Source: Basidiobolus meristosporus CBS 931.73
Taxonomy: Eukaryota > Fungi > Basidiobolomycota
Reading direction: 5' to 3'
Length of the DNA stretch: 64,000 nucleotides
Assembly (NCBI GenBank): GCA_002104905.1
Contig: MCFE01000032.1
Span: forward strand, 124,001 to 188,000
The notes below the pieces were generated by a model. The model had not been told where the DNA came from. It was given only the letters and a program-made list of their open reading frames with translations, and ran no database searches. Numbering within the stretch: the first letter of the stretch is position 1; every line of letters begins with the position of its first letter. The position numbers and the translations under genes are program-made. Positions 1 to 64,000 of the stretch are shown in pieces.

Positions 1-2614
1 CAGACCCTTTCCACCGGTGTTGCCGCCCAAGAGGGTCACGAGAACGGATACATGGAGCAATTGCAGGAAGCCAAAAACATTGCCTCCCAATCGTCAACCG
101 AGGAAGAGCAAACCAAGCTACGCATTTCGCACATGAAAAAGGAGCTCAAGGAACTCCAGCCCAAGACCGCCAAAGCCAAAAAAGAGAACAGCACCGCTAT
201 CAAGGAGTTGGAAGCGGCCCAGCAACAAATCAAGAAGCTGGAGAGCCAAATCCAAAAACTGAATTGGGATCCAGACACCCAGGCGAAACTATTGAAGGAG
301 AAGTCGGAGTTGAAGTCCAAGATTGATTCCCTTGAAGATGAGGTGGAAACCATGTCTTCCAAGCTCTCTGGTCTCGAGTTTCAGTATGCAGATCCCACAC
401 CCAACTTCGATCGCTCCCAAGTGAAGGGTCTGGTTGCCGAGTTGATCAATGTAGAGGATGAGCAAAAGATCGCCTCGACTGCTTTAGAGATTTGTGCTGG
501 TGGGCGACTCTATAACGTGGGTACACTAGGATTTCGCTATGCTCACGATCGTTTACTTACCTAGATTCTATCCTTGTAGGTTGTTGTCGACACTGAGGTT
601 GTCGGTAAGCAATTGCTTCAAAAGGGAAAGCTTCGTCGTCGTGTGACCATCATCCCATTGAACAAGATTGCTGCGTTCAAAGCGTCTGCTGAAAAGATCG
701 CCACCGCTCAGAAGCTTGCACCTGGTAAGGTGGACCTTGCTTTGAACCTCATCGGTTACGACGACGAGGTCACCGCAGCTATGCAGTTCGTTTTCGGCAA
801 CACGCTCATCTGTAGAGGTAAGTTGCTGCGGGATTCTTGCATTACCAACCATCGGCTAAGTTTATGCACCACTAGATGCCAAGTCTGCTGAGAAGGTCAC
901 ATTTGACAAGAATGTGCGGATGAAGTCAGTTACCTATGATGGCGATGTCTATGACCCATCGGGCACTTTGCAGGGTGGCTCCAAGCCCTCGTCAGGCGGT
1001 ATCCTGATGAAAATGAACGCATTGAAAGAGGCCAAAATGGAATTGGCTAGTCTTCATGCTAAGCTTGATTCGGTGAACAAGAAGCTACAAGCGCTGCAGC
1101 AAGAAGGAGCGAAGTATAAGGAAGCCAAGCAGCAGTTGGACCTTAAGATCCACGCCGCCACTCTTCTCGAAGAGCAGCTAAGCAAAAGCTCGCACGCTCA
1201 AGTCCTCAAACGCGCCCAGGATTTGGAGAATGAGGTCCAGGATCTCGAGAAGGCGATCACTCAATGCCGTGAAAAGCGCAGCGATGCGCTGAAACGCGTA
1301 AAAGAGCTTGAGGTGGAAATGGAGGAATTCAAAGAAAACAAAGATTCGAAACTGGAAGACATGAGAAAGAAGCTGTCCAACGCGAAGAAGACCCTCTCCA
1401 AATCCACCCAGGTGGTTAAGAACATGCAGCGCGAGGTCCAAACCATGCAACTAGAAATCGAGCAAACCGAGGCTGAGATCAGCAGCTGCAGACAACAGAT
1501 TTCGGATGCCGATCAATCGATCGAGGAATACAGCGAGCAGGAGAAAACACTGAAGGAGGAGCTCATTGACATCAAGAATGCCCTTGACAACGCTCAGGAC
1601 AAGTTGGATCGCGAGATGGAAACCATGAAAAACTATGACAGTGAGATTCGTGAACTCGAGGCGCTATCGAAGAGTAAGGCCGCCGAAATGGCCGATTCTC
1701 AGCTTGAGCTTCAGAAGCTTTCCCACGAGCTCGAGAGGTACGATAAAGAACGCGAGACTGCGGCGAGAGTGATCGCGGAGCTTGAGAAGGCCCATGAATG
1801 GATCGTCGATCAAAAGCAATTCTTTGGCAAAGAGAACACTCCATACGATTTCGAGCAGCACGATGTCAAGGATGCCCAAAAGAAGCTGAAGAAGCTCGAG
1901 CTTGAGCACGACAAGCTACGTAAAAAGATCAACATGAAGGTCATGAACACCATGGATAGCGTAGAAAAGAAAGAGGCTGCTTTGAAGCATATGCTTCACA
2001 CCGTCCGCAAGGACAAAAGAAAGATTGAGGAGACCATCAAGGAGCTCGACAACTACAAAAAGGAAGCGCTCGAGCGAACCTGGAAGAAGGTGAACGTCGA
2101 TTTCGGAGCGATCTTTGGGGAGCTTCTCCAGGGAAATTCGGCCAAGCTTGAGCCACCTGAGAACCAGACTTTAATGGAGGGACTGGAGGTCAAGGTGTGC
2201 TTGGGTGGCGTTTGGAAACAGAGTCTTACCGAACTCAGTGGTGGACAGCGCTCGCTCATTGCCTTATCCTTGATCTTGGCATTGCTGCAGTTCAAGCCAG
2301 CTCCCATGTATATCCTTGATGAGATTGATGCCGCGCTGGATCTGTCCCATACACAGAACATCGGTCAACTGTTCCGTAGTCGCTTCAAGGGATCCCAATT
2401 CATCGTAGTCTCCCTGAAAGAAGGAATGTTCAACAACGCGAATGTGTTGTTTAGAGCACGTTTCCGTGACGGCATTTCCATGGTTGAGCGACATGCCCAA
2501 AAGCAATCGAGGACCCCCGGAAGAACCAGCCAACGTCCAAGCATGGGCACTCCGGTATCCAAACCAGTCCCTCGCAAGGTGACGAAAAGAGCTCGTGTTG
2601 CCAGTGACTCCTAA
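1..2614 (+). CDS. SMC2: Condensin subunit SMC2, 3' part (5' end outside window); introns 517-579 and 818-875
   Basis: Hinge GRLYN|VVVDT...RRVTIIPLNKI, long coiled coil, signature LSGGQRSL, Walker B PMYILDEIDAALD; GT-AG introns restore the frame. Confidence 0.96.
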
Positions 2615-2874
2615 ACTAGATCCGATCCGATTTTGAATGTATTTTTTGTTTACTTCTACTGCCAGACTCATCTATAGGGTTCAACTGTAAATATGTATTT
2701 GATTCTATTCTCGAGTGAATAAATGTTGATTTTGCCTTGAGTGGATAAAATTTTCGTGAAATCTCCCTCCAAATCTCGGAAAAAAAGAAAAAAAAGCCTC
2801 GGTGATCTAGCGGCTACCGATATACTTCTTGGGTGAATCATCGCTTTTCCCGTCCTATTTTACATCCACAGACC

Positions 2875-5375
2875 ATGGTACGCAAGTCACAACACCATCG
2901 CGGCAATGTCAAAAGAAAAGGTACCGGGACGAACCTGGGAAATGCCAAGAAAAACAAGCCCATGAAGTTTGGCCAGCTTTCCAAAAGCCAGAAAGAGCAG
3001 CTTGTGGAGTACGGTGAACTTGATCCTACGAAGGAAGACGAGGACGACCTCGAATCCAAGTAAGTGTTCGTCACCCGACCGGGCTGCCCACTGGTTGCTA
3101 AATGCTCTTATAGGATCTTTCGTAAAGTAGTTCGAGAGGAGGATTTGGATGAGGAACGCAAACGTCAGTACGAAGATTCGGACCAAGAAGAGGACGATGA
3201 GGAGCAGGAAGAGGAATGGGAGAAGCCATCCTCTTACAGCAAGCTAGTCAATTTGTTGAAGAAAAATTCCCGTAACGCCGACTTTTACAAACGGCAGAAG
3301 CTAGAGGAGGAAGGCTTGGAGGATGATTTGAGCGAGGAGGAGCAAGACGAGTTGGATCTAGAGGATGGTGAAAGTACGTAGTTGTTAAAGCAACGTAATT
3401 TACATGATTTTGATAAGGTGCTAATTCTCTCCCCTCGCGTAGCACTTGAGCTAACTGCCGAGCAAGCCGAGGAATTCAGAAAAAAATACGGTGATGCCGT
3501 GTTACAAGAATTGCAAAACGGTCATCTCTCCGATGATGATGATGTTGAGGGAGAGGAGGGAGAAGAGGAAGAGGAAGACGTAAGCGAAGTGGAGGAAGAT
3601 GACAACGGGGAAAACGAGCATTATTCGGCGGAAGAGGATGAAGATGACGAGGTTGCCGAAGCCGGCGACTTCTACGAGCAACATTTCGGTGAGCATGTAC
3701 ATGAAGATTTCAACCATCGAGTTGCTATTGCGGAGCAGAAGCAATGGAAGCTAAACTGCCGAAATGACACCTTGCTCAATCAAGTCATGTCATATAGTTT
3801 GGAAGAAGCCACCAACACGGAAGCAGAAGTTCCGACCAAGAACCCCTCTGCTGGATTGGAGGAATTCAAAATCAAGCAGAGACTTCATGAGCCCTGGATC
3901 AAGTCGAAGGCGAGTTCCCCTGCCCAAGAGAGCAGCTACAACAAAGATCTCACCGACCTGCAGTATCTCCTTTATAAGGAAATGCAGCAATACAAAGACA
4001 TCGTGTATACGAATCGCTCGCTGGAGAACAGCGAAGAAATCCGCCGACTCTACTGTCTTCATGCCATCAACCATTCTTACAAGACTAGAGATAGAATTCT
4101 CAAAAACAGCATGAAGATCACTGCTGCTCAAAACGAAGATAAGGATATCGGTGAAGTCAAAGATCAAGGCTTTACACGACCCAAGGTTCTGATTGTCGTT
4201 CCATTTCGTAATGCAGCCCTTAAGATCATCGACACTATCATCGAGCTCTCTGGTACCACCCAGCAGGACAACAAAAAGCGACTGAGTAAAGAATTCGGGG
4301 TCCCCCCAGAGGAGATTGAGGTTGACACCTCCAAGCCAGCCGACTTCAACGACATATTCACCGGCAACCCAGACGATTGCTTCCGTGTTGGCATCAAATT
4401 CACTCGTAAAACCATGAAGATCTATTCGGACTTCTACTCCTCCGATATCATTGTCGCTTCACCCCTTGGCTCCGACTGATCATTGGAACCCAAGAGGATA
4501 AAAAGAGAGACTTTGACTTCCTGTCCTCTATCGAGCTGCTGATCATGGATCAGACCGATGTCTTCCTGATGCAAAACTGGGAGCACGTCGAGCATCTCTT
4601 TGACCACATGAACCTGATCCCCAAGGACTCTCACGGATGTGATTTCTCCAGAGTTAAGGGCTGGTATCTGGATGGTAGATCGAAATACCTTCGCCAGACG
4701 CTCTCTTTCTCCAGCTTTTTGTCGCCCGAAATCAACGCCATGTTCAATAAGCACTGTAAAAATATCCAAGGAAAGCTGAAGATCAAAAAGGCCTACGAGG
4801 GGTCCATCTACGATGTCATTCCTCAGGTGCAGCAAGTCTTCACCCGTATCCCATGCAAGAGCGCGGCAGAAGCAGCGGATGTTCGCTTCAGACATTTCAT
4901 CGACAAAGTGGTGCCCACCCTGAGAAAGTCGGCGCACTCGCAAGACCACACCCTAATTTTCATCCCGTCCTACTTCGATTTTGTCCGCGTGCGAAACTAC
5001 TTCACTGAGCACAACTATTCCTTCGTCCAGTTGTGCGAATACACCAGCAACTCCGATATCTCCCGCTCCCGCTCGAACTTCTTCCACGGCCGACAAAGCT
5101 TCATGCTTTACACCGAGCGGTTCCACTTCTTCAGACGCTACAATATTCGTGGTATCAAGCACATCGTCTTCTACGGCCTACCGGAATACCCGCAATTCTA
5201 CTCAGAAATGCTGAATTGCCTGACACTTCCAACCCATGACAATTCAACCTTCAACGATTGGACCTGCACCTCGGTGTTCACTCGCTACGATCAACTCAAG
5301 CTAGAGCGCATTGTTGGAACCAAGCGGGCCCAACGCATGACCTCTGGCGAGAAGGAGGTGTTCATGTTCGCGTAA
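2875..5375 (+). CDS. UTP25: U3 snoRNA-associated protein 25 (UTP25/DEF); two introns near 3060 and 3380; apparent 1-nt frameshift near 4470
   Basis: Acidic N-terminus; motifs DQGFTRPKVLIVVP, FYSSDIIVASPLG, DFLSSIE, QTDVFLMQNW, YTERFHFFRRYNIRG. Confidence 0.93.
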
Positions 5376-5588
5376 TTTCCGAGACACTTGTCGTGATCAC
5401 CGTGTTTATATGTATTGAGATTCATATTTAATCATTCCGCCCCGGGAAATAAACCATAGAATAGAGATTCTTCATCCACCCGATTGCTAGTCTGGTAGTA
5501 ATTTACATTTTATTGTACACTAACTAATTTGACATCGATTAATTGTTTATACAACTTGTGGCGCGCAAGTGGAAGCCACAATCCGCGC

Positions 5589-6029
5589 TCAATTGAATTG
5601 ATGGCGACGGCTACGGACGATGCTTCTGGGTGGGATCAGTCTTGGCTTGTACTTCATGACTGGCGCCATGTTCATCAGCGTTGCCTTTTTGTAGATGTTG
5701 TTCTTCAGCTTGGTCGCGCAGAATTTGTTGAAGAGCTCACTGTTTCGCGCCGAGTAACGAATCGTCTCTTGGCTGGGGGGCAGCACGGAGACCGTGGAGG
5801 CGTGCGTGCTGTAGTGGCGGGGACTCAGGTTTTTGGAGAAGTAAACCGGGGGTCGGCGGTGCACAACTGGGTTTGGAATTAGGATGGGTTGTGATTTAGT
5901 GTACCAAACGCTGCTGGGGGTGTTTCGGGTGATCGAGCTGACTGAGACCTTTTGGAGGTTGGCAGTCATGTCGAGTGCACGCTCCAAGAGCTTGGATTTG
6001 TTGACGTAGGTTTTAATGGCGTTAAACAT
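5589..6029 (-). CDS. Hypothetical basic 146-aa protein, single exon
   Basis: ATG-started ORF with C-ending codon bias like neighbouring genes; TATA-like element ~60 bp upstream; no recognisable domain. Confidence 0.6.
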   Translation of the reverse strand: MFNAIKTYVNKSKLLERALDMTANLQKVSVSSITRNTPSSVWYTKSQPILIPNPVVHRRPPVYFSKNLSPRHYSTHASTVSVLPPSQETIRYSARNSELFNKFCATKLKNNIYKKATLMNMAPVMKYKPRLIPPRSIVRSRRHQFN

Positions 6030-6837
6030 AGAAGGTGGCTTGGAAGAGAAGGGTTGTCTGATTCTGGCCTACGGGGTCGTCCTGCTCTTATATAAATTTT
6101 GCCAGGTGGTCATGTAAGGAATTGATTAGGAATATGCCATTGCTGCAGCGGAAATCACCGTGTCCATGACGTGAATGTTGCCTATCAAGCTTTCATCCAG
6201 AATTCCTTACAAAGGTTCTAGTCATTTAGTCAGCACAATACATAATCAGAAGCACAGTCCGTTCATGTGACGACTGGGCGAGATCAATGTACTGGCTAAC
6301 ATAGTGGCTAAATAGGGAAAGGTTTTAGCGAACATCAGTTTCCATCGATTACCACAGATCTGTTGTGAATTGGCAATGGGAAATAAATCGAGTAATACGT
6401 GAGTAATGCGTGACAAATATGCATCACCACCACTCACCTGACTGACTTTATCCAATCCCAAATTACCAGGGGTCAAGGCGTTGCTGGAAGTATTCTAGAT
6501 TGGCTGCGGCAGCCATTCTAGATCGATATCAGGCGAAATCCATACCTGAACACGATTTCTCCGTAGCGATTAAATCAGGCTTTGCCAAGTGCTTAGGGTT
6601 AGGGCAGACCACATGACGCTTGTGTGAAGATTTGGGATTATGCCAACTCCAGAGAGTTGGTCTAAAATGGTAGTTCATCTATCACGCTCTATCCTGCTTG
6701 TTCCAATGCATAACACACGATGGAATTCTGGATTCGTATCAACCCACCCTAAATGGGTAAACCTTGAGGAGTATGGGATATTTCCAACCAGATAACTAGT
6801 GAACGGTCGGCTTTCAGACCTTTGATACTAACAACCC

Positions 6838-8043
6838 ATGAGTAAATTACCGAGTGGACGGCTAGCGACAGTATTTACTTATGTGGAGCAAGGCCAGCTA
6901 CCAACCTGCTCTTTGGTTTGCAAAGAGTGGGCGAAGGCTGCCTCTCCTTTACTGTGGAGAAAGCCTCGCTTTGGTGGACGGTTCCTCACCCGCGCACAAG
7001 CTTTCGAAACATTTCTACGTTGCTTGACGATCTGCCGTCCAGAGATTCTAGATCTCATTCGTGTCATCAATCTAAATAAATTCGAGGAAAGCTTGTACAG
7101 CGAGCTTCCGGAGGACTGGTTAAATACCGTTACGTCACACTGCCCCAAGCTGGAAGAGCTACATGTGGCTGAGAGTAGTATCTTTTCCTCTACCTCTCTC
7201 AAACGTGTCAAGAACCGACATCCTCTACTGAGGGTTATCAATTTAACGAACTGTAAAAACATCGGTAGCAACGGCTTCATGCTTCTTGGTCGTATGTTCC
7301 CCAATCTTCTGCAACTTCTAGTGAGCGGATGTGCTGGACTAAACGAGAAAACGTTATCCCAACTCGTTTACTTGTGCGACGATTTGCAAAGGCTGGAGCT
7401 TGCACACTGCCCTGGCCTTACGGATAACTGTTTGCACGCAGTGGCCAAGTTCGGCAAAGGAAACATTCAAGAGCTTGACCTCACGGGGAACGTTTATTTG
7501 ACTGACAAGACGTTACAATCCATCTCTATGTATTGTTGTCGGTTGAAGTCTCTGACCTTTCGAGAGTGCCAGTTGATAACGCCAAAAGGCTTGGAGTATC
7601 TGACCCAAGGATTGAACAGTCACTTGGAGGCGCTGGATGTATCCTTTTGTCGTGCTTGCCCGCTCGATGATTCAATATTGAATCTGCTCTCCGCGAAACT
7701 GTCGAACCTTAGCAACTTCACCCTCTCTTTCCCACAAATCAACCTCGCCAAACGAGGGATCAACTCGATCATCACCTGCCTTCAAGGATTTGCCAGGTTG
7801 CAACACCTCACCATCCACTTCATTCCTGAGAACGTTTCCCTCGAATTCCTCAAGGGAGTGATTGAAAACTGTAAGCAGCTCAAGGTGATTACGCTGTACA
7901 GACAAGCTTATACGTGTGACTACATTTTTGGCTTTTATTCCAAGTCGAACCATTCCGAAATGATCCATGAGGAGAACATCCGTGCACTGCTCCAAGACCA
8001 CCCGAGGCTCCAGATCCATCTCAAGCGAGAGGAGATGTATTGA
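6838..8043 (+). CDS. F-box/leucine-rich-repeat protein (FBXL-like), intronless, 401 aa
   Basis: F-box-like LPSGRLATVF...CSLVCKEW...LLWR followed by cysteine-containing LRRs (LxxLxLxxCxxLTD). Confidence 0.88.
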   Translation: MSKLPSGRLATVFTYVEQGQLPTCSLVCKEWAKAASPLLWRKPRFGGRFLTRAQAFETFLRCLTICRPEILDLIRVINLNKFEESLYSELPEDWLNTVTSHCPKLEELHVAESSIFSSTSLKRVKNRHPLLRVINLTNCKNIGSNGFMLLGRMFPNLLQLLVSGCAGLNEKTLSQLVYLCDDLQRLELAHCPGLTDNCLHAVAKFGKGNIQELDLTGNVYLTDKTLQSISMYCCRLKSLTFRECQLITPKGLEYLTQGLNSHLEALDVSFCRACPLDDSILNLLSAKLSNLSNFTLSFPQINLAKRGINSIITCLQGFARLQHLTIHFIPENVSLEFLKGVIENCKQLKVITLYRQAYTCDYIFGFYSKSNHSEMIHEENIRALLQDHPRLQIHLKREEMY

Positions 8044-8196
8044 ACCCGGCTGCCATCTTCTACGCCTATCTGCATGTATCGCAATTTTGAAAGGGTCCAA
8101 ATAAAGCGAGTTGGTGGAATTATGCATGACTTCCAATCTAGTTGCTATAAACGACGTTAATCACTCTGGGCCTTGCTGGTGAATGGTTAGTCCCAC

Positions 8197-9711
8197 TTAC
8201 ATGATACAATTGGCGTGGTGACGCTTGGGCTTCTTTCTAATTTTACATGCCACACGGGTGGATGCAGCTTGGTGTTTGTCTTCGTGCACATCTGATACAG
8301 AGGTGGCTGGTGGTTGCTCTACCTGTGCGTGGTTGGCCATTTCTGCTGGTGGCTGGTGGGTTGATTGTTGTGTTTGTGGTGGTTGCTCCGAATACGTCTG
8401 TGTTGATGGATCGTTCTTGTGGTAAATATTGGACATGGACCTGGATTTCGATGCTGATATTGATGCTGATGTGCTATACAGCCTACGCAGCTGCTGCACG
8501 GACTTTCCCGAGGAGTTGCGGAGTTGGGGCTTGGTGATCGATTGAGGCGCACTTGGCAAGCTGGCAGTGCTGACCGTCGAAGGATCGAGGCGGTGATTTT
8601 CGTGAAATTTCGGAAGTGGGCTGGTCCATACGAGCGGCCCATCAAACGATGATTCTAGTTTGGAATCCACAATACATCTCCTCAGTGGCTTAGCGGGCGT
8701 TTCAAATTGAGGAGGCACCTTCACTGTGAATGGCTCTTCATTGTTCTCGATGTATCTGATGGACTTGTGTTTCAAATCATTTAATAGCTTTTCCGTCCGA
8801 TAGTCTTCATACAGTTGAAGATAGGTTTTCTCCTTTAGACTGTAGAGGTGGGTTTCAAGTAAAGCTTGCCTCAACGAAGACATATCGCTGTGGCTTGGGT
8901 TGAAGCATTCCACGATCCCCCAGCTGTATTCTCTTCCGAGAACTTTGGTACCGTCCTGTTTCCTAGGTTGCGACGGCTCACTCGAGACCACAGAGAACGG
9001 AAGCACGCGCCTCAGCCTTTGATTTTGTTGGTGAGACTCGTCGTCCTCGTCCTGGTCCTCGTCATCTGGGAAATCGTATGTTGGAATCGAGTGGTCCCTA
9101 AAGTCTCTCTGAATAACTGCCTTCATTTCTCTAAGCTCGGAAACTGTGTAACGGTCAGCTTTACCGATCACGGGGATAACGTTCACGTATTTGGAGAGCT
9201 TTTTTGCAAAGGCCAACTCTGCCTCCGAGAGCCGGACCAGTCCGGGTTGGACGAAGAACAGGCATGCGTGGACCTGCTCCTCCTTGGGCCTCGTGCTTCG
9301 GCTCAGCCTTGTTTCCTAGAAAAACCGGGTTAGAACGGTGGCAAACTGGACCCACGAGAGACTGCTAATAGAGACCTCCTGAAATCTAAGCAATAAGAGC
9401 CTCTTTACGTACTCCAAGACTGGACCCTCCCGCCCCTCTTCTAACGCTTGATGCTCCTCAAATCCCGGGGTATCTATGAAGTTCAGCACCAGGCTGGTTC
9501 CTTGGCTGACGGTGGTGACTTTCCGGGAGACGATTTCTTGAGTAGAGGGGTACCGATGGAACGGGGTTTGAGCCTCATGATCGACATGAGGCTGGAGGGA
9601 ATCTAGGAAAGTATTGACGAAGGAGGACTTTCCGGACCCAGAAGCCCCGACCACCATGACATTGAATAGGGTTGGGGGAGTTTTTCTTCGGCTACTTGAA
9701 CTTCTGGCCAT
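8197..9711 (-). CDS. Divergent septin GTPase with low-complexity C-terminal tail; intron(s) near 9320-9375
   Basis: G1 NVMVVGASGSGKSSF, G3 FIDTPG, VHACLFF, G4 NVIPVIGKAD, VLPFSVV, GREYSWG, HSD motifs. Confidence 0.88.
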
Positions 9712-10565
9712 GCCCCGAATCACACTCAAGGTAGAGGAGTCTCAGAGAGAAGGGAATAGAACTGCAGTAGACGTACAGCCATTGTTAATTTATTCCCTGT
9801 CGGGGATTGAGTTATTGTCAAGGCTTACCAAAATGGGCGGAGAAAAGGATATGATTTCGGCGAGGATTCGATGGTAATACTGTGCTCAATGTCCCCTTCA
9901 CCTCAATGAAAATTCGACTAATACGGCCGGTATCAAAGATCCCTCCATGGTTTGGGCAAAAACGGGTATTCCGCCACGGTGGACAAGGATATGGATCCGA
10001 ATGAGGTAACGTTCAGGACTCGTTTTCGTGACCTGGCTCACCAGGCCAAAGATTTGCTTGGGCATCGATGACTGACGTGAGTATCTTGTTGCGAATTACC
10101 TTTGCTCCATTTCGTCAGCCAATCTCGAGGCCCGCAACAAGGACAATAGTGCATAGGTGGTACCACAAGCCTCTATTGATCCAGCTTACGGTCAATACAC
10201 GCTCCGCTGGTCACACCGTTGAATCAGCTACGTGATCCTGATAGTGGTCGTTGATGTAGACATACCGTAACTTGAACATTATTAAATTTCTCAATTTCAC
10301 ATGCATTCACTCTGATTCCAACCAAGTACCCATCAATGCCGGCACATCCTCTAATTCATCCCCGTGCCTGTCAATTGTGGAACTTCAGCTGGCTGAGAAG
10401 GCATTTATTATGACCAGTAAGGCTAGGTTGACAAATGAATATTCAATATCGATCTGTCGGGAAGTTGGGCAGTTCTAAATAATGTTCAAAGAGGCGGATT
10501 TCGCGAGGGATTATAGCGGGGGGTTCTGTAATGCAGGAATGGGGAAGGTATTGCGGTGGTTGGGG

Positions 10566-10855
10566 TTAAAGTTGTACAGTACTTTCTTCGTCTTCTCGTT
10601 GGAACTCATCCTGTGGAGCAAAGTTGGGTTAGTGCCGAACGGCCAAATATTGCCCAGAAAAGGGGAGATTACCGGATCGTAGATGACACGGATGATCAAC
10701 GAGCAACTGGGACAACGGGCGATCTCCTCACCGTCATACAAATCCTCCAAGGTGATCTCGAAACGATCCCCGCAAGGGCAAGGGTAGTGGTAGACCTCGT
10801 TTTCCTCGTCGAATTCCAAATCTTCGATCTCCACTTCGTCGTAAAAGGAGGTCAT
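10566..10855 (-). CDS. DPH3: Diphthamide biosynthesis protein 3 (CSL zinc finger); exons 10855-10673 and 10610-10566
   Basis: YDEVEIEDL...YPCPCGDRF...[14 protein letters not shown]; a 62-bp GT-AG intron gives an acidic tail [14 protein letters not shown]. Confidence 0.96.
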
Positions 10856-11210
10856 CGTTTAAAACTATCAGAAGTATCCTGTGTAGGCTGGGCAAATGCT
10901 CTCGAAAACCGAAATCTTTTCGCTCTACAGACGTTCGAAACACGCACCGATATAGGTTACCACCGGGTAGAGTTGGCTCTGCGTCAAGCGAACGAAAACT
11001 TTCCCTGTCCTACTTAAAAAGGACAGATGTGAAAAAGAGAAGGTTCATAAGGCTGCGGTACAACAACAAAAAAAGCCGAAAAAGGCCATGTCACGTGGCC
11101 CGGGGGGACTGCGATTTCCAAGCATTTTACTGAGTTCGCTTTGAAACCAAGATTGCTAACTAGACAACTAGACACATAGGTGGACATTGCTAATCAATGT
11201 TTGCAACGCT

Positions 11211-13356
11211 TCATAAATGACCGTCATTCACATATTCAGGGAAGGTGCTATCAACGACACCCAAATGTAAAATCCGATTCCCAGATTGGCACACTGGATC
11301 GACATTCTTTCCGATCACGATCCCATCTTCCGGCGCATAATAGGTCGCCTCCAGGTCCCCAAAGATGTTGTGAAGGTAGGCAATGGGCTCATTCTTCTTG
11401 ACCCAGGTGTTCACGTCCGGAAGCACAGACAGAATCCCTCCAGAGGGGGCAAAGATCCAGTACTAGGCTTGATCAGAGTCTGCATGCAAAGATGAGGAAG
11501 AAAGCAGTACGTACACTCTTGGAGCACACCACGGGATCGTACTCGGGATGGTCAGGCTCGTTCTCCACCATCTGGAGATGCGAGATGATGTTGGTGACCC
11601 CCAGCAGTGCGTTCTTCACGAAGCGCTTTTGGAAGCGAGATGGATCTCCGATCTCCACTGGGGTGCGGGTTAGCTGTAACGTAAACGTCGATCTGGTCCC
11701 ATCAAAGGAGACTAACCTGTAATGGCCGGAATCCCTCTTTCCATTGCTGCACCACGAAGTGAGCCATCGGGACTCGTGTTATGGACAATAATCTTGAATC
11801 AACCAATGTAAGTCTCCACTCCAGGTTCCCCACATAGTAGAGAAGCCGACAAACCTGCGGGTTCTGAAGAGTCGCCATTCGTTGCGTGTTGATGTCGGTC
11901 ATGTTCGCACGGACATAGAGGGAGTTCACTCGACCTTTGCTTGCCGTGTGCAAATCCAGCAGATAATCAAAGTGGGATACGACCCGCTCCATCAGGTTGT
12001 AGGCATAGACTTGGGATGTGGAGCCGTTCTTCTTTCTAAATCGAAGGTCAGAAAGAAGCGAATCCGGGATCAAACGATTAAAGGTACCCTGGCATTAGTC
12101 GATTGAGATCGGTCCCGTCACTGAAGGTTCTTTGGCTTCGCAAATATCCAGGGGCATTGGCCACTGGCACGGCCACCACAATCCCGTGTAATGCATCACA
12201 CTCCAACTCGCGAAACAGTCGATGAATCAATGGGATGCCGTTCAGTTCGTTTCCGTGAAGCGCAGCGGTGATCCCTAGCGTAGGGCCGGGTTTCACTCCC
12301 TATTCGTTGGAGCATTAGGATGCTGTGAGGGTAATGAGAAACACCAACTTACCTTAGCGATAATCACAGGAACCTTGATGGGTAGGTTGAGCCCATCCTC
12401 CGAGAGAGCCACCCAAAAACGATGCACCTGACCACTGGGAAGTGATTGGAGATCCAAGGCGGAGACGGTGGGGATCTCCGAAGGAACCACGTCCAGGTTT
12501 CTCTTGGGTTCAAGGGGAGCTACGGGAACTCTCTTACGCCAAACCTGGTGTTCATCATGTGAGTCTAGCTTTCTGCGGTCCATCCATCCGTTGAAACGTA
12601 CCTGTCTGGCCTCGTGCAATAGATTCTCCTCCTTTTCCGAGTTGGCGAACTTTTTTGTCGTGATTTCGGGCCAGAATTCTTTGCCCCAGGCAACGCCGAA
12701 ATGCTTATCGAACTTCTTCAGGATCTTCTGAAATCCAACGATGTTCGTTTGGGTGAACTCTAACGGAGGAGGGTGATTAAGTGCCGGAGTCTGGGGGAAA
12801 GAGTGCATGGCCGTCTACCTGACAGATACTCAAGCGTCTGCAGAAGTCTCGTAAAGTCTTTCTTCCTTGTGTCTCGAGTTAGAAGGTATTGCAGCAAGAA
12901 TGAAACGAGATAACCGTACCATTTCTCTTGGTTTTCGGGGGACAGATCCGGACTCCACTAGCGCGATACAGTTATTAACGCAATTCATGTTGACGTAACC
13001 AGATATGGCTCACCTGTGTCTTCAGAAGGTCCAGTTTGTCACTTGAATCCTTTTCCTTGCTCAGATACCTTTCCTCGACTTTATCCAACTCCGTGTTGAT
13101 GAGCGCCTCGAAATCGTGAGTGATTTTTGTCAACGCGGCGGGGTCTTTGTCATCCGCTGAGCAGGAGAATTGGCAAGAAGATGAGTGAAACCTCCGGGGA
13201 GTAATAACAGCGTTTGGAAAGGGTAGAGTGGAAGAGGAAACTACCTTCGTATTGTATTTCGGCATCCTTGATGAATTTTTTCAACTGCTTGTAGTCGATA
13301 TAGTAGATAGCCCAGGTAGGGATAGAGCGTAGAGCGAGCTGTTTGGCGAATTTCAT
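11211..13356 (-). CDS. SPX domain fused to a succinylglutamate desuccinylase/aspartoacylase (AstE/AspA, M14-like) domain; multi-exon
   Basis: SPX: MKFAKQL, YIDYKQLKK, NIVGFQKILKKFDK. M14-like: ALHGNELNG, DLNR, DLHT, VEIG, and C-terminal APSGG...APEDGIVIG. Canonical introns join both parts in one frame. Confidence 0.9.
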
Positions 13357-13942
13357 GGTGCGAAGCGAGACTCGGAACTTCTAGTAAAAGTAAGTGCGGT
13401 CCAGAAGGTGGCTGGCAAAAGTGGGCGTTGTAGTATGGTTCGTTCTATTCTGATATGTGAAGATAGAGGCCTCGTAATATCTGCTCACCAATCTTTTATT
13501 AACTTTACTTGACCCGTCACAGACTTATCTAACAGTCCCACTGATAGGGATTGAATTTAGCTGATTCGCAATGTGTGTCCGGGGAATCATTGGTTCTAAA
13601 TTGTCCACATTAGCATCAATTCCAAGATACAGTGTGTGGTGAAGCATGTGACTTCTTGGATGGGATTTGTACTCTTTCTATCTCATAAGTTCGTATGACG
13701 AGCGAATATATCCGAGTTAGAAGCCAACCAACCTACCAAAGAGTCTGCAACATTCAATTGGTCCAAGCTGGAGGGAAGCAATAGATTAAAAATCATCGAT
13801 GCTTGTTGGCATTGATTGCATGGAAATTTCCGGTTAATTTAAGGACAATACCCTTGGATTTCCTTTACAGTTCTGTACAAGTACTGTGTTTTTCTGTTCC
13901 ACCCAGTGTGCCAAACCTTACCCCTTGGTTGACTCTTCAACG

Positions 13943-14919
13943 ATGGGAAACTCCCAGGGAAAGCAAAAGAGAAAGATCACCAGCCAAGATAGAGCTATCC
14001 TGGATCTCAAGATCCAGCGAGACAAGCTCAAACTTTACCAGAGAAAAGTGAGCAGACTGAGTTGAACGTGTCCCTCTTTTGGAAACCTTTATTGAACCCA
14101 AATTCTTCCTCAATCAAGATCCAGACCGTATTAGATAGGGAGGTGGAGATTGCGAAGCAACAGCTGCAAGCAGGGAACAAGCGACGCGCTTTGTTGGCGC
14201 TCAAGAAAAAGAAATACCAGGAGCAGTTGTTGGAGAAAACGGATGGACAGTTGCTCAACCTTGAGGAGCTGGTTGGTTGGACTCCCTTTTCTATGGTGAA
14301 GTTGTGCCACTCAGTTGTTTTCCCTTGCACAGGTCAATTCCATAGAGTTTGCTCTGGTTGAAAAGGAAGTTTTGGCTGGTTTGAGTTCCGGCAATGAAGT
14401 GCTTAAGGAGATTCATCAAGAGATGTCCATTGACGCCGTTGAGAAGCTGATGGATGAGACGGCCGACGCTATTGCTTACCAGAACGTTGGTTAACCCCGG
14501 TTGTTCGTCACGCAGGTCAAAATGAGCTCACCTTTGGTTCTTTAGGAAATCGAGGAATTGTTGAGTGGCAAGATAACCGAAGAGGACGAGGAAGACATTC
14601 TACGCCAACTTGACGAGATTGAGAAGCAGGCGGTACGTAAAATGCCGAGTTGTACAGAGTGTATTTGGAGTACTGATATGTATGACTTGACAGATTGATG
14701 AACAAATGGACGTTTTGCCCCAAGTCCCTGAAAACAAGTTGCCTGAACCACAACCCATTGAAGGTAAACCACCAATCAAGCAAGGTACATTGATTATGAT
14801 GTCTTATTTATCATATGTGTATAGAAGACGAGGAGGAGGAGGAGGAGGAGAAAGAGGAAAGGCCAGAGCCTGCGAGAGTCAGGGCTCCCAAGAAAGCTGA
14901 ACCTATGCTTGCTGCTTAA
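13943..14919 (+). CDS. VPS20: ESCRT-III subunit Vps20/CHMP6; multi-exon
   Basis: MGN N-myristoylation start, QDRAILDLKIQRDKL, ALLALKKKKYQEQLL, SIEFALVEKEV, Snf7-family acidic tail. Confidence 0.93.
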
Positions 14920-15237
14920 ATCGAGCTGGTTGCATTCCATCAAACTAGTCCCAGTACACATATTCTATAGACTGGCATCATATGGCATTGTTCCGAGGGG
15001 GAGTGTTCAGCTTCCATGTTGTACTTTAAATATCGAGGTTTCGATTCTTATAATTTTATCTTATCCTTGCAGTAATTCAATTATTGCTGAGTTTCTATGT
15101 ATTTACGGTAGAAATTAAAATCACCACAAACGAAGGTATTTCGCAGATATTCATGTGATACAAAATAGAGCCTTCTATATTTAACAGTTGATGCACCACG
15201 GCAGGTGAGTGAGCCTAAATGGATCTCGACACAAGCA

Positions 15238-18200
15238 TTACTTCTTGATCATGTTGAGAACATCGTCGAGGACATTCTCGGGATGGTCAGATTTGGGACG
15301 ACTCTTCCGTTGCAGGGTATTCAAGTTCGCTACCTGCGGCCGAAACTTCAACGGGCATTAGTAAATCGCTTTGCACGGACGAGATAGAGGTCATTACCTG
15401 TGCTTGAGACAACCTCTCTTTCACCGATAAGCTGCTTTCATCGGTAGGGGGCTTGCGGAATGGTTTCTAGGATGACTGATCTTAGCAGGGGGCCTTCATC
15501 CAAAAATGGGCTTGGTAACTTACTTTTGCAGCTGGAGGTTTGCTGGATGGTATGAACAAGGCATTGGATCTCTTCTTCGGTAGTGGAGGTCTATCCCCTG
15601 AGGGCATGTCCATTTTGGGCCGCTACATTACACAGTCCACTTAATAAATGCTAAAGATTGAACAAAGCAAATTGTACTTACTGGTCTCTTGGCGCTGGTT
15701 CCTTCTCGATCACTCTCTACTGAGGATGATCGCTCCTTTGTTCTGACTCTAATACCGGCTATGCCCTGGTATTTTGACGGGACGGAAGGAGAAGGGGACT
15801 TGCGATCACGGTCATGTTTCTCTGATTGATCCCCATTCTCCTCTTCACTAGTAATCATGGCTTCCACCTCTTTCACAGGCTCAAGCTCATCATTTTTGGT
15901 ATAGAATACCACGTCTTTTGTGACTGGTTCTTCTGCTGATGGGACGAGTAAGTTGGGAGGGAGTTTTCTGATCACTGATTTGCCAAAGAGTGGTAGATCG
16001 CACTAGCAAGAATCAAAGTATTCATCAGTCGTGAATTACTGATGGAACCATGGCAGTGAATATTACGTCAACAAAGCACTTTCTCTCTTGTGCGTCTTCA
16101 ACCAGTGGCCGCCAGTACTTATTCTCAAGAAGGGATTTGGAATTGCCCAAGATAAACAGAGAATAGCGAGCTCTCGTAAGCCCCACGTTCATTCTTCTGA
16201 TATCTGCTAAGAAGCCGATTCCTTTGGCTGGTGGAGGTAAAAAGCAACCATTGAATTTGGATATCATCGGAAGATCAATTACTGCAAACCGTGCCACTTA
16301 CGATTGCCAGCTCTCACACATGAGAATATAATAATGTCCTTTTCTTGTCCTTGAAACCCGTCCTATTCCCAGTATAGAGTGAATCGAAGATCCAAGTAGC
16401 TCAGAAAACACTTCTTACTTACGACAGTGTTAAAATCAATCACTTGGGTAATGGTCTGGCCAAATGCTGATTCGAATCTTCGTCGAAGCTCCCTAAGCTG
16501 CTGTTTGTAAGGAGTGATGATACCAATGCGGTTGGAAAACTAAACCAATGCTGAGAATGAGTAACGGGATCTACTGGGCAAGCGATGGACACGAACATCC
16601 TTACATTAATGGTAGGGAAAGCTTTGCAAAGGTGATGCACCAAAGCCACAGCGATCTCGGCTTCTTTCGTATTGTACAGGGATTTGCCCCGGCCGATCTC
16701 CTCTCTACCAGAGTGAACATTGAGGAAATTGTACGGAGCGAATTTTCGATTTTCGTGCCATTTTTGTGTTTTGATCTGGGCGAGATTAGGCCCATCGCGA
16801 AGCTTGGAGCCGTAAAAGAGCTTGCTAGGGAACGCACTGATCTCTGGGTGCATACGATACTGAATGCTGATTTCGGTCGTGCTTAGTGTCAATATTAATT
16901 CAACCAAATGCCTCTCTGACTAGAACCAACCTCAAAAGATGAACGGCGTCAGGACAGTGATTCTGGATTCGAACAAACAAACTCTGCTCGTAGCTATATG
17001 AGGCAGCCACCTGGGAAAGTACTGTTGGAGGAAGCTGATTCGGATCTACAAGCACGGCGGTTTAGGGAAGTGTATGGACCAGCAATTAACATTCAAAATT
17101 TACCTCCAACCAGCACGCATCGCCTGCAGCCGTACTTCAGGGGAATTAGCGAGCTCAACTCAATGGATTGGGCTGCTTCATCGATGATGACCGTCTCAAA
17201 ATCAACCGCCAAGCTTGTCAGTTGCTCGTGACCACTACCACTAAGAGTTGAACAAACAATATCTGCTTCGGTTAGAATCTTGGTGCGGATCTTCCTCTTA
17301 GCAATGTCCAGAGCTCTATAGCTGGTGCTCTTTCTGTCGTTTTCGCCATCCAATTGCTTGGCCAGATTCCATCGCTTAGAATTCAATTGCTTGACCTTGG
17401 CTTCCATGTCAGCGATAGCAAACGCATCGGTAGACCTGGACATCATATCCTTCAACTCGTCACGCTCTTTCACGATTGCCCTCATCTTCTCTTTGAGTTC
17501 ACTGGCAAGGCTGCTAGCATTATTAAGGTTCTTTTTGGACTTGCTATATTCCGAGTCTGGAGAGTTCATTTCTTTTTCGACCAGGTGTTCTAGCGACATT
17601 TCCTTGGCACTTGAGTTGATGCTCTCAAAGATTCCGATACGGACCACTTTCGGTTTGAAAGCTGCTCCGTTCGAATCTCGAATTCCATCCTTCAGACGTT
17701 TTACAAGCTCATCAACTGCAGCGTTACTTGGTGCGCAAACTAACACTTTCTTGGAAGAAGACGTTTCTTCAGTCCGGGTTTCAATTTTATCCGGATTTCT
17801 AGACGATAGAACGGCGCCAATAAGTCCCAAGATGGTTTTCGTTTTTCCTATGTAGACAAGAGGTCAGAGAGTGTCATGCCAGTTAGGTGCCTATTGATTG
17901 TTACCTGTTCCTGGAGGACTAGAGCCAGATTCGAATATTCAAGTTAACAAAATGCAAATGAGGTCATCCAAACATGAAATTTACGAACCCTTGGATTAGA
18001 CTAAATCCCTGTTCTCGTCGTAGTACATGAAGAATAGCTTCAGCTTGGGGCTGGTTAACTAGATATGTTTTCATACACTTCTCGACGATGTCGTCATTCA
18101 ACGAAGGAGGTGAGCTGCTCTTGGCATTCAGAACATCGTCGCATAAATTGTAGTAGCCTATGCTCTGCAACGCGGAGTACTCACGATGAACAGTCGTCAA

Positions 18201-21200
18201 ACTAACAGATACCGATTAGCAAATAAAGTGAACATTTGGCTGAATATTGTTTGAACCAACCTAAAGAGTTTCGAGGCTTTCCAGATCGTCTTGGGGTTGA
18301 TTGCCAGTAGGGTTTCGGTGTTCTCTCTGCCAAAGGCCGATCTAACTGTGACTTGGGTCATGTCACGCCCAATATTACTCGACTGAACCTTGCACAGAAA
18401 TGACTTGTCGGTGATTTTTGCGCCATTGATACCGCTGGATTTCTGGCGAAATACATGAAGCAGATCATTTTCATTGATTCCTTGAGCGTCGGACGACGCA
18501 AGAGAAAGTGTGATGTCATGAAAACCATCGACCATCAAGCGGTTAACAACGGTACAATCCACAGCTTCCGAATCATTGAGCTCCTCCTTGGCTCGAACAA
18601 ACTGCTGCCAGCATTCCAATAGCAGTAAGGGCTCAAAGACATCGATATACTCTTCGGGAGACTCGAATACTTTGGGAACAGCTCGGATATCCGATTTGGA
18701 GATGTTTGCTGGTAAATCGCCGTTGTCATTATACTTCCAGCCAAAGATGAATTTGTGCAAATGGGAGAGATCCGGGGTAAGTCGGGCCTTCGTTTGATTT
18801 TCTGTCGCAATACGAGCTCTTCGTAACTCCAGCGGGTGCGCACGTAAATTTGGCAGATCGATCAACTTTATACCACGTCGAGGCTGATATTTTCTAGCCT
18901 CTGGTGGTTTTTGGTAGTCTCCGACGATATCAGCTAGACCACCCCCAGAATCTGAATCGTCGGAGTCACTGTCGCTATCTTTCTCGTGTTTTCCTTGCTT
19001 AGGAGTCTCAACTTTGTGTGCTGTACGATGATTGCTTACAGGAATACCATCGGGGGGTACGGTCGACATGGCTGGGCCACGCTTAACTGTAGGAGTGGGG
19101 CCATTCACCTTCGAGCTGGATTTATTGTTACTGGCTGCCACCAGCACAGAGCGATCCTTCTTGAATTCAGAGCGCATTTGCTTCAGCATGGAGCCCGATT
19201 TCTTCTGTGTTTTGGATGCAGGCTTGGTACCTTTCTTGTTGAGCGCAGGGTAGAGCTGCTTACTACTAGGTGCCGAAGCAGGTGTAGCAGTTGAAGAGCT
19301 CGAAGGTTTGCGTTTGGAGGCGTCGCTTGATATCTTAATGGTGACAGTGTTAGACTCATCAAACGTATGCCAAAGTGTATCGAATGCATCATCCGGAAGA
19401 TCCCCAAAATCGTCATTATCTTTAGTCAAATCGATATATTGCTCTTCCTCGCCCGCTTTCGGATGGTCTTCGGTTTGCTGGTCGGCTTCGACCTCCTCCA
19501 CGGATTGTACTTCGTCTTCTGAAGCTGGAATGTGGATGGTGTCGTCAGGTGATTCATCAACCATAATTGGTTTGGGTTGGTTGTTCAAAGTCTCGAGTCC
19601 CTCGTATCCGGATATAGCAACGAACAGATTGGTCCTTTGGTTCTCGGTAAGGGAGGACTGGAAGCCTGCTAGATTCATAGCGATCCCCTCCAGCTTACTA
19701 TGCAAAGATCGGTCCAAGGTAGCCCCTTTTTGTCGCGTACGGTCAAGTATATTCAGCACCAGATTGAGGGTTAGCTCCCGAAGTTGATCGTTGGTAACAA
19801 AAAACCATTTGATCAAGGAGGATAGCGATGCCTTTAGCGGATCTGCGGTCAGCGCTGTTCCTTCCTGAAGAGTGACGCCCTCGTATCGATCGTGGAATCT
19901 CAAGACAGACATAGTAGCATTGAAGACCGCACTCATTGTCGCAATCACGTCGTCTTTTCGATACTTCTCCGCCCAATTCAAGCCCCATTTGAATGCGACT
20001 TTAATGGCATCCCAGCAGCAATTCCACAGCTTCACCATTATCTCCTCGAAACTTTTGGAGGTCAAAGATTCGATATCCAATGGGCCCCCTTGCTCCTCGC
20101 ACGCTGCTGATATTATCTCTTGAATCAGCTCAAAGAGATCGTGTGCATAACTGTAGGTGTTACATCCACTGCGTGTGAGGATGGTAAACTCTTCCAGGAC
20201 TTCAACAATCGAGGTTAAGCAGCTTTCAGGCTGAAGTGCAAAGAGTGCCCGTATGGAGGCAGTTTTGTTGTCCGCACTTAGGGCGACACCTACCATGACA
20301 TAGCCCGTAGATCTCAGTTCAGCATCGCAGGATATCAAGAATCTGGTGAGGGCGCTGGGGACACCGTCGCTTTGAAAGAAATTCTGAAGATACAGCTCGC
20401 TGCTCTCGGAGAAATGTGCTAGGTAATGGTGCGAGAGGGTCCTTAGAAATTGAACACCCTCGACTACAAATCGGTTGACGCTATCTGCTGAGACATTTTG
20501 CAGCACTTTGATCAACTCCGATAGATCAATTAGCGAAATGCGCGAGAAATAATAGAAAATCGCCTGGTGCGTAAGCTGATGTAACCGGGCCGGATCTCGG
20601 CTGCAAAGGATTGACCAAATTCGTCTACAGAGCTTCATTGGCTTGTTGCTCTGATCAAACGGTTTGTTCTGGCAAGCGTAGAGATACGCTTGGTAGAGCA
20701 GCTCCACGTCGTGCTTGATGGACAGTTCGAGGATTTGAAGAGCGTACTTCTGAACATCCTGAACTGGAGTTCCTAGACCTGTGGAGCAGTCTACTATATG
20801 GTTTCCATGGACTTCGATCAGGTAACTGGTGGTAGAAAATCCCTCGTCATCACAGTAGGGAAGTAATAAGGTTACAGCGACATCTCTACAGTATGTTCTA
20901 TATTCGTCGGGGTAGGCTGGGCTTTGAAAACCAGTAAATAGGGCATTCACGATCCCTATCAAGAGTTCGCTCCAGAATGTGGTCTCCTTAAATGACTCTA
21001 TGAAGCCGCTTATCCACTCTAAAAAGATATCAATCAGCTTGCGGCTTTGTGATTGATGCTGGCTACCAGATTTGCTAACATATTGTATTCTTTCTACAAT
21101 GTTGGACACAAACATTGGGTTCTCCATAAAACTTTTGAACAGGAGTAGCGGAGCTCTTGCGTATTCGTAGCCTGGCACTTGTTTCCAAATCCTGCTCTTC

Positions 21201-22240
21201 AGACGTAGAAGTAGAATTGAAAACGCTCGCAACATTTCAATAAGATACTCGGTTTTTAGTGGCAGCTGGCTGAGAATCAGATCCCGAATGCCTGCGCCAT
21301 TTGCAGCATAGAAATGCTCAAACGCATCAGTGGTGAGCGAGGATACCAAGAGTCGAAACGCCTTCCAATGCTCGCTTCGAAAGGTAGTAAGATTGTATCC
21401 CAGTGTATTGGGATCATGGCCTTTGACAAGCGATAGTATAATATTGGTATATTCAGAAAATGTCTCAAGGTCAATACAATCGATGGATGCGGGTGCTTGG
21501 TTCATGGTTTTTTGGGCCCAACGCCTTGCCCAATCGCTTTCGTGCACAAGCAAGATCATCACTCCGGGAAGTATTTTGGTCTCTAATTTGAGGGATTTCT
21601 TTCGCTGGATAATACCACAAAAGACTGTGATAAAAGCTTCGTCAATATCACTGCGCTTTAGATGTACGGGAACTTTGAATATCTCAAAGAGTGTGCACAT
21701 AACACGCTCGGTGATACTTTCTACTCTAACGATGTCTCCTGGCTGCTCCAGAGAGGAAAGCTGAGACATGTCCACTTTGGCCAACATGAGCATTTTTGTG
21801 ATTCGGTAAGCGTCCCATTCTTGAAGTGATTGGAAGAACAGGTTTACTGTGTCTTCAGAATATTTGGTCAGATATCTAAAATATTCGATTCAAAGTGAGC
21901 GCATTATCAACCGTGATTGCCAACAAACATGAAAGTACCTGGCGTGGAATTGGGCTTTGGTATTATGATATTCGTTTACACACATTTTGCATGTGCTTAG
22001 TTGCTCAGCCATTATATCTCGAAACTTCTGAATTGGAGTATTTGGGGCAATCGAAAATAGATGCAACAGTTCGGTGGTGATAGGCTTTAATAAAGGGTCG
22101 CACCACCAACACTTTGGGTGCTTGAGCAGATATGCAAGGCCTCTCTGCAATAGCTCATGTTCTTTAGATTCATCCTCTTGTTGTTGAACATCTTGGAGAA
22201 GCTGGTGTAGTGCTACTAGTTCAGGGTCAGCGGAGTCCAT
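15238..22240 (-). CDS. SEN1: Sen1/senataxin RNA-DNA helicase; multi-exon, 3' exon boundaries approximate
   Basis: Sen1 N-terminal domain with CxxC, LIQGPPGTGKT Walker A, VLVCAPSNAAVDE, VIIDEAAQ, QYRMHPEIS, RRMNVGLTRAR. Confidence 0.96.
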
Positions 22241-22585
22241 TCAGAATTTTAGTGACACAAAACTAACATAGAGGAGCTATTCAAATCCCAACAGAATAGA
22301 GCCTTTTGTTTATTTGAAAGCTCTAAGAAAAAAAGAATGTACAGTCAAGTTGGACGGTAAATAAGTGGATGATTTATCAACTCTGCAACATTTAGGATTG
22401 TTGAGCGATTTATTGGCTTAGATTGAGATTCAATAAATGCCAGAAAATTTAGCACCCACGGTAAACAAAGAGTTGACTGCTCCACATGTATTGATGAATC
22501 CAAACGGTTAGCTGTTAAGTGATGTTTAGAAAAGAAATGAATGCATGTTTATTTATGATCTACGTCAATGTGGAATCTTAAGAGA

Positions 22586-23415
22586 TTAAGCTACTTGCAA
22601 CTTGTTTTGTAGGTAAGTGGCTGATTCAGTATCAAGGATGAGGTTTTTGTGGAGCAACACATTGTAAACATCAAGATCCTCGACCTTGATGACCTTGATA
22701 CCTGGGATGTTGCTGGCAGCGATTCCAAGGTTGTGGTTCTCGCCTCTAATGGCAATCAATGCGGAGGTCCATTGATTAGACTTGAGGATGTGGGAGAGGT
22801 CTCGAGTCTTGTGAGTAGGCAAGTCGACCTTGCTGACAATCACCAACTGGTTTTGAGCGTATTTAGTGGAAAGAGCCACACGAAGTCCCATGTCCACCAC
22901 CTTTTTTTGCAAGGAAGTTTCGTGGCTGCGAGGTTTGGGTCCATGAACAGTAGCACCTTGAAAGCAACGTTAACTTGGAGAACTCTCTAGAAGCCATAAT
23001 ATGTACTCACCACCACGGAACTGTGGGGCTCTGATGGTGCCAACACGGGCAGCACCTCTTCCTTTTTGGGAGAATGCTTTCCTTGTGGAGCCACGGACAT
23101 CACTGATCCCCTTGGTGGAATGCGTTCCCTGTCTCAATGCATCCCTTTGCCATACAACAACACGGTGAAGAATATCCACTCGAAGTGGCGACCCGAACAC
23201 GCTCTTGTGCAGATCCAAAATGCGGAGTGGCTTTTTGTTCTTGAAGTCATGCTCCCAAGCTTGAACGCTTTGTGGGAAGGGATCTAGGGAAGCAGGCAAA
23301 TATCAGCAAGTGATTCTCGTTGCTTGAAACGCATTCCAACGATGAAATTCTTTTCTAGGTTAGGCTTCTTACTTTTTGGGAGGCTTGGCAATATTCTTCT
23401 CAGTTGGGAGGCCAT
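22586..23415 (-). CDS. MRPL4: Mitochondrial ribosomal protein uL4m; start exon tentative
   Basis: DILHRVVVWQ...RQGTHSTK...QKGRGAARVGTIRAPQFRGG...HGPKPR and KKVVDMGLRVALS, typical of the L4 family. Confidence 0.92.
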
Positions 23416-23584
23416 ATTATCTACTTCAGTTCCTGGAAATACTGCAATAAAACTGAGCGAAGATAGCTTTACAGTGGAATTGAGCCCGAGACATCAAATT
23501 TGCGAATGGCCATATCTACACCTGCACTTGACCAAATTTTTTCCTGATTTGCTGACCCCAATTACCTTGGCTAAACCCTCCTGC

Positions 23585-23596
23585 GATCACGTGATC
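23585..23596. promoter_or_regulatory. Perfect 12-bp palindrome GATCACGTGATC (bHLH E-box) in the MRPL4/TMEM14 divergent promoter
   Basis: RTCACGTG core matches Cbf1/USF-type sites; similar cores at 11090-11097 (upstream of DPH3) and ~32006-32013. Confidence 0.4.
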
Positions 23597-23718
23597 TGAC
23601 CTGAATGGTATCTGGTTTGAATTGTACTATATCGGGCTGCTAGTCACTTGACAAACTGCGTATGCTCATATTATGGTAAATTCCAATTAACCTTAGAGCA
23701 CCTCTTTCCCCAGAAAAT

Positions 23719-24214
23719 ATGCCGCAAGATACGATAGGTTATGCTTATGCTGCGACCGTGTTTTTCGGCGGCATCGCAGGCTTCGTCCAAGCCGGTAGGC
23801 CAGTTTGTTCACTCTGAATTGTGAGACGGTACTCAAATGTCGGGAATTTAGGGAGCCCCGCCTCTCTTATTTCGGGCCTTACTCTTGGTTTCTTAATGTT
23901 CAAGGCTGCGGGCAAGACCTCAAAGAATCCCAGGGATGTTGATACCGCCTTTGGTTAGTGTTTGTTGGAATCGACCTCCTCTCGTTCTTATACTCAATAG
24001 AGCTTCTAGGTATAAGCTTGATACTTTTATTGCTGATGGGTTATAGGTACTCCCTTACGGGAAAATACATGCCTGCTGGCTTTGTCTCGTTATTGAGGTA
24101 AACGAATATATCCGCTATGCCAACTCAACGCATTCTAAAGTTCGATTTTTGCCTAGTTTGGTGATGACCCTTCGCTACGGATCCACACTGCTGGCGAGAA
24201 AGCAGCAATCCTAA
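23719..24214 (+). CDS. TMEM14: TMEM14-family small membrane protein; 4 exons
   Basis: DTIGYAYAATVFFGGIAGFVQAGSPASLISGL...GKYMPAG...LRYG after splicing. Confidence 0.85.
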
Positions 24215-24407
24215 ATTTTGTACACATTGGCATAGTTCGTCGCGATCACTCAAATAAAGTACAATAAGCAGACTCGAGCCAAATATGCATGATACAGCCT
24301 ATTTATTGTAGCCAGGCAATGGCCGGGGGATTGATCGTTAGGAGTGGGTTCTACAAACAGATATATATGTTACATTTCGGGTGATAAGAGCTAGTGAAGA
24401 GCCATGC

Positions 24408-26616
24408 TTATTGTTGATTGCATTCGTTTGGATTTGCCTTTTGGCTTCGAACGTGGTATTGTTTAGGCTTGGTAGATGGGCTATTAGCGGCAAAACCAAG
24501 CTTGCGGGGATGTGGGCTTTTTATCTTGGGTCCTCCATCGGATTTGACAAAGTGAACATTTTCTTCCTGATCCGAAAACTCATCTTCCTCTAGTTCAGGA
24601 CTGTCCTCTTGATGTGGTTTGGACACCGGTGTAGAGGGTTGGTGTTCGATGGGCTCTTGTTCATCAATAGGCTCGCCAGATTGATCGAATTCGTCAGTCA
24701 TAATGCTTCGAACAGGGCTAGGTTTATTGACTACGACCATATCTTCGTCACTCTCTTCGTCCTCTTGAGCCTCCGAGTTAATGCTGCCAGCTTCATTAGT
24801 GTTGTCAACGGCGGTCAATTCGTCGAATAGTGAACGTGCCTTTGGCAGCATCTTGTCAACAGGTGATTCAGTTAATTTGGGCGCCATTTGCTGGTCGTTC
24901 TCTACATGGTCTGGTGACTTAGTGTGGAGGGTGGTTTGCATTGGCTGAGGCGGGGAGCTTGGCTCTTGCTTCGTCTCTTGCACTCCTCTCGGAATGTGCT
25001 CTTCTTCCAGCGCAGAAAGTTGATTATCTTTCATGATTTTGTGTTTGAGCTTCAATTCGTCCAGCTCAAATTTAACTTGGGCGTTTACCGTTCGTGTGTG
25101 GTCAAGTTCATATTCACGTTCGTGCAATAGCCCCTCCAGCTCCATGATCTTCTCATCCAGACTCAGCTTGAGCATTTGTCCGGTCCGTAATTCGCGACGA
25201 AGCGATTCAGTTTCGTCACTAAGTTGGTCAACTCGTAAGCGAAGACAATCGATGAGCTCATTCTTCTCGTCGAGAGATCCACCGTTCTGTCCGTTGGTAT
25301 TTCCCTGATGTGAGCCAGAGACGGCATACTCAAACTGGTCCAGATCCGATGACCTCTCCAGCTGCGAGATTCTGTTCATAAGCATCTTGTTCTCACTTTG
25401 GGTTTGTCCTAGGGCTTGTTCCAAGCGTCTCATCTTCTCTTCATTGGAGCGGTTGTGTGATAGCTGGGTGAGGCGAGAGATGTGGTTCTTCATTCGCTCT
25501 TGTTGATGAATGGTCATAGTGTGAGCCTTAAGCAAGCCAGCGTGCTTCTGACTAAGATGCTGATGTTTGTTTTCGAGTTCTTGTCGACGGTCCTCCACCT
25601 CGTCGAACAGCGTTACCCCTGCTCGATCAGGTCCTTTCTGGCTTTCAGGCTCAATAACAGAGATTCTGTTTTCTAAAGCCATAATAGTTTCCCTAGCCTC
25701 CTCTAATGCATAGGTAGCTGAGCTGAGCTCGTTGTTTTGCTCTTGGTATTGATCCTGAAGGGAATGGTACTCCTCCATTTCTTCTTCAAACCGCATCAAC
25801 TTTTCTTGAAGTATATTGTTTTCGGATATAACGGCAAAAAGCTTTGCCTCCAGCTCCTGCTTATTTGTGGACAGTGCCTTTACGGTGCATTCCAGATCAT
25901 GGGCAAGTATTTGCACCTTCTCCAATTGCTCGTCCTTGCCATCAAACTTCTTTTTACCCTTGATAAGTTCGTTTTTCTCATTTGCCAGTCTCTTATTGTT
26001 TTCTTCCAAATCATCGTTTCTTCGCAGTTGATTTTCCAGCTCCTTGGTTACGGCTAAGAGCTGAGCCTCGGCCTGCTTGACTTTCTTATCACTTTCTCTG
26101 TCATTATCGCCAGCCTTTTGCAAGGTTTGCTCTAACCTTTCCTGTAAATCGAGGTTGCTTCTTTCAAGCTCGGCAAGTTGCGAGTATAGCTCGTTCCGCT
26201 CGTTCTCCCACTTGGCAGAGGAGTCTGGAGTCTCAAATGCTTCTCCGTCCAAGGCGGTGCGTTCTCTCAAAGCCTGCATTGCCAACTCATACTCCAACTT
26301 GAGCTTATCGTTACTCTCCAATAAACTTTGCCCTATTTCAGCAGCGAGAATGATGTCTAGAAATAGACTCGTTGTTACGATGATTGCTTGCTATTCTCTT
26401 TAACCAAAGACCCAATTACCTTTGTCTTTTTCCTTTAGCATGCGGTAGGCATCCCGAAGGCGGTGTCTCAACTCAAGCTCAGTTTAGCCGATTGATAAAG
26501 GGAGTACTTGTTGGGCTGTCGCTGTAACGAGGTGTGCCAGTATGGCGTGATAAAGGTGTACGCAGCGGTGAATCATAATTCGGATTTAAATTAGAGGGAC
26601 GACTGGGAGTTGCCAT
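24408..26616 (-). CDS. SPDL1: Spindly-like dynein/dynactin adaptor; one intron, apparent 1-nt frameshift near 26484
   Basis: CC1-box IILAAEIGQSLLE, coiled coil, Spindly motif TLFDEVEDRR, C-terminal CaaX-like CNQQ*. Confidence 0.8.
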
Positions 26617-26807
26617 CGACATGGTTGAGAGAAGAATAAACCTGAGTGAAGAGCTCCTCGGCTCTGGTATCCACTGTTATGTTTTTGGAACTGTTTATTT
26701 TGTTTTGGAACAACCAATAGCAACGAGGCCACGGATTGGTTCTCATAACTTATATTTATTCACTATTATGATCAATAGGACCGCTTTGGAAACCATTTAT
26801 GCATCGT

Positions 26808-28337
26808 TCATTGGATACTAGTGGCAAGCATTAGAAAACACAAAGTTGAGAGGGGAGGAGAAAATGAGCCGCCAGTGGATCGATGCGACTCTATCCGGCT
26901 GTTAGCCAGTAAAGGAGGTGTATCAATGGTCGAGGTGGAATAAAGCTCCCTGGTTGCAGCCTGCAACACTCGCTCTCGGATCTCATCTGGATATAGTCTT
27001 GTTGAAGCGGCAGACAATATCAATGCAACTATTCCTGTGACATGAGGAGCAGCAAATGATGTTCCAGAGAGCACGGCGTAGGCAGCTAGTGGAGCCAATG
27101 TAGGAGGATGTTATCATTTCCCCTGGAGCATACAATGTTACGCATTCTCCGCGATTTGAAAATGTGGAGATCCTATCATCACTTCTGGTAGCACCAACTG
27201 TGATGACGCTAGGGGCCGAGGCAGGCGAAACATCGCAGGAATCCTGGCCTCGACGCCCATCTCCGTTCCCAGCTGCCGCCTGTCAAGCAGTTAGGTCAAG
27301 TCTTGGGAATATATAGTATAAATAATCCATTGTGGATTTTGAGACAGACGCACCACTACCACGATTCCAGAGAGACTTACTTCTTCGATCACCTCGTTAA
27401 TTATCCGATAGTAATCCATCCCTAGAGACATGCTCGAGGCAGCAGTTTCTATGAGCTTTGATGTGTTGGTATTTCAGATCTACTGATACATACTTTATGA
27501 CTGTTTTTTTGGTCTCCTTGTTTCGATGTTCTTGTTGCACGAACAACACACCAAGAATCACGCCAGTCAACATTCCTCCTCCGAACTCGTTGAGCACCTA
27601 ATCTACAGGGAGTCAGTATTGTCACTGTGGATTTATCAGGCAAATGGGTTTTACTCGCTTTGACTGCGTGAAGGTTTGCTTTTTTGGCTACGCCGTATGT
27701 CTTGCCGCCTATGATACCTGCAACAAATGTTCCGTGGCCATTGGCATCAATACTGGGCCCATTAATAACTGTCTTCCCCCATGTTGCTCTTCCTTCGAAT
27801 TCCTCGTGGTCGGTAAATATCCCCCTATGAGTGAAGGTGTGACTTAGAAGAGCGCATTGTATGCAATATGCAGCTTTCATACGTGTCGAGAATATAGACA
27901 TCAACCCCTTCACCACCGTCGTCTAGGTAATTGAACTGGCCATCTAATGGGAGTGAAGCCTGGTCTAGTCTATCTAGCCCCTAAACGCCAATAATCAGTG
28001 GTGTTCGAGTTGAAGCTCTTGAATAAATATTGATTACCCAACTAGGGGGGTTTCTCTCAAGGCCTTGATGCTGTATGGGTCTATCAATTTCTATATATTC
28101 GACAAGGGAGTTGCTCTTTAGCATAACCAGGTCTTGGCTGGAATATTCGCCGATGAGAAAGTGGAAATTCGCACTAATCGAGTATAGTCTCGTGTCCTTG
28201 GCGGTTGTGGCGTTCTGAATCCATTGTTGGTCGGGCAGTTCCTTCAGTTTGACAAAGTATTTCGGGTTAGTTTGGCCGTTGACCTTCCAGAGGTGCATAA
28301 GGCACCAACATAGATATATGTTAAGCAGCAGATTCAT
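26808..28337 (-). CDS. Secreted subtilisin-like serine protease (S8, proteinase-K type) with I9-like propeptide; multi-exon
   Basis: Signal peptide; catalytic D (VYILDTG), H (NGHGTFVAG), S ([10 protein letters not shown]); oxyanion AAGN. Confidence 0.92.
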
Positions 28338-28559
28338 AACTGGTGACCATTCCAATAAATCTCTTTTTATATAGCGTGAATATCTCCTACATGCGGCACT
28401 CTGTGTGCCAATTGTCCGATCGTAGAGTACCTGATTTCATACTGAAGCCACTGGTTGCCACACATGGCAAATCGTGATGAGGATATTGATTGGACCCTCG
28501 GCTCGAATTTATACAAAGCACAAGAAAATGTTTTATCTTGCTTCGTGTAAAGTTTAGAA

Positions 28560-29525
28560 ATGCTACGTAGGTGTTGGCCCAGCATACATAGGAGTTTGGG
28601 TGAAGTTCCTGGAAACTCTCCTTTCTCAAGACCCTTGCTTCAAATTTCCAGAGGCTTCACCTCAAGCAGTTGTGCTCCACAAAAGGCCTCAGATTACTTT
28701 GCTTTAAAAAACAAGCCAGAAAACCTCCGATACTTTGACTTTTCCAAGCTTCCCCCCAGTCAAGAATACAGTAGGGATGATTTCTTGGTTTTCCCAGAGT
28801 TTGTCACCGAAGAGGAACATCAATTTTTGATTAAGCAGACCGAGAAAAAGTTGAAACGTGTAGCCGGGCCTAGCTACCTGGAAGGGCACTTCGATGGTGT
28901 AATTAAAAATTACCGCGAATGTACGGCCACTCACTGGGGTGGCGAAGATGAAAGGATGAATTCAATCTTGCAGCGTGTTAAAGCCATCTTTCCTGATGAG
29001 TACCAATGGCTCCCTCCTCATATCTTAGGTTGGTATACATATAATTATCTCCACTTTCCTGTCTCTAACATGGTACAATACGCTACCAGACTTGCATGCT
29101 GAGGGTTGGATAGGTCCCCATGTGGATAATTTAGAAGCCTCGGGCAATGTTATCACCTGCCTTAACCTGATGGGCTCTACCATGTTCAAAATGGAGCACA
29201 TAAGGACAATCCAGCATTCACTTTGAAGTCTTGGTGAATCCAAGAACACTGTATATTCAAAGGTATACTTATTTTTGTGGAATTCATTGAAAGGGAAAGC
29301 TCTAATACGTTGAATGTTGAAAAGAGATAGCATTCGTTACAGCTTTGCGCATTCGATTCCCAACACCCCCGACACTCGACTCTTTAAGGGGGAGCCTGTT
29401 CCTCAAGCAAGGCGTATTGGCTTGTTGTTAAGAGTATGGTATTTCTTGTTTGTCAATACAGTGGGCCATTTACTCACAACCACTTTGCATAAACTTAGGA
29501 TACCAAAGCCAGTAATCCCTACTGA
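28560..29525 (+). CDS. ALKBH7: ALKBH7-like 2-oxoglutarate/Fe(II) dioxygenase; apparent frameshifts near 29202 and 29227
   Basis: Mitochondrial presequence-like N-terminus, FVTEEEH, YLEGHFDGVIKNYRE, HILDL...GPHVDN, RYSFAHSI, RRIGLLLR. Confidence 0.82.
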
Positions 29526-29830
29526 CATTGATGAAGTCACGTTCAATCAATATATCCCAGAACTCAACCTGTTTTCTATATAGAAATGGCATGATTAACG
29601 AAGTGTAAATTATTGGACAAATGAGTCTATAGGGTGCCAAGCCTCATTTCATTACAATTCGCTAAATGTGTTGCATGTGATTTCACAGTTTTCTTTACCA
29701 TACAACCTATTCGTTACTTTACTCTCCCACTCATCAACCACTACCTGATTTCTGAGTCAATACTGTAGCGTTCAATAGATATGACTCTCCTGAATATTAT
29801 TAGGCTCTCCTCCTAAGCTTACCTCAATTC

Positions 29831-30223
29831 ATGTTGACTTTTATTAGTGTTACGAATTTCCTATTATCTCCTTTATCTCTACTTCTTTATGTCTACCAGA
29901 GTTCCCAGGCTACCACTTTCGATGAAGAGAACTTCTTCGAAATGTATCTTGCTGGAAATTCTCTAGCTGGATATAACACGTCTATGGAATCCCTGGCGGA
30001 ATTGACCAGTCCTTTACCCGAGGGATTAATAAAAAGTTTGCCTATTGTTGCTGAAAGCCAAAATGCTGAATATATTTGCGCCATTTGTCGAGATGACTCC
30101 GAGGCTCCAGACTATCGGAGGAGAAAACTGCCTTGCCAGCATATCTTTCACGAAGACTGTCTATTTCCATGGTTGAAACAAGTCAACAGCTGCCCGCTCT
30201 GTCGGAGTAAAGTTGGAAATTAG
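29831..30223 (+). CDS. Small RING-H2 E3 ligase (RNF181/RNF126-like), intronless
   Basis: CAIC...[26 protein letters not shown]; hydrophobic N-terminus. Confidence 0.85.
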
Positions 30224-30520
30224 GCCCATATGTAAATTTGTAACATACCACAACCCTCAGTTCTTCTGTTGAAATCACAGTAATAAACATCTGAAGATTT
30301 CAACTGCTCCACACATTTTCTAAGAAGGACTGATATGAAACAGGTAAATATGGCACCATTCCGCCCAATCCGTTCCAGACGAGATGAGATCGCACATAGA
30401 ACCCGCGATGCTCCGATGGCCTAGAACCATATACGATTTCGAGCCTATATAAAATGCAATCACGCATCAGCGTAGCCATCACCCAACCTATCATTAACAT
30501 TTCATAACCCAAGCAATCTA

Positions 30521-30883
30521 ATGCCCGTTCTAATCAGCGCTATAGTGCTCTCATCTATATGCACCTTTCTTCCTATCTCGCTCTATCTACTCAAAAGTCA
30601 CATGATAGATAAAGGCGACACCCGGAGATTTCATGATCCATCTGCCATTCACCTAAAACGCAAACTGGCCTCACAACAAGCTATGATCAATTTGCCAGTG
30701 ATCTCGTCGGCTCAAATGGAGAGCCATGTTTGCTGCATATGCTGTGACCATTTCGACTCCCATGTAATAAGGAGAATGCCCTGTGGACATTGCTTTCATC
30801 AGGATTGTATCTTCTCCTGGCTGCTAGTGTCTAATACTTGCCCACTTTGCAGATACGAAATGGAGACCATCCGACTTATTTGA
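30521..30883 (+). CDS. Small RING-H2 E3 ligase (RNF181-like), intronless
   Basis: CCIC...MPCGHCFHQDCIFSWLLVSNTCPLCRYEM; N-terminal transmembrane-like segment; TATATAAAA at 30446-30454. Confidence 0.85.
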   Translation: MPVLISAIVLSSICTFLPISLYLLKSHMIDKGDTRRFHDPSAIHLKRKLASQQAMINLPVISSAQMESHVCCICCDHFDSHVIRRMPCGHCFHQDCIFSWLLVSNTCPLCRYEMETIRLI

Positions 30884-31329
30884 ACCATCAATCTAGGCTC
30901 CTCAGTATATATGATATGCCATTACACATGTACAAAGTTAATAAATCCTGTATCACTACCCTTTCACTTCACAGCAATGAGGATTGAAAATTTTCCCCCT
31001 TTGAACGAGGGTTACAGTTGTCGCTTAAGCAGCAAGGACTCCACCATATGCATAGATTGGGATGCTTATTTGAAGGGCTTTTGTCGTCTTTAATGAGAAG
31101 GGTTACTGTATTTACCAGGCTTAGAAGGATTATGCTATGTACGAGGATTAGGAGGCTTTAAAGTGATATTAAGTGTATTTAACTATATATTTGGCATCAA
31201 AGATTGAAGGGTAGGAAATAATCAACATGTCAAAGCATTTACAAAGTGAAGATATGTACATGTCAGCAATATACAGGGAGCCGGTCTCAACATCAGCACG
31301 ATCGAATTCACAAAGAGGAAAAGACTCCT

Positions 31330-31716
31330 CTATTCATGCTCTTTCTCGAGCTCACCCCGACAAAGAGGGCACGCATTGGTGATGTCGAGCCAGGAAAATA
31401 TACACTTCTGATGGTACATATGCCCGCATGGTAACTGGCGTATCACATAGTGATGGTGATCGCTCAGCTGCTCTAGACATATGGCACATGTATCGTCCAC
31501 AGCACACTGCACGACTGGGAGGTTATGTTTGGCAGCTGTAGCCGGCGGATTAATCTTGGTTGGAGAGCAGAGCCAAGGCGGGATTTCCAGTTCCATATTG
31601 TCAAAGTTTATATCGAATAGGAGGTCGCTGGTTAACTCCAGGAGATTTGTGAATACAGAGAGCATTCGGCTTACACTTGAGGAAATAAGGTTAGAGTTTT
31701 GAGGTAGGAAATTCAT
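31330..31716 (-). CDS. Small RING-H2 E3 ligase (RNF181-like), intronless
   Basis: PPA...LPVV pre-RING motif, CAIC...LPCGHMYHQKCIFSWLDITNACPLCR; TATAAAA ~35 bp upstream. Confidence 0.85.
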   Translation of the reverse strand: MNFLPQNSNLISSSVSRMLSVFTNLLELTSDLLFDINFDNMELEIPPWLCSPTKINPPATAAKHNLPVVQCAVDDTCAICLEQLSDHHHYVIRQLPCGHMYHQKCIFSWLDITNACPLCRGELEKEHE

Positions 31717-32533
31717 TTGAGTACAGCAATGGGAGTCAATCTCTCTGGTTTTTATAAGCTAAACAGTCAAGAAGATCTCATGGTCACTATAGACGCATGA
31801 TGACCCTTATGGATATTGTTTCAATCAAGATTTATTCCAGGTCCACCCCTTCAGGCCATTTAGCAACTAAATTGTAGCCCAAACAAAAATAAGCCCACTT
31901 GCGCCACCTTTTTCGAAAGTATCTTAGCAACTCCGGGCCTCTAAATGGAAATCTGTCTTAAACCCAACCTTTCTATATTTGTTATAGCAAGGGTTTGGCC
32001 GTCCCATCACGTGCTTCCGATGGAACGAAAATCACGGAATTTTCCACGGTCATCACGCACGGAACTAGAATGCGATAGTTTAGGACTAATAACTGATCTC
32101 GAACACGAATTTAACCTTGGTGACTCCAAACCATTTACGGGAATAATTTCGGACATTAATAGAGATCTTCGCTCTCTTAGCCATTGTGCACCCTTGTCTA
32201 TAACTCCATGGAGTCTGGCAAGAGCCCGCTATGCTAATAAAGGGAAAAATCTAGGTTGACTTCATCCAAGGAGCCTTTTAGACCCTTGGCTAGTATTAAC
32301 TTCCCTTATCCGGCCACATTCAACTCTACATGTGATTTCAATAATGCGAATTCCATCACAGAAATCGTCATGACTATTCCAATTTAATGCGAATCACATT
32401 TCCGATGTTGTCTAGCTCTTGGGCGGTTAGCTTTAAACTGCTGATCGGTCAGCGGAGTTGTGATGAGCATTCAATGGGCCTTAATTAAGCCAGATTATTT
32501 GCATGTATGTATGTACAAGTGCTTACATGTGTG

Positions 32534-32632
32534 AAAATTATGTTCTGATACACCGATTTCTCTGTAAAAATTATGTTCTGATACACCGATTTCTCTGTAT
32601 GAAAATTATGTTCTGATACACCAATTTCTCTG
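32534..32632. repeat. Three tandem ~33-bp repeats (AAAATTATGTTCTGATACACCGATTTCTCTGT)
   Basis: Near-identical copies at 32534, ~32567 and 32602, no unique spacers. Confidence 0.95.
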
Positions 32633-32807
32633 ATTGTATGTTTGTACCATGACAATATGAAATAGTTAATTACATATCGATCACTGGTCACAATGAAATT
32701 CGAGGGCCTACGAATGTGTCCCCTCTTTGTTAATTGTCCGAGTACACTAGAGCCAATTTGATGAACATCCATTTTGTCCGGCAGTACTAGCTCCGAAGCA
32801 ATCCAAC

Positions 32808-35800
32808 ATGAGCTCTCTGAGAGATATTTTGAAAAAGCGTAAGCCTCGTCCATAAGTGAGGAACAGTTCAGCAAGATCTGTTTAATGACCTAGCTTTTAG
32901 GCTTCATCAACGTGATTCGCTCGGTAAAACCTTTAGGAAAATGGAAGGTTTTGGTTCTTGATGCGCATTCCGCACATCTCCTATCCAATGCCTGTAAAAT
33001 GTATGACATTCTCGAAGAGAATGTAACATGTAAGCCTCATTTATGCGACTCAAGCTTATTTGTATTTGCTGACTATCAACGTTGCAGTAATTGAAAATAT
33101 CACCAATTCACGACAACCCTTCCCCGACATGGAGGCTATCTATATTTTGTCTCCCACAACATCCTCAGTTTCGCAACTGATCAACGATTTTTCAAAACCA
33201 AGCCCTACCTATGCTGCAGCACATGTGTTCTTCATCAGTGGTAACTATTGTTTAGTTTGCACCATTTACCCTTCGATGGATTTTATTCAAATACAATCAA
33301 CAGGCCTTGAAGATAGAAATTTCGATAGTATTTCCCAATCTAAAGCCATGAAACACATAAAAACTCTTAAAGAGCTTTACTTGGATTTCACTGGTAAGTG
33401 TTTGATCACTTGCTCATGCGGTTGCTGTAGATTAATATACATTTTGCATCAACAGCTTTCGAGTCTAGAGTATATACTCTTGAATCTCCCTCCAGCTTTT
33501 TCACACTTTATTCTCCGACTTCAACTCGGCAAGCCTCGATCGAGCTGCAGAATATAGCCAAGCGTGTACGTATCTTGGAATCATCTGCAAGACTCCATCA
33601 TGATAATAACGCTCCCTCCTACTAGTTGGTTTCTGTTTGCGCATCTTTAGATGTCAAACCTATTATTCGTTATTTTTCACCTGAAGTAGAAACAAATCAG
33701 AGCATCATCTCGTGCAAACTTGGGATGCTACTTCAAGCAGAGATGGACTTCTATTGTAAGAATCAACAGGATTTCCCCGTATGTATAATCGATTTTCAAT
33801 GGAATTGGGAACATCTACTCATTCGAACCAGTCAAACAAAAGCGATGCACAAAGCTTGTTTCTTGTTTTGGATCGTACTATCGATATGAAAGCGCCATTG
33901 CTTCATGAGTTTACCTACCAAGCAATGGCCAACGACCTTCTAGAGATCAAAAATGGGTCGAAATATCAGTTGGTTTATTCGTTTACCTCCAAGCATCCCT
34001 CCAGATGATATTGACTTTGATGCACTACCAGGTACAAATACACTACAGGATCTGATGCTATTGCTGACAGAGATGTCGTATTGAACGAAGAGGATGATCT
34101 CTGGACTGAGATTCGCCACAAGCACATTGCCACGTGCATCGAACACCTTATCACCAACTTCAAATCACTTGTTGGTGAGAATAAGGCACTGGGAGGCTTG
34201 AACTCTAACAAGTACTTGGCATTCAATTACCATTTCCAAACGAGCCATCAACTCTAATTATTACCCATCAAGCCAAGCAGCCAACCTTCGAAAACTCAAG
34301 GACATGATGAGCTCACTTCCTCAATTTCAAGAACTGAAGGAAAAGGTCAGTGAACACTCCGAATTTATTGAACGAATCCCGTCTAATCGGACTCTTAGTA
34401 CTCTGTCCATCTGAGCATTGCCCAGGAGTGTATGGCGATTTTCGATAGATATAAGTTGGGTGATATCGCCGGTGTGGAGCAGGTGATTTCAATCGAGTCG
34501 AAACGTTGTATCACACACGATAGCTAACCAAGTCGCTCAGGATATGGCTACTGGGACAAACGCACAAGGGGAAGCAGTCAGAAATATTATGGTTGACATG
34601 GTGCCTATATTATCCTCGGCTGAAATCATGTACGCACACATTCCCTCATAGCATGTGACATTTCAACCTAATTGCCCTTGTATACTTCTACAGCCCCAAC
34701 GACAAACTTCGCCTGATTCTTTTATATATGATCACCTATGGAAATGTAAAATCCGAGGATTTACGTCGCCTTAGAATGCACGCCAAACTAAGCGACAGAG
34801 ATGCTGAAGCAATGGAAAACCTAGCATATTTCGAAGGGTCATTAAGAAATGTATATGCCTCCACGGAATTTCTCCCTTCTCTACATTACTAAATACTAGA
34901 TCCAGGTGACATGCCCACAAGAAAAATCCACCCGTCGATTCAATTTCTTCTCGAGAAAAACCGAAGAACCGGAAGATGTTCCGTATGAACTTTCAAGATT
35001 CGTCCCCAATATCAAGAAGATTGTTGAGGTATTCCTACCTGCCGCATATGCCATTATCTACTCTCAAGCTAATTCCGATTTTTATTCACAGCGTGCGATT
35101 CAGAACAACCTCGACTCCACATTGTATCCGTTTGTATCTGAGCCTGAGGGCGTGAAGCCTCAGGCCGAGCCCAAATTCACCGCAACATCGCTGCGAAGGT
35201 ATTGTTTAAATTTCGCCATATGAGTCCGTTAGATACACAGATGCCAACCATGTCGTAATGATAGCGCGAAAGGGAATTGGCAGCGTAGCAATCAACAGAA
35301 TCTCGTCAGTATCTCGAAGTTTTTCGAATAGTGTCCGGCAGTAGCTAATTTTCCCAATATGTACAGGCCACATCTCCCACGGGAAAAATCATTCTCTTTG
35401 TTGCTGGTGGCTTGACTTACTCCGAGATCCGGTCCATATATGAACTTGCCAATGCTACCAAGCGAGAGATATACATCGGTAAACATAAGAGCTCTAATAT
35501 TCAAGAGCTGCATGTCGTTAACTGAACTTAACATCCCAACCACAGGCACAACGCATATTATCAACCCTATACAGTTCGTTCAAGATCTCAGTAACCTTCG
35601 CTCACCAAACATCCATAACCCAGTACCGGACTTTGGTGACTTGAAAATCAATACTCAGGCTGCCCCACCTATGCGCCAACAACAGCTGCAACAACCCCTC
35701 ACACACCCGACCAGCAACAATGACAACAAGCTAGACACCTCAAAATTGACCCCTCCAAACTCGCAACACAGTAAATCCTCCTTCAGCAAAAAAGCCGGGA

Positions 35801-35829
35801 AGAAGTTGCTCTCGAAATTTGGGTTCTGA
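32808..35829 (+). CDS. SEC1: Sec1/Munc18 (SM) family protein Sec1; many short introns
   Basis: KWKVLVLD, RQPFPDMEAIYILSPT, LDRTIDMKAPLLHEFTYQAMANDLL, PYELSRFVP. Confidence 0.93.
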
Positions 35830-36356
35830 TCAGAGTTCTCTACACCCAACCGCATAGCATAGCATATCATGACTTAGATGCACTCTTTTCTGAACAAGAT
35901 GAATCCATTTAATATTTCAATATCTGTTTTACTAAGCTTTTCTCCTTGATTTTTCTTTACAAAACACTGCAACTCGATCGTTCAAAATAAAGGGATGCTT
36001 AATTATCTTATGTAATCAAGATACTCATGCGGAGGTTTCAGGGATAACGAGCGATCGGAATCCGGATAAATCTACGATGATGCAAAGATTGATTAATGAT
36101 ATATACATATGCGTAAGGATGGGGATGTGCACCGAATTTATGTACGTATATTGTACGTATATATATATATGCATTTGTATGTTGATAAGCGATTCGAGAA
36201 AAATTGGAAATTTCTCGGATTCTACGCGATTAGTTGAACGGAATCAACCTTTTGGGGTGGACATCCGAAGAGGGAAATGTTTATTTACAAAGTACAATGT
36301 ATAGTACCGACTACTATTAGTATAATTAGATTAATATGATGTTTAGGTTTCTAGCG

Positions 36357-37370
36357 TTAATTCTGTGTATCATTTCCTTCGATATGGGCTCGCAGGCATG
36401 CGTTGTATTTGTCAGAATCCTGAATCACCAACATATGCCCACATCCTTCGAAGGTGATGAGTGGGCAGCCCAGTTGCTTTGCATGGGCCTTTCCGAAGGC
36501 ATAGGGGATGGCGGAATCTTTCGTGCCATGGATGATCAGAAACCGCACTCCATTTTCCCCAATTTTCCGAAGTTTCTTCGGATTGCCGTGATGAGTAATC
36601 CCGCTCATTTTCTGCGGAAGTGCGGCCAACGCGGACTGATTAGGTACCACCGAATTGATCCCATCCATTAGCTCGGTCAGCACCTGAAGATTTGTTTTGC
36701 CCTCAACTTGTTGGGACTCCATTTTCAACCACTTGCGTGGGTAATTGATTTTCACCAAGGGCTTGGTGATCTCTTGCAGAGATTTGCTCAAAGTTTTCAT
36801 GGAAAAAAATATTCCCTTGGGGGTTGGGATGGCCGCAAAAAACGAGTGCCATGTGCTGGTAAACGTGACGGTTGCGAAGACTTCGGGGGCTAGGCTCACC
36901 ATCCTCTGGGCAATCATTCCACCAAGAGAGATGCCGACCAGGTGAACATTGCTTTCCCACTTGAGGGATTTGAGCAACTCCAACGCATCTTTGGCGAACG
37001 TTTTGGTGGAGAAGAAACCGGGATGGGCCAAGCTTTCGCCGCTTCCTCTCAAATCGAACGTGCACACCTGATAATCTTCCAGAGCACCAAAATATTTGGT
37101 CTGTGGGAACCAAGTTTCGCACACACTGTTGATACCTAATAAAAGCGACTTGTTGAGAAAGTGCGTGTCGATGATGGGCGGTCAAAATGGATATTTACCA
37201 GTGACAAACAGTACCCTGTACTTGGTGCCTGTGCCGAAGAGCTGGTAGCGCATCTGGATGGGCTTATGTGACCGGTTGCTACCAATAGAGCATTTGGCGG
37301 TGAGAGTGGGGATGGGAAGGAAGTTGGCCGACGGCTTTTTGGTAGGTTGTCGTAGTATTTTAGAAGGCAT
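36357..37370 (-). CDS. Alpha/beta-fold hydrolase; one intron near 37140-37200
   Basis: FDLRGSGES, nucleophile elbow HLVGISLGGMIA, LIIHGTKD, FEGCGH. Confidence 0.88.
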
Positions 37371-37728
37371 GTTGTATGTGTGAATGGTGGTTGAGCGATC
37401 CCTGGGTATATATGGATTTTTTTAAATGGCCGTCACCAGCCCCCTCCACTTTTGAAAATTTCCATATCTATCTTATTCTGACGACTTCCGGATATGAATA
37501 GTCCGGCGGGATGAATGAATCCTACCACCTCCGTAATAAGATGATCATTCTCCGAGCCATATGGGTTTGGATTTTCCGTAGTCAACAAAGTAGTAACCAT
37601 GAATCAACTTACAAATCAATAAATTGGTGTCACCATGAGAGAGGGCATTGAATGGATCTTAATTGTTTACTCCGCCCAACAACGCTCATGCTTATGCTTA
37701 TGCTTTATGACCAAACAAGTTTTTCTCC

Positions 37729-37810
37729 TTGCCTAGAGGACGGCTGCTCTTGGCAAGAGTAAGTTGCCATTGCCTAGAGGATGGCTGTTCTTGGCAAGAG
37801 TAAGTTGTCA
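37729..37810. repeat. Two tandem 41-bp repeats containing the dyad CTCTTG-G-CAAGAG
   Basis: TTGCCTAGAGGA(C/T)GGCTG(C/T)TCTTGGCAAGAGTAAGTTG(C/T)CA twice. Confidence 0.9.
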
Positions 37811-38327
37811 GAAAGCTGCATGACATTGACTGGCCTTTGGAAGCAATCCGGTTTTCCAGTCACTTGGCATAAACCATGGTCAGAACAATTAACTTGACAT
37901 GAACACAAGAGCAAGTCTAGATGTTATGTAAATATTGACTGAGAAAGATGGCCAAATTGGTTCAACATGTGTTATGCGGCAGATCTTATTAATGCTGGTT
38001 ACTGAACAACCCGCGTTAGCCTTAGCGAATTCTGTTTAGACTATCTGGGGAATAGAAGTTCTTCAATGATTACCCGACTTGTACAATTACCCATATTTTG
38101 TCTCCTGAATGCACGCATTGGCGTTGAATCGAAAATCTCAACTCCATATGGGAACATCCACGATTTGTGCATGATAACGGGGGCTTACGTAACTGCGGAA
38201 TGGTAACGGTTCATGGGAAAAAGTTGTTGTGGAAAACTTTTTATAAAAAATTTAATCGACGAATAAGTTAAACATCATGAGATTTACATTGAGAGTTATA
38301 TGCTGCATATAATGATGGGTTGCTGAA

Positions 38328-38792
38328 TTATTGCTTGGTAAGTCCAATAACACCGCAAGCTTGGCGGCCACCAGCGTTACCAGTGGTGCTGGAGAGTTCA
38401 TGACCACCGAGGCCAAGGTCATCCTCACCTTCGTGAACGACGACGGTACGACCAATGATGGAGTGGGGTCCGGTGAGTTGAATCAAGGAGTCAGTGACGG
38501 AGAGGGTAGCTTGACCGTCCTCAGAGGCAACAACGTTGCCAAGATCACCAGCGTGACGGACTTCGGCGTCAGGAGCACCGTGGGTCTTGCCGAAGGGGTT
38601 GAAATGGGCACCGGCAGAGGTACATCCGTTGGTGTTGTCACCAAATTCGTGAATATGGAATCCGTGCTTACCAGGAGCCAAACCGGTAAGGGTAGCCTCG
38701 ACCTTTACAGGGGAGTTTTCGCTTTCTTGGGTGAAGTAAACGGTACCTTGGACGGAGGAGTCACCACGGAGAACTGCAACAGCTTTGACCAT
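38328..38792 (-). CDS. SOD1: Cu/Zn superoxide dismutase, intronless
   Basis: [44 protein letters not shown]. Confidence 0.99.
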
Positions 38793-39276
38793 ATTGAATT
38801 TGAGATTGGATAGTAAGCAACGAAGCTAGGCCCTCTGGGTGTTTTTAAATAGTTTTTCGAGCAGGGGAGCGGAGGTGCTGAGCTCTTTTCGCCATTTGGA
38901 TTGCATCTCGTAACGTAGTTGATCCATCTCCATATTAGGTGGCATCAGCAATGCTCCACCGACGGCATCTCAGAGATTCATGCCAAAATAATCGAATTTC
39001 CTTACCCCTGTAGGTGTTGATTAATAATAGCTAGTTACGATGGCCCAATCATCAAGGGATGATATCATCCTTGAGAGCATTGCGTTACCTTGCCTTGCTC
39101 TCGTCACCATGATGGGGGTGAGGGATATTTGCCTTTCGGGAGTAGTGGGCGATGGGCGGGCGATGGGCGGGCACACTTCGCATGTTTACCACCGAAGGCC
39201 GAATCTCTTGAATGCCATCCAACTGTCAAATATAGTTAGGATAAATGAGAATACGTCATTCCAAAATTGGTCATAT

Positions 39277-39482
39277 CTATGGTGCTGGTTGTGTTGGATT
39301 ACTTAAACTGTATATCTATGGTGCTATTTGTACAGCATCGCTTATACTGTTTCTATGATGCTGGTTGTATTACATTACTAATGCTGTTTCTATGGCGTTG
39401 GCTGTATTGCATTACTAATGCTGTTTCTATGGTGCTGGTTGTATTGCATTGCTTATACTGTTACTATGGTGCTAGTCGTATG
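39277..39482. repeat. Degenerate ~37-bp minisatellite, ~5.5 copies
   Basis: Units start CTATG(G/A)(T/C)G(C/T)T at 39277, 39316, 39353, 39390, 39427, 39464. Confidence 0.88.
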
Positions 39483-39618
39483 TCCATGATGCGGCCATTA
39501 AAGTGTCTCTCTCATTTAATAAATATATGTATGTATATTCTAGGAGTGAGAATGGTTTGTACTAATAGATGGTGCTATACATTTAACGAGGAGTTTAAAG
39601 ATGAATGAGTGCGTTTGG

Positions 39619-41423
39619 TCAGTCGTCTTCATCGCTGACCATTTGATTACGACGGACGGTGGATCTTCTGGTGATCCCGTCGTCTTCATCATCATCGTCA
39701 TCGTTTTCGCTGACTTCAAGTACGTCGTCCAGATCGTCTTCTTCCTCATCTCTACTTGATCGTTTGTACTTGTCTGCCTTCTTCTTTGCCCGCATGATTC
39801 GGGCTTCGCGCTCCCTTTCTTCTTCGGAGTCTTCTTCATCCACTTCGTCGTCATCCACCACAAATCCATCTCCATCTTGGTAGTCGCTGCGACGACCACC
39901 ACCAGAGTACGAGCGCTCTTCATCCGATTCCGCCTCCAGGTCAGCTTCAGTAAGGCCTTGGGAGTAACGCGAGGCTTTGTTTCTACGCTGTGACTCGAGT
40001 CTTCGCTGGGCACGAAGTCGCTCAGCTTCTTGGGCCTCCAGCTCCTGCTTGTGCTTCTCGGGGTCGGTGGTGGTGATGAACATCTTGGCTTTTTGTACCT
40101 TCCTGTGCTTCCCGGCGATAGCCATGACCATCTTCCTCTGTGTAGCCCCTGCAACGCTCGCTGGTCGGAACGCCATGGTATCGGTGTAGCGAATCTGAGT
40201 CTCGAGTAATCCCTCAACAGGGTGATGGACGATCACATATTGGTTGTCGTGATCCATTGATTTGGTGTTGATATCAAAGAGCTCCTCTCCGAGCAACAGT
40301 GAAAGTGTACCGTCCGACCATTTGACAAACTTGGCATTTGATTCTTTCTTGAAATCGAAAGCAAATCAGTTGGCGACCGGAAAGCAGTCAATATGGTTTC
40401 AAAACCACTTACTATTATTTCGTCGTTGGCGCCCTTGGCATATCTCCAGCGGATGGTATTCTCTACTTGAAGTTTGATTTTTTGAGCCCGCTCTTCTTCA
40501 GTTCCTTCCTGCTGATCTTCTTCGTAGGTGTCTGGATCAAATGCCTTGAGCTCCATATTCATAAACTTGGGAAGTCTTGCAAGATAATGCTACGAATTGG
40601 CGTAAATAACTGCTTAGTGGGTAGTGGCAAGTAGCGCTTACCTTGGATTCTTCGCTAACAGGGTGGGGGATATGCTGTAATTGGCATTCGAATGTGATTC
40701 GTTCTACAGCTTCTTCCGCTTCGCGATATTTCTTGGCGCCTCTTGGAGACTGGCTTCCGTAATCACCGCTATTTTGTAGTTCCTTTAGTTGAATGCATGC
40801 TAGGCGAGAATCGAAATAAATGCGTACTTGTCATCCTCAGGCTCACTTCCAAACATCTCCTCGAGTTTCGACTTGCCTTTTTCTTTGTTGGAGGGTTCTT
40901 CATCTTCAGGTTCGCTTCCAAACATGCCGTCCAGATCGACTTGACTCTTTTTGGGCCCCCTTTCTTCTTCTGATTCGGGATCGCTTCCAAAGATGTCGTC
41001 CATTTTGGAAGTCTGTTTCCGTGGTTCCTCGCTCTCCTCTCCGGAGCTTCCGAAAAGATCCTCAGCGAGGGATTTCTTACGGGCAGCCTCGTTATCCGAA
41101 TCCTCTCGGGAGAGGCTGCGACGCCGCGAGGAAGACTTGTGAGACTTTTGGTACCTCTCTTCATCACTTGAAGAGTGTCTGCTCTTTCGTACTTTACGAG
41201 AATCTCGATCGGAATCGGAGCCGCTGGAGATGGCATGTTTCTTGCTTGAGCGACTCCTTGAGGTCTCTTCCTCAGAATCAGAGTGTCGACGACTGTAGTC
41301 TTGGTTGTGCCTTCCTCGGGATTTATCAGAGGAACGCGAATATTCATGGTCGGAATGAACTGGACTACGGTCTTCCTCCTCCTCGGAGCCAAACAGATCG
41401 TTCATTTTGTCGGGGGAGCTCAT
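39619..41423 (-). CDS. LEO1: PAF1 complex subunit Leo1; multi-exon
   Basis: Acidic/Ser-rich N-terminus with DLFG repeats, FDPDTYE, VENTIRWR, SNAKFVKWSDGTLSLLLG, acidic tail. Confidence 0.93.
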
Positions 41424-41790
41424 TCGCGCACGGGTTTCTATTTGGTCGCTAACTTAGGAGAAAAGATGGTGGAACTTCACTGAACTAATTGACAGTTGAA
41501 TCGGAATCCAGGGCAACTTGTATGGGCTCTACTGTGGTTTCCTAAGGCGATGTGGATAGGATGGACGCGACTGATTCATCCCATTTTTCTTTTGATCAAT
41601 TGAAATTCTGGAGCGGATTTCGGGCCCTTCATTGGATAGCATTGGTGCGTGGACCTGGGTTTTCTTATGATGTTACTGGTATGTGTGTTCCAAGTGTTTC
41701 GTGTTCCCGAGTCAGGTAATTGGAAATTTCTCCATTGTGCCGTATATTCCCAACCCCAGTAGACCAGCTATTATTCCCCCTCTTGTTGAC

Positions 41791-42411
41791 ATGGCATCTT
41801 CTGAGACGGCACGCGACAAGGATGAACAAGAACAAAGCAGAAAAGGCTTAGAATCGAAGCTTAAGGAGCTGGTAGAATCCTTGTTGGAGATAGGAATCAC
41901 TGCGTACGACTTTCAAGCAGAGAGCGGGGATTTGATTTATCAGAGAATGTAAGGCTTTGAACTTGACCCAAAGTGGCCCCAATTTCTGACCGTGTCTGTT
42001 TACCTTAGTGGCGATCTAGTGAATTCTTACTCGCAGTTGAACGAGCTCAAGGACTCCATTGATATTCATGTCCCGTTCGATGTTCTAAGGTAACCGGTAC
42101 TTCGACCAAGCCTCCGCATGGAGCTCTCTAACTCGTACCTCACAGCTTTATAGAGGATGGCAAGAACCCTGATCTGTTCACTCGCGACTACGTCGAGCGG
42201 TTGGCCGCCGAAAGTCACTTTACAAATGGGAAAATCGAAGCTATGAAGGTAATTATTGTGGTTGTGCACAGGCCACTTGACATACCCAGAGGACTCAACC
42301 AACAACATTTAATGAACCCAGGATTTCCGAGGTATCCTGGAAGATGAACTGAAGCAGGCTTTCCCGGAACAGATGGAGGCTTACACCCAGCAACGTTCCC
42401 GAACTCCATAG
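41791..42411 (+). CDS. MED10: Mediator subunit Med10/Nut2; 4 exons
   Basis: LVESLLEIGITAYDFQ...VPFDVL|SFIEDGKNPDLFTRDYVER...GKIEAM. Confidence 0.93.
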
Positions 42412-42789
42412 TTGGATGGATTGGCGTATTCCAAACAGTAGGTGGAGCATAGCAAGTCCTGCTGCTTCCCTTGCCTCTAACCACTGGATGTATGTTTGAC
42501 GAAAGACCTGGTGCTGAGTACCCACTGTCGTCACATTTGTCAGAAACCACCGGTCATCCCACTTCCTCAGTTCTCCCCGCAGTGCAGTCTTAATGGTATA
42601 TACATGTTTGATTATTAGGGTATTAATAAAGCCAGTGTATGATAGTTAGGTACTCATATGTCTCTTGGTGAGATAGTAGATCCAATGTTGATCCGATGGC
42701 ATTCCAAGATTGTATTTGTTTTTCAGGTGAAGGCTGCTATTCAATAATCCAGGAATGATGTAGTGAATACTGAAATTCAATGGTGATAT

Positions 42790-43138
42790 TGTTGCAATAT
42801 TCTGAGGAGTATTGGAAGTGATGTGGAGAACTAGAAGATTTACATGTTACTCACTTGTAGATTTATTGATCAAAAGTATGGTATTTATACTTTTGATAAA
42901 GTAGAGCAAACAAACATGCGGACTTTGTTAAGGAAGGTCCCAAGAATATGTGTGCAAAGTTTGGGGGCCTTTGGACAACTTTGAGAAAGATCATAATCTG
43001 GGTACCTGATAATTTGGTAAAAATAATCTAAGTAAATCCCAACAAGATATTTGGTCAGGACAGAATGCTAATCAAAGAATAAGATCTATGTGACTAAGTT
43101 GGCATGAAAATCTAGGTGACAACTTAATAATTACAACA
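42790..43138 (-). mobile_element. Solo Copia LTR (divergent subfamily), 349 bp, with 5-bp TSD GATAT
   Basis: TG...CA ends, homologous to the other LTRs, GATAT on both flanks. Confidence 0.9.
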
Positions 43139-44471
43139 GATATAAGGTGTAGGTCATGGGCCTGGGGCTATGAAAGTATATTAATTGCAGGGATAAGGCT
43201 TTGTGATATGTTATGAAATAATGATGAATTACCTTCAGCTCCATACACATGCACTACAAATCCACTTAAACTGGGGCTTATGTGCTTATCCACTCTCTGC
43301 CTAAGTCTATTATCAAGTGGATTGTAGCTTAAGTAGTCCCTATGAAAAATAATTTGGTCCCACAGGTTGATCCAATCCAGATCAGCCATCAGGATCCTGC
43401 AATGAGTCCATTATAATGCCAGCAGCTTGGAATTATTGCCACCCTACATGATCTTAATGTGCTCTACATTTATTTGAGCAGACCCAACCAGCTAATACAT
43501 CCAATAGCATTATATGGCAAGAAACTTGATAGTGTTCTGACAGCTTCATTGCAAACCTCCACTGGCATTATTATGGCAGTACAGCAGCCTACAGCTAGCT
43601 CTGTATAATGCTACTGTACCAATTTACCAAATGGTATATTTTTCTACCTCCCCTTGCACCATTCATATTACCACTGTAGAATCTCCCCTCTTTATTTGCT
43701 TACCTACTACTACCTTGGGTATAACACATATAGTTCAAATAATAAAATTATGGCCTGCTGCTTACTAACCTTTACACACATACACACCCACTGCAATTGA
43801 CACACCTCTATCACCTCAACTTTATGGCTTTTCAGTGTGATGACTGCAAAGCTGCCATATTCCCTGTGTTGCTGGTAACATATACATCTTGCAAACATAT
43901 ACTTGGTTGCCACCACTTTTGCCATGAACACCACCTGAATATTGACAAAGAGCATTTTGGTATTTGGCCAATATGTTCCTCCTCTCTGCTGGATTCTAGT
44001 CCCCATTATGGGTGCACTCTAGCTTCTATTGGTTCAAATTCCATACTAGACTTGTTCCATTATGCCATGCCAGGGTGTGCAGTGTAATCTGCAGCCAAAA
44101 AGAACAATCAGGTGTGGTATTGTAGCTACCAGAAGGCAGGATTGCTCTTGGACAATTTTTGCACTATGTGGGACAATTCTGCACACTACAGCACAATCTG
44201 ACACAATGAGGTTGGCATGGACAATTGCACCAACTTGTAATGTTTGCATCACATGTGCAATTGGATACCATCTTTGATGGTAGGTAAAATCCTAGTACTT
44301 GGATATGTTTCTTTAATGTAAATGAAAATAAACTTGTATCACACTATAAACTACACTGATACTTACCACTTTTGGTTACCATCACTCCAGTTGGATGGTA
44401 TGTCAATGGCTGACTGGTCTAAAAGTATCCTGAAAGCTCTGAGCCCCCAATTGGCTCATTGACCAATACAC

Positions 44472-46565
44472 TGTAGTAAAAAGTTTGTAATTCCACCTGA
44501 ATATTCACCTAACTTAGTCACTTAGATCATTACCTTCAAATCCTAGAGAATACTGACCAAATCCTTGTTAGGATTTACTTAGTATATTTTCACCAAAATA
44601 TCAAGTACCCAGAACATGAAAATTCTCAAAGTTGTCCAAGCAGCCCCAAACTTTGCACACATGTTCTTGGGACCTTCCTAAATCTATTCTATATATTTGT
44701 AACAACAAGACCTTGTATAAAATATAAGCACTACTTTACAGTCAATAAATCATTAAGTGAGAACCATATAATCTGCTTGCCTTCCCAAATCACTTCCAAT
44801 ATCTCCAAGAATCTTAGAACAGGTAATGAGCCCCAAGCTGTCACTCTCTGCAGTGTCTGCTACTGCTATTACTGGAATTCTTCCCTCTGCTGAAAAGTTG
44901 GATGGATCTAACTACTAAGTGTGGAATGTGAAGATGAAGCTGCTGCCACAAGAAAGAGGCCTTTGGGATATTGTCATGGGAGAAGAATGCCCTACTAAAA
45001 GCATGGGAGAGGAAGCCTTAAAGTACGCAGAAAGAAGGAACAAAGAGCCTTTAACTATAGGTGCCTTAATGTTAGAGAAATATTACTAATTCAATGCTCA
45101 AGAGCAAAAATGGCAAAGAATGCCTGGAAGGCATTAGAAGACACCTACCAGTGATGTTCAGCTGCTAAGAAAATGTATCTTAGACAAAAATTATTTACTA
45201 CAAAGATGCTGCCAGGAGAAGAAATGAAAATTGATTTAGCAGAATTACCCTGCTGGTGGATGAGATGGAGTCTATGGGCATACCAACTACTGATGAGGGT
45301 GTGAGAGTAACCATCCTGAATAGCCTGATAGGCAAGTTTCAGGGCCTTGTATCAGCCCTAGAGTCCAGAACTGAAGATTTAACCTTAAATTACAAGTATG
45401 GCAAGGCTCCTGGATGAAAAATTAAGAAAATCAAGTGCCAATAAGAAGGAAGAAGAAAATGCTTTAATAAGCAATAGTAACAAACAAAGGAGGTACCCAA
45501 GACCTTACAAAGGCAACAGCAACCTGTTTTGCAAATACTGCAAAAGGAAAGGACATACATCAGACCAGTATCTCAAAAGGAGAGATAATCAGCAAAAGAA
45601 GCCTGAAAATGGAAATGCTGCAACAACTGAAGATAGACTATTCATATCTGCACTAAATGTGACCACAACCAAGGATTCTCAGACATGGTACATTGACTCT
45701 GGAGCACCTCAGCACTTTACACACCAAAAAGAACTTTTTATCCAATACCAAGAAATTTCAATTAAGAAGGTTTTCATGGGTGACAATAGAACACTTGATG
45801 CAGTGGGAGAAGGAACTATCCAAGTAAGCCTTAGAAGCAGTGAAGGAAGCCATACACTGACCTTTAAAGAAGTACTCTATGTACCAGCAATAGCCAAGAA
45901 CCTACTCTGTAAGCAAGGCCACTGCAGAAGTACTCAGTCTCAGCTTTTACAATTCTGAATGCAAGATCACTGATTCAAATGGTGCCCATATTGCTTTGGG
46001 TATCAGAGATTAGAATCTATACCAGTATACTTATATTCCATCATATCTGGAAGCTAATATAAGTAAGTTAAATGAAGAAACAACAATGCTCTGGCACAGG
46101 AGATTTGGGCACATCAATTTTGATTATTTATGCAAAATGATCAAAGATCTGCTAGTTTCCAGAGTAAGAATTGATCCCCCAGCTAATTTGGAGCACTGTG
46201 AAGCCTGCATATATGGGAAATAAGCCAGACAACTGTTCAAGAGCTCTGGGTTAATCAAAACTAAGAAAAAATCAGATCTAATTCCCTCAGATCTGTGTGG
46301 ACCTATGCAAAATTTATCCTTAGGCAGGATGAAATATTGAATCACCTTTATTGATGATTTTAAAAGATACATGTGGGTCTACTTCATGGAGAGCAAGGAG
46401 GAGGCTCTGTCTAAGCTCAGGGTGTTTAATGCCATGGCGGAGGGAGAAGCTGGTGAAAAAATCAAGAAAATATGCTCTGACAATGTTGGAGTATATACCT
46501 CAAAACTATTCATCCACTTCTGCAAAATTCATGGGATAAAGCATGACACTACCGTACCATACTCA
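44472..46565 (+). mobile_element. Truncated, decayed Ty1/Copia element: 5' LTR 44472-44821, PBS, gag, protease, start of integrase
   Basis: LTR then GGTAATGAGCCC; zinc-knuckle remnant CKYCKRKGH, WYIDSGA, WHRRFGH; stops and frameshifts. Confidence 0.9.
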
Positions 46566-46752
46566 CTTGTCAGGATCAAGCCTGGCAATGAATGGAAAAC
46601 TGCCTTCAGAACAAGATATGGTCACTTTGAGTATAAAGTTACGCCATTTGGCCTCACAAATGCCCCAGCTGTCTTTCAACACCGGATGAATAACATATCC
46701 TGGGAGTACCTTGACCAATTTTTGGTTATCTACCTTGATGATACCCTAATCT
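46566..46752 (+). mobile_element. Ty3/Gypsy reverse transcriptase fragment
   Basis: [36 protein letters not shown]...VIYLDD. Confidence 0.9.
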
Positions 46753-49700
46753 TGTTGTAAGAGTCTTGGAGATATTGGAAGTGATTGTGAGGACAAGTAG
46801 ATTATGTGGTTTTCACTTAATGATTTATTGAATGTAAAAGTAGTATTTATACTTTTACCTGGTCTTGGCATTACAAACATGTAGAATAGGCTAAGGAAGG
46901 TCCCAAGAACATGTGTGCAAAGTTTGGGGCTGTTTGGACAACTTTGAGAATTTTCATGTTCTGGGTACCTGGTGTTTTGGCAAAAATATTCTAAGTAAAT
47001 CCCGACAAGGAATTTGGTCAGTATTCTCTAGGATTTGAAGATAATGATCTAAGTGACTAAGTTAGGTGAATATTTAGGTGGAAATACAAATTTTTACAAC
47101 ACTCCCACTCAGCTAAATGCTCATACTGACTAGTCCTAATTTTGACCTAAGATATTCAAACTTGTCTCTAGCTAATGGTTTGGTAAATAGGTGTGCAATC
47201 ATTTCATCTGTAGGACAGTAAGCTAAGCTAACTAAGTTATTCTCTATAGCTTCACATATGAAATGATATCTAATATCTATGTGCTTGGTTCTAGCATGAA
47301 AAGTTGGATTTCTACCTAATTGTATACATCCTTGATTATCTTGAAATAAAGTAATAGGCGTTTTTTGACATAGGCCTAAATCTGTAAACAGCTTTCTTAA
47401 CCTCATTGCTTCTTTTGTAGCTTCACAGGCTGCCATATACTCTGCTTCTGTGGTAGAAAGTGCTACGGTTGGTTGCTTTCTTGAATTCCATGAAATTGCT
47501 CCTTGACAGTAAAGAAAGGTGTATCCTGTGGTGGATCTTCTGTCATCTAAATTTTGTTCCCAATCTGCATCAGAGTATCCCACAAGATCCTGTTCTGAAT
47601 CCTTATAAGTGTATCTTAAGCAGATATCAGCAGTTCCTTTTAGGTATCTAAATATCCGCTTAACTGCTGCAACATGATCAGATCCATAGTTCTGATTATG
47701 TTGGCTGACAACTCTCACTGAATATGAGATATCTGGACGTGTTCCTAGCATGATATACATCAGACTGCTGACCATAGATTGATAAGGAAAGTCAGGGCTT
47801 CCAGATGGCACCAAGCTCTCTTGATTTGGTTGAGTTTTGGACCAAGTTAAGGTTTGTCTACATTGGGGTAACTGCCGGTTTACAGTCTTCCATTTGGTAC
47901 TTCTTTAGTATATCTTGAATATACTTGGATTGACTTAGGGTGATAGTCTGGGTACTTCTGTCTAAGGAGAACTTAATCCCTAAGTAGTAACTAAGTTCTC
48001 ATAGATCGGACATCTTGAACTCCTTAGATAGGCTGGATTTAGTCTCTTCCAATGTTTCTAGGCTATTGGTGGCTATAGTAAGATCATCCACATATAGAGC
48101 TAATAGAACTGGATTTGCTCTATCTGGCTTATAGTATATACTATAGTCAGCATTAGTCCTTTTAAAACTCAAAGATTCCAAATAAAAATCTATCTTGCAA
48201 TTCCAGGCTCTTGGTGATTGTTTGAGACCATATAGTGACTTTTTAAGCTTGCAGACCAAATGGGAGTTATCTTGGTCAACAAACCCATCAGGCTGGTCCA
48301 TATACACATCCTCATCAAGTTCTCCATTCAAAAATGCAGTATTTACATCCATTCAATGAATAAAGAACTTGTATTTGGCTGCAATAGCCAATATTAATCT
48401 GATGGAATTAAACTTGGCTACCGGTGCAAAGGTCTCAGTAGAGTCAAGTCCTTTTGTTTGAGAGTATCCTTTGGCTACAAGTCTTGCTTTGTATCTTTCA
48501 ATTGTACCATCAGCCTTGTATTTTGTCTTGAAGACCCATCTGCATCCAATTGATTTTTGGTTGATTGGTAATTTAACCAAATCTCAAGTCTGATTTTCCA
48601 TTAGGGCCTGATATTCCTCAGTCATTGCAGATCTCCAAAACTTTGTCTGAGGGCTATTTAGGGCCTCTTTTACAGTCTGGGGTTCATCAATATGGACTAA
48701 TTAGGCATAGGCTAAGTTTGTACCTTCATTGATATAGTAATTTGGGCTATTTCTTGTCCAATTGGATCTCCGGGCATTTGGTACTGGAATGATCACTTCT
48801 GGGATATTCCTGGGCACTGATTCTGGCTGAACTACGGTTTTAGAGTTCTCTGGAGTGAAAAAATTCTCATTGTTTTGCTCTGATTCAATCCTGACAATTG
48901 GTGGACTTGAGATCAAATTTTAGTCATCATCTGATGTCATTTTTTGTGAAAATTTTAAATTTTCATAAATAACACATCCCTGGACTTGATCAGCTTCTTT
49001 GCTTTGGTATTGTAGAGTCTGTATGCCTTACTCTCATTGCAGTAGCCCAAAAATATGCATTTTACACTTTTTGGCCCAAATTTTGACTGATTTCCGGCCA
49101 GTTTTTTGGCATATGCTGTACACCCAAATATGCTTAGATGTTCTGCACTTGGTCTGTATCCATACCATGCTTCAAATGGAGTAGAATCACAAAGTATTCT
49201 GTTATAACTCCTATTTTTAAGGTATGCAGCTGTGGCAACTGATTCCACCCAAAAATCATAGGATAATTTTTGATCATGGATCATAGATCTTGCCATATCA
49301 ATTATTGACCTGTGAGCACGTTCTGCTACTCCATTTTGCTGTGGGGAGTATGGTACAGTAGTCTCTTGCTTTATCCCATGAATTTTGCAGAAGTGGATGA
49401 AGAGTTTTGAGGTATATTCTCCACCATTGTCAGAGCATATTTTCCTGATTTTTTCACCAGTTTCTCTCTCCACCATGGCTTTAAACTCCTTGAGCTTAGA
49501 CAGAGCTTCTTCCTTTCTCTCCATGTAGTAGACCCATGTGTATCTTGTATACTCATCAATAAAAGTGATTAAATACTTCATCCCATCTAAGGATAAATTT
49601 GTATAGGTCCACACAGATCTGAGTGCATCAGATCTAATTTTTTCTTAGTTTTGATTAACCCAGAGCTCTTGAATGGTTGTCTGGCTTGTTTCCCATATAT

Positions 49701-51376
49701 GCAGGCTTCACAGTGCTCCAAATTAGCTGGGGGATCAATTTTCACTCCAGAAATTAGCTGATCTTTGATCATCTTGCGCAAATAATCATCATTGATGTGC
49801 CCAAATCTCCTGTGCCAAAGCATTGGTGCTTCTTCATTTAAGTTACTTATATTGGCTTCCAGATATGATGGAATATAAGTCAACTTGTATAGATTCTGAT
49901 CTCTGATGCCCAAAGCAATATGGGCACCATTTCAATCAGTGATCCTGCATCCAGAATTGTCAAAACTGAAACTGAGTCCTTCTGCCGTGGCCTTGCTTAC
50001 AGAGAGTAGGTTCTTGGCTACTTCTGGTAGATGGAGTACTTCTTTAAAGGTCAGTGTATGGCTTCCTTCACTGCTTCTAAGGTTTACTTGGATCCTTCCT
50101 TCTCCCACTGCATGAAGTGTCCTATTGTCACCCATGAAAACCTTCTTAATTGGAATTTCTTGATATTGGGTAAAAAGTTCTTTTTGGTGTGTAAAGTGTT
50201 GAGAAGCTCCAGAGTCAATATGCCACATCTGAGAATCCTTGTTTGTGGTCATATTTAGTGCAGATATGAATAGTCTATTTTCAGTTGTTGCAGCATTTCC
50301 ATATTCAGGCTTCTTTTGCTGATAATATCTCTTTTTGAGGCACTAGTCTGATGTGTGTCCTTTCCTTTTGCAGTAGTTGCAAAATAGGTTGCTGTTGCCT
50401 TTGTAGGGTCTTGGGTACCTCCTTTGTTGGCTATCATTGCTTATTAAAGCATTTTCTTCTTCCTTCTTATTGGCGCTTGATTTTCTTAATTCTTCATCCA
50501 GGAGCCTTCCATATACATAATTTAAGGTCAAATCTTCAGTTCTGGACTCTAGGGCTGATACAAGGACCTGAAACTCATCTGTCAGACTATTCAGGATGGT
50601 AACTATCACATCCTCATTAGTAGTTGGTACTCCCACAGGTTCCATCTCATCTACCTGCAGGGTAATTCTGTTAATTTGATTTTTCATTTCTTCTCCTGGC
50701 AGCATCTTTGTAGTAAAGAATTTTCATCTCAGATACATCTTCTTGGCAGCTGAACATGACTGGTCAGTGTCTTCTAATGCTTTCCAGGCATTCTTTGCCG
50801 TTTTTGCTCTTGAGCATTGAATTAGCAATTTGTCCTTGACATTAAGACAAATGCAATTAAAGGCACTTTGTTCTTTCTTCTGGTACTTCGAGGCTTCCTC
50901 TCCCACGTTTTTAGGAGGGCATTCTTCTCCCATGACAGTATCCCAAAGGCCTCTTTCTTGTAGCAGCATCTTCATCTTCACCTTCCACACTTGGTAGTTA
51001 GATCCATCCAACTTTTCAGCAGAGGGAAAAATTCCAGTAATAGCAGTAGTAGACGTTGCAGAGAGTAACAGCTTGTGGCTCACAACCTGTTGTAAGAGTC
51101 TTGGAGATATTGGAAGTGATTGGGAGGACAAGTAGATTATGTGGTTTTCACTTAATGATTTATTGAATGTAAAAGTAGTATTTATACTTTTACCTGATCT
51201 TGGCATTACAAACACGTAGAATAGGTTAAGGAAGGTCCCAAGAACATGTGTGCAAAGTTTAGGGCTGTTTGGACAACTTTGAGAATTTTCATGTTTTGGG
51301 TACCTGGTATTTTGGCAAAAATATTCTAAGTAAATCCCGACAAGGAATTTGGTCAGCATTCTATAGGATATAAAGG
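46753..51376 (-). mobile_element. Near-complete decayed Ty1/Copia element; 3' LTR 46753-47101, truncated 5' LTR 51088-51376
   Basis: gag-PR-INT-RT-RH order; [13 protein letters not shown] and LYVDDL, RH GYSDADW; PPT AGTGGGAG; PBS GGTTGTGAGCC. Confidence 0.95.
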
Positions 51377-52370
51377 CCTCCAATCCTGTGACACATGTAA
51401 TTGTGCAAAATCTGCTAGACACCAGCCATTTTGACTTCTTCAGCCCTTGCCAATTCCTGACCAGCAATGGAAGTCACTTTCAATGGACTTCATCATCAAC
51501 CTCCCAGAATCCAGCCAATTCAATTCAGTCCTGGTAGTGGCAGATAGACTCACAGAGATGGCTCACATCCTTCCCTGCTCCAAGAATATAGACATCAAGG
51601 AGACTGCCCACCTAGTAATCAAGAGCATTTTCTAGCTCCATGCAATCCCAAGTGACATTGTATCTGATAGAGGACCACAGTTCATACCAACATTCTGAAA
51701 ACATTTCATGCAATATCTTGGTGTGCAAGTCAAGCTCTCAACCACTTTTCATCCCCAGTTGGATGGTCAGACAGAGAGAATTAAGCAGATCCTTGAACAA
51801 TACCTCTGGTGTTATATCACATATCAGCAAGACAACTAGACCCAGCTGCTACCACATGCAGAATTTGCCTACAACAACTCATGTCATAGTGCAACTGGTC
51901 TCACTCCATTCTATGCAAATTATGGTTTTCATCTGCAATTCAATATTCAGATCCCAATAAACCCTATGAGCCTCCCTGCAGCTCAACATACATCAGCAAT
52001 TCTAGAAATCCAAGAAACACTCAAGAGAGAACTATCCTTTGCCCATGAGGGGTACAAGAAGTTTGCAGACAACAAATGGCAGCCTAGCCCCATGCTTAAT
52101 GAAAGTGATTCAGTATGGCTCTTGAGAAGAAACAATGTTACCAGCCACCCTTGTGATAAATTACAGTACAAGAAACTTGGGCCATTCAAGATCAAGAAGA
52201 AACTTAGTCCAATTATATACCCACCACAGTTGCCACCAAGTATGAAGGTTCATGAAACATTCCATGTATCCCTCCTAGAACTATTCCATGAAGCCCTATG
52301 AAAAATTATTTTAATGTTCTATCAAAAGGCTGTCAAAAATTTAAAGTCCTCTGACTAAGAGGTACTAATC
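51377..52370 (+). mobile_element. Decayed Ty3/Gypsy integrase fragment with GPY/F region
   Basis: WKSLSMDFI...VSDRGPQF...HPQLDGQTER...KKLGPFKI...FHVSLL with internal stops. Confidence 0.9.
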
Positions 52371-54643
52371 CTGTCAGGACACTGTCCATAGACTGTTGAA
52401 AAATAATTGCACCCCAGATTTTACAAAAAACTTGGCCAAACTTTTCATCACAACAATATATAAGTGGCTTTTGATTGGTACCCTGCCAATTTGCTCACTT
52501 TCTGATCCAGAACACTCTATCACCTCCTATGTTTGTGTTCATTCATTGGCTATTGCCTTTTTTTCACACTCCTTACTTCCTGACTCAACCATTTATCTTA
52601 CTTTGCATGTGTACAAATTGATTTATTTCTGTTGAAGCTTTTATTGTACCTGAATTACCAATTATATTGACCTACACAAGTCCCTATACCCTACACTAAC
52701 ATTAGGTGGAGCCCCACACTCAACAAGTAACTCCATTAAAATCACCACCTAATAAGTATTTCTGCTGTAATACTCTGGTTTCACAACTTTGGCAAGAACC
52801 CAACAACTTTATGCCACTGTTCATTCATTGGTTCCCACATGTCCTGGTCTTAAGCTGGCACTGCAAGGTCTATCACCTCATCTGCCAGTCCTTGCAATAA
52901 ATCCCTGCAATATACAAGTGCATTTTCTTGAGCACTGCTCTTGAAGAGGTTTTGCAACCTCTTGGTACGCCCATTAATGTTCCAACATTCCAATGAAGGC
53001 ATTGTGATAGTCTTTAGAGTTCTTGATGTTGTAGCCTTGTCTGTCAGTAGGATCTCCACTCTGTCAACAATGGAAGACATAGAGGCTGTGGTAGATAAAT
53101 TGCCTTTTTCTGCAAACTCATCTACCTTGCTGGAGTGTAGCTCCACTGGCTGTGCTTTCAACTCTTGTGAAAACTGCTGCTTTCTTGTAGGTAATTCCTC
53201 TTGGGTATGATGGGATTTAGTCTGTTCTGGGATTGCGGCATAAATTGGCAAGAACTGCAGCTTTTTTGCATGCTTCCCTGTCTCAGGCTTGGGTAGACTT
53301 CCTTCCCTTTACCCATTCCTTTGTCACTGCCAGGTCTTTTGCTGCTACTTTGTCTGAGTGCTTCTTGTAATGAACTACATGTCCTCCTAGATAAATTCTG
53401 CTATGATGCATCTGTTTTAGCCTGCTTGTCCCTTGCTGGCACTCTTCAGGCAACCTGATGTTTCTTCCCCACTTGTTTTGAGCTCTCAACTGTAGCTGAG
53501 ATGGGCTCCTGTAAAAGCCACTGGTTTTTACCACTGCCAGGTCCTACACTGCTACTCTGACTGAGTGCTTCTTGATTGGCACTACACTTTTTCCTTGATA
53601 AATGTAGTGCTGGTGCATCTGTGTCTACCTGTTTGTCACTAATTGGGACTCATCCAGCTACCTGACATCTCTTTGATGCTTGTCTGGAGCTTTCAGCCCT
53701 GCTTGCAACAGGCTCTTGAGGAAGCCACTGGTTTTAAGCCATGGCACCCTTGTTCTTCTGCCTTTGATATTTCTGCTATTCTTAAGACACTTTCTTAGCA
53801 TACCAATGAAGGTCCAAAAAACTGTTTGCCTGTTCAAATCCAGGATAATGCTCATAGAACAAGTCAAGTGCATTCTTCTTGGCTTCAAGTTCCTGATGGT
53901 CACATGGTATCCAACACTTCTCAGGTGTTTTGTATGTGGGGTGTTCATTGGGTGCAATAGCCTCTGGTAAAAGCTTGCTAGAATACTTGGGTTCTGTCTC
54001 TAATCTGATGTGATGGGAATAAAGCCACAAGCTTGTCAAGGGAAAGCTTTTGAGCTACAATCCCCAACTTAGTTGGCATCTCAACAAAAGTATGTGCTGG
54101 GTTCAGCATCCTTTGAGATGATAATGAACTAAAGCTTCCAAGGTCAAAACAACTCTAAACTCCACCAGCAGGGACTTGATAAGAATGCAGCTCTGGTCAA
54201 TAATTACAAAGACAGAAAAGTATCTTTGCCTGTACAAGAACAAACTTGCAAAAGAATCAAATATAACAAAAGATACCTACTCTGAGTATTCCTCACAAGT
54301 AGTGCCTCCAAGGTTGGTTGGCTGTCAGCAAGGTTTTCTGGGAGTGTCTGATGGCCAGGGGTTAGAGGTTCAGGTAGCAGCAGGTAGCAGTGATCACACT
54401 AACTAAAAAGTTGGTATATTGATAAAAGGGATGATGATTTATTGTTGAGGGAGTGCCTCCCTTATATACTTTTCTCACTGGCTAAGTGATTACTAATCAT
54501 GGTGTTCCAGAAGGTTCCATCTTACCACAGAGAGAATGTACAGATGTCAGCATGCAATTGCAGCAAAGTTGGCAAGCTATAAGCCATTGGCTGCAATATA
54601 GAATCAATTGGAAACTGGAGGTACTTAAGATAGAGGGTATCTA

Positions 54644-55690
54644 TTGGAGAAAAAGCTTTCCACTGGGAGCAATGCATTGCTTTTAAACAATATTCTTACA
54701 CTAATGACCAAGTTGTACATGGGGCATTTAAAGTTAAATGAGCCCTTCAAGATACTGGAGAAGCTTAAGAGAATTGGCAAGATATTACAGAGTATCAGTT
54801 ACCCTAAGTACTTCTCACAGGTTCCAATTAATATCCATATCCATATACAACAATACAAATACAAAGACTGGATGAGCTGGATTAATAATTATGCAAGTGG
54901 TGTTCTGAAGCCATTCCTACCAAAAATACATTGGAAGCATTGGGATTCATATCTGGACATTGTAGGGATATTTATCCTGAAGTGGATCACCAATGCCAAC
55001 TTGACACATCTACAGCTGTTGTGTGATGAGTTTGTAATGGGATTTAAGCAGCTATACTACAAACATAAAGCTGAACACATAGATGTCTGCCGCTTGTGTA
55101 TCCATTCTCTACTCCATCTTGCTTGGTATATGGAGAATATTGGGCCTTTCTTCACCTTTTGGAAGTTTCCTATGGTGCAGATGTGTTGGGAGATAGGAAG
55201 ACAAGTCAAGTTGCAGGTACTACCATATCCCAATCTCATCAAGAATATTACCTTCAAGTCTGTCATGGATGTGATTAGTAGGCACATGGAGGACAGCCAG
55301 GCCAAGTTGGAAAATATTGAGGACAGATGTGCACATGGAGACACCCATTCCTATGGCAACAAGAAGCTAAGCAGCCCCAATGCATGGATAATTTGTTAAG
55401 TAATGCAAAGTTGGGTTAGGTGCTGCAAGCAACTAATTTTATTAGGAAAATTCTACCAAGATATGCCAGATTTCTCATGGTCACAAGCCAACGTCTACAC
55501 CATTCAATATAGAATTCACACAAACAAGAGCCAGAGTGCCCCAATGGAAAAAACAGTCAAGTTGCAGATGCTACCATATTTCAATCTCATCAATAATATT
55601 ACCTTTGAGTCTGTTACGGATGTGTTGAATTGGTTCATGTAGGACAGCTAGAAAGTGCTGGAAAATAGAGAGGACAGATGTGCATATGGA
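54644..55690 (+). mobile_element. CACTA/CMC-EnSpm-like transposase relic with a degenerate ~140-bp internal duplication
   Basis: W..HW..Y, EFV..F..LYY, C.HSLLHL...GP...WKFPM..C pattern resembles the EnSpm transposase C-terminal region; 55200-55335 repeats at 55555-55690. Confidence 0.6.
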
Positions 55691-55719
55691 TTTACTGATG
55701 CCTTTGGCATTGAGAAGCT

Positions 55720-57589
55720 AATGGAAGACTGTAAACCAGCAGCTACCCCAATGGAGACAAACCTTAACTTGGTTAAAACTCAATCAAATCAGGAGTGCTT
55801 AGTGCCATATGAAAGCCCTGAATTTCCTTATCAATCTATGGTTAGCAGTCTGCTATATATCATGCTTGGACATGTCCAGATATCTCATATTCAGTGGGAG
55901 TTATCAGCCAGCATAATCTGAGCTATGGATCTGATCATGTTGCAGCAGTTAAGTGAACTTTTAAATACCTAAAAGAAACTGCTGATATCTGCTTAAGATA
56001 CACTTATAAGGATTTAGAACAGGATCTTGTGGGATACTCTGATACCAGTTGGGGACAAAACTTTGAACACAGAAGATCACCACAGGAAACACATTTCTTA
56101 ACTGTAAAGGAGCAGTTTCAAGGAATTCAAGAAAGCAACAAACCATAGTACTTTCTACAATAGAGGCAGAATATATGGCAGCCTATGAAGTTACAAAAGA
56201 ACCACTGTGGCTAAGGAAGCTTTCTAAAGATTCTGGCTTATGTTAAGTACACCTACTGCTCTATTTCAAGATATCCAAGAATGCATACAATTAGGTAGAA
56301 ATCAAACTTTCATGTTAGAACTAAGCACATAGATATTAGACATCATTTCATACATGAAGCCATAAAGATCTACTTAGCTAACTTAGCCTACAGTCCTACA
56401 GATGAAATGATTGCAGACATACTTACCAACCATTAGATAGAGACAAGTGTGAATAGACTTGTTCTGTTGGATAGTGCCACATTGAGCCATGAGTGCCAAA
56501 TGATGCCATAGCGTGCCAGGGAGGCCAAGTGAGCCTAAGCTTGGCCACAGAGTGTGAAACATAGCTCTTCATCTTCATGCAGATCAGCCCCTGTGTTTCA
56601 CCCATTGTGTTGGAGAAAATCCGTTTTTTGACCTTTTTTTTGGATCAATGTAGTGCATGATGTGTAAGAGCACAGAAGAATTGAAGACATGCACCTGGTA
56701 CTCAATACCCATGGCACTCTGAATCTAGCTCCTGTAGCTTGTATCATGTCACAAAAATGAATGGCACTCTCTTGGTCCACTGGTACTATCTAGCACTATA
56801 AGTGCTTTATATAGGTCTTACTTTAGGGCTAATATTTAAATATAGTGCCAGATAGTACCAGTGGACCAAGAGAGTGCCATTCATTTATGTGACATGATAC
56901 AAGCTACAGGAGCTAGATTCAGAGTGCCATGTGTATTGAGTACCAGATGCATGTCTTCAGTCCTTCTGTCCTCTCACACATCTTGCACAACACTGATCCA
57001 AATAAAAAGGTCAAAAAATGGATTTTCTCCAATACAAAGGGTGAAACACAGGGGCTGCTTTGCATGAAGATGCAGAGCTATGTTTCATACTCTGGGGCAA
57101 AGTTTAGGTCTGCTATGCCTCTCTGGCATGCAATGGCACTATTTGGCACTCATGGCTCAATGTGGCACTATCCAACGGAACAAGTCTAATATCTTAGATC
57201 AAAATTGGGACCAGTCAGTATGAGCATTTAGTTAAGTGGGATGTTGTAAAATTTGTAATTCCACCTTGATATTCACCTGACTTGATCACTTAGATTATTA
57301 CCATCAAATCTCAGAGAACATGACCAAAATCCTTGTAAGGAGTTACTTGGAATATTTTCACCAAAATATCAGATACCCAGAACATGAAAATTCTCAAAGT
57401 TGCTCAAGCAGCCCCAATCTTTGCACACATGTTCTTGGGAACCTTCCTAAGCCTACTGCACATGTTTGTTATTCCAATACTATGTAAAAGTGCACATGTT
57501 ACGCTTACATTCAATGAATTATTAGGTGAAAACTACATAATCTACTTGTTCTGCTAATCCCTTCCAGTATCTCCAAGACTCCTACAACA
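55720..57589 (+). mobile_element. 5'-truncated older Copia copy (RT end, RNase H, 3' LTR 57242-57589) interrupted by a foldback element
   Basis: Homologous to 62445-63584; PPT AAGTGGGA then a TG...CA LTR. Confidence 0.88.
56455..57187. mobile_element. Non-autonomous foldback/MITE-like element, copy 1: ~342-bp inverted arms, 48-bp spacer, 3-bp TSD AAT
   Basis: Ends AGACTTG...CAAGTCT; AAT duplicated relative to the uninterrupted Copia sequence (TG-AAT-ATCTTAG). Confidence 0.92.
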
Positions 57590-58363
57590 TGTATAGCAGA
57601 AATTAGTGATCACTGATTTGCAGTGGCTTGACTTGGATTGCAAAAAAACTGCATTAGTTGGATCATGACAAATGGTAACCACCTGATGCAAACACATCAT
57701 CTTTTTCTAGGTTTTTTTTCTCACAGGGATTTCTACTGAAGAATTTGGTAGTGATTCACTATGTGCACCTGAACCACCTCCTTGTTGATAATCATACTGG
57801 CTACTTGTGTACTTGTAGTCAGTATATTACCTCCTAGTTGATGAGTGCAATGCTGGAGCTTGGCCATGCTGAATTGCTCCAGACAGTATGACAGAACCAG
57901 CTTCAAGTGCCATGCACTGTCACATTAATTTACTTGCCAAAGGCTCTGGAGGTGGAGGCACTTCATATGGGTCATTGCCAATCAGTTCACCAGAAGTAAC
58001 TTGCTGATGTTCAGGTGTGCTGGCATGCACAGGCATGATGTGATGTGTTGGAATAGCCCTTGGCTGAGTTTAATGTGGTGTCACATTTTGGCATTACTTG
58101 GCCTGCTCCAATGTGTTGTAAAAATTTGTATTTCCACCTTAATATTCACCTAACTTAGTCACTTAGATCATTACCTTTATATCCTATAGAATGCTGACCA
58201 AATTCCTTGTCGGGATTTACTTAGAATATTTTTGCCAAAATACCAGGTACCCAAAACATGAAAATTCTCAAAGTTGTCCAAACAGCCCCAAACTTTGCAC
58301 ACATGTTCTTGGGACCTTCCTTAACCAATTCTATGTGTTTGTAATGCCAAGATCAGGTAAAAG

Positions 58364-58391
58364 TATAAATACTACTTTTACATTCAATAAA
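58364..58391 (+). promoter_or_regulatory. Copia LTR TATA box (TATAAATA) and polyadenylation signal (AATAAA)
   Basis: Both motifs at matching positions in the younger LTR copies. Confidence 0.6.
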
Positions 58392-59280
58392 TCATTAAGT
58401 GAAAACCACATAATCTACTTGTCCTGCCAATCACTTCCAATATCTCCAAGACTCTTACAACAGGTTATGTGCCCCAAGCTGTCACTCTCTGTAATGTCTA
58501 CTACAGCTATTACTGGAATCTTTCCCTCTGCAGAGAAGTTGGATGGATCTAACTACCAAGTGTGGAAGGTAAAGATGAAGATGCTGCTACAAGAAAGAGG
58601 CCTTTGGGATACTGTCATGGGAGAAGAATGCCCCCCTAAAAACGTGGGAGAGGAAGCCTTGAAGTACCAGAAGAAAGAACAAAGTGCCTTTAACTGCATT
58701 TGCCTTAATGTTAAGGACAAATTGCTAATTCAATGCTCAAGAGCAAAAACAGCAAAGAATGCCTGGAAAGCATTAGAAGACACCTACCAGTCATGTTCAG
58801 CTGCTAAGAAAATGTATCTGAGATGAAAATTCTTTACTATAAAGATGCTGCCAGGAGAAGAAATGAAAAATCTAATTAACAGAATTACCCTGCTGGTCAA
58901 TGAGATGGAATCTGTGGGCGTACCAACTACTGATGAGGATGTGATAGTTACCATCCTGAATAGCCTGACAGACAGGTTTCAGGGTCTTGTATCAGCCCTA
59001 GAGTCCAGAACTGAAGATTTGACCTTAAGGTACATATATGGAAGGCTCCTGGATGAAGAATTAAGAAAATAAAGCGCAAATAAGAAGGAAGAAGAAAATG
59101 CTTTAATAAGCAATGATAACCAACAAAGGAGGTACCCAAAACCCTACAAAGGCAACAGCAACCTGTATTGTAACTACTACAAAAGGAAAGGACACACATC
59201 CAACCAGTGTCTCAAAAAGAAAGATAATCAGCAAAAAATGCCTGAATATGGAAATGCTGCAACAAATGAAGATAGATTAT

Positions 59281-60012
59281 AGACTTGTTCCGTTGGATAG
59301 TGCCACATTGAGCCATGAGTGCCAAATAATGCCATAGTGTGCCAAGAAGGCTAAGGGAGCCTATACTTGGCCACAGGGTGTGAAACATAGCTCTGCATCT
59401 TCATGCAAAGTGGCCCCTGCATTTTGCCCATTGTGTCGGAGAAAATCCACTTTCTGACCTTTTTCTTGGATCAATGTTGTGCAGGATGTGAAAGAGCACA
59501 GAAAGACTGAAGACATGCATCTGGTACTCAATACCCATGGCACTCTGAATCTAGCTCCTGTGGATTGTATCATGTCACAAAAATGCATGGCACTATCTTG
59601 GTCCACCGGTACTATCTGGCACTATATTTAAATATTAGCCCTAAAGTAAAACCTATATAAAGCACTTATCGTGCCAGATAGTACCGGTGGACCAAGATAG
59701 TGCCATGCATTTTTGTGACATGATACAATCCACAGGAGCTAGATTCAGAGTGCCATGGTTATTGAGTGCCAGATGCATGTCTCAGTTCTTCTGTGCCCTT
59801 TCACATCCTGCACAACAATGATCCAGAAAAAAAGGTCAAAAAATGGATTTTCTCCAGCACAATGGGTGAATCTCAGGGGCTGCTTTGCATGAAAATGAAG
59901 ATTAATGTTTCACACTCTGCGGCCAAGTTTAGGTCTGCTATGCCTTTCTGGCACTCAATGGCACTATTTGGCACTTGTGGCTCAATGTGGCACCATCCAA
60001 TGGAACAAGTCT
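59281..60012. mobile_element. Non-autonomous foldback/MITE-like element, copy 2: arms 59281-59622 and 59671-60012, 3-bp TSD TAT
   Basis: Same ends as copy 1; TAT duplicated relative to the uninterrupted Copia sequence (GATAGAC-TAT-TCATATC). Confidence 0.92.
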
Positions 60013-63000
60013 TATTCATATCTGCACTAAATATGACCACAAACAAGGATTTGCAGACATGGTTTATTGACTCTGGAACATCTCAACACTTTACACACCA
60101 AAAAGGACTCTTTACCCAATATCAAGAAATTCCAATTAAGAAGGTTTTCATGGGTGACAATAGGACACTTGATGCAGTGGGAGAAGGAACTATCCAAGTA
60201 AACCTAAGAAGCAGTGAAGGAAGCCATACACTGACTCTCAAAGAAGTACTCTATGTACCAGAAATAGCCAAGAACCTACTATCTGTAAGCAAGACCACTG
60301 CAGAAGGACTCAGTTTCAGCTTTGACAATTCTGGATGCAAGATCACTAATCAAAATGGTGCCCATATTGCTTTGGGTATCAGAGATCAGAATCTATACAA
60401 GTTGACTTATATTCCATCATATTTGGAAGGCAATATAAGTAAATTAAATGAAGAAACAACAATGCTTTGGCACAGGAGATTTGGGCACATCAATTTTGAT
60501 TATTTATGCAAAATGATCAAAGATCAGCTAATTTCCAGAGTAAAAATTGATCCCCCAGCTAATTTGGAGCACTGTGAAGCCTGCATATATGGGAAACAAG
60601 CCAGACAACCGTTCAAGAGCTCTGGGTTAATCAAAATAAGAAAAAATTAGATCTGATGCACTCAGATCTGTGTGGACCTATGCAAAATATATCCTTAGGT
60701 GGGATGAAGTATTTAATCACTTTTATTGATGATTATACAAGATACACATGGGTCTACTTCATGGAGAGAAAGGAAGAAGTTCTGTCTAAGTTCAGGGAGT
60801 TTAAAGCCATGGTGGAGAGAGAAACTGGTGAAAAAATCAAGAAAATATGCTCTGACAATGGTGGACAGAGAAACTGGTGAAAAAATAAAGAAAATATGCT
60901 CTGACTGTAGTGGGGAATACACCTCAAAACTCTTCATCTACTTCTGCAAAATTCATGGGATAAAGCAAGAGACTACTGTATCATACCCCCCACAGAAAAA
61001 TGGAGTAGCAAAACGTGCTAACAGATCAATAATTGATATGGCAAGATCTATGATCAATGATCAAAAATTATCCTATGATTTCTGGGCGGAATCAGTTGCC
61101 ACTGCTGTTTATCTTAAAAATAGGAGTTATAACAGAATACTTTGCAATTCTACTCCATTTGAAGCATGGTATGGATACAGACAAAGTGCAGAACATCTAA
61201 GAATATTTGGGTGTACAGCATGTGCCAAGTAACTGCCTGGAAATCATTCAAGACTTGAGTCACAAAGTGTAAAATGCATATTTTTGGGCTACTGCAATGT
61301 GAGCAAAGCAAACAGACTATACAATACCAGAGCAACAAAGCTAATCAAGTCCAGGGATGTGTTGTTTGATGAAAATTCAAAATTTTCACAAAAAATGCCT
61401 TCAGATGATGCCAAAAATCTGATCTTAAATCCACCAACTGTCAGGATTGAATCAGAACAAAACAATGATATTTTTTCACTCCAGAGGACTCTAAAATCCT
61501 GGTTCAGCCAGAATCAGTGCTCAGGAATATCCCAGAAGTGATCATTCCAGTATCAAATGCCCGGAGATCCAATTGGACAAGAAATAGCCCAACTTACTAT
61601 ATCAATGAGGGTACAAACTTAGCCTATGCCCATTCAGTCAATATTGATGAGCCCCAGACTGTAAAAGAGGCCTCAAATAGCCCTCAGACAAAGTTTTGGA
61701 GATCTGCAATAACTGAGGAATATCAGGCCCTGATGGAAAATCAACCTGGGACTTAGTCAAATTACCAATCAACCAAAAATCAAGATATGCAGATGCAGAT
61801 GGGTCTTCAACACAAAATACAACGCTAATAGTACAATTGAAAGATACTAAGCAAGACTTGTAGCCAAAGAATGCTTTCAAACAAAAGGACCTGACTATAC
61901 TGCAACCTTTGCACTGGTAGCCAAGTTTAATTCCATCAGATTAATATTGGCTATTGCAGCCAAATATAAGTTTTTTATTCATCAAATGGATGTAAAAGCT
62001 GCATTTTTGAATGGAGAACTTGATGAGGATGTGAATATGGACCAGTCTGATGGGTTTGTTGACCAAGATAGCCCCCATTTGGTCTGCAAGCTTAAAAAGT
62101 CACTATATGGTCTCAAACAATCACCAAGAGCCTGGAATTGCAAGATAGATTCTTATTGGGAATCTTCAAGTTTCAAAAGGAGTAATGCTGACTATAGTAT
62201 ATACTATAAGCCATATAGAACAAATCCAGTTCTATTAGCTCTATATGTGGATGATCTTATTATAGCCACCAATAACCTAGAAACATTGAAAGAGACTAAA
62301 TCCAGCCTATCTAAAGAGCTCAAGATGTCCAAACAAGGAGAACTTAATTACTACTTAGGGATTAAGTTCTTCATAGACAGAAGTACCCAGACTATCACCC
62401 TAAGCCAATCCAAGTATATTCAAGATATACTAAAGAAGTACCAAATGGAAGACTGTAAACTGGCAGCTACCCCAATGGAGACAAACCTTAACTTGGTCAA
62501 AACTCAGCCAAATCAAGAGAGCTTGGTGCCATCTGAAAGCCCTGACTTTCCTTATCAATCAGAGATTGGCAGTCTGATGTATATTATGCTAGGAACACGT
62601 CCAGATATCTCATATTCAGTGGGAGTTGTCAGCCAACATAATCAAAACTATGGATCTGATCACATTGCAGCAGTTAAGCAGATTTTTAGATACCTAAAAG
62701 GAACTGCTGATATCTGCTTAAGATACACTTATAAGGATTCAGAACAGGATCTTGTGGGATACTCTGATGCTGATTGGGGACAAAAACTAGAAGACAGAAG
62801 ATCCACCACAGGATACACCTTTCTTTACTGTAAAGGAGCAATTTCATGGAATTCAAGAAAGCAACCAACCGTAGCACTTTCCACCACAGAGGCAGAGTAT
62901 ATGACTGCCTGTGAAGCTACAAAAGAAGCAATGTGGTTAAGAAAACTTTATACAGATTTAGGCCTATGTCAAAAAACGCCTATTACTTTATTTCAGGATA

Positions 63001-64000
63001 ATCAAGGATGTATACAATTAGGTAGAAATTCAACTTTTCATGCTAGAACCAAGCACATAGATATTAGACATCATTTCATATGTGAAGCTATAGAGAATAA
63101 CTTAGTTAGCTTGGCTTACTGTCCTACAGATGAAAAGATTGCAGACATATTTACCAAACCATTAGCTTGAGAGAAGTCTGAATATCTTAGGTCAAAATTA
63201 GGACTAGTCAGTATGAACATTTAGCTGAGTGGGAGTGTTGTAATAATTTGTATTTCCATCTAAATATTCACCTAGCTTAGTCACTTAGATCATTACCTTC
63301 ATATCCTATAGAATATTGACCAAATTCCTTGTTGGGATTTACTTAGAAAATTTTTGCCAAAATACCAGGTACCCAGAACATGAAAATTCTCAAAGTTGTC
63401 CAAACAGCCCCAAACTTTGCACACATGTTCTTGGGACCTTCCTTAACCTATTCTACGTGTTTGTAATGCCAAGATCAGGTAAAAGTATAAATACTACTTT
63501 TACATTCAATAAATCATTAACTGAAAACCACATAATGTACTTGTTCTCCCAATCACTTCCAATATCTCCAAGACTTTTACAACACAACGGACATGTGTCT
63601 AAATGTGCAATTTGGTGAGTTCTGGTAGTTTTGCTCTGAAGCATGCACATTTATCTCACATGTGTTGACTTGATGCAGGGCACTTTTATTAGGGGTGTTG
63701 GTGTAGAATGGACTGACATGTGCTGGCATGCTGAATTTGCAGGGGATGGTAAGGAATCCAGCAAGGCATGCTGGCACAATCTGGACGCAGTTACTTGCAG
63801 TCATTATTTTTTCTCTTAAAGTTCACCTTTTGATTCCTCAAGGTACACACTCACCCTCAGTTCAATACCTTAGCACTATTGCCTTGATGAGTCCTGTGTG
63901 TATTGCTCTTGGAAGCCACTTAGCTCTACTAATATATCATATAGTACATCAGTCATTTGAGGCAAAAACACATTCAAGATCTCCTTGGTTCCCAATGTTG

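Follow-up and report, generated by a model that had tools for sequence, protein, structure and literature searches.

A single polypeptide that joins an SPX domain to an AstE/AspA-type zinc amidohydrolase, hereinafter the SPX-deacylase, is encoded on the minus strand (13356..11211) of the window analyzed here, a stretch of 64,000 nucleotides of the genome of the fungus Basidiobolus meristosporus CBS 931.73. SPX domains are eukaryotic receptors for inositol pyrophosphates (PP-InsPs), and to our knowledge every characterized SPX output handles phosphate, by way of transport, polyphosphate synthesis, glycerophosphodiester hydrolysis, CDK inhibition or ubiquitin ligation. On balance, the SPX-deacylase appears to be an enzyme in which PP-InsPs switch the hydrolysis of a metabolite that is built by a conserved ligase, denoted fam1. 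The gene is real, already annotated and unstudied; a search of the literature found no characterized SPX-deacylase and no paper on the fusion.

The limits of the gene are exactly the ATG and the stop codon, and the corrected model consists of 11 exons separated by 10 GT-AG introns of 52-88 nt each (Table 1). From end to end, the 517-aa product shows 100% identity to ORY04733.1 (P0165), a public JGI model that carries only the name “hypothetical / SPX domain-containing protein”, and it aligns without gaps to the ortholog from B. ranarum (93.6% identity). Intron 3 was recognized as an intron by comparison with relatives.

Table 1. Coordinates of the SPX-deacylase gene and of its functional motifs within the window.
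Feature	Position	Strand	Remarks
Coding region	11211..13356	-	ATG at 13356, stop 11213-11211; 11 exons, 517 aa
Exon 1 (aa 1-37)	13245..13356	-	SPX N-terminus MKFAKQL...; Pfam SPX 38.2 bits, profile positions 1-33
Y22-K26, SPX phosphate-binding cluster, helix alpha2	13279..13293	-	Vtc3 alignment; kept in 62/67 and 65/67 members, respectively
Exon 2 (aa 38-85)	13014..13156	-	long SPX helix; weak Pfam SPX match, profile positions 137-172
Exon 3 (aa 86-97)	12920..12957	-	boundary set by colinearity with P0001, P0031 and P0165
Intron 3, 54 nt	12866..12919	-	in frame, stop-free, easily read through; retention adds 18 aa
Exon 4 (aa 98-113)	12819..12865	-	gene model
Exon 5 (aa 114-166)	12602..12759	-	SPX helices alpha4 (lysine cluster) and alpha5-6; Pfam SPX profile positions 309-330
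K125/K128/K129/K132, K..KK..K, helix alpha4	12704..12727	-	Vtc3 alignment; kept in 60-64/67 members
Intron 5, 57 nt	12545..12601	-	in frame, stop-free; retention adds 19 aa; spliced out in relatives
Exon 6 (aa 167-230)	12353..12544	-	SPX end, flexible linker and first deacylase strands; contains the junction
Exon 7 (aa 231-300)	12088..12299	-	HGNE zinc site, NR motif; Pfam AstE_AspA_cat 55.9 bits
HGNE (aa 245-248), zinc ligands His245 and Glu248	12246..12257	-	aligns to HGDE of 3cdx, DoeB and 3na6
N296-R297, substrate-carboxylate motif	12099..12104	-	invariant in 65/65 eukaryotic sequences
Exon 8 (aa 301-361)	11855..12035	-	DLH zinc ligand; Pfam AstE_AspA_cat 23.7 bits
DLH (aa 328-330), third zinc ligand His330	11948..11956	-	invariant
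Exon 9 (aa 362-386)	11717..11792	-	gene model
Exon 10 (aa 387-434)	11515..11657	-	catalytic Glu (VEIG)
Glu388, catalytic general base (VEIG)	11653..11655	-	corresponds in alignment to the Glu of TELG in 3cdx and DoeB; invariant
Exon 11 (aa 435-517 and stop)	11211..11462	-	C-terminal beta domain and eukaryote-specific DGHL tail
D514-G515-H516-L517 tail	11214..11225	-	near-invariant in eukaryotic fusions, missing from bacterial relatives

The SPX domain occupies residues 1-172. Exon 1 alone exceeds the cut-off of the Pfam SPX profile (PF03105; 38.2 against 27.8 bits), and the ortholog P0031 scores 62.5 bits against the same profile. The N-terminal part matches the SPX domains of the Chaetomium protein (5ijj), Vtc3, Vtc4 and XPR1 in sequence comparison, and in a Foldseek comparison the AF2 model of the ortholog folds like the SPX domain of XPR1 (8tyu, TM 0.84); the predicted fold, with helices at residues 3-10, 13-18, 22-38, 43-85, 92-134, 138-147 and 156-171, is the helical bundle of SPX domains. 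Residues Y22, K26, K125, K128, K129 and K132 align to Y22, K26, K126, K129, K130 and K133 of Vtc3, respectively; by this alignment and the residue roles described previously (PMC9911596), Y22, K26 and K129 form the phosphate-binding cluster, and K125, K128 and K132 the lysine surface cluster. All six are kept in 60-65 of the 67 fusion proteins aligned, and only 13 of the approximately 170 SPX positions reach 90% conservation. Judging from this alignment, the six predicted InsP6/PP-InsP-contact residues are under strong conservation across the fusion family, and because they are among the few conserved SPX positions, retained ligand binding is favored over the role of a bare scaffold.

The zinc deacylase domain (residues ~190-517) follows a linker of roughly 15 residues (~173-189), of which residues 175-187 have pLDDT values below 50 and are predicted to be disordered in the AF2 model of the ortholog that shares 93.6% identity (mean pLDDT 89.9, pTM 0.63). 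The exon 7 piece alone scores well above the cut-off of the Pfam AstE_AspA_cat profile (PF24827; 25 bits), and P0031 reaches 112.8 bits. The zinc triad of the His-x-x-Glu ... His type (H245, E248, H330) and the general base E388 align with the corresponding residues of 3cdx, DoeB and 3na6; in the family alignment, H245 and E248 are found in 66 of the 67 rows, the remaining row being gapped, and H330 and E388 in all 67. The two-domain architecture, with an alpha/beta catalytic domain and a C-terminal beta domain, is shared with DoeB, 3na6 and 3cdx (Foldseek TM 0.82-0.84, ~320 columns), and the matches of the C-terminal part of the protein include DoeB (6twm, TM 0.83), 3na6, 3cdx and CphZ.

Much of what an earlier note had read from the nucleotide sequence of this locus holds in these comparisons. 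The single spliced ORF at 11211-13356 that it described agrees with the coordinates and is identical to ORY04733.1; all the motifs that it quoted are found (YIDYKQLKK at residues 19-27, KILKKFDK at 125-132, HGNE at 245-248, NR at 296-297, DLH at 328-330 and VEIG at 387-390); the intact basic clusters that it attributed to the SPX domain are borne out by the Vtc3 alignment and by conservation among the 67 members, and the AstE/AspA-type zinc domain with intact catalytic residues and a C-terminal beta domain by the family alignment and Foldseek. Its statement that it knew of no characterized SPX-deacylase likewise agrees with the literature search. The same cannot be said of the substrates that it put forward. 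The proposed N-succinyl-Glu, N-acetyl-Asp or N-acetyl-DABA, and the link to arginine, are unsupported as stated, given that the scores fall far under the equivalog cut-offs: 64.8 bits against 402.7 for DoeB (TIGR02994), 24.9 against 180 for aspartoacylase (NF002601) and 20.6 against 305.65 for AstE (TIGR03242). Identification of the SPX-deacylase as any of these three enzymes was rejected on the same grounds, and the conserved fam1 ligase is a better pointer to the substrate.

The closest non-eukaryotic relatives of the deacylase, with 50-55% identity, are found in Bacteroidota, where the gene shares an operon of three genes with two ligases of the ATP-grasp type. In 47 of the 80 closest bacterial loci, fam1 comes first, the GshB-like ATP-grasp gene second and the deacylase gene last, all on one strand. 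The second, GshB-like ligase appears to be bacterial only. In three distant eukaryotic loci, one from Balamuthia and two from unrelated eukaryote-like contigs, the SPX-deacylase gene has a homolog of fam1 directly alongside (44-60% identity across the main segments of the alignments). The ligase is also present in B. meristosporus (P0175) and in many of the fungal genera that carry the fusion; in the fam1 tree, eukaryotes and bacteria are split on a single branch (95*). Profile searches with fam1 retrieved no Pfam or NCBIfam match and no PDB match below E = 0.08, and its class is assigned from the predicted fold only, which resembles the gamma-Glu-Cys, glutathionylspermidine and glutathione synthetases. 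No fam1 gene lies within 8-10 kb of the fusion in Basidiobolus, Pneumocystis, Plasmodiophora or Fonticula. The pairing is not obligate, since Mucorales and Rozella carry fam1 and have no SPX-deacylase among the matches listed. This orphan ATP-dependent ligase probably makes the substrate of the SPX-deacylase. In 75 of the 82 Bacteroidota sequences His replaces the carboxylate-binding Arg297 of eukaryotes, and because of this replacement the eukaryotic and Bacteroidota deacylases may use different substrates.

The fusion is represented by more than 100 proteins and is common to most early-diverging fungal lineages, Taphrinomycotina (Pneumocystis, Saitoella), Amoebozoa (Balamuthia) and Rhizaria; its conservation extends from chytrids to Pneumocystis, a genus with a reduced genome, and further to Amoebozoa and plasmodiophorid plant pathogens. 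In transcript-derived EukProt records, too, the two domains stand in one and the same entry. The family goes by the name “SPX domain-containing protein” in UniProt. The B. meristosporus protein aligns end to end with the 67 fusions, with SPX, linker and AstE/AspA domain colinear and the D-G-H tail included. In the tree of catalytic domains, in which the outgroup P0022 has a very long branch (2.68), eukaryotes form one clade (100/98) whose branching tracks the species tree. Within it, the fungal domains form a clade (100/99) with an inner order that matches fungal phylogeny, B. meristosporus being placed beside B. ranarum, and Fonticula, Rhizaria and Amoebozoa fall outside the fungi. The fusion is ancient and vertically inherited in eukaryotes, and an ancient bacterial origin of the catalytic domain, as a sister to Bacteroidota, is possible. 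The fusion loci of Pneumocystis, Plasmodiophora and Fonticula have no neighbor gene in common. In the window, the neighbors of the SPX-deacylase gene are housekeeping genes, encoding SMC, Utp25, F-box/LRR, septin, a Dph3-type CSL zinc finger protein and Sen1, and its G+C content matches theirs. The 530 bp upstream of the gene contain no Pho4-type E-box (CACGTK), and the 25 CACGTK sites across the whole window, against 33 expected, are not above chance.

These observations bear on two alternative explanations. The merging of two adjacent genes by a faulty gene model is extremely improbable: exon 5, with the C-terminal SPX helices, and exon 6, with the linker and the first deacylase strands, form one stop-free frame even when intron 5 is retained, so the join is not an artifact of splicing prediction; moreover, the 11-exon model coincides with the one predicted independently by JGI, and the same architecture, besides being common to the many proteins from different phyla, is found as an uninterrupted, intron-free ORF in four other, eukaryote-like contigs. 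Equally improbable is a recent transfer of a bacterial deacylase into Basidiobolus followed by the gain of introns and of an SPX module. Such a scenario would suit the mainly bacterial distribution of the AstE/AspA family and the fact that the nearest relatives outside eukaryotes belong to Bacteroidota, but the eukaryotic and fungal clades with the internal order of fungal phylogeny, the housekeeping neighbors and the matching G+C content all speak against it. The earlier note had suggested a possible origin from a bacterial gene and had itself named the grouping of the catalytic domain with vertically inherited eukaryotic enzymes as the evidence that would overturn this part of its proposal; the tree, in which the eukaryotic clade follows the species tree, shows this pattern and refutes a recent acquisition by this fungus.

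The two other alternatives concern function. The SPX domain might not gate catalysis and might act instead as a targeting or assembly scaffold that brings, for example, a constitutive amidase to a membrane, an oligomer or another SPX partner. This would fit the unpredicted inter-domain geometry, the disordered linker, the multimeric crystals of relatives of the catalytic domain (12 chains in 6twm and 6 in 3cdx) and the substitutions between the Basidiobolus orthologs, 24 of 33 of which fall within residues 1-141, that is, mostly in the SPX half; the retention of the six ligand-contact residues in nearly all fusion proteins argues to the contrary, and we regard the scaffold role as a minority possibility. 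Somewhat less likely still is action on proteins, by carboxypeptidase-like trimming of C-termini, rather than on a small metabolite. The fold is M14-like, Foldseek retrieves carboxypeptidases D, M and O and MpaA with E values of ~1e-9 to 1e-10, and the partner ligases are of the ATP-grasp class, to which the protein-tail ligases RimK and TTL also belong; however, the top structure and sequence matches are small-molecule amidases (DoeB, CphZ, AstE and aminoacylase 3), and fam1 is closer to the small-molecule ligases of the glutathione/glutathionylspermidine type than to RimK.

Under the preferred reading, a switched hydrolase of a small metabolite, the catalytic domain, tethered to SPX by the flexible linker, would act on a small acidic N-acyl amino acid or iso-peptide supplied by fam1, cutting an amide bond adjacent to a free alpha-carboxylate. 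Inositol pyrophosphates, as a readout of phosphate sufficiency, would bind to the SPX domain and alter its packing on the catalytic domain or the oligomer, and hydrolysis would be switched in this way; this allosteric route is conjectural because the pTM of the model leaves the orientation of SPX relative to the catalytic domain unpredicted. Together, fam1 and the amidase would form a build-and-break cycle of one metabolite, the breaking step of which follows phosphate status. The more specific proposal that eukaryotes co-inherited this so far unrecognized two-enzyme cycle from a Bacteroidota-type operon, with fam1 building the amide and the SPX-gated amidase breaking it on the inositol-pyrophosphate signal, is tentative and far less likely to be right than wrong. 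More speculatively, the metabolite could represent the masked form of a basic amino acid or polyamine, to be freed as a counter-ion for vacuolar polyphosphate under the signal by which the VTC polymerase is also activated. If true, an SPX-controlled zinc amidase would extend inositol-pyrophosphate signaling to amide or peptide-type metabolism, and the cycle with counter-ion release would add to phosphate signaling a new output branch that joins the phosphorus and nitrogen economies. The linkage between fam1, which has no Pfam family, and the deacylase gives context to two protein families so far without function, and the conservation of fam1 offers a practical route to the metabolite.

Among known enzymes, ASPA and AstE share with the SPX-deacylase the Pfam superfamily and the zinc/Glu chemistry, although it belongs to neither equivalog. 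The best structural match is DoeB/EutE (6twl, 6twm; ~321 columns), the N-alpha-acetyl-L-2,4-diaminobutyrate deacetylase, which has in common with it the zinc ligands, the catalytic Glu and the C-terminal beta domain but is only ~21% identical and lacks SPX; the SPX-deacylase gene, for its part, has no ectoine-pathway context. CphZ (8ein, 8eip), the hydrolase of the cyanophycin dipeptide (beta-Asp-Arg), has the same superfamily fold and hydrolyzes a ligase-built amide, as proposed for the SPX-deacylase, but differs in its lower similarity (~15% identity, TM ~0.68) and in that the SPX-deacylase gene has no linked cyanophycin synthetase. In E. coli GspSA, a ligase and an amidase cycle one amide metabolite, and fam1 folds like the GspSA synthetase domain; GspSA, however, carries both activities on one chain and its amidase is a CHAP cysteine hydrolase rather than a zinc enzyme, so that the likeness of the amidases lies in the logic and does not extend to homology. 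On the sensory side, Vtc4/Vtc3 (polyphosphate polymerase), Gde1 and Pho81 (both SPX-ankyrin-GDPD), Pho87/90/91 and Syg1/XPR1 have the same N-terminal SPX domain with the Tyr/Lys cluster and the K..KK..K surface cluster. The SPX-deacylase differs from all of these in its output domain, a zinc amidohydrolase, for which we know of no precedent among characterized SPX proteins, and it probably serves nitrogen or peptide-type metabolism instead of the transport, storage or release of phosphate.

The gene under study runs on the minus strand from an ATG at 13356 to a stop codon at 11213-11211, coordinates identical to those of the earlier note, and comprises 11 exons encoding 517 amino acids, separated by 10 GT-AG introns of 52-88 nt. 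The exons were assembled by hand from three-frame translations and then compared with relatives, which revealed the intron at 12866-12919; being in frame and stop-free, it is easily read through. Intron 5 is likewise stop-free and a multiple of three in length, such that exons 5 and 6 share one open frame, leading from the C-terminal helices of SPX through the linker into the deacylase strands, even when it is retained. Retention of these two introns would insert 18 and 19 amino acids, respectively, in frame into the SPX domain. The gene product is ORY04733.1 of Basidiobolus meristosporus CBS 931.73 (P0165; 100% identity over 517/517 residues), labelled "hypothetical protein K493DRAFT_345472" and, in UniRef, "SPX domain-containing protein"; the gene is already annotated, but without a name. 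The genes around it (52-21793) are ordinary eukaryotic housekeeping genes of similar G+C content, and an ORF at 13886-14065 (+), starting MGNSQGK, has no Pfam match.

Features of the SPX-deacylase gene, its window neighbours and the ligase-associated loci
Feature	Position	Strand	Remark
Exon 1	13356-13245	-	
Exon 2	13156-13014	-	
Exon 3	12957-12920	-	
Intron	12866-12919	-	54 nt
Exon 4	12865-12819	-	
Exon 5	12759-12602	-	SPX C-terminal helices
Intron 5	12545-12601	-	57 nt
Exon 6	12544-12353	-	linker and first deacylase strands
Exon 7	12299-12088	-	AstE_AspA_cat Pfam match
R297	12099-12101	-	Arg of Asn-Arg carboxylate motif
Exon 8	12035-11855	-	
Exon 9	11792-11717	-	
Exon 10	11657-11515	-	
Exon 11	11462-11211	-	
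D-G-H-[LM] tail	11214-11225	-	C-terminal, aa 514-517
SMC-type ATPase	52-2614		window neighbour
Utp25	3382-5375		window neighbour
F-box/LRR protein	6838-8043		window neighbour
Septin	8197-9216	-	window neighbour
Dph3-type CSL zinc finger	10511-10855	-	window neighbour
Sen1 helicase	about 16440-21793	-	window neighbour
Balamuthia deacylase (L082)	8001-10108		same strand as fam1
Balamuthia fam1 (L082)	10586-12616		same strand as deacylase
fam1, 629-kb eukaryote-like contig (L083)	4226-5914		divergent from adjoining SPX-deacylase
fam1, eukaryote-like contig unrelated to L083 (L086)	6989-9233		divergent from adjoining SPX-deacylase
Bacterial three-gene operon, example	L003:3529-6963		

The orthologue from B. 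ranarum, KAK9767646.1 (P0031), is 93.6% identical without gaps, and 24 of the 33 substitutions fall within the first 141 residues, a sign that the SPX half changes more quickly than the catalytic half. A paralogue, ORX93562.1 (P0167; 516 aa, 90.7% identity), is encoded elsewhere in the B. meristosporus genome, and B. ranarum carries one or more complete copies of the fusion gene plus fragments of others. Pfam detects SPX in exon 1 alone (38.2 bits; cut-off 27.8) and AstE_AspA_cat in exon 7 (55.9 bits; cut-off 25), with scores of 62.5 and 112.8 bits, respectively, on the orthologue. The AlphaFold2 model, made for P0031 from 67 family sequences (mean pLDDT 89.9), comprises a helical SPX bundle (residues 1-171), a disordered linker (175-187; pLDDT below 50), an alpha/beta domain and an all-beta C-terminal domain (429-503); at a pTM of 0.63, the orientation of the two halves is undefined. 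In Foldseek searches against the PDB, the N-terminal part matches the SPX domain of XPR1 (8tyu, TM 0.84), and the C-terminal 320 residues match DoeB/EutE 6twm (TM 0.83), 3na6, 3cdx and 2qj8 and, more weakly, CphZ, AstE, MpaA, aminoacylase 3 and classical M14 carboxypeptidases.

HMMER alignment with SPX chains of known structure places Y22 and K26 on Y22 and K26 of yeast Vtc3, and K125, K128, K129 and K132 on Vtc3 K126, K129, K130 and K133; these positions constitute the SPX phosphate-binding cluster and lysine surface cluster (PMC9911596). All six are kept in 60-65 of 67 aligned fusion proteins, in which no more than 13 of the roughly 170 SPX columns are at least 90% identical. Of the catalytic-half residues, H245 and E248 occur in 66 of the 67 rows (the remaining one is gapped there), and R287, D294, N296, R297, D328, H330, R336, N338, Y341, H365, N366, R374, E388, R497 and H500 are invariant (67/67); in alignments with 3cdx, DoeB and 3na6, H245, E248, H330 and E388 coincide with the zinc ligands and general-base Glu of these enzymes. 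Both halves thus appear functional. The Asn-Arg carboxylate motif has Arg297 in 65/65 eukaryotic deacylases, and His occupies this position in 75 of 82 bacterial ones; like Arg297, the C-terminal tail, nearly invariant in eukaryotic fusions, separates these from their Bacteroidota relatives. In the AlphaFold2 secondary-structure string, tail residues 515-516 and residues 192-193, just past the linker, are isolated two-residue strands, and these may pair with each other.

The earlier note had proposed a single gene joining SPX to an M14-like deacylase, with intact basic clusters, zinc ligands and catalytic Glu; the Pfam and fold matches, the identical public protein, the alignments and the conservation among the 67 fusion proteins bear this out. 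Its suggested substrates (N-succinyl-Glu, N-acetyl-Asp and N-acetyl-DABA) fared less well: the scores against the NCBIfam equivalogs DoeB (64.8 bits; cut-off 402.7), aspartoacylase (24.9; 180) and AstE (20.6; 305.65) are far below all three cut-offs and lend these substrates no specific support. By these scores, the deacylase half belongs to the AstE/AspA superfamily but to none of the three equivalogs.

Among 1.8 billion proteins, a junction-spanning piece matched 28 representative clusters, and all full-length members tested contained both domains. When the Ambispora and Balamuthia proteins served as queries in word-indexed searches, over 100 fusion proteins were listed, originating from Glomeromycotina (Ambispora, Geosiphon, Entrophospora, Paraglomus), Mortierellomycotina, Calcarisporiella, Jimgerdemannia, Kickxellomycotina, Entomophthoromycotina, many chytrids and Taphrinomycotina (Saitoella and four Pneumocystis species) and, outside fungi, from Balamuthia, Plasmodiophora and Spongospora, along with transcript-derived EukProt entries; the proteins listed included none from Mucorales or higher Dikarya. 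In four metagenomic or Logan eukaryote-like contigs, the fusion is a single uninterrupted ORF. In Fonticula, the catalytic domain is preceded by a long N-terminus in which Pfam finds no SPX domain.

The nearest prokaryotic relatives of the catalytic domain (50-55% identity) come from Saprospiraceae, Lewinellaceae, Haliscomenobacter and other Bacteroidota, and the earlier note had considered a possible origin from a bacterial gene. The maximum-likelihood tree of this domain (careful search, 83 rows) speaks against a recent import, which we reject: one branch (100/98) sets the eukaryotes apart, fungi form one clade (100/99) with recognizable Taphrinomycotina, chytrid, Kickxellomycotina, Entomophthoromycotina and Mucoromycota groups, and Fonticula, Spongospora and Balamuthia fall outside it. 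The phylogeny instead indicates vertical inheritance since an early eukaryote, with later losses; because of its very long outgroup branch, the tree leaves the direction of any ancient transfer unsettled.

Upstream of the deacylase gene, and on its strand, the 80 closest bacterial loci repeatedly carry two ligase families, which we denote fam1 (about 485 aa) and fam2 (about 336 aa). The order fam1-fam2-deacylase is complete in 47 of the 80, most others being cut by contig ends; Saprospiraceae, Lewinellaceae and other Bacteroidota carry this operon, which looks like a synthesis-and-turnover module for a small peptide. Fam2, a GshB-like ligase of the GSH-S_ATP/RimK-type ATP-grasp group, appears to be exclusively bacterial. 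Fam1 has no match by sequence in Pfam, NCBIfam or the PDB, but its AlphaFold2 model (pLDDT 86.3, pTM 0.90) matches 3k1t (a putative gamma-glutamylcysteine synthetase), glutathionylspermidine synthetases and eukaryotic glutathione synthetases, and these fold matches identify it as a predicted ATP-grasp-type amide ligase.

The fusion is genomically linked to this orphan ligase in three kinds of genome, namely Balamuthia and two unrelated eukaryote-like contigs, whose deacylases each occupy a separate non-fungal branch of the tree; the adjoining fam1 homologues show 44-60% identity over the main aligned segments. This linkage has its limits, one being the Arg/His difference at position 297 between eukaryotic and bacterial deacylases. 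Fam1 was not found within 8-10 kb of the fusion or deacylase in the window, P. jirovecii, Plasmodiophora, Fonticula and two further contigs. With a eukaryotic fam1 as query, the B. meristosporus homologue (P0175, K493DRAFT_314502) was located on another scaffold. Homologues occur in Neoconidiobolus, Mortierellomycotina, Calcarisporiella, Ambispora, Entrophospora, Pneumocystis, many chytrids, Rozella and Mucorales and are conserved also across Glomeromycotina, Entomophthoromycotina and protists; among the matches, Mucorales and Rozella have the ligase without the fusion. In the fam1 tree, a single branch (95*) splits eukaryotes from bacteria, and fungi are recovered with 100* support.

Taken together, these comparisons establish, as far as sequence can tell, that the gene encodes an intact sensor and an intact zinc hydrolase in one chain, and that this fusion is old and under selection. 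The product of the fam1 ligase would be a small amide bearing a free alpha-carboxylate, either an N-acyl amino acid or an iso-peptide, and the deacylase would hydrolyse it; a PP-InsP bound to the SPX domain could alter active-site access or oligomeric state, so that phosphate status would be linked to the compound's turnover. The domain combination is already visible in public databases; a search of about 8.4 million full texts found no paper on an SPX-deacylase fusion, in agreement with the earlier note, which knew of none characterized. The conserved partner ligase family, itself without annotation, adds a testable point. The fusion is best regarded as a presumed SPX-regulated protein whose output domain is of a new type.
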